Origin: a virus
Lineage: Duplodnaviria; Caudoviricetes
Length of the DNA: 35,616 bases
Virus record (IMG/VR): IMGVR_UViG_3300031519_000089
Coordinates: 1 to 35,616 of that record
Reading direction: 5' to 3' (one strand)
Positions 1 to 35,616 of the stretch are shown here, in pieces. Under the pieces are notes generated by a model, which had not been told where the DNA came from, ran no database searches, and saw nothing but the letters and a program-made list of their open reading frames with translations. Position 1 is the stretch's first letter. Each line of letters opens with the position of its first letter. A program made the translations under genes and the position numbers.

Positions 1-1105
1 CCCATACCCAGTACAGATCCTGCTCTGTTGCTGTGGATGTTTCACCTCTGTTGACTTTTAATCCTGTGTAGTTTGGCATACCACTGTTTGATGATATGTT
101 CCTGTTTAATTCTATAATATTGTCTTCTATGGAAAGTGTTGTTGTGTTGAATACTGTTTGAGTACCGTCCACTGTTAAATTTCCTTTTACCCTTAGGTCG
201 CCTACCGATGGAAGTTCTAATAATCCTGTGTCACCATCTAAAGTCATCAGTGTAACTGTTGATCCACCATCGTTGACTGTGAATATAATGTCTTTGTCCT
301 GTGTGGTCTGTGCTATGGTCAAGTTATCACTTGACAGACTCATAGTGATGTCTGATCCTGCACCTAAAATTAATCCTGTGTCGTTTGCAATAGTGAATGA
401 ACTGTTTGTAGAATCATTCTGATCTGATCGTAGATAGCTTGCCGCCGCAACTCCGCCCAATGCATCTGAGTCTGTTGCTGTTCCCCTAAATTTTGCTGAC
501 GTTACAGTTGAAGAAAGTGTTACACCCTGTGCCACACTTGAAAAACCTGCCGCAACTAGTGCCACTGCATTTGTTTCCGACGAGCTTGGTGTGAATGCTT
601 CAGCTGAAAGTATTGCAACTACTGTGTCGCTTTGTACAGCTTTCAATACAGACTTGTTTACACCAGAGGAATCCTGCACAACCTCTGACAACATAGCTGT
701 AACACCTGATCCTGCTATCGATGTTGGTCCTATTAGACTCCAAACTGATCCTGTGTAAACATATAACTGTGTGTTTACTGTGTCGAACCAAAGGTCTCCC
801 AATACAGCGTTTGTTGGCTGTGACGTCGAAGGGGTTGGAGAGCCAACAGGTTTAAATTTCGTACCTGTGTAGATATTAAGTTGTTTGTTAGTTTGGTCAA
901 ACCAAAGCTGACCTTGAATTTTGTTTGATGGTGCAGAAGTATAATTGAAGTTCTCTAATAGCTTGATAAAATTTTCATTTAGCTTCTCACCAAAACCTGC
1001 ATAACCTTTTCCAAAGAGTGCAAGATCCGTAGTGGTAACATCAAGTGTTCCGTCTGCCAGTGAGACAATTTTAGTCCCAAATGTGTTGTTAATCTCGTAA
1101 GCCAT
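1..1105 (-). CDS. Tail fibre/baseplate-anchored fibre protein, paralog 3 (partial, runs off the window start; absent from the ORF track)
   Basis: Translated by hand from ATG at 1105: MAYEINNTFGTKIVSLADGTLDVTTTDLALFGKGYAGFGEKLNENFIKLLENF...GQLWFDQ...GDLWFD..., open to base 2. Same N-terminal domain and internal VNDGG module as 4436..5824 and 5835..7337. Confidence 0.85.
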   Translation of the reverse strand, partial: MAYEINNTFGTKIVSLADGTLDVTTTDLALFGKGYAGFGEKLNENFIKLLENFNYTSAPSNKIQGQLWFDQTNKQLNIYTGTKFKPVGSPTPSTSQPTNAVLGDLWFDTVNTQLYVYTGSVWSLIGPTSIAGSGVTAMLSEVVQDSSGVNKSVLKAVQSDTVVAILSAEAFTPSSSETNAVALVAAGFSSVAQGVTLSSTVTSAKFRGTATDSDALGGVAAASYLRSDQNDSTNSSFTIANDTGLILGAGSDITMSLSSDNLTIAQTTQDKDIIFTVNDGGSTVTLMTLDGDTGLLELPSVGDLRVKGNLTVDGTQTVFNTTTLSIEDNIIELNRNISSNSGMPNYTGLKVNRGETSTATEQDLYWVW

Positions 1106-1111
1106 GATTTA

Positions 1112-1288
1112 TTAGTTTGATCCGTTGTCTCTAACTTCAATCAAAAAACTTACATCGCCTACTAACTTAATTAAAATAGTCGCTAGTTCAGGGGTCAGCA
1201 TTTGATCGATTTTTGTCTGCTCTTCTGCTGTCCAAACTGCTTCATGTGTTTCATTGATGTAGTCTGCTACTTGTTCTTTTGTTGCCAT
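1112..1288 (-). CDS. Hypothetical 58-aa acidic protein (absent from the ORF track)
   Basis: MATKEQVADYINETHEAVWTAEEQTKIDQMLTPELATILIKLVGDVSFLIEVRDNGSN*. Strong Shine-Dalgarno AAGGAG 9 nt upstream of the ATG; fills the gap between the flanking genes. Confidence 0.8.
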   Translation of the reverse strand: MATKEQVADYINETHEAVWTAEEQTKIDQMLTPELATILIKLVGDVSFLIEVRDNGSN

Positions 1289-1307
1289 TTAAATGTACTC
1301 CTTATGC

Positions 1308-1772
1308 TTATTTATTATGCTTTTCGATCTGCTCATCGTCTGAGATCCAGGTTAAATCCTTGGAGTATGAGCCGTCTAGATCCCTTAGGAACGTTTTGAC
1401 GTTGCTCTCTGTTAGCACCATATCGTGATATTTTTCATACCGTTTGTGCAGTGCTTGTTCTTTTGTGGCTGTGTAAACTAATTTTATACTCCTATCCTTT
1501 GCTAGTGCCATTATGCCGTCTATACACGATTTTAAACATTTATGTACTTTTCTAGGTTCTGATTCCTTGTCTGTGACTATCCATTCCATGAAAGCGAACT
1601 GTGTTCCTTCTCCAAAATAAATCCCCCCAGCACAAACGGGCTTTCCGTCTATCTCGACCATTATCCCATCTGGTGGTAGGCATTCCTTGGGTACTGTACC
1701 AAACTCCCAGTCAGTCCACCACTTGACCAGTGTGTCATAATCCTTGTCTCTGTCCCATGGTCTAACTAGCAT
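1308..1772 (-). CDS. GNAT-fold (acyltransferase-like) protein
   Basis: 154 aa with GNAT-like secondary-structure order: beta (MLVRPW), helix (DYDTLVKWW), beta-beta (IMVEIDGKPVCAGGIY), beta (AFMEWIVTD), helix, beta (IKLVYT), helix (ALHKRYEKY). The canonical acetyl-CoA R/QxxGxG/A motif is degenerate. Confidence 0.6.
   Translation of the reverse strand: MLVRPWDRDKDYDTLVKWWTDWEFGTVPKECLPPDGIMVEIDGKPVCAGGIYFGEGTQFAFMEWIVTDKESEPRKVHKCLKSCIDGIMALAKDRSIKLVYTATKEQALHKRYEKYHDMVLTESNVKTFLRDLDGSYSKDLTWISDDEQIEKHNK
1309..1316 (-). promoter_or_regulatory. Possible T4-type late promoter (AATAAATA)
   Basis: NATAAATA match overlapping the end of the GNAT-like gene, about 20 nt upstream of the 58-aa ORF. AT-rich context makes a chance match possible. 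Confidence 0.4.
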
Positions 1773-2355
1773 TTTTCTGTAATATCATTCTGTTAATGTT
1801 AAATGTTGATTCGAAACAGTAACGCACTGCTTCTGCCACTTCGTCTGCTGTCAACTTTGGCAAATCCTCCCAGAGCCCTTTCGTCATATCTGTATCTACC
1901 ACGTCCGGACATATGTCATATATTGATAATGGTTTAGAAAGTAACTCGTCCTGTAGTTCACTGATGTATTGTATCAGTTCCTTTTTTATTTCACAGTACT
2001 GCACATACTTAAACTTGTCCCACATCTTAAATTCACCATAATCCTCTCCCTCGTCTGTACCTGACGTGCTCGTGATCACTGCTACTTTCATCTTGTCAAA
2101 TGAATGTTGTCCGTATATCCTTTTGAGAAGGTTCAACTGTCCTCTGTCTGCGTGAGCATTCAATACCACGAAGTCACATCCTTTAATGCTTTCCATTATT
2201 TTTTCTTGATCGTGTATGATGTCAAAGCCGTTGCTCCTACTCATCCCGACTACTTCGTATTTCTTTTTTTGATACAGACTAGCTATGGCTTTACCAATTC
2301 CTTTGGTGTGTCCAATTATTGCTATCTTATTTTTGTTTTCTTGATTCATACACAT
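1762..2355 (-). CDS. Short-chain dehydrogenase/reductase (compact SDR)
   Basis: Rossmann motif IAIIGHTKGIGKAIA, VVLNA, catalytic-Ser region ITSTS, YxxxK (YCEIK) and CPDVVDTDMT (PGxVxTxM-like). The start may be 2349. Confidence 0.85.
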   Translation of the reverse strand: MCMNQENKNKIAIIGHTKGIGKAIASLYQKKKYEVVGMSRSNGFDIIHDQEKIMESIKGCDFVVLNAHADRGQLNLLKRIYGQHSFDKMKVAVITSTSGTDEGEDYGEFKMWDKFKYVQYCEIKKELIQYISELQDELLSKPLSIYDICPDVVDTDMTKGLWEDLPKLTADEVAEAVRYCFESTFNINRMILQKNAS

Positions 2356-2995
2356 CCACTAGATTCTCCAACCCTTCAAAACATTCTGAATAGTGTTGGT
2401 AATATTCTTCAAACTTCTCTTTAGTGTATAGTGATTCTTTGAAAAAGTCAATTAGTAATGTTGTTCTCTCACCTGGATTATTATTAAAACCATTGTGTAC
2501 CTGTATGTCTGGTTGAAAAATAAATGCTTCACCTGTTTTCCAAGTGTACAGTTCTTGTTTCCTAGTTTCTAAATTCATCACATGCATACCACTATCTGTT
2601 CCACCGCCGTCGTCTAAACACAGTTGGTATCTCCAGCCGCCCTCGTTGTCTGTGTGATTACCAATCTTTGTGTCTGGGCCTACTGTCATTATTGCCACGT
2701 TAGTTTTGTAGGGAAATTTTCTCAGTATCGAATACAACATAGGGTAATCATTAAATGACTGTCCTTCGTGCTTACCGGACTGTATACCTAATGCTCGCCA
2801 TTGTCCATTCACATAATCACCCGACTTGTCATCAAAGTCGTCTGGTAATCCCCTAACGCTATCTGAAAAATCTTCAGGATCTAAAAATATTTTGTTGGGC
2901 TGTGAATCAAACTCGTGTTTAATCTCTATGAAATGTTTTTCTAGCTTTTGAAAACACTCTCCTTGCTGTCCGTGGTAATATGATTTATCAAGCAT
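2327..2995 (-). CDS. Aspartyl/asparaginyl beta-hydroxylase family 2OG-Fe(II) dioxygenase
   Basis: HxD (IGNHTD), RYQLCL, WKTGEAFIF, distal His (VHNGFN) and 2OG-binding Arg (ERTTLLIDF) in the AspH/LpxO-family order. Confidence 0.85.
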   Translation of the reverse strand: MLDKSYYHGQQGECFQKLEKHFIEIKHEFDSQPNKIFLDPEDFSDSVRGLPDDFDDKSGDYVNGQWRALGIQSGKHEGQSFNDYPMLYSILRKFPYKTNVAIMTVGPDTKIGNHTDNEGGWRYQLCLDDGGGTDSGMHVMNLETRKQELYTWKTGEAFIFQPDIQVHNGFNNNPGERTTLLIDFFKESLYTKEKFEEYYQHYSECFEGLENLVDVYESRKQK

Positions 2996-4433
2996 TTAGT
3001 ATATTAACATTTTTATCATGTATTTGTCTATCATGATCTTGCCAATTACTAAAAAATTGTTCGCCGTGGTTAGTTAATTCTTGCTGTTCACTTAATTCAA
3101 AGTAGTCTGTAAACTCTGTGTTGTTTATTATGATTCTTCTGTTTTCGTTACCAAATACGTACACTATCACTTCGTCATCGCCCAGTGATGTACCTAGTCT
3201 ACTATCTTCTACTCTAGTCCATCCACCGTCTTCTTTGACCATGTGTGTACCTGATACCTGAATTCCGTTGTAGTCGTATAAGTTGTCAATCAAGAACTTA
3301 CCTGTTGCGAACACCTTGCCACCGACTGAAACTGTGTCACCTATGTCCACTTGCTCGACCGGTTTCAATGACCCGTCTGCCATAGAGATCATTGTGCCTG
3401 CTATGAAACAACCACCGCCACCACCCGATCCACCCGAACCTGAACTTGATCCACCTGATGAGTCTCCAAACCCTGCCGCTGTTGATGAGAATGTTATGCC
3501 TGAGTTGAACAATGCCTTCCAGTCACCACTGACTTTAACATATCCTGCTGAAATTTCTTGCCATACTCCTGATATTTTTTGATATATGTTTGTGACATCT
3601 TGCCACACTCCACTAACCTTTGTGCTGGCCTGCACTCCTACGTTGAAAATAATTATTGCAAGACCGTTTCCACCTGTTCCCGATGGACCTGCTCCTACTG
3701 CCACTCCTGAATCGTAATATTGAACTCCGCTTAATTCTAAAGAAACAACACCCGGTGCTGTCCCTGAACCATTAGATTCTGTTCCACCTGATGGTGTTGT
3801 GTTTGATCCCGAATATCCACCGGTTCCGTTAGTGTCACCTGATCCACCATTTCCTGATTTTCCGCCATCGGCTCCACCACCGCCAGCTCCACCACCGCCT
3901 CCATCACCCGAGTGATCCTTGCCTTCTTCACCTAGTGTGCCTGGTGTGTTACCTGTTGCATTATTTGAGTTTATGCCTGCTCCGCCGTTTCCACTTCTAC
4001 CTGATCCGCCGCCGCCTCCACCACCACCTGCTACTGCAACTGCTGATCCATCTACAAATACTGTTGTGGCTCCACCTGCTCCGCCACCTGCTCCTGAATA
4101 TGGTTGTGGTCCTGCGTTACCGCCGTTTCCACCTGAAAATCCTGTCTTACCTTTTCCGTTGTTTCCGCCAGGGGCACCGCCACCTGATCCGCCACCTGCA
4201 CCGCCACCGCCCACTGCTATTTCGAGAGTGTCACCGACGTTAGATGTTAATGAAAAACTTGTTTTTGTGACATAGTGTCCTGCGGCTCCTACGCCACCAG
4301 GTCCACCTGCGTCTGCACCTCCACCACCGCCTGCACCACCCCATAGGTACATGTCTATAGAAGTTGAACCTGCTGGTATGCTTACCTGTTGAAGTGTTCC
4401 TGAATACTGGAATTTTTTAATTACTGTAGGCAT
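2988..4433 (-). CDS. Glycine-rich adhesin-like tail protein with C-terminal Hint autoprocessing domain
   Basis: N-terminal Gly-rich domain (LWGGAGGGGG...LEIAVGGGG...VAVAGGGGGGG), three KxSGxW hairpin repeats and a Gly/Ser linker. Then GGGGG|CFIAGTMISMADGSLKPVEQVDIGD (Hint block A, Cys342), VSGTH (block B) and VYVFGNENRRIIINN...FTDY. Confidence 0.85.
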   Translation of the reverse strand: MPTVIKKFQYSGTLQQVSIPAGSTSIDMYLWGGAGGGGGADAGGPGGVGAAGHYVTKTSFSLTSNVGDTLEIAVGGGGAGGGSGGGAPGGNNGKGKTGFSGGNGGNAGPQPYSGAGGGAGGATTVFVDGSAVAVAGGGGGGGGSGRSGNGGAGINSNNATGNTPGTLGEEGKDHSGDGGGGGAGGGGADGGKSGNGGSGDTNGTGGYSGSNTTPSGGTESNGSGTAPGVVSLELSGVQYYDSGVAVGAGPSGTGGNGLAIIIFNVGVQASTKVSGVWQDVTNIYQKISGVWQEISAGYVKVSGDWKALFNSGITFSSTAAGFGDSSGGSSSGSGGSGGGGGCFIAGTMISMADGSLKPVEQVDIGDTVSVGGKVFATGKFLIDNLYDYNGIQVSGTHMVKEDGGWTRVEDSRLGTSLGDDEVIVYVFGNENRRIIINNTEFTDYFELSEQQELTNHGEQFFSNWQDHDRQIHDKNVNILNA

Positions 4434-4435
4434 GG

Positions 4436-5824
4436 TTATGCCTCATACTTGAACCAGAAGTCGCCATCGCTTCCGCCACTTGGATCTGATGTCGAAACTG
4501 TTTTTGCTGAACCGCCCCAAAGTGATCCAAAAGCAACTACCTGTCCAATACTTGGAACAGAAGTGTCTGAACCATCTGATGTTGTAATTGCCGATCCAAC
4601 TGCAGATAATTCTACTCCTGCTACTGTGAATATACCTGATGAGTCTGTTTTTATAACAGCACCTTGAGATGTTGCACCGTTTGTAGTTGCAACGGAATCG
4701 GTAATAACTTGAGAATAGTTTGTATTTTCACCTGCCATCCATCTGTTTGTAGTTGTCTCATAGAATAATCTAGCGTCGTCTGTGTCTCCTGTCTCAACTA
4801 TAAGTCCTGCGTCTGCTTCTCCGTTACCTGAGTTTACTTTGATAAACGCATCGTCGTATGTTGTGATGTTTGAAACTGAACTATTGTACTCTCCTGTGAT
4901 GTTTAAGTTACCTGTAATAGTAACATCACCTGTTAATCCTATTGCTCCAGTGGATCCTGTTAGAGTAATTGGAGTTTTTGTAACTCCACCGTCATTTACT
5001 GTGACTTTTAAATCTTTATCTTGCGATGTCTGTGCAATCGTTACATCGTTGCTTGAAACTGATACTGTTAGTTCTTGTGCATCACCAACAATTAATCCTG
5101 TGTCATTGTCGATCGTCAGTGCACCTGTTGTTGTGTCTGCCGCATCTGATCTTAGGAAGTTTCCACCTGCGATAACTGTGCCTGACGTGTTTGATGTTCC
5201 TGATACGTCAATAGCAGAGGCCTGTGTATTTGTTCCATCAAACACAGCACCTAGTGTTGAGTTTAATGTTAGTCCTGCTTTGACTGAAGCGAATCCTGTC
5301 TGTGTCACACTTGGTGTGAAAGTCGATGCTGAAAGTATTGCTACTCTTGTGTTACCTGCATACATTGATGAAACAACACTTGTGCCTCCTGAGTGTGCTA
5401 ATGTTTCTATAAACCAACCGGATAATGTTTGCGATTTAGTATAAACCGGACCTACAAGTAACCAAGCTGTTCCTGTGTACACATAAAGTTGATCATCATC
5501 TGAATCTGTCCAAAGGTCTCCAGCTGATGGTGTAGTCGGTGCAGTTGACTGAGATGTTGATCCGCCTGTTGGTTCAAAACTTGAGCCGTTGTATACTTTT
5601 AAATTATTTGTGTTGTTATCAAACCACAACTCACCTTTCAAAGGTGCTGTTGGGGCCGATGTTGATGATGAATTTTCTAATAGTTTTAGAAGGTTCTCAT
5701 TTAATAATTCACCAAATCCCGAATAACTCTTTCCAAAAAGTGTTAAACTTGTTGAATTATCAATAGTACCATCTGTTATGGTAGCAACTGTTGTTCCGTC
5801 TGTTCTGTTAATTGTGTACGCCAT
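4436..5824 (-). CDS. Tail fibre protein, paralog 2
   Basis: 462 aa, Thr/Ser/Gly-rich. MAYTIN...GKSYSGFGE...ENLLKLLEN...GELWFD N-terminal domain; GDLWTD repeat; ends in the fibre-type module VSTSDPSGGSDGDFWFKY. Confidence 0.8.
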   Translation of the reverse strand: MAYTINRTDGTTVATITDGTIDNSTSLTLFGKSYSGFGELLNENLLKLLENSSSTSAPTAPLKGELWFDNNTNNLKVYNGSSFEPTGGSTSQSTAPTTPSAGDLWTDSDDDQLYVYTGTAWLLVGPVYTKSQTLSGWFIETLAHSGGTSVVSSMYAGNTRVAILSASTFTPSVTQTGFASVKAGLTLNSTLGAVFDGTNTQASAIDVSGTSNTSGTVIAGGNFLRSDAADTTTGALTIDNDTGLIVGDAQELTVSVSSNDVTIAQTSQDKDLKVTVNDGGVTKTPITLTGSTGAIGLTGDVTITGNLNITGEYNSSVSNITTYDDAFIKVNSGNGEADAGLIVETGDTDDARLFYETTTNRWMAGENTNYSQVITDSVATTNGATSQGAVIKTDSSGIFTVAGVELSAVGSAITTSDGSDTSVPSIGQVVAFGSLWGGSAKTVSTSDPSGGSDGDFWFKYEA

Positions 5825-5831
5825 TTGCTTA

Positions 5832-5839
5832 TATTTATA
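5832..5839 (-). promoter_or_regulatory. T4-type late promoter TATAAATA
   Basis: Perfect T4 late consensus 7 nt upstream of the ATG at 5824. The 10-mer CTATAAATAT is identical to the one at 31001-31010. Confidence 0.7.
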
Positions 5840-7337
5840 GTCTTCCTACACTTATTAAAATTACGTTTTCACCTGCGTCTGTTTTATTTTCCATTGCTTT
5901 TCCCACTATAGAACCTAGCACGGGTGTGAGTGACTTTCTGGCACAACCCGGATGTTCACTGCTAGTTGTTAAAAGATCACCTTTTGATATAACACCGTGT
6001 ACTTTACACTTAACTTTTCCCACAAGTGCTACTGCCTGTCCTTCTGACTCATCGTTCATCAAATATGCAGGATTTTCACTTATGACTCCTGCCACGGCAG
6101 TGTCGTGTGCTGTTGTTGATTGTGTAATTTCTTTATCACCGCCAAACACCACAACTGTTCCTACTTCGTACTCCGAGTCTGAAGTATATTTCTCAGCCAA
6201 GTCAGCGTATTGTGCCGATGTTGCTTTGGCAAAGACTGTGTTGTACTTGTAGCTTGATGTACCTATATCGTATGTTGTGTTTGCCGATGGTCTAATTAAT
6301 GTTGATATCAGCGTTCCTGTCATTGTTCCACCTGTTAGTGGCAAGTCTAAACTTGATGTACCTGTTACGTTTCCTGTAACTGCACCTGTTAGTGGTCCTG
6401 CGAAAGCTGTCGCTGTAACTGTACCTACTACTTGTACCTTTGTGCTTGGTGTTGTTGTTCCTATTCCTATAGATGATGATCCACCGTCTATTGTCATCAC
6501 TGTTGTGGTTGTACCACCATCATTAACCTTGAAAGTAATGTCTGTGTCTGCTATTACGTTTGATATAATAACACCTGTGCCGTCTACTGTTATCGATAAG
6601 TCACTGTCTGCACCGACTTGTAGTCCTGCATCGTTTATTACTCCTAATGTTCCTGACGTAGTGTCATTCGTATTTGACTTTAAGAAAGTACTTGCCAATG
6701 CACCACCTAGTGCATCTGCATCTGAGGCTGTTCCTTGGAATTTTAAATCTGATATTGCCGTTGAAAGTGTTATACCTTTCTTGACTGTTGCGAAACCTGA
6801 TATTGAAGTCTTGGGTGTGAATGTGTCTTCTGACACTATTGCAATCAAGTTACCGTCATTGAATAATTTTGTTATGTTCTGTGTTGCATCTGATGAGTCC
6901 AGTATGCTGTCATACGTGAAACCGTTTGTGTTTCCTGTTGTTCCCGGTGGTCCAACTAAAACACTTGCACTGCCGTTGAAAAAATAAAGTTGTCCTGTAT
7001 CAGAATCAATCCATAGGTCACCCTGTCCCATAGTGTTTGGAGCAATCGACTGATAAGGTGCATTACCTGTAACTGGAACAAAACTAGATCCGTTGTAAAC
7101 TTTTAATCTACTGGCACTCGAATCATAATAAAGTTGTCCTTGTATGGGTTTTGTTGGTTCTGTACTGTTTGAAAAGTTTTCTAATATGTGTAAAAAATTC
7201 TCTGCTATGGATTCTCCATATCCTGCATATCCTTTTCCTATAAACGAAAGATCAGTCTGCGTGTTTACAACACCATCCTGCACTGTGTAGGCATTTGGTG
7301 ATGCCGCACTGTTTGTCTTGTTTACTGTGTATGCCAT
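5835..7337 (-). CDS. Tail fibre protein, paralog 1, with C-terminal peptidase G2-like intramolecular chaperone
   Basis: 500 aa with the same N-terminal domain and an IGIGTTTP fibre repeat. C-terminal YADLAEKY...GTVVVFGG...VAGVISENPAYLMN...VALVGKVKCKV...KGDLL resembles the phi29 gp12-type autocleaving chaperone. Confidence 0.8.
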   Translation of the reverse strand: MAYTVNKTNSAASPNAYTVQDGVVNTQTDLSFIGKGYAGYGESIAENFLHILENFSNSTEPTKPIQGQLYYDSSASRLKVYNGSSFVPVTGNAPYQSIAPNTMGQGDLWIDSDTGQLYFFNGSASVLVGPPGTTGNTNGFTYDSILDSSDATQNITKLFNDGNLIAIVSEDTFTPKTSISGFATVKKGITLSTAISDLKFQGTASDADALGGALASTFLKSNTNDTTSGTLGVINDAGLQVGADSDLSITVDGTGVIISNVIADTDITFKVNDGGTTTTVMTIDGGSSSIGIGTTTPSTKVQVVGTVTATAFAGPLTGAVTGNVTGTSSLDLPLTGGTMTGTLISTLIRPSANTTYDIGTSSYKYNTVFAKATSAQYADLAEKYTSDSEYEVGTVVVFGGDKEITQSTTAHDTAVAGVISENPAYLMNDESEGQAVALVGKVKCKVHGVISKGDLLTTSSEHPGCARKSLTPVLGSIVGKAMENKTDAGENVILISVGRL

Positions 7338-7340
7338 TTA

Positions 7341-8066
7341 TTAGTACCCTGTGTTAGCACCTGAAGTAGTTCCGCTGATTGTGTTTGATGTTGACAGTGC
7401 AGTTGAACTTGTTTCAGTGAATGTTGTTAATGATTGTATCCTTAGGGTGTAGTCAATCTGTATAAGTCTGTTCAGAGATTTCTGTACCGGGTGGAATACA
7501 ACGTGTGTCAACAGTTTGTTTGTTGATCCGTTCTCTGTTCCTTCCCAACTTTTTAAACCCAGTTCGTCAAAAACATAGTCTCCATTGAAATCTGTCGTGT
7601 TGTCAAAAGCGGCCTGTCCTGTGGGCTCACCATAATCCAAAGTACAAGTCACGACGATGTCAGTGTACTTGTTACCTGCTGTATGTCTTACTTCCATTTT
7701 GTTTCTTGTTGTGTCTTTGTTAGTAGACGAGTTGTCATCTACTACTTTATAATATGTTTGGTTGTACAAACTTGCGTTTGAACCTGTTGAGTTTGGTGTA
7801 AGGTACGTGATTATACCAGTTGGATCAACTGATGTCCCTCCATTTCCTAGTGCCATCTCGTGTACAAATCCTGTAGTTTTATTTGCTAATGAATTTGCCA
7901 ATGCCTGAGACATATTTTCGTAGTGGATTGCGTTTCTTTTGTCCACTATTACTTCGCCCGTTTCTGGATCAAATATCTTGATATGACCCGTCATCATAAC
8001 ACCTGTGTTATCCTGGGGCTTCTTGTTCTCTTCTTTTGATTCTTGTGGTTTATTGTCCTGTGTCAT
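7341..8066 (-). CDS. Virion structural protein (baseplate/fibre-attachment-like)
   Basis: 241 aa beta-rich ORF (GHIKIFD...VDKRNAIH...MALGNGG...FDELGL...LLTHVVFHPVQKS...IDYTLRI) lying between the wedge and fibre genes. Function inferred from context. Confidence 0.6.
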   Translation of the reverse strand: MTQDNKPQESKEENKKPQDNTGVMMTGHIKIFDPETGEVIVDKRNAIHYENMSQALANSLANKTTGFVHEMALGNGGTSVDPTGIITYLTPNSTGSNASLYNQTYYKVVDDNSSTNKDTTRNKMEVRHTAGNKYTDIVVTCTLDYGEPTGQAAFDNTTDFNGDYVFDELGLKSWEGTENGSTNKLLTHVVFHPVQKSLNRLIQIDYTLRIQSLTTFTETSSTALSTSNTISGTTSGANTGY

Positions 8067-8072
8067 CTAGTG

Positions 8073-8080
8073 TATTTATT
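8073..8080 (-). promoter_or_regulatory. Possible late promoter (AATAAATA)
   Basis: NATAAATA overlapping the stop codon of the 4323-aa gene, 6 nt upstream of the ATG at 8066. Confidence 0.5.
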
Positions 8081-11000
8081 CAGGTGCGTTTGTAGGCTCG
8101 TCCGCTATGAATTTAGCTTGTTGAGTCGTAGAGGCCTGTAGACCTTTACCATCAGCTGGATTACCATCTAACGCTGAGTACCATACCTGTCCTTTCTTCA
8201 TTAGTATTTTAATTTGTGTTCCTTCTGCTGGGGCGTACCCTAAGTTTACTGCCGTAGTAGATCCGTCCACAGTGTAGTTAACAGTTGAGCCGTCCTCGCT
8301 AGTCAACAACAATCGTTGGCCACCAACAAATACGTCTAGTTGACTAACTGAGGTTGCGGCTACTGATGTGGTAAACGTTGCTGTGCTACCATCACCTGTA
8401 TGGGTGTCAGTGTACACAGTGTCCGTGTAAGGTATAGTTTGAGTTCCGCTGGCATCTACCACTAGTGTGCCACCGCTATGGTCCTTAATTCCTGTTCCAA
8501 GTGTTCCACGTCTCAGTTGTCCCAACGTGTCTCCATCTTTGGTGAAATATTCAATTCTTTCCTTGTCTACAAAGATGATTCCTGGTGTGTTCAGCACGGC
8601 ACTTGGATATGCCAATAAAGAACCATCCACAACCTGTATGCTTGTTGATTCTGGTGTGATATCATCTCTTAATTTTGTCGTATGTCCTTTAGAAATTCTT
8701 TTGTAGTGTGTCCTGTTTAACATATCCTTGAAGATTCTAAATCCTGTGGCACCATGGGCTGTCTCTACTGCAAAGTATAACACATCTAACTTGTCACTAT
8801 CTGTGATAGTTCGTGATGGATCTATCGTTATAGTGTTTCCAGAAACTGAATACTCGGCAACATTGATTAACTGTTCTCCATTTAACCAAACATAAGTGTA
8901 ATCACTGTTTAGTGCATCAAATCTCAATTTGAATGTTCTATTTGGTTGTCCTGCTAGGACCTCTCTTCTCAATTTTGTTCCCAGAGCATTGTTGAATGTT
9001 GTTACAGACAGCACATCGTCTGCTGTAAGTGTTAATCCATCTGATGCTATCTGTGTTGCGTTTAATATTATATCGTTACTGTCGTTATAGTATTGGAAGT
9101 CTGTTAATGTTGTTATTGCTATCACATCAGTTCCGGCCGGTGCAGTTGTTAAAATAACATTGTACGGTGCTCCTGTGGCATCTGCAGTTGTTGTCGTTGC
9201 ATCTGCAGTTGCAGTTGATATAGAAGTCGAATCGTCTGCTGTAAATACTCCGTTTCCGAAGTCTACAGTGAAATCTGTGTTCAGCACCTGTGCAACACCA
9301 TTCACGTGTACCTGTATCTGCGATGCAGTTGTAATTGTTTTCTCAGGATCTATAGTTGAATCTTCTCCCAATCCAATCACTGGATTGAATGAGTATGTAC
9401 TTCCGTCTCCTAAATAATAAGACACGTCTGGACCTCTCAAGACTTTTCCGTTTACTTCAACCATAGTAAGTGCCGAGAACGGTCCGATTGATCCTGGTGG
9501 ATAAGTTAATGTGTATCTGTTCGTTGATCCATCATATGTTATTTGTTCGGATCTTATAGAAGCATAGCTTCTTGTCGATGACGCTGACTTGTTAAATCCT
9601 GCAACTTGTACCAATGCATCAGCCGCCGGGGCCGAGTTGAATACAACTGTTATTGTATTTGCAGTAGTAGTTGTTGTGAATGCCGTTGTTGGTACACCTT
9701 CTACTGTTACGAATATTTCACTTGACGTGGAATCTAAATTAAATTCTCCTCTAGTTGATGTTGTGTAAGAAACTGTGCTTCCATCACCTGTGTACTGATC
9801 CAGTACCCTGTAATTTTCTCCCGATATTGCAAAAGTTTTTGTTGTTATCAATGCGTTCATTACCGGTGCTGTTCCAAATGTTATTGTTTTGTTAGCAACA
9901 TTCACTGTGTAATCCGTTGTTAATTTTTTAATTACATTGTTTACTGTTACAGTCACTGATCCTAATGTTCCTGGGAAATCACCAATTGGGAAAGTTGTAG
10001 TTGAACTGTCACCTCTACTGAAAAGGTCTGATATAAATGGCACACCCGATTCTGGTGATGTGTAAACCTTGATGTCTACTGAATCAAAAAGCTGACCAGG
10101 AACTGTTTCTTCTGGAGCATAGCTAGTTTCTGGTGACAAGAAATCATCGCCTTCTAACAATACATCACTTGGTGCTGATCCTAGTGCTGATCCAAAAAGT
10201 CCGCCCTTTATTATTGAATCTAGTGTCCTGTCGTCACTTGGAGTAAGAACACCGTCGTCATCGAAAGGTATGAACTCTATCAACGCATCTTTATCAGGCA
10301 TAAAGGCCAATGTAAATGCAGTCGTGGATCCATCTCCTCTGAATACTTCGCTTGTTTTCTCTCTAGTACTGTCGTCTCTTGTTTGATATACTTGATACAC
10401 ATCTGTTGACAAAGGTGCTTCGTCAAAAGTAAATGTTGCAGAGTCTCCGTCTGCGGCAAAAGATTTGATACGTGATGCACCGTAACTGTCCCAAGTGAAA
10501 TCATACCATCCCGATCTGTCCCATCCTTGATCTTGTGAGAACAACAGTCCTGTTACTATTGTTCCACCGTAGTCAACCCCTGTCATCACTTGCGACAGTT
10601 CGTTGCCCGGCATTCCCGTTCCTGGTGTGTAGAATCCTTTTGTCCTGTCCGCGGCTGTCAGTCCTGTTTCGTTGCCATATACTTTGTATACATCACCTAT
10701 GTTATCATTAAAGGTCGATGTTGCTGTGAAGGCACTGGTTGCTCTGTATAATTCATTTTTGTATCTTATAAGATCGTTGTAAGAGTAACTGGAAAGTGCT
10801 GTCCAGTCCTGCACTCTGGATGTGCTAGACACCCTGTCAAATTTAATTGTTGTATCTATGTCCCTGACAAGATCATTGTTCAGGTAAGCATATGCTTTAG
10901 CTGTGTCTGTTGGTGTTGATCCATCTTCTGCACCACCTGTTAATATAACAGCAGGCGTTGTTGTGTAGTTTGACCCGTTTGTTACCAATGTTATTTTTGT

Positions 11001-14000
11001 AACTGCTCCATCTGATACTGTTGCCGTAGCTGTTGCCACAACATTGTCCGGTATCGTGTACATCTTGATCGATCTAGATGCTGTTGTCAGTGCATGATTA
11101 GAAATTTGACTGTTTGGCATATAGAACGTGCCAGAGTATTCTGAAAATGTGTGAGAGTGTGATGCACCAGATCCGCCATTTTGCGAGTCCCAAATGTTAG
11201 ATTGTTCAAGACTAGAGAACAATGGATAGTAATATCCAACAGATCCTGATGACGCTCCACTAGAGCTTGTTCCGTAAATCTGGAAAGGACCCGTTGATCC
11301 CACAGTACCACCAAGTATTGTCACTGTTGGTGCAGTTGTATATCCAGAACCTCCTGATATTAATGTTATACTTGTTACGTGTTTCTTATAATAGTCATAC
11401 CACAGTTGATGTGGGTATTCTGTCAATTTGGTTACATCCAATGACTCATTTAAATTTCTTATCGAACTTGTACTTGGATCATAGAACGGTGGATTATCGA
11501 AGTCTGTGAATATACCGTCCTGTGTGTCTGTGCTTGTGTAACCTAATTTGTATTCTCTTAACTTTGTGTGGAAAGGTTTTACTTCGTTTATGTAGCTCTC
11601 TATCCAACTGTCTGTGCCTATTGTGTATGTTTTCCTTTGATCTAGCTGTCTAACATTGTTTCTTGCATTAATAAACGATGTCTTAAACATCCAGTCAACA
11701 TAGGTCTGTTCAGATAATACTTTCCTTAGTCCTGTAAAAAACAAAGTGTTGTATTCTACAGCAAGAGCATTTATAAAAAGATCATCTCTCAAAGCAGTTA
11801 AAATTTTTCTAGTTTCTAATGCCGGTTCTTGATCGAAGAAGTTACTATCAAATGTGTCTGCATCTGCAAAACCCGTAGCATCTTGAGTGTAGTCATAAAG
11901 TTTTGTTGAAAGTCTTATTGTACCGTTCTGCGTTCCAACGTTCGTCCACCCTGTGCTAGTTTTCATAAACAGTTTCCATCCACCTGTATCTGAACTTGTA
12001 ACCTTAACGTGTTGTCCTAGCTCTACGTCTAATGTGTCTAGTTCATACTCGTATGTAACCTGTTTGTCGATTGGTGTATTTTCGTTGTGTACCATTTCAT
12101 GTATTGCAGTATCTGTACCGTACCAGTCTATGTAATTCCAATAATTGCTAGTGTTGTATGTTTGCACTTTGGTTCTTGAAAACACAGATCCGTCCCATTG
12201 GTATATCGCCCAGTAACCTCCGATTGTTTCGTCGGCCTTGACCAGATAGTTTACTATACCTGACAATTCTTTCGTGTCTACGTAAGTTAAGTCTGCATAG
12301 GTGTCTGCTGTTGCGTCCCATTCTAAACTTTGTGCAGTTGGCTCAGGATCTGCCGAATCTAAATTATCCAAATTAATATTGCCTGCAAGTTGATTCTTTT
12401 TCAATACACTGTTAGCATAATCTATGATTTCTTTTAGTGCATTATATCTGTTCACATACCAACTCTGTCTTGGTCTTAAATTATTTCCGTATCTCTGTGT
12501 AACTAGTAGGTCTGGATCTGGCACTTTGTCACCTGTGCTGTTTGATCCTATTAGTGAATTCCACCATTGGTTCTCTATTGACGTTCCTGGTCTGTATTCC
12601 TTGTCCCCTTCCCTAACTAATTTCCAAACGCTGTGTGCATCTCCGTCGAACGTGTTTGTCCTGACGTCTATGTTTAATACTATGTTGTCTCCTAACCCAG
12701 TTGATTCTGAGAATATTAAAAATTTATTTGTGTCTGTGGGTGCATACAGTTTCAAACCATATCTTTCTGGCGATGTTATAATATTTGAAACATATATCGT
12801 GGTGTTTTTCCTCACAACAACCGAGTTGGTTGGCATCTCTGATGAATTTCTAACCCAGTAGTAGTAATAGTTTACAAATCCGTCCAGTGCTGAACTGTAT
12901 TTCTGTTTCACTGTGTAATTCGTATCGGTAGGATGTAAAGGTGTACCGGAAGTTTCTCCTGAATCGGCTCTCAATACCCATTCGCTTGGTAGGTACCTTG
13001 ACTCCACCCATTCATAAATGTGTATTTCTGATCCTGGGAAAATTCCACCCCAGTTGTTTGTTTTGTATTCCTGTGTGTCCTGCTCATACCATAACCATTT
13101 TACTTTGGATAGATCCCACCATACTTCGCCTACATGTTTCTCAGCCCAAGCTAATTTTGTGTTTTCTTTTGGTCCAAAATTATATTGTGCAGGATCCCAC
13201 GGTGTTTTGATGTTTATCTCTCTGTCTGCTATTCCTGGTATCCTTCCTTTAACAGGATCATAAAGATCTAGATAGTCCTGTACTTGTTTTGTACTTTTGT
13301 TAAACTCGAATGCAGTTCCTAGTTTGTTAATATCTAACAATGGTGTTTCAGATGCTATGTTTTTCCAAGAGTAAGAACCGTTTGCTTTAAGATCAAACAC
13401 AGTAACCGTTCCGTCATTTACCACAGTCGAATCATCATTTCCTAAATCTTCTGGAGAACCAACATAAACAACATTATCAATTGCACATACTCCTCTTCCG
13501 AAGTCATCATTTTCTGAGACACTTGTTGTTACTAATCTGTCGTCTATTATAAATTTAGTGTTGTACATAGTTGCTGTATACACACCACCTGAACCTATGT
13601 TTAGATCAACTATTGCTGTGTCTTGTAAATCAAATGTAGTTTCACCTGAATCGAATTTCATTTCTCTATCGTTCGCAAATTTTTCAGCACCTATCACAAG
13701 TCTTGTTCCGTCGTTGTTTAAATCAAGACTTGAACCAAACCTCATATTTGTCTGACCGTCTGGTGCTTTTATAGTCTGCTGTAAAGTGTATGATAAAGTG
13801 GAGTCGCCGTCGGCATCCCATTTGTAATAATAAATTGCGCCTGTGTCTGCATTTCCAGTAGACCCATCATCTACTCCTGGAGCTCCTATAACCAATGTTG
13901 TTCCGTCCTTGCTCATTGTCAACGAATCTCCAAAAGCAGTGTTCAATGACGAACCGTCTGCTGATACTCCTTGTATTGTCTGCACCAATGTGTATGCGTG

Positions 14001-17000
14001 TTGTGTACTGTCATCACTTGACTGTGAAGTTCTTCTAAATATTTCTACCATACCAGCATTTCCCGGCGATAGAGAAGAAACTGCTAATATGTCTCCAGTG
14101 TCGTTGGCCTCTAGTCTGTGTCCAAATCTCTTGCCTTGTCCTGGAGCACCTGATGTTAAAGTCAAACAGTTTGTCCACGTGTCGTACGTAGAACCGTCTG
14201 CACCAATTCCCCATTCAAACATATAAATTTGTCCTGTATCTGAATAGTAACCCGGAGCACCTACGAAAAGATATTTTGCTGATGTTGATCTAGTTGAGCT
14301 CACACCTGGTTCTGAAATCTTGTGTGACCATCCAAAGTTCTGTGCCTGTGCTGAATCAACCGTTGAGCCATCCAGTGGTGCTGAAAGCGTGTTTAATATT
14401 GCATACTTGAATGTTGTTGGATTCCACAAATAAATCTTAACTAATCCGTTGTCACTGTATCTTGTACTGCCATCACCATTGTGATTTACGTTGGCATATG
14501 GTGCACCTGCAACAACAAAGTTCTCGTCTGTACTCATTGATAGTGAGTAACCTAATTTACTTGATGTATCATCGTTGTCTGTCATTGTCACAGACGATGC
14601 AACACCAAAACCTGTTCCTGCTGATGAATCGTTTCTGAAAAGGAAGTGTAAAGTACCTTGCCCCACTGTGGGTGCTGAAATTACAACTGTTCTTCCATCA
14701 TTCCTTGCAACTATCTGGTATCCAAAATCCTGATCAGAAGTAAGGTTTGCCGGCGATAGTAATCTGTGTGTTGTGTATGGATCTTGTTTTTCGTACACTC
14801 TCCATAGACCCGAACTGTCTGCATCTGCAAATACCTTGTCTCCTTTTCGTAGTATACTAGTATTCTCATCTTTGTAAACTGAATATTTTAAAAGATCATT
14901 GACGTTGTCCATTGATGCTAATCTCACCGATACAAACTTGTATATGTTTCCGTATGAATCTGCTGTCGATCCATCTGCTAATGTTGGAAGGAACGCAGTC
15001 GATCCTGTGTAGTCTACCACAAGAGTTTTATGACTTATCACTGACGAAACTGTGTAAACGTCATTCAAAGAGTTGCTCTCTCCGTTAGCTATTGCAAAGT
15101 AATCTGGTAGTGAGGTTGGACTGCCTGCTGATAGTCCATGTGAATCTGTAAATGTTATTTCTAATTGCGAAGCATCGTTAATAGGTAGTAATTCAGCAAT
15201 AGTAAATCCTGCTGTTGTTATTCTAAAGACATCCCAATCTTTGTTGGTCTTGTTAGCGACCCATACCAAGTCATTTGTTGTGATCGCATTTACATCTAAA
15301 AATTGTAGGTCGTCTATTTCAAATGCCGTGTGTTGTACCTGAGAAACCTGTGGATAGCCTGCTGTTTGATAATACTGTACACTGTCTCTGTCCACACCTG
15401 TTGTCGCATAATTGTATTTTGCAAAAGTTGTTCCTGTTGTATAATCTAAAGGCTTAGAATATAATTCGGTCTTGGACACATAAATCGATCTAGGATATTC
15501 TCTGGCTTCGTTTGTTGTTTCAAACAATTCAAAACTTTGTCTGTTTGATATAATTTGTTCTTGTTTTAATTCTAATTGTATACTTTCTATAGCATCCGTG
15601 TTACCAATTTTTCCTACCCTAATCATCCATTCAGGATATATGTCTAAGGATATATCTTGATTCTCATACTTCGCTTTTAAAAGTTTGTCTATGGCACCCT
15701 GTGTACCCTTCTCTCTGATGTATCCTTGGTAGAACTTGTACTGAGAAACGTCATTAACAAATAGATTCTCTAGATAATCTCTGCTCTGATACCCAATTAA
15801 ATGCTGTGCCAGTCCCTGCTGTGATTCATCAAAGTTATTTGATTCCATGTTGTAAAAATCATTGAATTGTGAAATCTTGTAATCAAAGTTTGGTATCAAC
15901 TGTGCTTTAGGTTTTTCTTTTTTGTATATCCAATTCGATGTTACAAATGATGTTGTCGAATTATGATTTACTTTTGCAACATAAAACTTTCCTTGGTACT
16001 CTACCGAGTCACCAATTTTGTAATCTGTATTTGCTATCCAATAAGTTACTTTTGCCGCATCAAAAACAAATCCCGGTGCATAGTAGTCACCGTTCCAGCC
16101 GGCTGTTTTCCAACCTACAAGTTTCAATCTCGCTTGTCTAAATCCAGTTGCTTGATCGTACAAAATATCAGAGAACACTGTTTTGTTGTCAAATAATAAT
16201 ATGTGTTCCTTCTGTACCGTGTTCAGTGCTATGTTGTAAAGTCCTTCACTATTTTTAAGTGCTAATTCAAATGTCTTTCCTATACGTTTGGTGCTTACAT
16301 TACTAATGTCAATTTTTCTTCCACCTGCGTCCAGCAACGAGTAATCTCCTGCTAGATTCCTTAATCTGCCTACTATTGAATTTTGTGTGTCCAATGTAAA
16401 ACCGTCTGCTCCTGGCGAAACTGTTATGGCCGATCCTGCTGACAACTCTTGTGTTGTCCAAAATAGGAATTCTCTTGCGGCATTTTGCCAGTTTATAATC
16501 TCTTTTAATTCGTTCGAAAATTTGTCAAACTTGAATCCTTGCCCTTCTAACCATTTTCCATGTCCTAACAGAAAGTCTACGACCTGTTGTATGCTATTAA
16601 ACACGTGTCCATATGGTATAGTCTGTGCAGTAGATGAGTATGTGTTATACATTTCTGCACTTGTTCCTGCCACAGATATTTTCTTACTTTTAATATTTTT
16701 ATTAGGATGGTAGAAAGAAAAATAAGGTTTCACTGTTGAATATCCAAGTACCTTATATCCACCTGTCAACGATGATCCGTCTATAGATGTGTCTGTGTTC
16801 AGTTCTATCAGTATTCCTGAATAGTCAAAACTGTTTACAGGGTTTGATGTTCTGAATAATATTTTGTAGTTCTCGTCTGGTATAAATTTTGATCCCGAAG
16901 TCGATCCTGGTGAGACAGAATCAGTTAATATTTTCAAGTTGTCCTTGTCTGAGAAACCGCCAAGTTTATATGCTAGTTGCACAGACAAATTTTTCATTTT

Positions 17001-20000
17001 CGTATAGAATAAAAGGTTTGGATCAAGATTTCTTGATATCAGATAATTCACAACCAGTGGTTGGTACCCTGATGTAATATATCTCGTAACTACACCTGTA
17101 TTTGTGTCGGTACTAGTTTCTAAATGATATTTTGCTGTTGCTAATTCTTGTCTTACACCTGTGTCTGGGTCTATTAAATTACCTGTTACATTGTAAGTTA
17201 TTCTCGAAGTATCAAAGAACAGTCCAAAAAATTTCGCAGGTTTTGTAAGTGCTAAAAGTTTTGTAACACTGAAAGGATAGGCGCTTGATCTTCTCCATGC
17301 CGTTTCCGCTGGTGCTTGATCTCCAAATTTCCAAGAAAGTTTTCTATTGGGTATGTCAAATTTTTGTACTAATCCTATTGCTAAAGGATCTAATAAATTT
17401 CCCGATTCGTCAACAGGAATATAATTTGCTATGCCGACCTTGCCATACCTACCTGTATGTGCCGCCACTGCGTCCCACAACACTGTGTTTCCTGATGTGT
17501 AAGGTGCTGTGCCGTATGTCGAATCCCAAGTGCTAGGTTTTTCCGAATGACCTAAAATTTCCCATGGTCTTACGTGCGGAGCATCTGTGTCGTAGAAATA
17601 TTTGTATATGCCTCTCCAGTATCCCGGTAGTTTTTCGTTATTCTTTGTATCAGTGGATGTGCTGTAATTGTAAGTAAACGGTGATCCTTCAGAGAACGCC
17701 GTGTTGTTAATGTACTGAACTCCGTTCCTGCCTGTCCAAGTGTAAAAGTCAGGTCCCATTACATCGTTTATTTCAGATAGTGTATATTCTGTAGTTGTAA
17801 ATGCCGATGGTAGAACATCACCTATGCCCAATATCGTAGCATCGTACTGTGTTTTTAAATTGTTGTAAATCCTTTTCTCTAATTCTAATATTAGATTGTC
17901 TCTCTCATCACCGTAGGCTTTTATGATCGATCCATCATGTTTCCTTATCACTGATTGGCTAGTGATGTATGTGTCATCTGTGAATAGCTCGGGTTTGAAT
18001 TTTGGATACAATCCAAGTTTAGTTGGTGTTAGTGGAACGTAGTTACCGGTTGTATCGACGTAATCCCTAATCTTGATAATGTCTCCTGCTACGAGAGTAT
18101 GGATGATATCTATGCTGTCGTCTGTTGTGCTAACAGTATAGTCTGTATCTTTGATCAACTGTGAATCGTTTAGATATATGTAAACTGCTCTGTTGTTCGG
18201 TACTGTCATTGCATGAACAGAATCAATTGCGTATTCTGTTTCTGTTGAATCCATTACTGTATAAGTTCTCAAAGAATAGTTTTCACCAACTCCTATCATA
18301 TCATCGTAGTAGAAAGGGAATGAACTGTTTTTTCCTTGATTCAATGCCTTCAATATTTCATCTACTCTGTCCGCGGCTATGCCTTCGTATGCCGTTGCTA
18401 GTCCATGGGTTAAAAATGCATTATAAAATTTTTCATATTCCTTGTCACAATAATCTATCGCTGTTATTACATTGGCTTCTTGATCTATCAAACCAAACAT
18501 AGCCGACAACAACGAACCTTCGTGCTGAACTATGCTACCGCCTTTAAGTTTAGCTTCTGGTTTATCCCTTAAATTTGATGACTTGAGAACATCTCCTGTT
18601 ACATCTGAATTCTTTTCATATATGTCCTGTAAGTGTTTTAATACCTGTCCATATGTGAAAGTGCTCAACTGTGCATTTAAAGGATTCGTTGAAAGATTTT
18701 CCGGAATCTCGTATATACCTTTGTCCTCGACTTTGTCTGCTGTGCTGTAACCTGCTACACGTATTTGATCTCCCACTGATAGTTCTTCAACAAACTTGAT
18801 GTATTTGTTAACCGTACCACTTACTAATGTGTAATCTGTTGTTAAATTTTTTCTTTCACCGTTCACCTTAACAGCTATTTCTAGATCTGTAAGTGACGCA
18901 GAATTTTTATAGAAATCTATTTGGAACAGTTGTTTTTCTGACCTATCAACTATGAAAGTTCTTACAACTCTCTGTTTGCTCTCTGTTTTTCTTTTTATCC
19001 ATGCACTCTTAGAATTGTGTGTTTCTCTGCCTGTTGTGTAGTGCAGATGTCCTTGTGCTAATTTTTTTATAACTTCTACGTTTCCTGCCTTGTAGGTAAA
19101 TGAACCAGATGTATGATCGGAATCAAAAACAATGTCACCTACATTATTAATAGTGTTGTACTTGACTTTTATTCCTAGCACTGTGTCTGTTGTTGCTGTA
19201 TCCGATACCTTAAATTCAAAAACTTTTGCACCTGTGAAAGAACTGTTTGGGTACGTTACTGCATCTGAAAACGCAATATGGTTCTCATCGTACATATTAA
19301 AAAGCGGTTGTTGATTTACTTTTGTCTTTTCCTGTGCTGACTGCCAAGATAATGTGCTGTCTGCACCATATCCCCAAAAATAAGTTTTACCTTGGTTTGA
19401 TGTTCCTGACTCTATAAAAACACTGTCACCGAGTTCTGGTATGGCATCGGCTTCTTCTGTTAAATTTATGAATGTGGCCGAGTCGTCGTCTAGTGACACG
19501 AAGTTTACTTTATAAATTTTACCTTTTACAGTTGGATCTGGATCTGCGGCGAATATAATTCTCATGCCTTCTGCTACTGTGACCCCGTCAACTATGTAAC
19601 CGTTTTGTCTGACCACATCAGAGAACGCATCAACCGTAACTGTATCAAACAATGCTACTGAAGTTTTTGCTATTGTTCCGTGGTTGTAAAGTTCAAGCCC
19701 TGAATCAAATTCTATAATAGGTCTTTTGGCTCTGTCTGTTTCAAGCAGTGTTGGTGTGTATCCTATAATGTTTGCAACTTTTTCTATAACATCCTTGTGG
19801 AACCATCTGTTGTATCTCGACCATGCATTCTGGTCTCGTGAATCTCTTTTAATTGTTATGTAGTCTAGTGCTTCTGGCCTGTAATTTGCTTTGGCATAAG
19901 GTCTCATGTCGAAATCTACACTGTCGTATAGTATTGTAGTTTCCGTAGCGTAACTTTCCGGAGTTATAAGGTCAGTAACATTTGATAGTGTTATCGAGTC

Positions 20001-21047
20001 TCCCACTCCCTCAACATAATACTGTTGTCCAGAATATTTGCTGTCTGATACATTGGTTCCAAATTTTATTTTCATTCCATTTGAAAGTGCAAGTGTTCTC
20101 AGTGAATAATTTTTTAGTCCTATTATATCGTCGTCGACATTTATTTTTGTCGCTGTTTCTATAGATCTTATCACAATTATGCCGTACATTGTGTCGTGTA
20201 CTCCACACTGGTAGTACAATACATCCGGTGCCGCAGTCGGTACCGTGAAAGTTACTGTTCCTTCTGCTACTCCTGAGTTTGTGACCCCTGTTGTATAATG
20301 TGTTGACGTTGATCCGTCTACATCGACCCCTTCCTTGTATGGTTCTGTCATTATGTAGAAAGGCATGCCTTTCGCATCTACTGAAAATTTATATGTGTTA
20401 CCTCTGTAAAGTGTTATCTGAGGATTCCTTTCGTTTTCCTTGTGTGGGAAATTCCAAGCTCTTTCAGAACTGCCGTCATCTTCCCATACTTCAACTTTGT
20501 ACTCCGAAATCGCTGTTGGGCCGACACCGTCTATAGTAACAGGATTGGGACCGTCCGGTAACCAGTAGTATTCTCTGTAATTAATTAGTTTGTCAAGATC
20601 TATTGCTGGATTCCAACTGTATACAGTTTCCTTGTTTAACCTGTCATGGTTGTCTACCTTACCGCCAAAATATCTGATCTGATTTATGTAGTCATCGTAC
20701 GTTGCTGTAAACTTGACCTGATCCTCTGGATTTATTGAAGTAGTGTCTCTGTCTGTGTATGTCACAGCAGGTTCCAACTGGTATGACGTTCTGTCTCTGT
20801 CCGTTGCCGGAATATATGTGTCTGTTGATATTCTAGTGTATGCGTCCTGCCTTCCTATGTATCCATCTAATCTCTCCAGTGCACCTTTCTGCACCAACGG
20901 ATCTAATGTGCTTGATAGAAATCTCTGGTTGGCATCTGTTCTGTAGAACGCAGGTAGATGCTGTACAGTCCTTTTTATTTCTGTCTTGCCGTTATCTTGT
21001 GATATAACTTCTTGATTTGCTTGTGAATTAGTGGGTGTGTCGACCAT
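8076..21047 (-). CDS. Giant multidomain baseplate wedge/virion structural protein (position of T4 gp7), 4323 aa
   Basis: Follows gp6 with a 1-nt overlap. Contains ITLISGGSGYTTAPTVTI wedge repeats, GDGSTTxF repeats, a 7-blade FG-GAP-like propeller, two CBM5/12-like modules, a cupredoxin-like module and C-terminal ERIEY...LRRGTLGT. Confidence 0.8.
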   Translation of the reverse strand: MVDTPTNSQANQEVISQDNGKTEIKRTVQHLPAFYRTDANQRFLSSTLDPLVQKGALERLDGYIGRQDAYTRISTDTYIPATDRDRTSYQLEPAVTYTDRDTTSINPEDQVKFTATYDDYINQIRYFGGKVDNHDRLNKETVYSWNPAIDLDKLINYREYYWLPDGPNPVTIDGVGPTAISEYKVEVWEDDGSSERAWNFPHKENERNPQITLYRGNTYKFSVDAKGMPFYIMTEPYKEGVDVDGSTSTHYTTGVTNSGVAEGTVTFTVPTAAPDVLYYQCGVHDTMYGIIVIRSIETATKINVDDDIIGLKNYSLRTLALSNGMKIKFGTNVSDSKYSGQQYYVEGVGDSITLSNVTDLITPESYATETTILYDSVDFDMRPYAKANYRPEALDYITIKRDSRDQNAWSRYNRWFHKDVIEKVANIIGYTPTLLETDRAKRPIIEFDSGLELYNHGTIAKTSVALFDTVTVDAFSDVVRQNGYIVDGVTVAEGMRIIFAADPDPTVKGKIYKVNFVSLDDDSATFINLTEEADAIPELGDSVFIESGTSNQGKTYFWGYGADSTLSWQSAQEKTKVNQQPLFNMYDENHIAFSDAVTYPNSSFTGAKVFEFKVSDTATTDTVLGIKVKYNTINNVGDIVFDSDHTSGSFTYKAGNVEVIKKLAQGHLHYTTGRETHNSKSAWIKRKTESKQRVVRTFIVDRSEKQLFQIDFYKNSASLTDLEIAVKVNGERKNLTTDYTLVSGTVNKYIKFVEELSVGDQIRVAGYSTADKVEDKGIYEIPENLSTNPLNAQLSTFTYGQVLKHLQDIYEKNSDVTGDVLKSSNLRDKPEAKLKGGSIVQHEGSLLSAMFGLIDQEANVITAIDYCDKEYEKFYNAFLTHGLATAYEGIAADRVDEILKALNQGKNSSFPFYYDDMIGVGENYSLRTYTVMDSTETEYAIDSVHAMTVPNNRAVYIYLNDSQLIKDTDYTVSTTDDSIDIIHTLVAGDIIKIRDYVDTTGNYVPLTPTKLGLYPKFKPELFTDDTYITSQSVIRKHDGSIIKAYGDERDNLILELEKRIYNNLKTQYDATILGIGDVLPSAFTTTEYTLSEINDVMGPDFYTWTGRNGVQYINNTAFSEGSPFTYNYSTSTDTKNNEKLPGYWRGIYKYFYDTDAPHVRPWEILGHSEKPSTWDSTYGTAPYTSGNTVLWDAVAAHTGRYGKVGIANYIPVDESGNLLDPLAIGLVQKFDIPNRKLSWKFGDQAPAETAWRRSSAYPFSVTKLLALTKPAKFFGLFFDTSRITYNVTGNLIDPDTGVRQELATAKYHLETSTDTNTGVVTRYITSGYQPLVVNYLISRNLDPNLLFYTKMKNLSVQLAYKLGGFSDKDNLKILTDSVSPGSTSGSKFIPDENYKILFRTSNPVNSFDYSGILIELNTDTSIDGSSLTGGYKVLGYSTVKPYFSFYHPNKNIKSKKISVAGTSAEMYNTYSSTAQTIPYGHVFNSIQQVVDFLLGHGKWLEGQGFKFDKFSNELKEIINWQNAAREFLFWTTQELSAGSAITVSPGADGFTLDTQNSIVGRLRNLAGDYSLLDAGGRKIDISNVSTKRIGKTFELALKNSEGLYNIALNTVQKEHILLFDNKTVFSDILYDQATGFRQARLKLVGWKTAGWNGDYYAPGFVFDAAKVTYWIANTDYKIGDSVEYQGKFYVAKVNHNSTTSFVTSNWIYKKEKPKAQLIPNFDYKISQFNDFYNMESNNFDESQQGLAQHLIGYQSRDYLENLFVNDVSQYKFYQGYIREKGTQGAIDKLLKAKYENQDISLDIYPEWMIRVGKIGNTDAIESIQLELKQEQIISNRQSFELFETTNEAREYPRSIYVSKTELYSKPLDYTTGTTFAKYNYATTGVDRDSVQYYQTAGYPQVSQVQHTAFEIDDLQFLDVNAITTNDLVWVANKTNKDWDVFRITTAGFTIAELLPINDASQLEITFTDSHGLSAGSPTSLPDYFAIANGESNSLNDVYTVSSVISHKTLVVDYTGSTAFLPTLADGSTADSYGNIYKFVSVRLASMDNVNDLLKYSVYKDENTSILRKGDKVFADADSSGLWRVYEKQDPYTTHRLLSPANLTSDQDFGYQIVARNDGRTVVISAPTVGQGTLHFLFRNDSSAGTGFGVASSVTMTDNDDTSSKLGYSLSMSTDENFVVAGAPYANVNHNGDGSTRYSDNGLVKIYLWNPTTFKYAILNTLSAPLDGSTVDSAQAQNFGWSHKISEPGVSSTRSTSAKYLFVGAPGYYSDTGQIYMFEWGIGADGSTYDTWTNCLTLTSGAPGQGKRFGHRLEANDTGDILAVSSLSPGNAGMVEIFRRTSQSSDDSTQHAYTLVQTIQGVSADGSSLNTAFGDSLTMSKDGTTLVIGAPGVDDGSTGNADTGAIYYYKWDADGDSTLSYTLQQTIKAPDGQTNMRFGSSLDLNNDGTRLVIGAEKFANDREMKFDSGETTFDLQDTAIVDLNIGSGGVYTATMYNTKFIIDDRLVTTSVSENDDFGRGVCAIDNVVYVGSPEDLGNDDSTVVNDGTVTVFDLKANGSYSWKNIASETPLLDINKLGTAFEFNKSTKQVQDYLDLYDPVKGRIPGIADREINIKTPWDPAQYNFGPKENTKLAWAEKHVGEVWWDLSKVKWLWYEQDTQEYKTNNWGGIFPGSEIHIYEWVESRYLPSEWVLRADSGETSGTPLHPTDTNYTVKQKYSSALDGFVNYYYYWVRNSSEMPTNSVVVRKNTTIYVSNIITSPERYGLKLYAPTDTNKFLIFSESTGLGDNIVLNIDVRTNTFDGDAHSVWKLVREGDKEYRPGTSIENQWWNSLIGSNSTGDKVPDPDLLVTQRYGNNLRPRQSWYVNRYNALKEIIDYANSVLKKNQLAGNINLDNLDSADPEPTAQSLEWDATADTYADLTYVDTKELSGIVNYLVKADETIGGYWAIYQWDGSVFSRTKVQTYNTSNYWNYIDWYGTDTAIHEMVHNENTPIDKQVTYEYELDTLDVELGQHVKVTSSDTGGWKLFMKTSTGWTNVGTQNGTIRLSTKLYDYTQDATGFADADTFDSNFFDQEPALETRKILTALRDDLFINALAVEYNTLFFTGLRKVLSEQTYVDWMFKTSFINARNNVRQLDQRKTYTIGTDSWIESYINEVKPFHTKLREYKLGYTSTDTQDGIFTDFDNPPFYDPSTSSIRNLNESLDVTKLTEYPHQLWYDYYKKHVTSITLISGGSGYTTAPTVTILGGTVGSTGPFQIYGTSSSGASSGSVGYYYPLFSSLEQSNIWDSQNGGSGASHSHTFSEYSGTFYMPNSQISNHALTTASRSIKMYTIPDNVVATATATVSDGAVTKITLVTNGSNYTTTPAVILTGGAEDGSTPTDTAKAYAYLNNDLVRDIDTTIKFDRVSSTSRVQDWTALSSYSYNDLIRYKNELYRATSAFTATSTFNDNIGDVYKVYGNETGLTAADRTKGFYTPGTGMPGNELSQVMTGVDYGGTIVTGLLFSQDQGWDRSGWYDFTWDSYGASRIKSFAADGDSATFTFDEAPLSTDVYQVYQTRDDSTREKTSEVFRGDGSTTAFTLAFMPDKDALIEFIPFDDDGVLTPSDDRTLDSIIKGGLFGSALGSAPSDVLLEGDDFLSPETSYAPEETVPGQLFDSVDIKVYTSPESGVPFISDLFSRGDSSTTTFPIGDFPGTLGSVTVTVNNVIKKLTTDYTVNVANKTITFGTAPVMNALITTKTFAISGENYRVLDQYTGDGSTVSYTTSTRGEFNLDSTSSEIFVTVEGVPTTAFTTTTTANTITVVFNSAPAADALVQVAGFNKSASSTRSYASIRSEQITYDGSTNRYTLTYPPGSIGPFSALTMVEVNGKVLRGPDVSYYLGDGSTYSFNPVIGLGEDSTIDPEKTITTASQIQVHVNGVAQVLNTDFTVDFGNGVFTADDSTSISTATADATTTTADATGAPYNVILTTAPAGTDVIAITTLTDFQYYNDSNDIILNATQIASDGLTLTADDVLSVTTFNNALGTKLRREVLAGQPNRTFKLRFDALNSDYTYVWLNGEQLINVAEYSVSGNTITIDPSRTITDSDKLDVLYFAVETAHGATGFRIFKDMLNRTHYKRISKGHTTKLRDDITPESTSIQVVDGSLLAYPSAVLNTPGIIFVDKERIEYFTKDGDTLGQLRRGTLGTGIKDHSGGTLVVDASGTQTIPYTDTVYTDTHTGDGSTATFTTSVAATSVSQLDVFVGGQRLLLTSEDGSTVNYTVDGSTTAVNLGYAPAEGTQIKILMKKGQVWYSALDGNPADGKGLQASTTQQAKFIADEPTNAPE

Positions 21048-24000
21048 TAGTATCCAGCCCCACTACTACCGGTGCTTGTGCTTGAGCCCGATCCTGATGT
21101 TGTAGTGGTGCCGGTTACTGCTGAACTTGTCGTGGTGTTTGATACAGTGTTTGTCGATGTCACAACTGTGCCCGATGCCAACAATTGGTTGGCTCCTAAT
21201 GCACTAATAATTGAAACATCATCAACGGTGGCCCCACTGATAAAAATCTCGTCTGCCGCACTTGAAACTTGGAACAGAGACCCAAATGTCTGTCCCGACT
21301 GGTTTGGCACTATCACTACTGTTAGTAAATCTGGTGCCATTTCATTGTGTACGTAAGCGGCTAATTCTGTGAAGTAAAAAGTATCTCCAAAATCCCAGTT
21401 GTCTAGTGCAAAGAATTCGTTCACTGCGGCGATCACTCTTGTCTTGATCACTGCATCAGTAACATTACTACTAGCATTTTTAACAACTTTAAATGTTGCC
21501 TGTAGTTCTTCGTCCGCGTTTGAACCAAAAAGTATGTTGTATTTCACTGGGTGATATACTATCTGATCGCTCAATGATTTCAAAGGGTTAAGTGTACCTG
21601 AATATGATATCCTTAGCTGGTCTGCTGTACTTTCTGTTGGTTTAGGTCCTCCGTCCTGTAACCATATTCTGAATAGATTGTCGTATGTTCTCTCCAACAT
21701 ATACACGTCAACGATGTTTGATACACTAGGATCAATCCTAGTTTCTTGTCCAGCGTTATGTTTGTAATGGAAAGATAATGTGCTTCTGCCTCTTTTAGCT
21801 TGATAATCTGTTGTTGTTGAAAGTGTGTTTGTTGTTGAATCGTATTTCTTAATAATATCCTCAGTGGCATCGTAGAAATAAAACAGTTGACCGTCTGTGT
21901 AATTTGTCGAGTTAAGTGTTATGTCTGCTTCGTTCTCCGACACAACAAAGTTTGTTGCGGCGTATGGTCTGAATCTTTCTATATTATCGTACGAGATGTA
22001 TTTTTCAAAGAAAACAAATTTATTTGCTATACTTGTGTCTGGCTCAACAACTATGTCAAATATGTCTGGATTGTCAACAACTCCGTCATCGTCATCATCA
22101 AAAAAGCCGACCTTGACTTTCCTGTTGTCCTGGAATCCGTCTGTCTCAGTCACCGTGTCCACTACCTGCCACGTGATAGGATATCCTATGCTGTTGCCTG
22201 TTGAAACGATAGAGTTTGTCTTTAGTATTTTCACAGTGTCCTTGACACTTTTCCCTGTCTTGTAGTCGTAAATTTTTTCCTCGACATCATAATGGAATTT
22301 ATTCTGTGATTCCGATTCAAATATGTAATCTAGTGATCTGTAAGTTACTGTGTATGTGTTGCCGTCATTTGTGAACTTGAACCACCAACTAGCATCAACA
22401 TTTAATCCTGTTGTGTCTCCCGCTCCTGTTAGTGTAAAAGCAGTGCTTGTACTTAGATTGGTTGTTGTTATCACTTTCCATTCTTCTGATTCTACATCGT
22501 ATCGCAATCCAAAAGTTTCATATGCTTCGATCCTGTCAATTAGATCATTTTTTAATGCTGTTGTAAAGGTTGTAGTTAGGTTAGGAAATATAGACGAAAC
22601 AGTGGAACCATTCGGTATTACATCATTTAGTGTTATAGGTCCAACTCCTGATTCTAAGTTACCCAAACCACCATTCGCACCATCGCCTTCTACAGCACCT
22701 ATTTTAGCCCAAGACCTGTCCTCGGCGTTGTCTGTTCCTGCAGTGACCAATGTATCATTTAAAAATTCTCTTGTGTCTGGTGATGTGAACTTGATCAAGG
22801 CTCCTGGTTTTGCGTATTTGAAATTAGAAGTTGCAAAGTCACCGATCGTTAATGCTCCACCCGATGTGAAGTATCCTGTGTTCGTGTTTGTTCCTGTTGT
22901 TGTTGAATTCCACGTAGATGACAAAGAACTTAAATCTTTTGTTCCGTACTTTAAGTAATAGAATTGTCTAGAATACGGTTCTTTAATCTTTGTTTCTATC
23001 ATACTATTAAGCGTTGATAGAATTACATTTCTGTTTGTGAAAGTAAAAGTGAATGTGTTTAATTTTTCTTCTCTGTATAGTATTCCGTCTTCCGCAAACA
23101 CACTAACGTTTGAGTAGGCGCCTGTTGGATCTAGTATCTCTTTTGCTCTAGATATCCCCGATGCTGATCTATTAACCGATCTAACCTTAATAATTTCTTG
23201 TGATGCTGACAGAGGTACAACCTGGTAGTCCTCAGAAGTTATCATTCTGTTTTGAGAGTAGTAAACCTGTGGTGCTTTTTCTCTAATGGAGGCATTCGAT
23301 TCCGTCGCCGCACTGTTGTAAACGGAACTTTTCAAACTTGCTGTGATTGTCAATGTCTGTTGTGCACCGTTGGCGTCAGTGTATGGAACAGGCAACTGTA
23401 TGTTCTTCATTTCAGATGATTGTATTGCATACTTGGCATTGTCACTTGTTCTGTAATATGTTGTGAAAGTTCCTAAAGGTAAATTAGTGAAGTTTCCATC
23501 TCCAAAAACTAAATCAATAGTGTCATTATTTTTTGTTACAACATTGTAGATGTTTCTTTCATTTTTTGTTAAAGAATTGTATATGGCATTATTACCTTGT
23601 AATGCCGGCACTTCTTTCCATTGCTCTCGAATCTGTCCAAACTGATCTGTTTTGTATAACCATACATCGGTGTTGTTGATGTTTGGTGTGTTTATTGGTT
23701 TCACATAATTTGTTGTTGATGAATCTATTGTAAAATTTTCTGACAGTAAACTTCCTTGTTTAAACAAAAGAAAAAATCCTGTGTTGTTTGAGGAATCTCC
23801 TGATCCATCTGATCTGTATGTGTATGTCAGTCCTGTGCCTGTTACCGGAGCCGACTCGTATATTGATTCTGAGTTGTTAATCGAACTCGGTACAACTTCA
23901 AACTGTCTCGACACTCCGCCTACGGCTTTTGTAAATTTAAATATCGGCAAGTCAATTTGGTTCGAACTCAATGTGTAAACTTCTGTGTTTATGCCACCTA

Positions 24001-24535
24001 CTGTTCCTGACTCTCTTGGTTTGCCAAAAAGTTGTCCTGTCTGGTTGGCCGCATTCATTATTGCAGTGAACTGGTCTCTGTAATTGGAGTTTGCACTATC
24101 GTTCCACACTACATTTTGATTTGCAAGATTCGTGCCTGATGAATCTGTAACGTCCTGTGTTGTAGAAATTGAATCAATTTTTAAAAGTCCTGTTGCTGGC
24201 TGGTTCCTACTTGCATTGTAACTAATCAGTCTCGCCAATCTCAATACAGAGTTTCTTCTAGATGCAGTTTCTAGGAAATTTTCTCTTGCATTCAAGTCAA
24301 CCCTGAATGAAAGTGCCTGTGCTATGTAGGCGATCAGATCGATAAGTGCGACATATTCAGAACTCTCTACGAAGTCGTTGAAATCATCTGGATAATTCTC
24401 ACTTAGATACGATACCATTGTTCTACGAAGTGTCTCAAAGTCGTAGCTCTTGAAATCTGCCTGCTGGAAGGACTGGTAGATCTTTGTCCAATCTTCCGCA
24501 ACTAATAATCTGTTCTGTCGTTCTGTAGTGGCCAT
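21047..24535 (-). CDS. gp6: Baseplate wedge subunit, T4 gp6-like
   Basis: YDFETLR...LIDLIAY...ENFLETA.RRNSVLRLARLISY, FGDGNF and ESNASIREKAP..Y.SQNRMIT.EDY are gp6/baseplate-J hallmarks; located directly downstream of gp25. Confidence 0.85.
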   Translation of the reverse strand: MATTERQNRLLVAEDWTKIYQSFQQADFKSYDFETLRRTMVSYLSENYPDDFNDFVESSEYVALIDLIAYIAQALSFRVDLNARENFLETASRRNSVLRLARLISYNASRNQPATGLLKIDSISTTQDVTDSSGTNLANQNVVWNDSANSNYRDQFTAIMNAANQTGQLFGKPRESGTVGGINTEVYTLSSNQIDLPIFKFTKAVGGVSRQFEVVPSSINNSESIYESAPVTGTGLTYTYRSDGSGDSSNNTGFFLLFKQGSLLSENFTIDSSTTNYVKPINTPNINNTDVWLYKTDQFGQIREQWKEVPALQGNNAIYNSLTKNERNIYNVVTKNNDTIDLVFGDGNFTNLPLGTFTTYYRTSDNAKYAIQSSEMKNIQLPVPYTDANGAQQTLTITASLKSSVYNSAATESNASIREKAPQVYYSQNRMITSEDYQVVPLSASQEIIKVRSVNRSASGISRAKEILDPTGAYSNVSVFAEDGILYREEKLNTFTFTFTNRNVILSTLNSMIETKIKEPYSRQFYYLKYGTKDLSSLSSTWNSTTTGTNTNTGYFTSGGALTIGDFATSNFKYAKPGALIKFTSPDTREFLNDTLVTAGTDNAEDRSWAKIGAVEGDGANGGLGNLESGVGPITLNDVIPNGSTVSSIFPNLTTTFTTALKNDLIDRIEAYETFGLRYDVESEEWKVITTTNLSTSTAFTLTGAGDTTGLNVDASWWFKFTNDGNTYTVTYRSLDYIFESESQNKFHYDVEEKIYDYKTGKSVKDTVKILKTNSIVSTGNSIGYPITWQVVDTVTETDGFQDNRKVKVGFFDDDDDGVVDNPDIFDIVVEPDTSIANKFVFFEKYISYDNIERFRPYAATNFVVSENEADITLNSTNYTDGQLFYFYDATEDIIKKYDSTTNTLSTTTDYQAKRGRSTLSFHYKHNAGQETRIDPSVSNIVDVYMLERTYDNLFRIWLQDGGPKPTESTADQLRISYSGTLNPLKSLSDQIVYHPVKYNILFGSNADEELQATFKVVKNASSNVTDAVIKTRVIAAVNEFFALDNWDFGDTFYFTELAAYVHNEMAPDLLTVVIVPNQSGQTFGSLFQVSSAADEIFISGATVDDVSIISALGANQLLASGTVVTSTNTVSNTTTSSAVTGTTTTSGSGSSTSTGSSGAGY

Positions 24536-24551
24536 AATGTGTTAACAATGA

Positions 24552-24559
24552 TATTTATG
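24552..24559 (-). promoter_or_regulatory. Probable late promoter (CATAAATA)
   Basis: NATAAATA in the 44-nt gp25-gp6 intergenic gap, 16 nt upstream of the gp6 ATG. Confidence 0.55.
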
Positions 24560-24579
24560 TGTTAGGAAATGTGCGTGTA

Positions 24580-24990
24580 TTAAGATAGACGCAGGAGTTG
24601 ATTTTCATCAAAGCCAAATCTTAGTTTTTCAGTAATGTTGAGCGGAACATAGGTTATAGTGGCCTGTATGGCTATACCATGTTGCTCTTGTGTCAGTATT
24701 ATTTCCTGTGCGGCTATACGGGGATCAGCATTTAAATTTGCTGTTATGTCTTCCACTATTGCATCTTTAAGCTGTTCTGTTAATGGTTCAAAAATAGCAT
24801 CGTATATCATGGTGCCAAATTCCGGGTTCTCCACCCTCTCGCCCTTACGCACAGATAACCTGTTGATCAGGTCCTGTTTGGCACACTCGAAGTCATACTG
24901 TTTGAAGTTCTTCTTGTCCGCTCTAGAACTGAACCCTTTGAAAGTTATCCCACCTGCTCCTGTGCTTGATGAATTATTGCCGTATGCCAT
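24580..24990 (-). CDS. gp25: Baseplate wedge subunit, gp25/GPW family
   Basis: KQDLINRLSVRKGERVENPEFGTMIYDAIFEP...ADPRI is the gp25 signature. Confidence 0.92.
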   Translation of the reverse strand: MAYGNNSSSTGAGGITFKGFSSRADKKNFKQYDFECAKQDLINRLSVRKGERVENPEFGTMIYDAIFEPLTEQLKDAIVEDITANLNADPRIAAQEIILTQEQHGIAIQATITYVPLNITEKLRFGFDENQLLRLS

Positions 24991-27500
24991 TAGTTTAATC
25001 TCCTAAATTCAACATCCACCTTGCTGTAATCTACCATGTAGAATCCTGTGTCTGTCATTTGTCTTGCCCATGGAACTTCCTGTGCCATCACGCCCTCGTA
25101 TGTTCCATCAGTATGTTTGTATTTAAACGAATATATGTTGATGCCCGAGGGTGACTTGCCAACTAATTGTATGTCTTCCTTCAATCTGACGTCACTAAAA
25201 AATCCTCCACCTGAGAAGAAACCTGTGACAGCAGATACGGCTTTCGTGGCATATGATCCAACTGATGTCATTAAACTGGAGTATCCCGATGGTCGAAAGG
25301 TGGGACCGTAACCACTGCTTTTGAAGAAGCCTTGAGCTCTATTCACTATACTTGATACCTGTGACATGTTTGTGATGTTGCCTGCCATTACATTCTTGTA
25401 CACGTTTGTGACTGTGCTTATGCTGTCTGTAACTGATCCTAAGTTTCCTATGTTTAGATTTCCTGTTATGCCCTTTACATTTTTCAACACGTCATTTAGA
25501 CCTGTGCCATACACGTTTCCACTTGTCCCAAATTCATCTAAAACGTTTCCTCCGCCACTGCTACCACCTAGTGAGAACAACTCCCCGACATTGTTTACGA
25601 ACACGTTGTCCTTAAACAACTTCACTGCACCGTCTCCGGATATGCTTTCTATTACTTGATTGCTCAGCTGTTTAGTTAAGTTGTTCTTAACACTGTCTAT
25701 TGTGTCGTTGATGTCGAAGTTCTTCAACTTGTTGGATATACTTTCTATCTCTTTGAATTTTCCTTTGGCTTGGTTTATCACATTGAAGGTTTCGTCGTAT
25801 TTTTCTCCATACTCTGTTACGAACTTTCTAGCCTTGGTAGCATTTGTTGAATTTTTCATATATGTTCTAAGTGCAGTTTCTGTGTCTGCCTGGAACTGTC
25901 CAAGCCTGATGCTCTCTACTGTGGAAAGCCTGTTCTGTTGTTCTAGGTATTCCACCGTGCCTGGTGTGCTGGACAGCCTGTACCACTGCTTGGTGTCCAG
26001 ACGATCGCCCAGTGGATCCGAGCTTGGTTGCTGTCCCTCTGATGTGAATCCTCTGAATCTCGGCATTGGTTCGTGTGTAACGAATCTGTGTACTGTGGTC
26101 TTTGTTTTCTTTGTAAAAGATTGTAGTGGTGCTATGCCCTTCTTGGCCAGTTCTACGTCTCCTTCATCACGTGGTGTCATTCCTACCTTGTCCGTGGTTA
26201 GCCATCCTGGCCCCCAAGTCGAACTAGCACTTGTAGAATTAAAGTGTACCTGTGCTCCTGCTAGGTGTATCTGTCCTCCGGCTCCGTGAAGTTGCGTTCC
26301 TCCTGTGAATGAGCTTATACCGTCCCTAGCAAAATCCCTAATAGAACCTGCCTGAGAGCTGTTGAATATTCCCTTGTCTCCGATGTTAAACATAGCTTCT
26401 GCCGATTGTACCATGTCTGTCTCGGCCGCCATCCTTATAGATCCCTTGGCGTGCATGTTTATGTTGGCATCACTGTGTAGATTGAAGTCACCTTGTGTCC
26501 TCATGTTTATTCCACCCACTCCCGAGTAAATGTCTATCTTTCCCTCTGAATTCATTTCTATCCATGCATTACCTGAACCATTGGCTATGTACACAACTCC
26601 TGCTGTGTCGTTCATCAACAATTGGTGTCCCGAAGCTGTCCTTAATCTTGTCAGCTGGTTTGATCCGTCTATTGCACCATCGTCCATTGTAAACGTGTGT
26701 CCTGGAAATCTGTCTACCGATGTTGGTCTTTTGTTTAAACCCACGGGTGGTTTTTTTGAATCTGGTCTTATCCTACCTGGGGTGCTTATACCAAACACCT
26801 GACTGGGAGTTTCTCTCCTAGCAGATGACGTAGTAGTTCCCCTATCCGGGTCTGCTATCAAACCCTGTTTTAACAATTGGTCTGCTAATATATCGTTGAC
26901 TGGGTACTTCCATTGGAATTGACCTAACGTTGTTGAAGATACTTTCTCGTCTGTTATCTGCCTGTTAAGTTCTCCGGCCGGTAAAAAATCTGTGCCATAT
27001 GAATTTTGTTTGGTCTCTCCTCCCAGTTCCGATCCCGAGGCTGGTAGTGATGTATTTGTCGACGAACCATGTCCAGGTATGCTGTTGTTAGTGAATGGAT
27101 CTTGCACACATCCTATCCAAAATGCATTGTCCCTGGTCTGATCGCCCTTGGCGAATATTACTAATACTGTGGTGTCTATGTCAGGTGGTACTGCCCACAT
27201 TCCGTAGGCGTGTTGTGTATCTTTGTAACTGTATGGATCTGTCTTAGAAACTGTGCTTAGGCTCTTGGCACCATAGAACGGTGACAGGTACTGACACCAT
27301 GTCAGCTGATCTGGTATAGGATCCAATGTCCCTGTCAGTGCTGGAATGTTCACTCCTAGTCTTCCCATCCTCATCGGATCGTTTGACAATTTGACTGTCG
27401 CGAGGTACGGACCTGCGTCCTTGCTAAGATACTTCTCATTGAAGTCTTTCTGGTTGTCCTGTGAATCTACGTATCCTCTGTGATCATTATAATCTGCCAT
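24990..27500 (-). CDS. gp5: Baseplate hub spike, T4 gp5/VgrG-like, with long C-terminal extension and peptidase S74-like domain
   Basis: OB-fold DPMRMGRLGVNIP...WCQY...PPDIDTTVLVIF...FWIGC; beta-helix GHTFTMDD...RLRTASGHQLLMND...GNAWIEM...GKIDIYS; THEP motif; C-terminal FSDVRLKEDI...IYSFKY...GVMAQEV...VDYSKV. Confidence 0.85.
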   Translation of the reverse strand: MADYNDHRGYVDSQDNQKDFNEKYLSKDAGPYLATVKLSNDPMRMGRLGVNIPALTGTLDPIPDQLTWCQYLSPFYGAKSLSTVSKTDPYSYKDTQHAYGMWAVPPDIDTTVLVIFAKGDQTRDNAFWIGCVQDPFTNNSIPGHGSSTNTSLPASGSELGGETKQNSYGTDFLPAGELNRQITDEKVSSTTLGQFQWKYPVNDILADQLLKQGLIADPDRGTTTSSARRETPSQVFGISTPGRIRPDSKKPPVGLNKRPTSVDRFPGHTFTMDDGAIDGSNQLTRLRTASGHQLLMNDTAGVVYIANGSGNAWIEMNSEGKIDIYSGVGGINMRTQGDFNLHSDANINMHAKGSIRMAAETDMVQSAEAMFNIGDKGIFNSSQAGSIRDFARDGISSFTGGTQLHGAGGQIHLAGAQVHFNSTSASSTWGPGWLTTDKVGMTPRDEGDVELAKKGIAPLQSFTKKTKTTVHRFVTHEPMPRFRGFTSEGQQPSSDPLGDRLDTKQWYRLSSTPGTVEYLEQQNRLSTVESIRLGQFQADTETALRTYMKNSTNATKARKFVTEYGEKYDETFNVINQAKGKFKEIESISNKLKNFDINDTIDSVKNNLTKQLSNQVIESISGDGAVKLFKDNVFVNNVGELFSLGGSSGGGNVLDEFGTSGNVYGTGLNDVLKNVKGITGNLNIGNLGSVTDSISTVTNVYKNVMAGNITNMSQVSSIVNRAQGFFKSSGYGPTFRPSGYSSLMTSVGSYATKAVSAVTGFFSGGGFFSDVRLKEDIQLVGKSPSGINIYSFKYKHTDGTYEGVMAQEVPWARQMTDTGFYMVDYSKVDVEFRRLN

Positions 27501-27519
27501 ACTTTAATTTATCCTTGTG

Positions 27520-29811
27520 TTATGCCGAGTCGTCGTTAAAAGCACCTGTATTGTACCCCTTTTTACTGGTACGTTTTTTTGTATCAGGGAGACTAATGTT
27601 TGCCGCTTTAACCAACGTTGGTGGTGCTCCTTCTCCACTCTGGTTGTTCATCCTTACACAGTGGAGTGTTTGTGTGAAGGCTCCGTTTTCAAAACGGTTG
27701 TCTATTTTGTACACCTGATATACACCACTGAAGAACAGATTTTCATCCATTGTTTTTGCTTCTCTGCTAAACATCTCTCCTTTTTTCTCATTTATGTCTG
27801 CCGGGAGACGATATTTTAAATTGATTATCGGTTGGTACCTGTCAGCATTGAAACTCTGGAACTGTTCACTAAACTCCTCTCTGTCTATGGTTGATTGTTG
27901 GACTCCTCCTGCTATTGCTTTTGACTCTGAATCAAGCACTGGCACAAACGTGTCCTGACATATGTAGGCTGGATCTCCCAGTATGTCTATCTGTATGTTC
28001 ATCATGTCCGCTGTAGGATTTGTAAGATAATCAAAGAAAGCCTGGCTAACTGCTTTGCCTTTTCTTTCGTTTTTGTCCTCCGCTGTGGATCTGCCTTTGA
28101 TTATCGAAGGATATGTTCTCAACGGCAGGTTAATTTCAGGCTGTTCTTCTCGACCAAGTACAAAATTAGTGAATGTACCAATGGCATCCTTAGCACCTTC
28201 CATGGTAATGCTGTCTTTATCTTCACGCACTGCTCTCATGTAGTAGGCAGATTTATAACTGAGCCTCAATGACTGTATGTCTTGGTTTTCTCCTGTGTAG
28301 AGATAATTGTAACTCTTCCTAACAAACTCATCCCAGTTCACTTTACCTATGCTTAGGCCCGGTTGCAGAAGTTTCAATATGTGTACCTTGTAGGGTTCGA
28401 CCCTGTAATGAATTTCCTTGGGGTGCATCTTTGTAATATTGTCTAACTTCTTGTTCAAAGTCTTTACTGTTGATTTGATCCTGAACCATGGTACATACTG
28501 GTTTTCCTTGAAGACCGTATACAGTTCTTTTTGTCTTTTCTTGTCTGTCAATATTTTAGCAATTTTTTTGTTGTTGTAAAGACGATTTCCGTTGAAATCA
28601 AATCCACCGTCGTCCTCTTTGAAATCTGTTACCACATTTGTCATTGTGAGATATGTCTTCCAGAAGTCTGATGCTAGATCACTGAATGGTGGTATCGACC
28701 TCATGTAGTCCGATAACGCTTCAGGTATACTAGTACCTTTGGGTATGTTTCCCCCTGGTCCTGCAGTGTCTCCGCCAGCAATAAAACCATAGCCGCCGAT
28801 AGTTGCCAGATCTTGTTCTTCAGGGAACTCCGTTTCGTCTAGCTGTTTTATAGATTTACTGGCGTGTACACCAGGTTTAGAAACATATGTGCTGATCTTT
28901 TTTGTTATGTCTGGATGTACGGTGAACTTATATTCATCTGCGTATTGCCTTTTACCGTCCTGTATCTCTTCTTCCATGTCTTTCTTTATGGCGGCCTTCA
29001 CTGTTGTGGCCCACTGGCTAGGAGTACTGGCTTTGTACTCTAGCTTTGTCCTGGACATCTTGTACCTGTCGTCATATGCCATCTCGTTGATAGGCACCGC
29101 AATTATGTCGTACACTGCTCCTCCTTCATTGACCTCGAACTCGACCCTAACAATAAGTATTGGAATTTTTCTTACCAAGGCACCACTGTTAATAAGATTG
29201 GTTGGCATCTTGCCGTGTTCGTCTGTGCCTTTGAACTCTATCGTCAGCAAAAAAGGTGCGTCCTGGTAGTCCAGGAACCCGTTCATGTATGCGGCTCCCC
29301 TGACCTTCTCCGTAAAAGTTATCGAATAGGGCTCGTGTATCTTGAAATCTAATTTGGTGACATTGGCTAGATTCCTCTGTGTGTTCGGACCTACCGTTGA
29401 CATTATGTTTACGTCCTCTATGAATAAGTCGTGATTACGTGCCAGTATGCCAGCACTCTCCCCGTACTTGCCTCCCTTGGCATTGTATTCGAATTTCTGT
29501 AAAATTTGATCTACCCGCCTAGGATTGAATGTATAGCCTCTCTCTGCTTCCAGTCTTCTTTCGATCACTCCTTGCTGTACCTCTGCCGCTGTTGAGTTTA
29601 ATATTGTGTTTGTGCTTGCCTCTCCTATACCGGCACTCCTTGCTATCACGTGATGTGGGGTGTTGTACAAGAACGTCTGATTATCCAGCTCGTCTTGGGT
29701 AAGTCCCGACAGCGTGAACAGTGAATTGTACGTGGCAAATCCGTGTAATGGATTCTCTGTGTGTTGTGGATATTTGCTTGTCTTGAACGGATCTAAGGGT
29801 TTGGCAACCAT
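27520..29811 (-). CDS. Baseplate hub protein (gp27/gpD-like)
   Basis: 763 aa. NPLHGFATYNSLFTLS N-terminus, IDILGDP, and C-terminal FSGVYQVYKIDNRFENGAFTQTL typical of hub proteins; lies between gp53-like and gp5-like genes. Confidence 0.65.
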   Translation of the reverse strand: MVAKPLDPFKTSKYPQHTENPLHGFATYNSLFTLSGLTQDELDNQTFLYNTPHHVIARSAGIGEASTNTILNSTAAEVQQGVIERRLEAERGYTFNPRRVDQILQKFEYNAKGGKYGESAGILARNHDLFIEDVNIMSTVGPNTQRNLANVTKLDFKIHEPYSITFTEKVRGAAYMNGFLDYQDAPFLLTIEFKGTDEHGKMPTNLINSGALVRKIPILIVRVEFEVNEGGAVYDIIAVPINEMAYDDRYKMSRTKLEYKASTPSQWATTVKAAIKKDMEEEIQDGKRQYADEYKFTVHPDITKKISTYVSKPGVHASKSIKQLDETEFPEEQDLATIGGYGFIAGGDTAGPGGNIPKGTSIPEALSDYMRSIPPFSDLASDFWKTYLTMTNVVTDFKEDDGGFDFNGNRLYNNKKIAKILTDKKRQKELYTVFKENQYVPWFRIKSTVKTLNKKLDNITKMHPKEIHYRVEPYKVHILKLLQPGLSIGKVNWDEFVRKSYNYLYTGENQDIQSLRLSYKSAYYMRAVREDKDSITMEGAKDAIGTFTNFVLGREEQPEINLPLRTYPSIIKGRSTAEDKNERKGKAVSQAFFDYLTNPTADMMNIQIDILGDPAYICQDTFVPVLDSESKAIAGGVQQSTIDREEFSEQFQSFNADRYQPIINLKYRLPADINEKKGEMFSREAKTMDENLFFSGVYQVYKIDNRFENGAFTQTLHCVRMNNQSGEGAPPTLVKAANISLPDTKKRTSKKGYNTGAFNDDSA

Positions 29812-29812
29812 G

Positions 29813-30112
29813 TTATACTCCTAGGTCGCTAGAGATGTTTGTTGACTTAGGCAACCTTATCGTGACTCCTGGTTTAAAATCATATATAGGATCTTCTATC
29901 TGGTCTGGATTACGTTGTGCGAACACCCACCAAAGTCTCGGTGAGCCGTACAAGTCATAAGCCAATAGGTCCGGCCTGTATGCGTATGTTCTCTCTATCG
30001 TGTAAGTTCGATCGTCGTCCTCTGCTGTCAATGTCCTAGGTGTCAGTATTTCGAGATACTCATCATTCATTAGAGTATTGAAATAAGGAGATGTGTTGGA
30101 ATACTTTGTCAT
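29813..30112 (-). CDS. gp53: Baseplate wedge subunit, gp53-like (LysM-like)
   Basis: RPDLLAYDLYGSPRLWWVFAQRN...DP...G..I.LP is the gp53/LysM-type signature. Confidence 0.85.
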   Translation of the reverse strand: MTKYSNTSPYFNTLMNDEYLEILTPRTLTAEDDDRTYTIERTYAYRPDLLAYDLYGSPRLWWVFAQRNPDQIEDPIYDFKPGVTIRLPKSTNISSDLGV

Positions 30113-30957
30113 TAAATGAATCCTATGTTGCCATCGCCGTTGCCGTTAAGTTTGCCTTCTGCAAAATCTCTCAGTGAGAAAGACTTGATACTTTCTCTAC
30201 TGTAAATAGGTGTCACTAAGACTGATATGGTTGAAAGAGATGGTGCCCATGTTTGATCTTGAGAATTTGGATTAAATGTACCTGGATCGAAATCGTGTAA
30301 TGGTGTAGAGCCCGGTGCTTGTCTTTGGAAAACAGCGTCCTGCTTTGTTGATATGTAATCTATCCCTGATCTTAATTCTACGTTGAACGAATTCAACACT
30401 ACCGGAACTTTCTCAAACATGTTTTTTCCGTATCCTGATAAGTGCAAGATCGGTGGTGGATTGCCTTTAAAATTTTGTTCTTTACCAAAAAACATCTTTG
30501 TCATTGTTCTTAGGAAATTAACTGTTGCCACCCAGTAGGCCGCGTCATCCTGATTCTGTACAGGAAACTCTCCAATGATGTTAAAAGAATCTACCTGTGA
30601 ATTCTTGTATGCCTGGAACGGATAGTTGCTATGTGTTTGGGATAATGCATTGTAGTTGGCCATGTGCTGTATCACTATGGAAGGTGTCAACGGCCAAAAG
30701 AATCCACCCAGATCGTTCAGGGGAGCCAATCTCGATTGGTTGTTCCCAAAAAATTCATTGTACATATCAGAACCGCTAGGTAGTTGTAATCTCACACGCC
30801 AATCTTGATTGTCAGCTCTGCCTGACCATTTGGCTGTTGCGTTAATCAGCCTGCTATCTGTGTCTAGTCCTGCACCTCTCAAACGCTGAAGGGTTTTGTT
30901 GAAGCCACCCATTACCACGTTTTTGACCACTGATCCTAGTGTTGGTTTGTTTGCCAT
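30112..30957 (-). CDS. Tail tube initiator/baseplate cap-like protein (gp48/gp54-like)
   Basis: 281 aa with WPLTPSI...ANY...THSNYP...GEFPVQ...FLRTMTKMFFG...PPPILHLSGYG...VPVVLNSFNVEL. Tube-fold-like, and first gene of the baseplate operon. Confidence 0.55.
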   Translation of the reverse strand: MANKPTLGSVVKNVVMGGFNKTLQRLRGAGLDTDSRLINATAKWSGRADNQDWRVRLQLPSGSDMYNEFFGNNQSRLAPLNDLGGFFWPLTPSIVIQHMANYNALSQTHSNYPFQAYKNSQVDSFNIIGEFPVQNQDDAAYWVATVNFLRTMTKMFFGKEQNFKGNPPPILHLSGYGKNMFEKVPVVLNSFNVELRSGIDYISTKQDAVFQRQAPGSTPLHDFDPGTFNPNSQDQTWAPSLSTISVLVTPIYSRESIKSFSLRDFAEGKLNGNGDGNIGFI

Positions 30958-30965
30958 TTTTTAGG

Positions 30966-30994
30966 TTGTTTTTCCTTGTTAAATTCTGTATACT
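30966..30994 (+). promoter_or_regulatory. Putative sigma70-type promoter for the gp55-gp47-gp46 block
   Basis: TTGTTT (30966-30971), 17-nt spacer, TATACT (30989-30994) in the divergent intergenic region. Confidence 0.45.
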
Positions 30995-31001
30995 TAAACT
31001 A

Positions 31002-31009
31002 TATTTATA
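31002..31009 (-). promoter_or_regulatory. T4-type late promoter TATAAATA for the baseplate operon
   Basis: Perfect consensus 44 nt upstream of the ATG at 30957, with an AAGGA Shine-Dalgarno-like sequence in between. Confidence 0.75.
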
Positions 31010-31101
31010 GGCATTATTCTAGGCGCATTTAATTACACTTACGGCACTATTCAACAGACCTGTTTGTGGTCACTTTTACACACTAACATATTGGAGATAC
31101 A

Positions 31102-32088
31102 ATGAAAAGAGTAAAGTACCTAAACAACAGAGATCTATTGGCACAAATACATGCCAGCAAGAACACGTATTGTTCTTATTTGACTCCCGAGGACGCTCGA
31201 TATGATGTTATTGTGCCAAACCTGAAGAAGATCAATGCTAATGCAGTTGCACAAGCAAGAAAAAACAAGTCCAAGAGGCTAACACAGGAAGCGTGGCAAC
31301 TGGCCAAGGACAGTGGAAATAAAAAGATAAAATTATCTGACTACACCGTCAGCACAAGAAAAATAGCAAAGACAGATTTAATTTTTAGGGTCATGATGTT
31401 CGATCACATACCCTTAGACGATTTAAGGAAGAAAAATCCCAAACAAACAGCGGATCATCACAGCAAGGTAAATTTCCCTCCTTTCCAACACTATAAATTT
31501 GATGAGAAAAATAAACTTATTTGTGTGGGTAAATCACACTGGGTAGGCGGAATGGAGAATGGACACTTTTCATGTGATCACGGTAAGATAACAAATTCAC
31601 TTGCAATGATGTTCATGAAACTCTGTGAACGTTACGGGACAAGGGCAAACTGGAGAGGCTACACTTACAACGATGAGATGCAGTCGCAGGCGCTGATGCA
31701 ACTGTCACAGATTGGTTTGCAATTTGATGAATCGAAATCGGAGAATCCGTTTGCATATTACACCGCGGCGATAACAAACAGTTTCACAAGAATATTGAAT
31801 ATCGAAAAGAAGAATCAAAATATTAGAGACGACTTGTTAGAGTACAACAACATGATGCCCAGTTACACAAGACAGAATGAAAATACTACATCAACTCCGC
31901 AGTACAAGAAAAGAATGGAAACTGTACATGGAGACGTGCACCAAGTTAATAAATCCGGTCTTGCGAAACTGAATAAGATATTAAAGAAAAAAGGCAAGAT
32001 TGATATGAAAGACGACTTGGATACAGTCAAATTCAAAAACAAGATCGATATGACTAATCATAAACCAACAGTTAAAAAGAAATGGTAA
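31102..32088 (+). CDS. gp55: Late-transcription sigma factor, T4 gp55-like
   Basis: YLNNRDLL N-terminus, NWRGYTYNDEM and FDESKSENPFAYYTAAITNSF.R.L..EKK; upstream of gp47/gp46 as in T4; GGAG Shine-Dalgarno. Confidence 0.8.
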   Translation: MKRVKYLNNRDLLAQIHASKNTYCSYLTPEDARYDVIVPNLKKINANAVAQARKNKSKRLTQEAWQLAKDSGNKKIKLSDYTVSTRKIAKTDLIFRVMMFDHIPLDDLRKKNPKQTADHHSKVNFPPFQHYKFDEKNKLICVGKSHWVGGMENGHFSCDHGKITNSLAMMFMKLCERYGTRANWRGYTYNDEMQSQALMQLSQIGLQFDESKSENPFAYYTAAITNSFTRILNIEKKNQNIRDDLLEYNNMMPSYTRQNENTTSTPQYKKRMETVHGDVHQVNKSGLAKLNKILKKKGKIDMKDDLDTVKFKNKIDMTNHKPTVKKKW

Positions 32089-32091
32089 CAA

Positions 32092-33114
32092 ATGGCACTA
32101 TTTAAAAAAGTAGCTTGTTTCACGGACATACATTTTGGAATGAAGGGAAATTCCAGAGTACACAATGACGACTGTGAAGCATTTATAAAGTGGTTCATAG
32201 AACAATCCAAAGCACAAGGATGTGAGACTTGTATATTTCTAGGTGACTGGCATCATCATAGATCAGCAACAAACGTTTCCACAATGAACTACACAGTATC
32301 TAATATGGAGCGGCTGGCCGCGGCATTTGAGAAAGTGTATGTTATTATGGGTAACCATGATTTATATTACAGAGAAAAAAGAGAAATTAATTCCATGGAA
32401 TTTATTAGGAACATACCAAACATAGTTCTTGTTAATCAATGGATCGAGGACGAAGACACAGCAATTATTCCGTGGATTGTAGAAGACGAATGGAAGAAAA
32501 TTGCAAAGATGAAAAAGAAATATGTTTTTGGACATTTTGAACTGCCATACTTTAAAATGAACGCTATGGTCGAGATGCCCGACGTTGGTGGAATACAAAC
32601 TGATCATTTCGCAGGTTGTGAAAAGGTTTGGTCAGGACACTTCCACAAGAGACAAGTAATGAAGAATGTGACTTACATGGGTAATGCGTTTCCCCACAAT
32701 TACGCAGATGCATGGGATGACGAAAGAGGAATGATGGTTATAGAGTGGGGTAGTGAGCCCAAGTATATAAATTGGCCAGATATGCCAAGATATAGAACAA
32801 TAAAGATATCACAGTTACTAGAGGATCCAGACAAACACTTACTACCTAAAATGTATGTAAGGGTTACACTAGACATTAAAATTTCATACGAAGAAGCGAA
32901 TTTTGTAAGAGAAACATTCATAGACAAATACAGTTTGAGAGAACTACAACTGATACCAGAACAAGTGGACAATGCACAACAACCAACCGTTGAGGTGCAG
33001 AAGTTCGACAGCGTGGATCAGATTGTTATCTCACAACTGCAAGGTGTTGATTCAGAAACTTATGACAAGAACATACTGACTGCAATTTATAGGGATCTGG
33101 ATGTCAAGAATTAG
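32092..33114 (+). CDS. gp47: Recombination endonuclease subunit, gp47 (Mre11/SbcD-like)
   Basis: Metallophosphoesterase motifs DIHFG, GDWHH, GNHD, GHFE, SGHFH. Confidence 0.93.
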   Translation: MALFKKVACFTDIHFGMKGNSRVHNDDCEAFIKWFIEQSKAQGCETCIFLGDWHHHRSATNVSTMNYTVSNMERLAAAFEKVYVIMGNHDLYYREKREINSMEFIRNIPNIVLVNQWIEDEDTAIIPWIVEDEWKKIAKMKKKYVFGHFELPYFKMNAMVEMPDVGGIQTDHFAGCEKVWSGHFHKRQVMKNVTYMGNAFPHNYADAWDDERGMMVIEWGSEPKYINWPDMPRYRTIKISQLLEDPDKHLLPKMYVRVTLDIKISYEEANFVRETFIDKYSLRELQLIPEQVDNAQQPTVEVQKFDSVDQIVISQLQGVDSETYDKNILTAIYRDLDVKN

Positions 33115-33262
33115 TAAAAAGAAATTTTGGAATATTTTAAAGAAGGGTCCTGCTAAGACTTGGAATACAAACATATCGGATAAAGATACTCCTCAAAGTA
33201 TATGGATCTCCGGTTACAAGAGATGGCGTAAATTAATGGAAAAAGTAAATGCTAACAATTAA
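33101..33262 (+). CDS. Hypothetical 53-aa basic, Trp-rich protein (absent from the ORF track)
   Basis: MSRISKKKFWNILKKGPAKTWNTNISDKDTPQSIWISGYKRWRKLMEKVNANN*. Overlaps the gp47 end and the gp46 start by 14 nt each and fills the gap between them. Confidence 0.6.
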   Translation: MSRISKKKFWNILKKGPAKTWNTNISDKDTPQSIWISGYKRWRKLMEKVNANN

Positions 33263-35024
33263 AGAACTTACAGTAAAAAACTTTATGAGTGTGGGTAACC
33301 AGGCCCAAGCAATTAATTTTGATGATAAAAGTTTAGTGCTGGTTATCGGAGAGAACATGGATCTAGGTGGTGACGATGCAGGTGCTAGAAACGGTACAGG
33401 TAAAACTACTATTATCAATGCACTATCTTATGTGTTCTTTGGTGAAGCACTAACAAACATTAGAAGAGATAATCTTGTAAACAAAACTAACGGAAAAGGC
33501 ATGATAGTAAGTGTTAAGTTTATCAAGAACAACATAACCTACACTATTGAGCGAGGCAGAAAGCCACAAATATTTAAATTCTATGCCAACAATATTGAAC
33601 AGAATATTGAAAGCAACGAAGCACAAGGTGAAAACAGAGAAACACAACAAGAGATAAACAAGCTAATGGGAATGACCCATGCCATGTTTAAAAACATAAT
33701 TGCATTGAACACTTACACTCAACCTTTCTTATCAACCAAAGCAAACGAACAAAGAGAGATCATTGAACAGTTGCTTGGTATAACACTGCTATCTGAAAAG
33801 GCCGACCTTTTAAAAGAGAAGCAGAAAGCAACAAAACTACAACTAACAGAAGAAAAGATGAGAATAGATCAGGTAGTTGCATCAAATAAAAAGATAGAAG
33901 AATCGATCGAAAGTTTAAAAATAAGATCTAGTGCTTGGGCCAGTCAAAAAGAAGGCGACATAGCAAGTTTCCAAGAAGCAATAGCAGAACTGGACAAAGT
34001 GGACATCGTAAAAGAACTAGATGCACACAAGAGACTGTCCAAACACAACGAGATGCAAACTGCATTAAGAAGTTTAGAGAAGGAGAAAGCGTATCACGAG
34101 GATTCGTTGACCAAGGCAGAAAGCACAGTAGGAAAGACAGAGAAGGATCTAGAGTTTGCGGAAGCGGCCAAATGTCCCACCTGTGAACAAGAACTGCATG
34201 ACGACAAACACGAACATTTAGTTGGAAAACTGAAGACCACACTAACAGAGTCAAAAGAATACACAGAGAAACTTGTAGGCGACCTTGCAAAAATACAGCA
34301 GGATGTAGATAAAATAGGAGACCTAGGCAACATACCAGACACGTATTACGACACAATGGACGAAGCATACAATCACAAAGGTTCATTGCAGGATCTGAAA
34401 CGTCAGTTAGAACAGACTGAGAAAAAAGAGGACGTGTATGCAGAACAGGTTGAAGAATTAAACAAAAGTGCAATACAAAAAGTAGATTATGTAGTAGCAA
34501 ACGATTTAGAAGATTTACACAGACACCAAGATTTCTTGTATAAACTGTTAACAGCAAAAGATTCATTTATAAGAACAAGGATCATAGAACAAAACTTAAC
34601 ATACTTGAATCAGAGACTGGCACACTATCTGGGCAAGGTTAAACTACCGCACTCGGTAACTTTCCAAAGTGACTTGTCTGTGCAGATCGAGGAACTGGGC
34701 AGAGAACTAGACTTCGACAATTTAAGCAGAGGTGAGAGAAATAGATTGATATTGAGTTTGAGTTGGGCATTCAGAGATGTTTGGGAAAGTCTTTATCAAC
34801 AGATCAACTTGTTGTTCATTGACGAATTGATCGATGCTGGTATGGATATATCAGGTGTTGAGAGTTCCATGGCAGTTTTAAAAGACATGAGTAGGACACA
34901 GAAAAAGAATATTTTTTTAATATCTCACAAGGACGAATTGGTAAGCAGGGTAAACTCTGTGTTGAAAGTAGTAAAAGAGAATGGTTTTACCAACTATGCC
35001 AATGACGTTGACATAATTGTTTAA
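33249..35024 (+). CDS. gp46: Recombination endonuclease ATPase subunit, gp46 (Rad50/SbcC-like)
   Basis: Walker A NGTGKTT, coiled coils, zinc hook CPTC, signature LSRGE, Walker B LLFIDE, H-loop ISH. Confidence 0.95.
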   Translation: MLTIKELTVKNFMSVGNQAQAINFDDKSLVLVIGENMDLGGDDAGARNGTGKTTIINALSYVFFGEALTNIRRDNLVNKTNGKGMIVSVKFIKNNITYTIERGRKPQIFKFYANNIEQNIESNEAQGENRETQQEINKLMGMTHAMFKNIIALNTYTQPFLSTKANEQREIIEQLLGITLLSEKADLLKEKQKATKLQLTEEKMRIDQVVASNKKIEESIESLKIRSSAWASQKEGDIASFQEAIAELDKVDIVKELDAHKRLSKHNEMQTALRSLEKEKAYHEDSLTKAESTVGKTEKDLEFAEAAKCPTCEQELHDDKHEHLVGKLKTTLTESKEYTEKLVGDLAKIQQDVDKIGDLGNIPDTYYDTMDEAYNHKGSLQDLKRQLEQTEKKEDVYAEQVEELNKSAIQKVDYVVANDLEDLHRHQDFLYKLLTAKDSFIRTRIIEQNLTYLNQRLAHYLGKVKLPHSVTFQSDLSVQIEELGRELDFDNLSRGERNRLILSLSWAFRDVWESLYQQINLLFIDELIDAGMDISGVESSMAVLKDMSRTQKKNIFLISHKDELVSRVNSVLKVVKENGFTNYANDVDIIV

Positions 35025-35032
35025 TTTTTATG

Positions 35033-35062
35033 TTGACAGAACCACATCTTACGTGCTTTAAT
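35033..35062 (+). promoter_or_regulatory. Sigma70-type promoter upstream of the Hc1-like gene
   Basis: TTGACA (35033-35038), 18-nt spacer with extended -10 TG (35054-35055), TTTAAT (35057-35062). Confidence 0.6.
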
Positions 35063-35113
35063 AACACTAACGTTAATTAATGTTATCGTACGACAACTAA
35101 AGGAAGGACAAAT

Positions 35114-35308
35114 ATGTCACAAGAAACACATGACTCGATCATGACAGAGATCCAAACTTACTCAGAAGAGAATGGGAAGTTTGTAGACAAGGGTGTTAAA
35201 GCGTCTGCAACAAGAGCCAGAAAAGCATTAGCAAATCTTTCAAAGCTGATCAAAGCGAGAAGAAAAGAGATTCAAGAAGTTAAGAATGCGGCTAAAACAG
35301 CGGCGTAA
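35114..35308 (+). CDS. Histone H1-like Hc1-family small DNA-binding protein
   Basis: 64 aa; KFVDKGVKASATRARKALANLSKLIKARRKEIQE matches the Hc1-family core (KGxKAAxxRxRK). Strong Shine-Dalgarno AAGGAAGGA. Confidence 0.75.
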   Translation: MSQETHDSIMTEIQTYSEENGKFVDKGVKASATRARKALANLSKLIKARRKEIQEVKNAAKTAA

Positions 35309-35344
35309 TTAATTAATTTGTTGAATGCATTTAAAGATGGGATC

Positions 35345-35378
35345 AAGCCTTTACTTTTAAGTAGAGGCTTTTTCTTTT
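35345..35378 (+). terminator. Rho-independent terminator
   Basis: Stem AAGCCT-T-TACT, loop TTTA, AGTA-G-AGGCTT, followed by TTTCTTTT; lies between convergent genes. Confidence 0.75.
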
Positions 35379-35616
35379 AGTGTTCTATTTTTATATTAGA
35401 AATAAACGGATCTGAATCTAGAACAAGTTTAACAGTTTTCCCCACACCAGACACATTGTTTAAATTACCAATTGTGATATGAGAGGACCTAAAGCCTTCT
35501 CTGTTGGCCAGTTGCCTACTTCTTTCTTTTAAGGCGTTTTTCTCTATGCTGTACATCTCAAATTTGTCTGCTTCAAACTCCGCTGTACTACCTATGTTGA
35601 TGACTGTGTAATGTTT
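35377..35616 (-). CDS. Second SDR-family oxidoreductase, C-terminal part (partial; absent from the ORF track)
   Basis: Translated by hand: KHYTVINIGSTAEFEADKFEMYSIEKNALKERSRQLAN...SNIKIEH*. Shows VINIGS and YxxxK (YSIEK) SDR catalytic motifs. Confidence 0.7.
   Translation of the reverse strand, partial: KHYTVINIGSTAEFEADKFEMYSIEKNALKERSRQLANREGFRSSHITIGNLNNVSGVGKTVKLVLDSDPFISNIKIEH

What the first reader, a model, noticed from the sequence alone, without database searches (positions are those of the whole stretch)
1112..4433. Candidate virion-tailoring system: Hint-domain adhesin followed by Asp beta-hydroxylase, SDR, GNAT and a small protein, set between tail-fibre paralogs
Seen in sequence: five co-oriented genes sit between two paralogous fibre genes (1..1105 and 4436..5824). 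The first four overlap one another: Hint gene stop at 2988 with hydroxylase start at 2995; hydroxylase end 2327 with SDR start 2349/2355; SDR end 1762 with GNAT start 1772. They lie downstream of a perfect late promoter at 5832. Established: AspH/LpxO enzymes hydroxylate Asp/Asn or lipid A acyl chains, SDRs interconvert hydroxyl and keto groups, GNATs acylate, and Hedgehog-type Hint domains form a thioester that an external nucleophile resolves. Inference: this is a late-expressed pathway that chemically modifies the adhesin or fibres. It could make or tailor a small molecule that the Hint domain ligates to the adhesin's C-terminal Gly341, or it could modify fibre residues directly. An alternative is modification of the host surface receptor. 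I know of no described phage system with this combination.
Basis: partly seen in the sequence, partly recalled or inferred. Interest (0 to 1): 0.85.

Follow-up and report, generated by a model that had tools for sequence, protein, structure and literature searches.

The report
Hint cap with three tailoring enzymes
In three unrelated groups of marine phages, a virion-protein gene that ends in an intein-like (Hint) domain is followed by the same hydroxylase, reductase and acyltransferase-fold genes, a portable cassette that likely builds a small molecule and attaches it, Hedgehog-style, to the end of the virion protein.

Summary
Observation confirmed; the system is real but is a cassette of the Hint domain, not of the adhesin. 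The window is a fragment of an uncultured marine RaK2/Atu_ph07-like jumbo phage. At this site 29 of 38 distinct relatives end the Gly-rich protein in this Hint domain and all 29 have the GNAT (28 also AspH+SDR); 9 carry a different helical cap and none of the enzymes. Of 90 Hint alleles, 85 are followed by the GNAT, 5 are cut by contig ends. The full Hint-AspH-SDR-GNAT order recurs on unrelated carriers: VrlC of T4-like phages and a podophage pilot-like protein. The small protein is not part of it. Folds are Hint plus helix-loop-helix tail, and GNAT; catalytic motifs are intact; the Hint lacks splicing residues. Best reading (inferred, 0.45): Hedgehog-like attachment of an enzyme-made acylated, hydroxylated small molecule to Gly341. 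Main rival (0.25): the enzymes modify the Hint protein itself. No substrate is known and no cultured phage with this Hint was found.

The parts
3411..4433 (-). Carrier part of the 481-aa protein (residues 1-341): Gly-rich domain (35% Gly in 1-265), three short W-containing repeats, Gly/Ser linker ending in Gly341. Putative tail-associated adhesin (inferred).
   Evidence: (Gly_rich_2 E 6e-5, sub-threshold); keeps its place while the C-terminal cap is swapped
3099..3410 (-). Hint core, residues 342-445: Cys342, block-B S-G-T-His397, C-terminal F-T-Asp443-Y-F in place of intein His-Asn
   Evidence: model pLDDT 89; Z 12.0 to BIL 2lwy, 10.5 to Hedgehog 1at0; Cys, His, Asp, Tyr invariant in 47 of 47; F[TS]DYF in 121 of 121 alleles
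2988..3098 (-). Helix-loop-helix tail, residues 446-481, candidate adduct-recognition region (inferred)
   Evidence: predicted helices 447-456 and 459-480; F461, V476, N480 invariant, L453 nearly so; aligned range to Vint 8r2c runs into the tail (rmsd 5.0)
2327..2995 (-). AspH/LpxO/OlsC-family Fe(II)/2-oxoglutarate hydroxylase, 222 aa; H114-x-D116...H167 and R177 intact
   Evidence: PF05118 E 1.5e-10; OlsC 0.0016 and LpxO 0.017, far under cut-offs; residues invariant; median dN/dS 0.06
1762..2355 (-). Short SDR oxidoreductase, 197 aa (alternative start 2349); GHTxGIG and Y120-xxx-K124 intact
   Evidence: PF00106 E 1.2e-7; motifs invariant in 11 of 11; dN/dS 0.14
1308..1772 (-). GNAT-fold protein, 154 aa, phrog_17252 family, with a C-terminal extension; no canonical R/Q-x-x-G-x-G/A loop; constant partner of this Hint
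   Evidence: model pLDDT 96.5; Z 16.4, rmsd 1.8, 128 aligned to RimI 5isv, Ard1/NatA close behind
5832..5839 (-). TATAAATA late-promoter-like motif ahead of the upstream paralogue (T4-type late motif, recalled); context
   Evidence: chance level alone; TAAATA core at this place in 41 of 41 loci
1112..1288 (-). 58-aa small protein: conserved neighbour, NOT part of the cassette
   Evidence: present after Hint-capped and ICT-capped carriers alike; absent from T4-like and podophage cassettes; own TAAATA motif in 37 of 41
4436..5824 (-). Upstream fibre-like virion gene (context, anchor of the census)
2..1105 (-). Downstream fibre-like paralogue, cut by contig end (context)

Best explanation
A portable four-part cassette (C-terminal Hint domain, hydroxylase, reductase, acyltransferase-fold protein) sits on the end of a virion-protein gene, and it likely works like Hedgehog autoprocessing with a phage-made adduct: the Hint is predicted to turn the Gly341-Cys342 bond into a thioester, and its helical tail would hand that thioester to a small nucleophile that the GNAT likely acylates and the hydroxylase and reductase likely tailor, leaving the virion protein with a C-terminal chemical tag. 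Shown: gene content, order, folds (predicted models), intact motifs, coupling, repeated gain and loss, use on unrelated carriers. Inferred from family knowledge: N-S acyl shift, no splicing. Inferred only: a small-molecule substrate, its acyl/hydroxyl nature, and a role of the tag in anchoring or host-surface contact.
For: (1) Coupling: at the jumbo-phage site 29 of 29 Hint-capped carriers have the GNAT, 0 of 9 ICT-capped carriers have any of the enzymes (38 distinct closed sites); the cap changes 4 times on the carrier tree, 3 forced by supported branches. 85 of 90 Hint alleles are followed by the GNAT, 5 cut by contig ends; 87 of 94 AspH alleles have the Hint directly upstream. (2) The same order Hint-AspH-SDR-GNAT occurs on VrlC-like proteins of T4-like phages (L311-L317, AspH 43-48% identical) and on a podophage protein (L483); carriers share only a low-complexity linker, so the enzymes' substrate is unlikely to be carrier residues. 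(3) Cultured HTVC033P gp76 and HMO-2011 gp49 end in the ICT cap with no GNAT gene annotated after it; uncultured homologues of gp76 have Hint+GNAT there, and L154 has Hint+GNAT in front of an orphan ICT domain. (4) Anatomy matches Hog domains: Gly at -1 in 119 of 125, Cys, block-B His, no His-Asn, Tyr/Phe where a splicing nucleophile would be, and a predicted helix-loop-helix tail with invariant hydrophobic residues, as described for the Hedgehog SRR (PMC9163320, passages). (5) AspH divergence follows the Hint tail and core (Spearman 0.68, 0.66) more than the overlapping SDR (0.37) or the Hint's own carrier (0.08-0.15 for tail or core against carrier parts). (6) An SDR and an LpxO/OlsC-type hydroxylase are small-molecule enzymes; N-acyltransferase plus this hydroxylase family builds ornithine lipids (PMC12971839, passages). 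(7) One bacterial locus (Micavibrio MAG, L554) has the same Hint family on a protein with a signal-peptide-like start, followed by a GNAT of another subfamily; a cytoplasmic GNAT serving an exported Hint fits a diffusible or membrane-held product.
Against: No biochemical, proteomic or genetic data; no cultured phage with this Hint was found in 50,697 records. The substrate cannot be named. The GNAT lacks the usual acyl-CoA loop and its best structural neighbours are protein N-terminal acetyltransferases (many ties). Block-B Thr is Ser or Ala and no equivalent of Hedgehog D303 was identified. AspH+SDR are dispensable (49 of 85 complete cassettes are GNAT-only), and L514 has AspH without SDR. 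The AspH-tail correlation is equally expected if AspH acts on the tail, the two are adjacent, and the pairs are not independent. In several phages a second, His-Asn-ending Hint sits just before this one (L048, L092, L152, several podophages), which could cut the carrier off before any adduct is added. Point 7 rests on one MAG locus and a signal peptide judged by eye; 8 other genomes of that order have other Hint types with no GNAT seen nearby.
Confidence: 0.45

Rival explanations
1. The enzymes act on the Hint protein itself. The Hint simply cuts itself off (a removable folding or assembly cap, like the S74 and G2 caps on other genes of this operon); the GNAT acylates the freed N-terminal Cys or a tail Lys to make cleavage irreversible or to time it, and AspH hydroxylates a tail or active-site Asp/Asn (D443, N480), with the SDR acting on that hydroxyl.
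For: Top fold matches are RimI, Ard1, NatA, NatC; AspH tracks the Hint tail best; the family is named for Asp/Asn protein hydroxylation; Hint+GNAT replaces another Cys-led cap (ICT) at the same linker; other genes in the window end in autoproteolytic caps (PF13884, weak PF11962).
Against: An SDR acting on a protein side chain has little precedent (own knowledge); three enzymes to finish a discarded fragment is costly; many other Hint domains work with no GNAT nearby; L554 separates an apparently exported Hint from a GNAT without signal peptide.
Confidence: 0.25
2. The Hint joins the carrier to a macromolecule (host envelope lipid or glycan, or another virion protein), and the enzymes prepare that target, for example by LpxO/OlsC-like hydroxylation and acylation of a host lipid; this includes the first reader's host-receptor alternative.
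For: Weak NCBIfam likeness to OlsC and LpxO; carriers are tail, baseplate or likely ejected proteins that meet the envelope; glycine-zipper ends in podophage carriers.
Against: Scores are far below cut-off (17.7 vs 450, 14.2 vs 500 bits); a pure host-modifying module need not be fused by overlap to a Hint end and lost with it; the podophage relatives infect SAR11/SAR116, orders that lack OlsB (PMC12971839).
Confidence: 0.15
3. The enzymes modify residues of the adhesin or fibres directly; the Hint is incidental.
For: Late-operon position between fibre-like genes; GNAT genes beside internal virion proteins are morphogenesis factors in podophages (PMC4819975, PMC6775973, passages).
Against: Same enzymes on unrelated carriers; carriers and fibres persist without them when the cap is ICT; AspH correlates weakly with the carrier (0.28).
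Confidence: 0.08
4. Hitch-hiking in a hypervariable island with no functional link.
For: AspH-type and SDR genes are common in marine phages (PMC7029224 passage; 36 distant SDR loci); overlapping genes travel together.
Against: Order kept across three phage groups at 43-55% AspH identity; dN/dS 0.06-0.14; the 36 distant SDRs have no Hint, GNAT or this AspH within 3.5 kb while the close clade does; a different GNAT subfamily follows the same Hint in L554.
Confidence: 0.07

Closest known systems
Hedgehog / Hog autoprocessing domain (Hint + SRR/ARR; PDB 1at0; PMC9163320, PMC2362128)
   Same: C-terminal Hint after a Gly|Cys junction, block-B His, no His-Asn, a predicted helix-loop-helix after the Hint core; Z 10.5, rmsd 2.0, 102 aligned.
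   Different: Asp where Hedgehog has the SCY Cys; no D303 equivalent found; phage hosts have no sterol supply (own knowledge); here enzyme genes are fixed to the Hint gene, which Hedgehog lacks; no adduct shown.
Bacterial intein-like domains, A and B type (PDB 2lwy, 6tmm; PMC7765530 passages)
   Same: Best fold scores (Z 12.0, 11.5); sit on variable, non-conserved proteins; N-terminal cleavage without canonical splicing.
   Different: No His-Asn (so not A type); Hint_2 only E 0.08 over 29 aa; conserved helical tail; fixed GNAT/AspH/SDR partners not described in the passages read.
Vint domain (PDB 8r2c)
   Same: Hint plus C-terminal extension; its aligned range (3..135) reaches into the tail.
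   Different: rmsd 5.0; no VWA domain; no Vint Pfam hit for the window protein.
IVP-A-type GNAT genes of podophages (T7 gp13, SIO1/cobavirus pc40; PMC4819975, PMC6775973)
   Same: Small GNAT-fold gene in the virion operon, non-catalogued substrate; distant members of this very family (phrog_17252) sit among structural genes of Bacteroidota podophages.
   Different: No profile match to T7 gp13 (probability 2%); C-terminal extension absent from L107/L108; coupled to a Hint, also in myoviruses.
Ornithine-lipid and lipid A tailoring (OlsB, OlsC/OlsD, LpxO; PMC12971839)
   Same: N-acyltransferase plus hydroxylase of the same 2OG-oxygenase family acting on one small lipid.
   Different: Scores far under OlsC/LpxO cut-offs; no O-acyltransferase; linked to a Hint on a virion protein.

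Membership tests
HINT superfamily | Hint fold with N-terminal Cys/Ser and block-B His | tested here: met
   model pLDDT 89; Z 10-12 to BILs, inteins, Hedgehog; Cys342, His397 invariant
Intein (splicing) | Terminal His-Asn (or Gln) followed by Cys/Ser/Thr, inside a conserved host protein | tested here: not met
   F[TS]DYF in 121 of 121; only a 36-aa tail follows
A-type BIL | Conserved C-terminal His-Asn | tested here: not met
   PMC7765530 passage
B-type BIL (Hint_2) | Match to PF13403 at cut-off | tested here: not met
   13.8 bits vs 28.4, residues 342-370 only
B-type BIL (Hint_2) | N- and atypical C-terminal self-cleavage | not testable with these tools
   needs protein work
Hog (Hedgehog) domain | Hint followed by helical SRR/ARR | tested here: inconclusive
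   helix-loop-helix tail predicted but no sequence or structure match to an SRR could be scored; 1at0 lacks the SRR range in the alignment
Hog (Hedgehog) domain | TxxH motif and SCY Cys (C400) | tested here: not met
   [SA]GxH and F-T-D-Y
Hog (Hedgehog) domain | General base D303 equivalent | not tested
   residue-level structural alignment not returned by the tools
Hog (Hedgehog) domain | Transfer of the N-fragment to a small alcohol | not testable with these tools
   experiment needed
Asp/Asn beta-hydroxylase family PF05118 | Profile match and His-x-Asp...His triad with 2OG-binding Arg | tested here: met
   41.6 bits vs 22.6; H114, D116, H167, R177 invariant
LpxO / OlsC equivalogs | NCBIfam cut-off | tested here: not met
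   14.2 vs 500 and 17.7 vs 450 bits
SDR (PF00106) | Gly-rich cofactor motif and YxxxK | tested here: met
   31.9 vs 26.6 bits
FabG equivalog | NCBIfam cut-off | tested here: not met
   32.7 vs 332 bits
GNAT superfamily | GNAT fold | tested here: met
   Z 16.4, rmsd 1.8, 128 residues; 10 of 143 family members hit PF00583 at E<=0.05
GNAT superfamily | R/Q-x-x-G-x-G/A acyl-CoA loop (motif recalled) | tested here: not met
   absent in alignment A2
T7 gp13 / IVP-A | Sequence-profile relationship to T7 gp13 | tested here: inconclusive
   profile against the single T7 sequence gave probability 2%; a one-sequence target is insensitive
CFI-box-CTERM (for the alternative ICT cap; name recalled) | NCBIfam model match | tested here: not met
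   0 of 10 members hit such a model at E<=1

The most novel reading that the evidence does not exclude
Marine phages carry a mobile, self-contained protein-tagging kit: a Hint domain that drops into glycine-rich linkers of virion proteins plus up to four enzymes that make its nucleophile, so that the virion protein ends in a phage-made, variably hydroxylated acyl adduct. That would be a Hedgehog-type ligation outside eukaryotes with its own biosynthetic pathway, a new class of virion modification, with GNAT-only, +AspH, +AspH+SDR and +2 AspH versions giving different tags.
Probability: 0.4. Interest if true: 0.93.

Novelty: new variant of a known kind. Interest (0 to 1): 0.78.

Why it matters
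If true, it shows that phages chemically cap their own structural proteins through a Hint domain, gives the first non-sterol adduct for a Hog-like domain (an open question since 'adduct recognition regions' were named, PMC2362128), and offers a substrate lead for the unexplained GNAT genes of phage virion operons. All parts are small, fit in about 2.1 kb from the Hint start, and have natural drop-out variants, so the question is directly testable; a Hint that ligates a non-sterol small molecule would also be a protein-labelling tool. Even under the main rival, a Hint domain with dedicated modifying enzymes is undescribed in the papers searched.

Tried and rejected
Complex prediction of Hint domain with GNAT: no verdict, score 0.00, not evidence either way. 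A collection scan with the deep GNAT alignment found no stretch conserved enough to search, so the neighbourhoods of distant, possibly Hint-free GNATs rest on two annotated records only (no Hint annotated; none flagged in my scans). Sequence searches of the PDB: nothing useful for AspH or the carrier; only generic SDRs. tblastn of the Hint against cultured phages: two 27-residue matches only; carrier: one 47-residue match. Sigma-70 and terminator scans at chance level. RNA runs hold only short fragments, mostly of relatives; contigs cannot show expression, so no claim is made; DNA runs X1-X3 cover all 30 bins and show no clean deletion of AspH-SDR. The genome search of 301 Micavibrio-order genomes gave no second copy of this Hint type (9 with any match). 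L553, labelled as a Verrucomicrobia MAG, is the same phage layout and probably a binned phage contig; rejected as host evidence. Rejected: the small ORF as a cassette member; LpxO, OlsC, FabG, intein, A-type BIL as family labels; T7 gp13 homology not shown. My script labelled L479 'podo' though it is T4-like, so only L483 counts as the podophage with the full cassette; L478's first AspH is broken, and its row in the AspH tree is the second paralogue. The GNAT tree is the quick tree, the careful search did not finish. Literature: ten searches showed no paper describing Hint with GNAT or hydroxylase in phages; the library lacks most subscription papers, and no supplements were read.


Full report
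Setting. The window is a 35.6-kb IMG/VR fragment, about 10% complete, holding the baseplate and tail operon of a jumbo phage: the 241-aa gene at 7341-8066 matches Sinorhizobium phage Phosso and Agrobacterium phage Atu_ph07 (53-56%) and RaK2/PBECO4-like phages, and PHROG hits are baseplate wedge, hub and virion proteins. DNA holders are marine, seawater and brine metagenomes; three laid runs cover all 30 bins. The host is unknown.

Observation. The five ORFs, overlaps (8, 29, 11 nt) and paralogous flanks are as described. AspH and SDR pass Pfam cut-offs with intact catalytic motifs. The GNAT call has no Pfam support in this copy, but a model from 143 sequences (pLDDT 96.5) matches GNATs at Z 16.4. 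The Hint model (47 sequences, pLDDT 89) matches BILs, inteins and Hedgehog at Z 10-12 and ends in two helices. TATAAATA alone is at chance level but its TAAATA core is in place in 41 of 41 relatives (read from the printout).

Census at this site. I anchored on genes outside the cassette: 41 of the 46 loci (the 5 distant or partial hits L065-L069 left out) and the 29 closest of the 80 loci (the other 51 show no such cassette within 10 kb). Of these 70, 15 had no Gly-rich gene in view and 5 were cut before the site closed; the other 50 give 38 distinct carriers: 28 Hint+AspH+SDR+GNAT, 1 Hint+GNAT, 9 with a different, Cys-led helical cap ('ICT') and no enzyme (Fisher p 6e-9, not corrected for kinship). 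On a tree of 42 carrier N-parts the cap type needs 4 changes, 3 forced by supported branches. The small ORF follows in all states.

Census from the parts. Hint-anchored: 155 loci (best 80 of 196 and best 80 of 200 hits), 90 distinct alleles: 49 GNAT only, 34 AspH-SDR-GNAT, 2 with a second AspH, 5 cut by contig ends, none intact without GNAT. AspH-anchored: 151 loci (and best 80 of 319), 94 distinct: 87 with the Hint directly upstream, 5 with under 250 nt upstream, one with 265 nt, and L540 with only the last 14 Hint residues. SDR-anchored (best 80 of 151): of the 53 loci displayed, the 17 of the close clade are in the cassette and the 36 distant ones have no Hint, GNAT or AspH of this kind within 3.5 kb; the other 27 are close-clade hits on contigs already listed.

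Unrelated carriers. The Hint+GNAT core caps podophage proteins near HMO-2011-type and HTVC033P capsids (79.5% and 74.8%), HTVC023P-like phages, LysM/lysozyme proteins and VrlC. The full four-gene order recurs in T4-like phages, where it splits VrlC and is followed by TATAAATA and the VrlC C-half (L311-L317), and in one podophage contig (L483). On a Hint tree of 76 rows AspH presence needs 4 changes and is one clade in 0% of 200 bootstrap trees. Cultured HTVC033P gp76 and HMO-2011 gp49 carry the ICT cap with no GNAT annotated behind it, and L154 shows Hint+GNAT inserted ahead of an orphaned ICT domain. All 81 SDR-bearing cassettes have a GNAT with the M-E-W motif; the 24 GNATs with M-Y-G or M-W-G lack the SDR; 20 GNAT-only cassettes also have M-E-W. 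Among 56 jumbo cassettes, AspH distances follow Hint tail and core (0.68, 0.66) more than SDR (0.37); median dN/dS is 0.06-0.14 on the 32-111 unsaturated pairs of 150 sampled per gene.

Mechanism. From family knowledge, Gly|Cys and block-B His give an N-S acyl shift; with F-T-D-Y-F instead of His-Asn-Cys/Ser/Thr (121 of 121) the thioester cannot splice in the canonical way and must meet water or an outside nucleophile. Hedgehog solves this with a helix-loop-helix that presents cholesterol (PMC9163320, passages). Because the enzymes follow the Hint and not the carrier, their substrate is most simply the Hint's nucleophile or the Hint itself. An SDR and an LpxO/OlsC-family oxygenase point to a small molecule (PMC12971839, passages), and the Micavibrio locus, where a GNAT of another subfamily follows an apparently exported protein with this Hint, points the same way. 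Against: closest GNAT folds are protein N-terminal acetyltransferases, the acyl-CoA loop is atypical, Thr of block B is Ser or Ala, no D303 equivalent was found, and tandem His-Asn Hints upstream in some phages could detach the carrier first. I put adduct ligation at 0.45, action on the Hint protein at 0.25, ligation to or modification of an envelope target at 0.15, direct fibre tailoring at 0.08, hitch-hiking at 0.07.

Known systems. It works like a Hog domain but fails Hog, intein, A-type BIL, Hint_2, LpxO, OlsC and FabG membership tests where these could be run. GNAT genes beside internal virion proteins are known (PMC4819975, PMC6775973, passages), without a Hint. Other papers seen as passages: PMC2362128, PMC7824862, PMC7029224, PMC7765530, PMC13552765, PMC8954989, PMC12487129; none describes this cassette; the rest were seen as listings only. 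Ten searches found no description. Earlier notes of this scan report the Hint+GNAT core on other DNA; a search for the hydroxylase and SDR with it returned none.

Verdict. Interest 0.78.

Noticed in passing
L036:11405-11797, L154:4979-5371, L211:15031-15909, L571:3813-5450 (HTVC033P gp76), HMO-2011 gp49: An unnamed ~110-150-aa helical C-terminal cap starting G-rich linker then [IV][IV]CT, with invariant C, T, D, GY, WA; it alternates with Hint+GNAT at the same linkers in jumbo phages and podophages, and has no Pfam or NCBIfam match. Possibly a second self-processing cap; present in cultured phages.
   Followed up: partly
L048:10421-12484, L092, L152, L163, L168, L174, L186, L203: A second Hint ending His-Asn-Lys is inserted directly before the cap, whether the cap is this Hint or ICT.
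   Followed up: partly
L554:4611-5871 (Micavibrio MAG): Bacterial protein with signal-peptide-like start, Gly linker and this Hint family, followed by a canonical GNAT, beside mltG and fabF. Other genomes of the order hold many large Hint-capped secreted-looking proteins (L556-L570).
   Followed up: partly
L312:5153-5887, L314, L474, L476-L478: A second, divergent AspH paralogue (PF05118 E 5e-11) between SDR and GNAT in some T4-like cassettes.
   Followed up: partly
L036:13657-19036 and most relatives, beyond the window's left end: Conserved block after the last fibre-like gene (about 320, 105, 250, 266, 100, 299 aa) leading to a twitch-domain radical SAM gene (NF033640, E 2e-99).
   Followed up: partly
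window 24990-27500 and 5835-7337: The gp5-like hub protein ends in a Gly linker plus Peptidase_S74 cap, and the first fibre-like gene in a weak Peptidase_G2 cap: three kinds of removable C-terminal caps in one operon.
   Followed up: no
window 1112-1288; L041, L101, L135, L197, L203: The small protein is duplicated in tandem in several relatives; no family match.
   Followed up: partly
L208:12233-15510: A relative with no Gly-rich gene, cassette or small ORF between the two fibre-like paralogues.
   Followed up: no
window 31102-35024: Divergent + strand block after a second TATAAATA (31002-31009): a 328-aa gene, a phosphoesterase-like 340-aa gene and an SbcC/Rad50-like gene (phrog_77); the first two were not scanned.
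   Followed up: no
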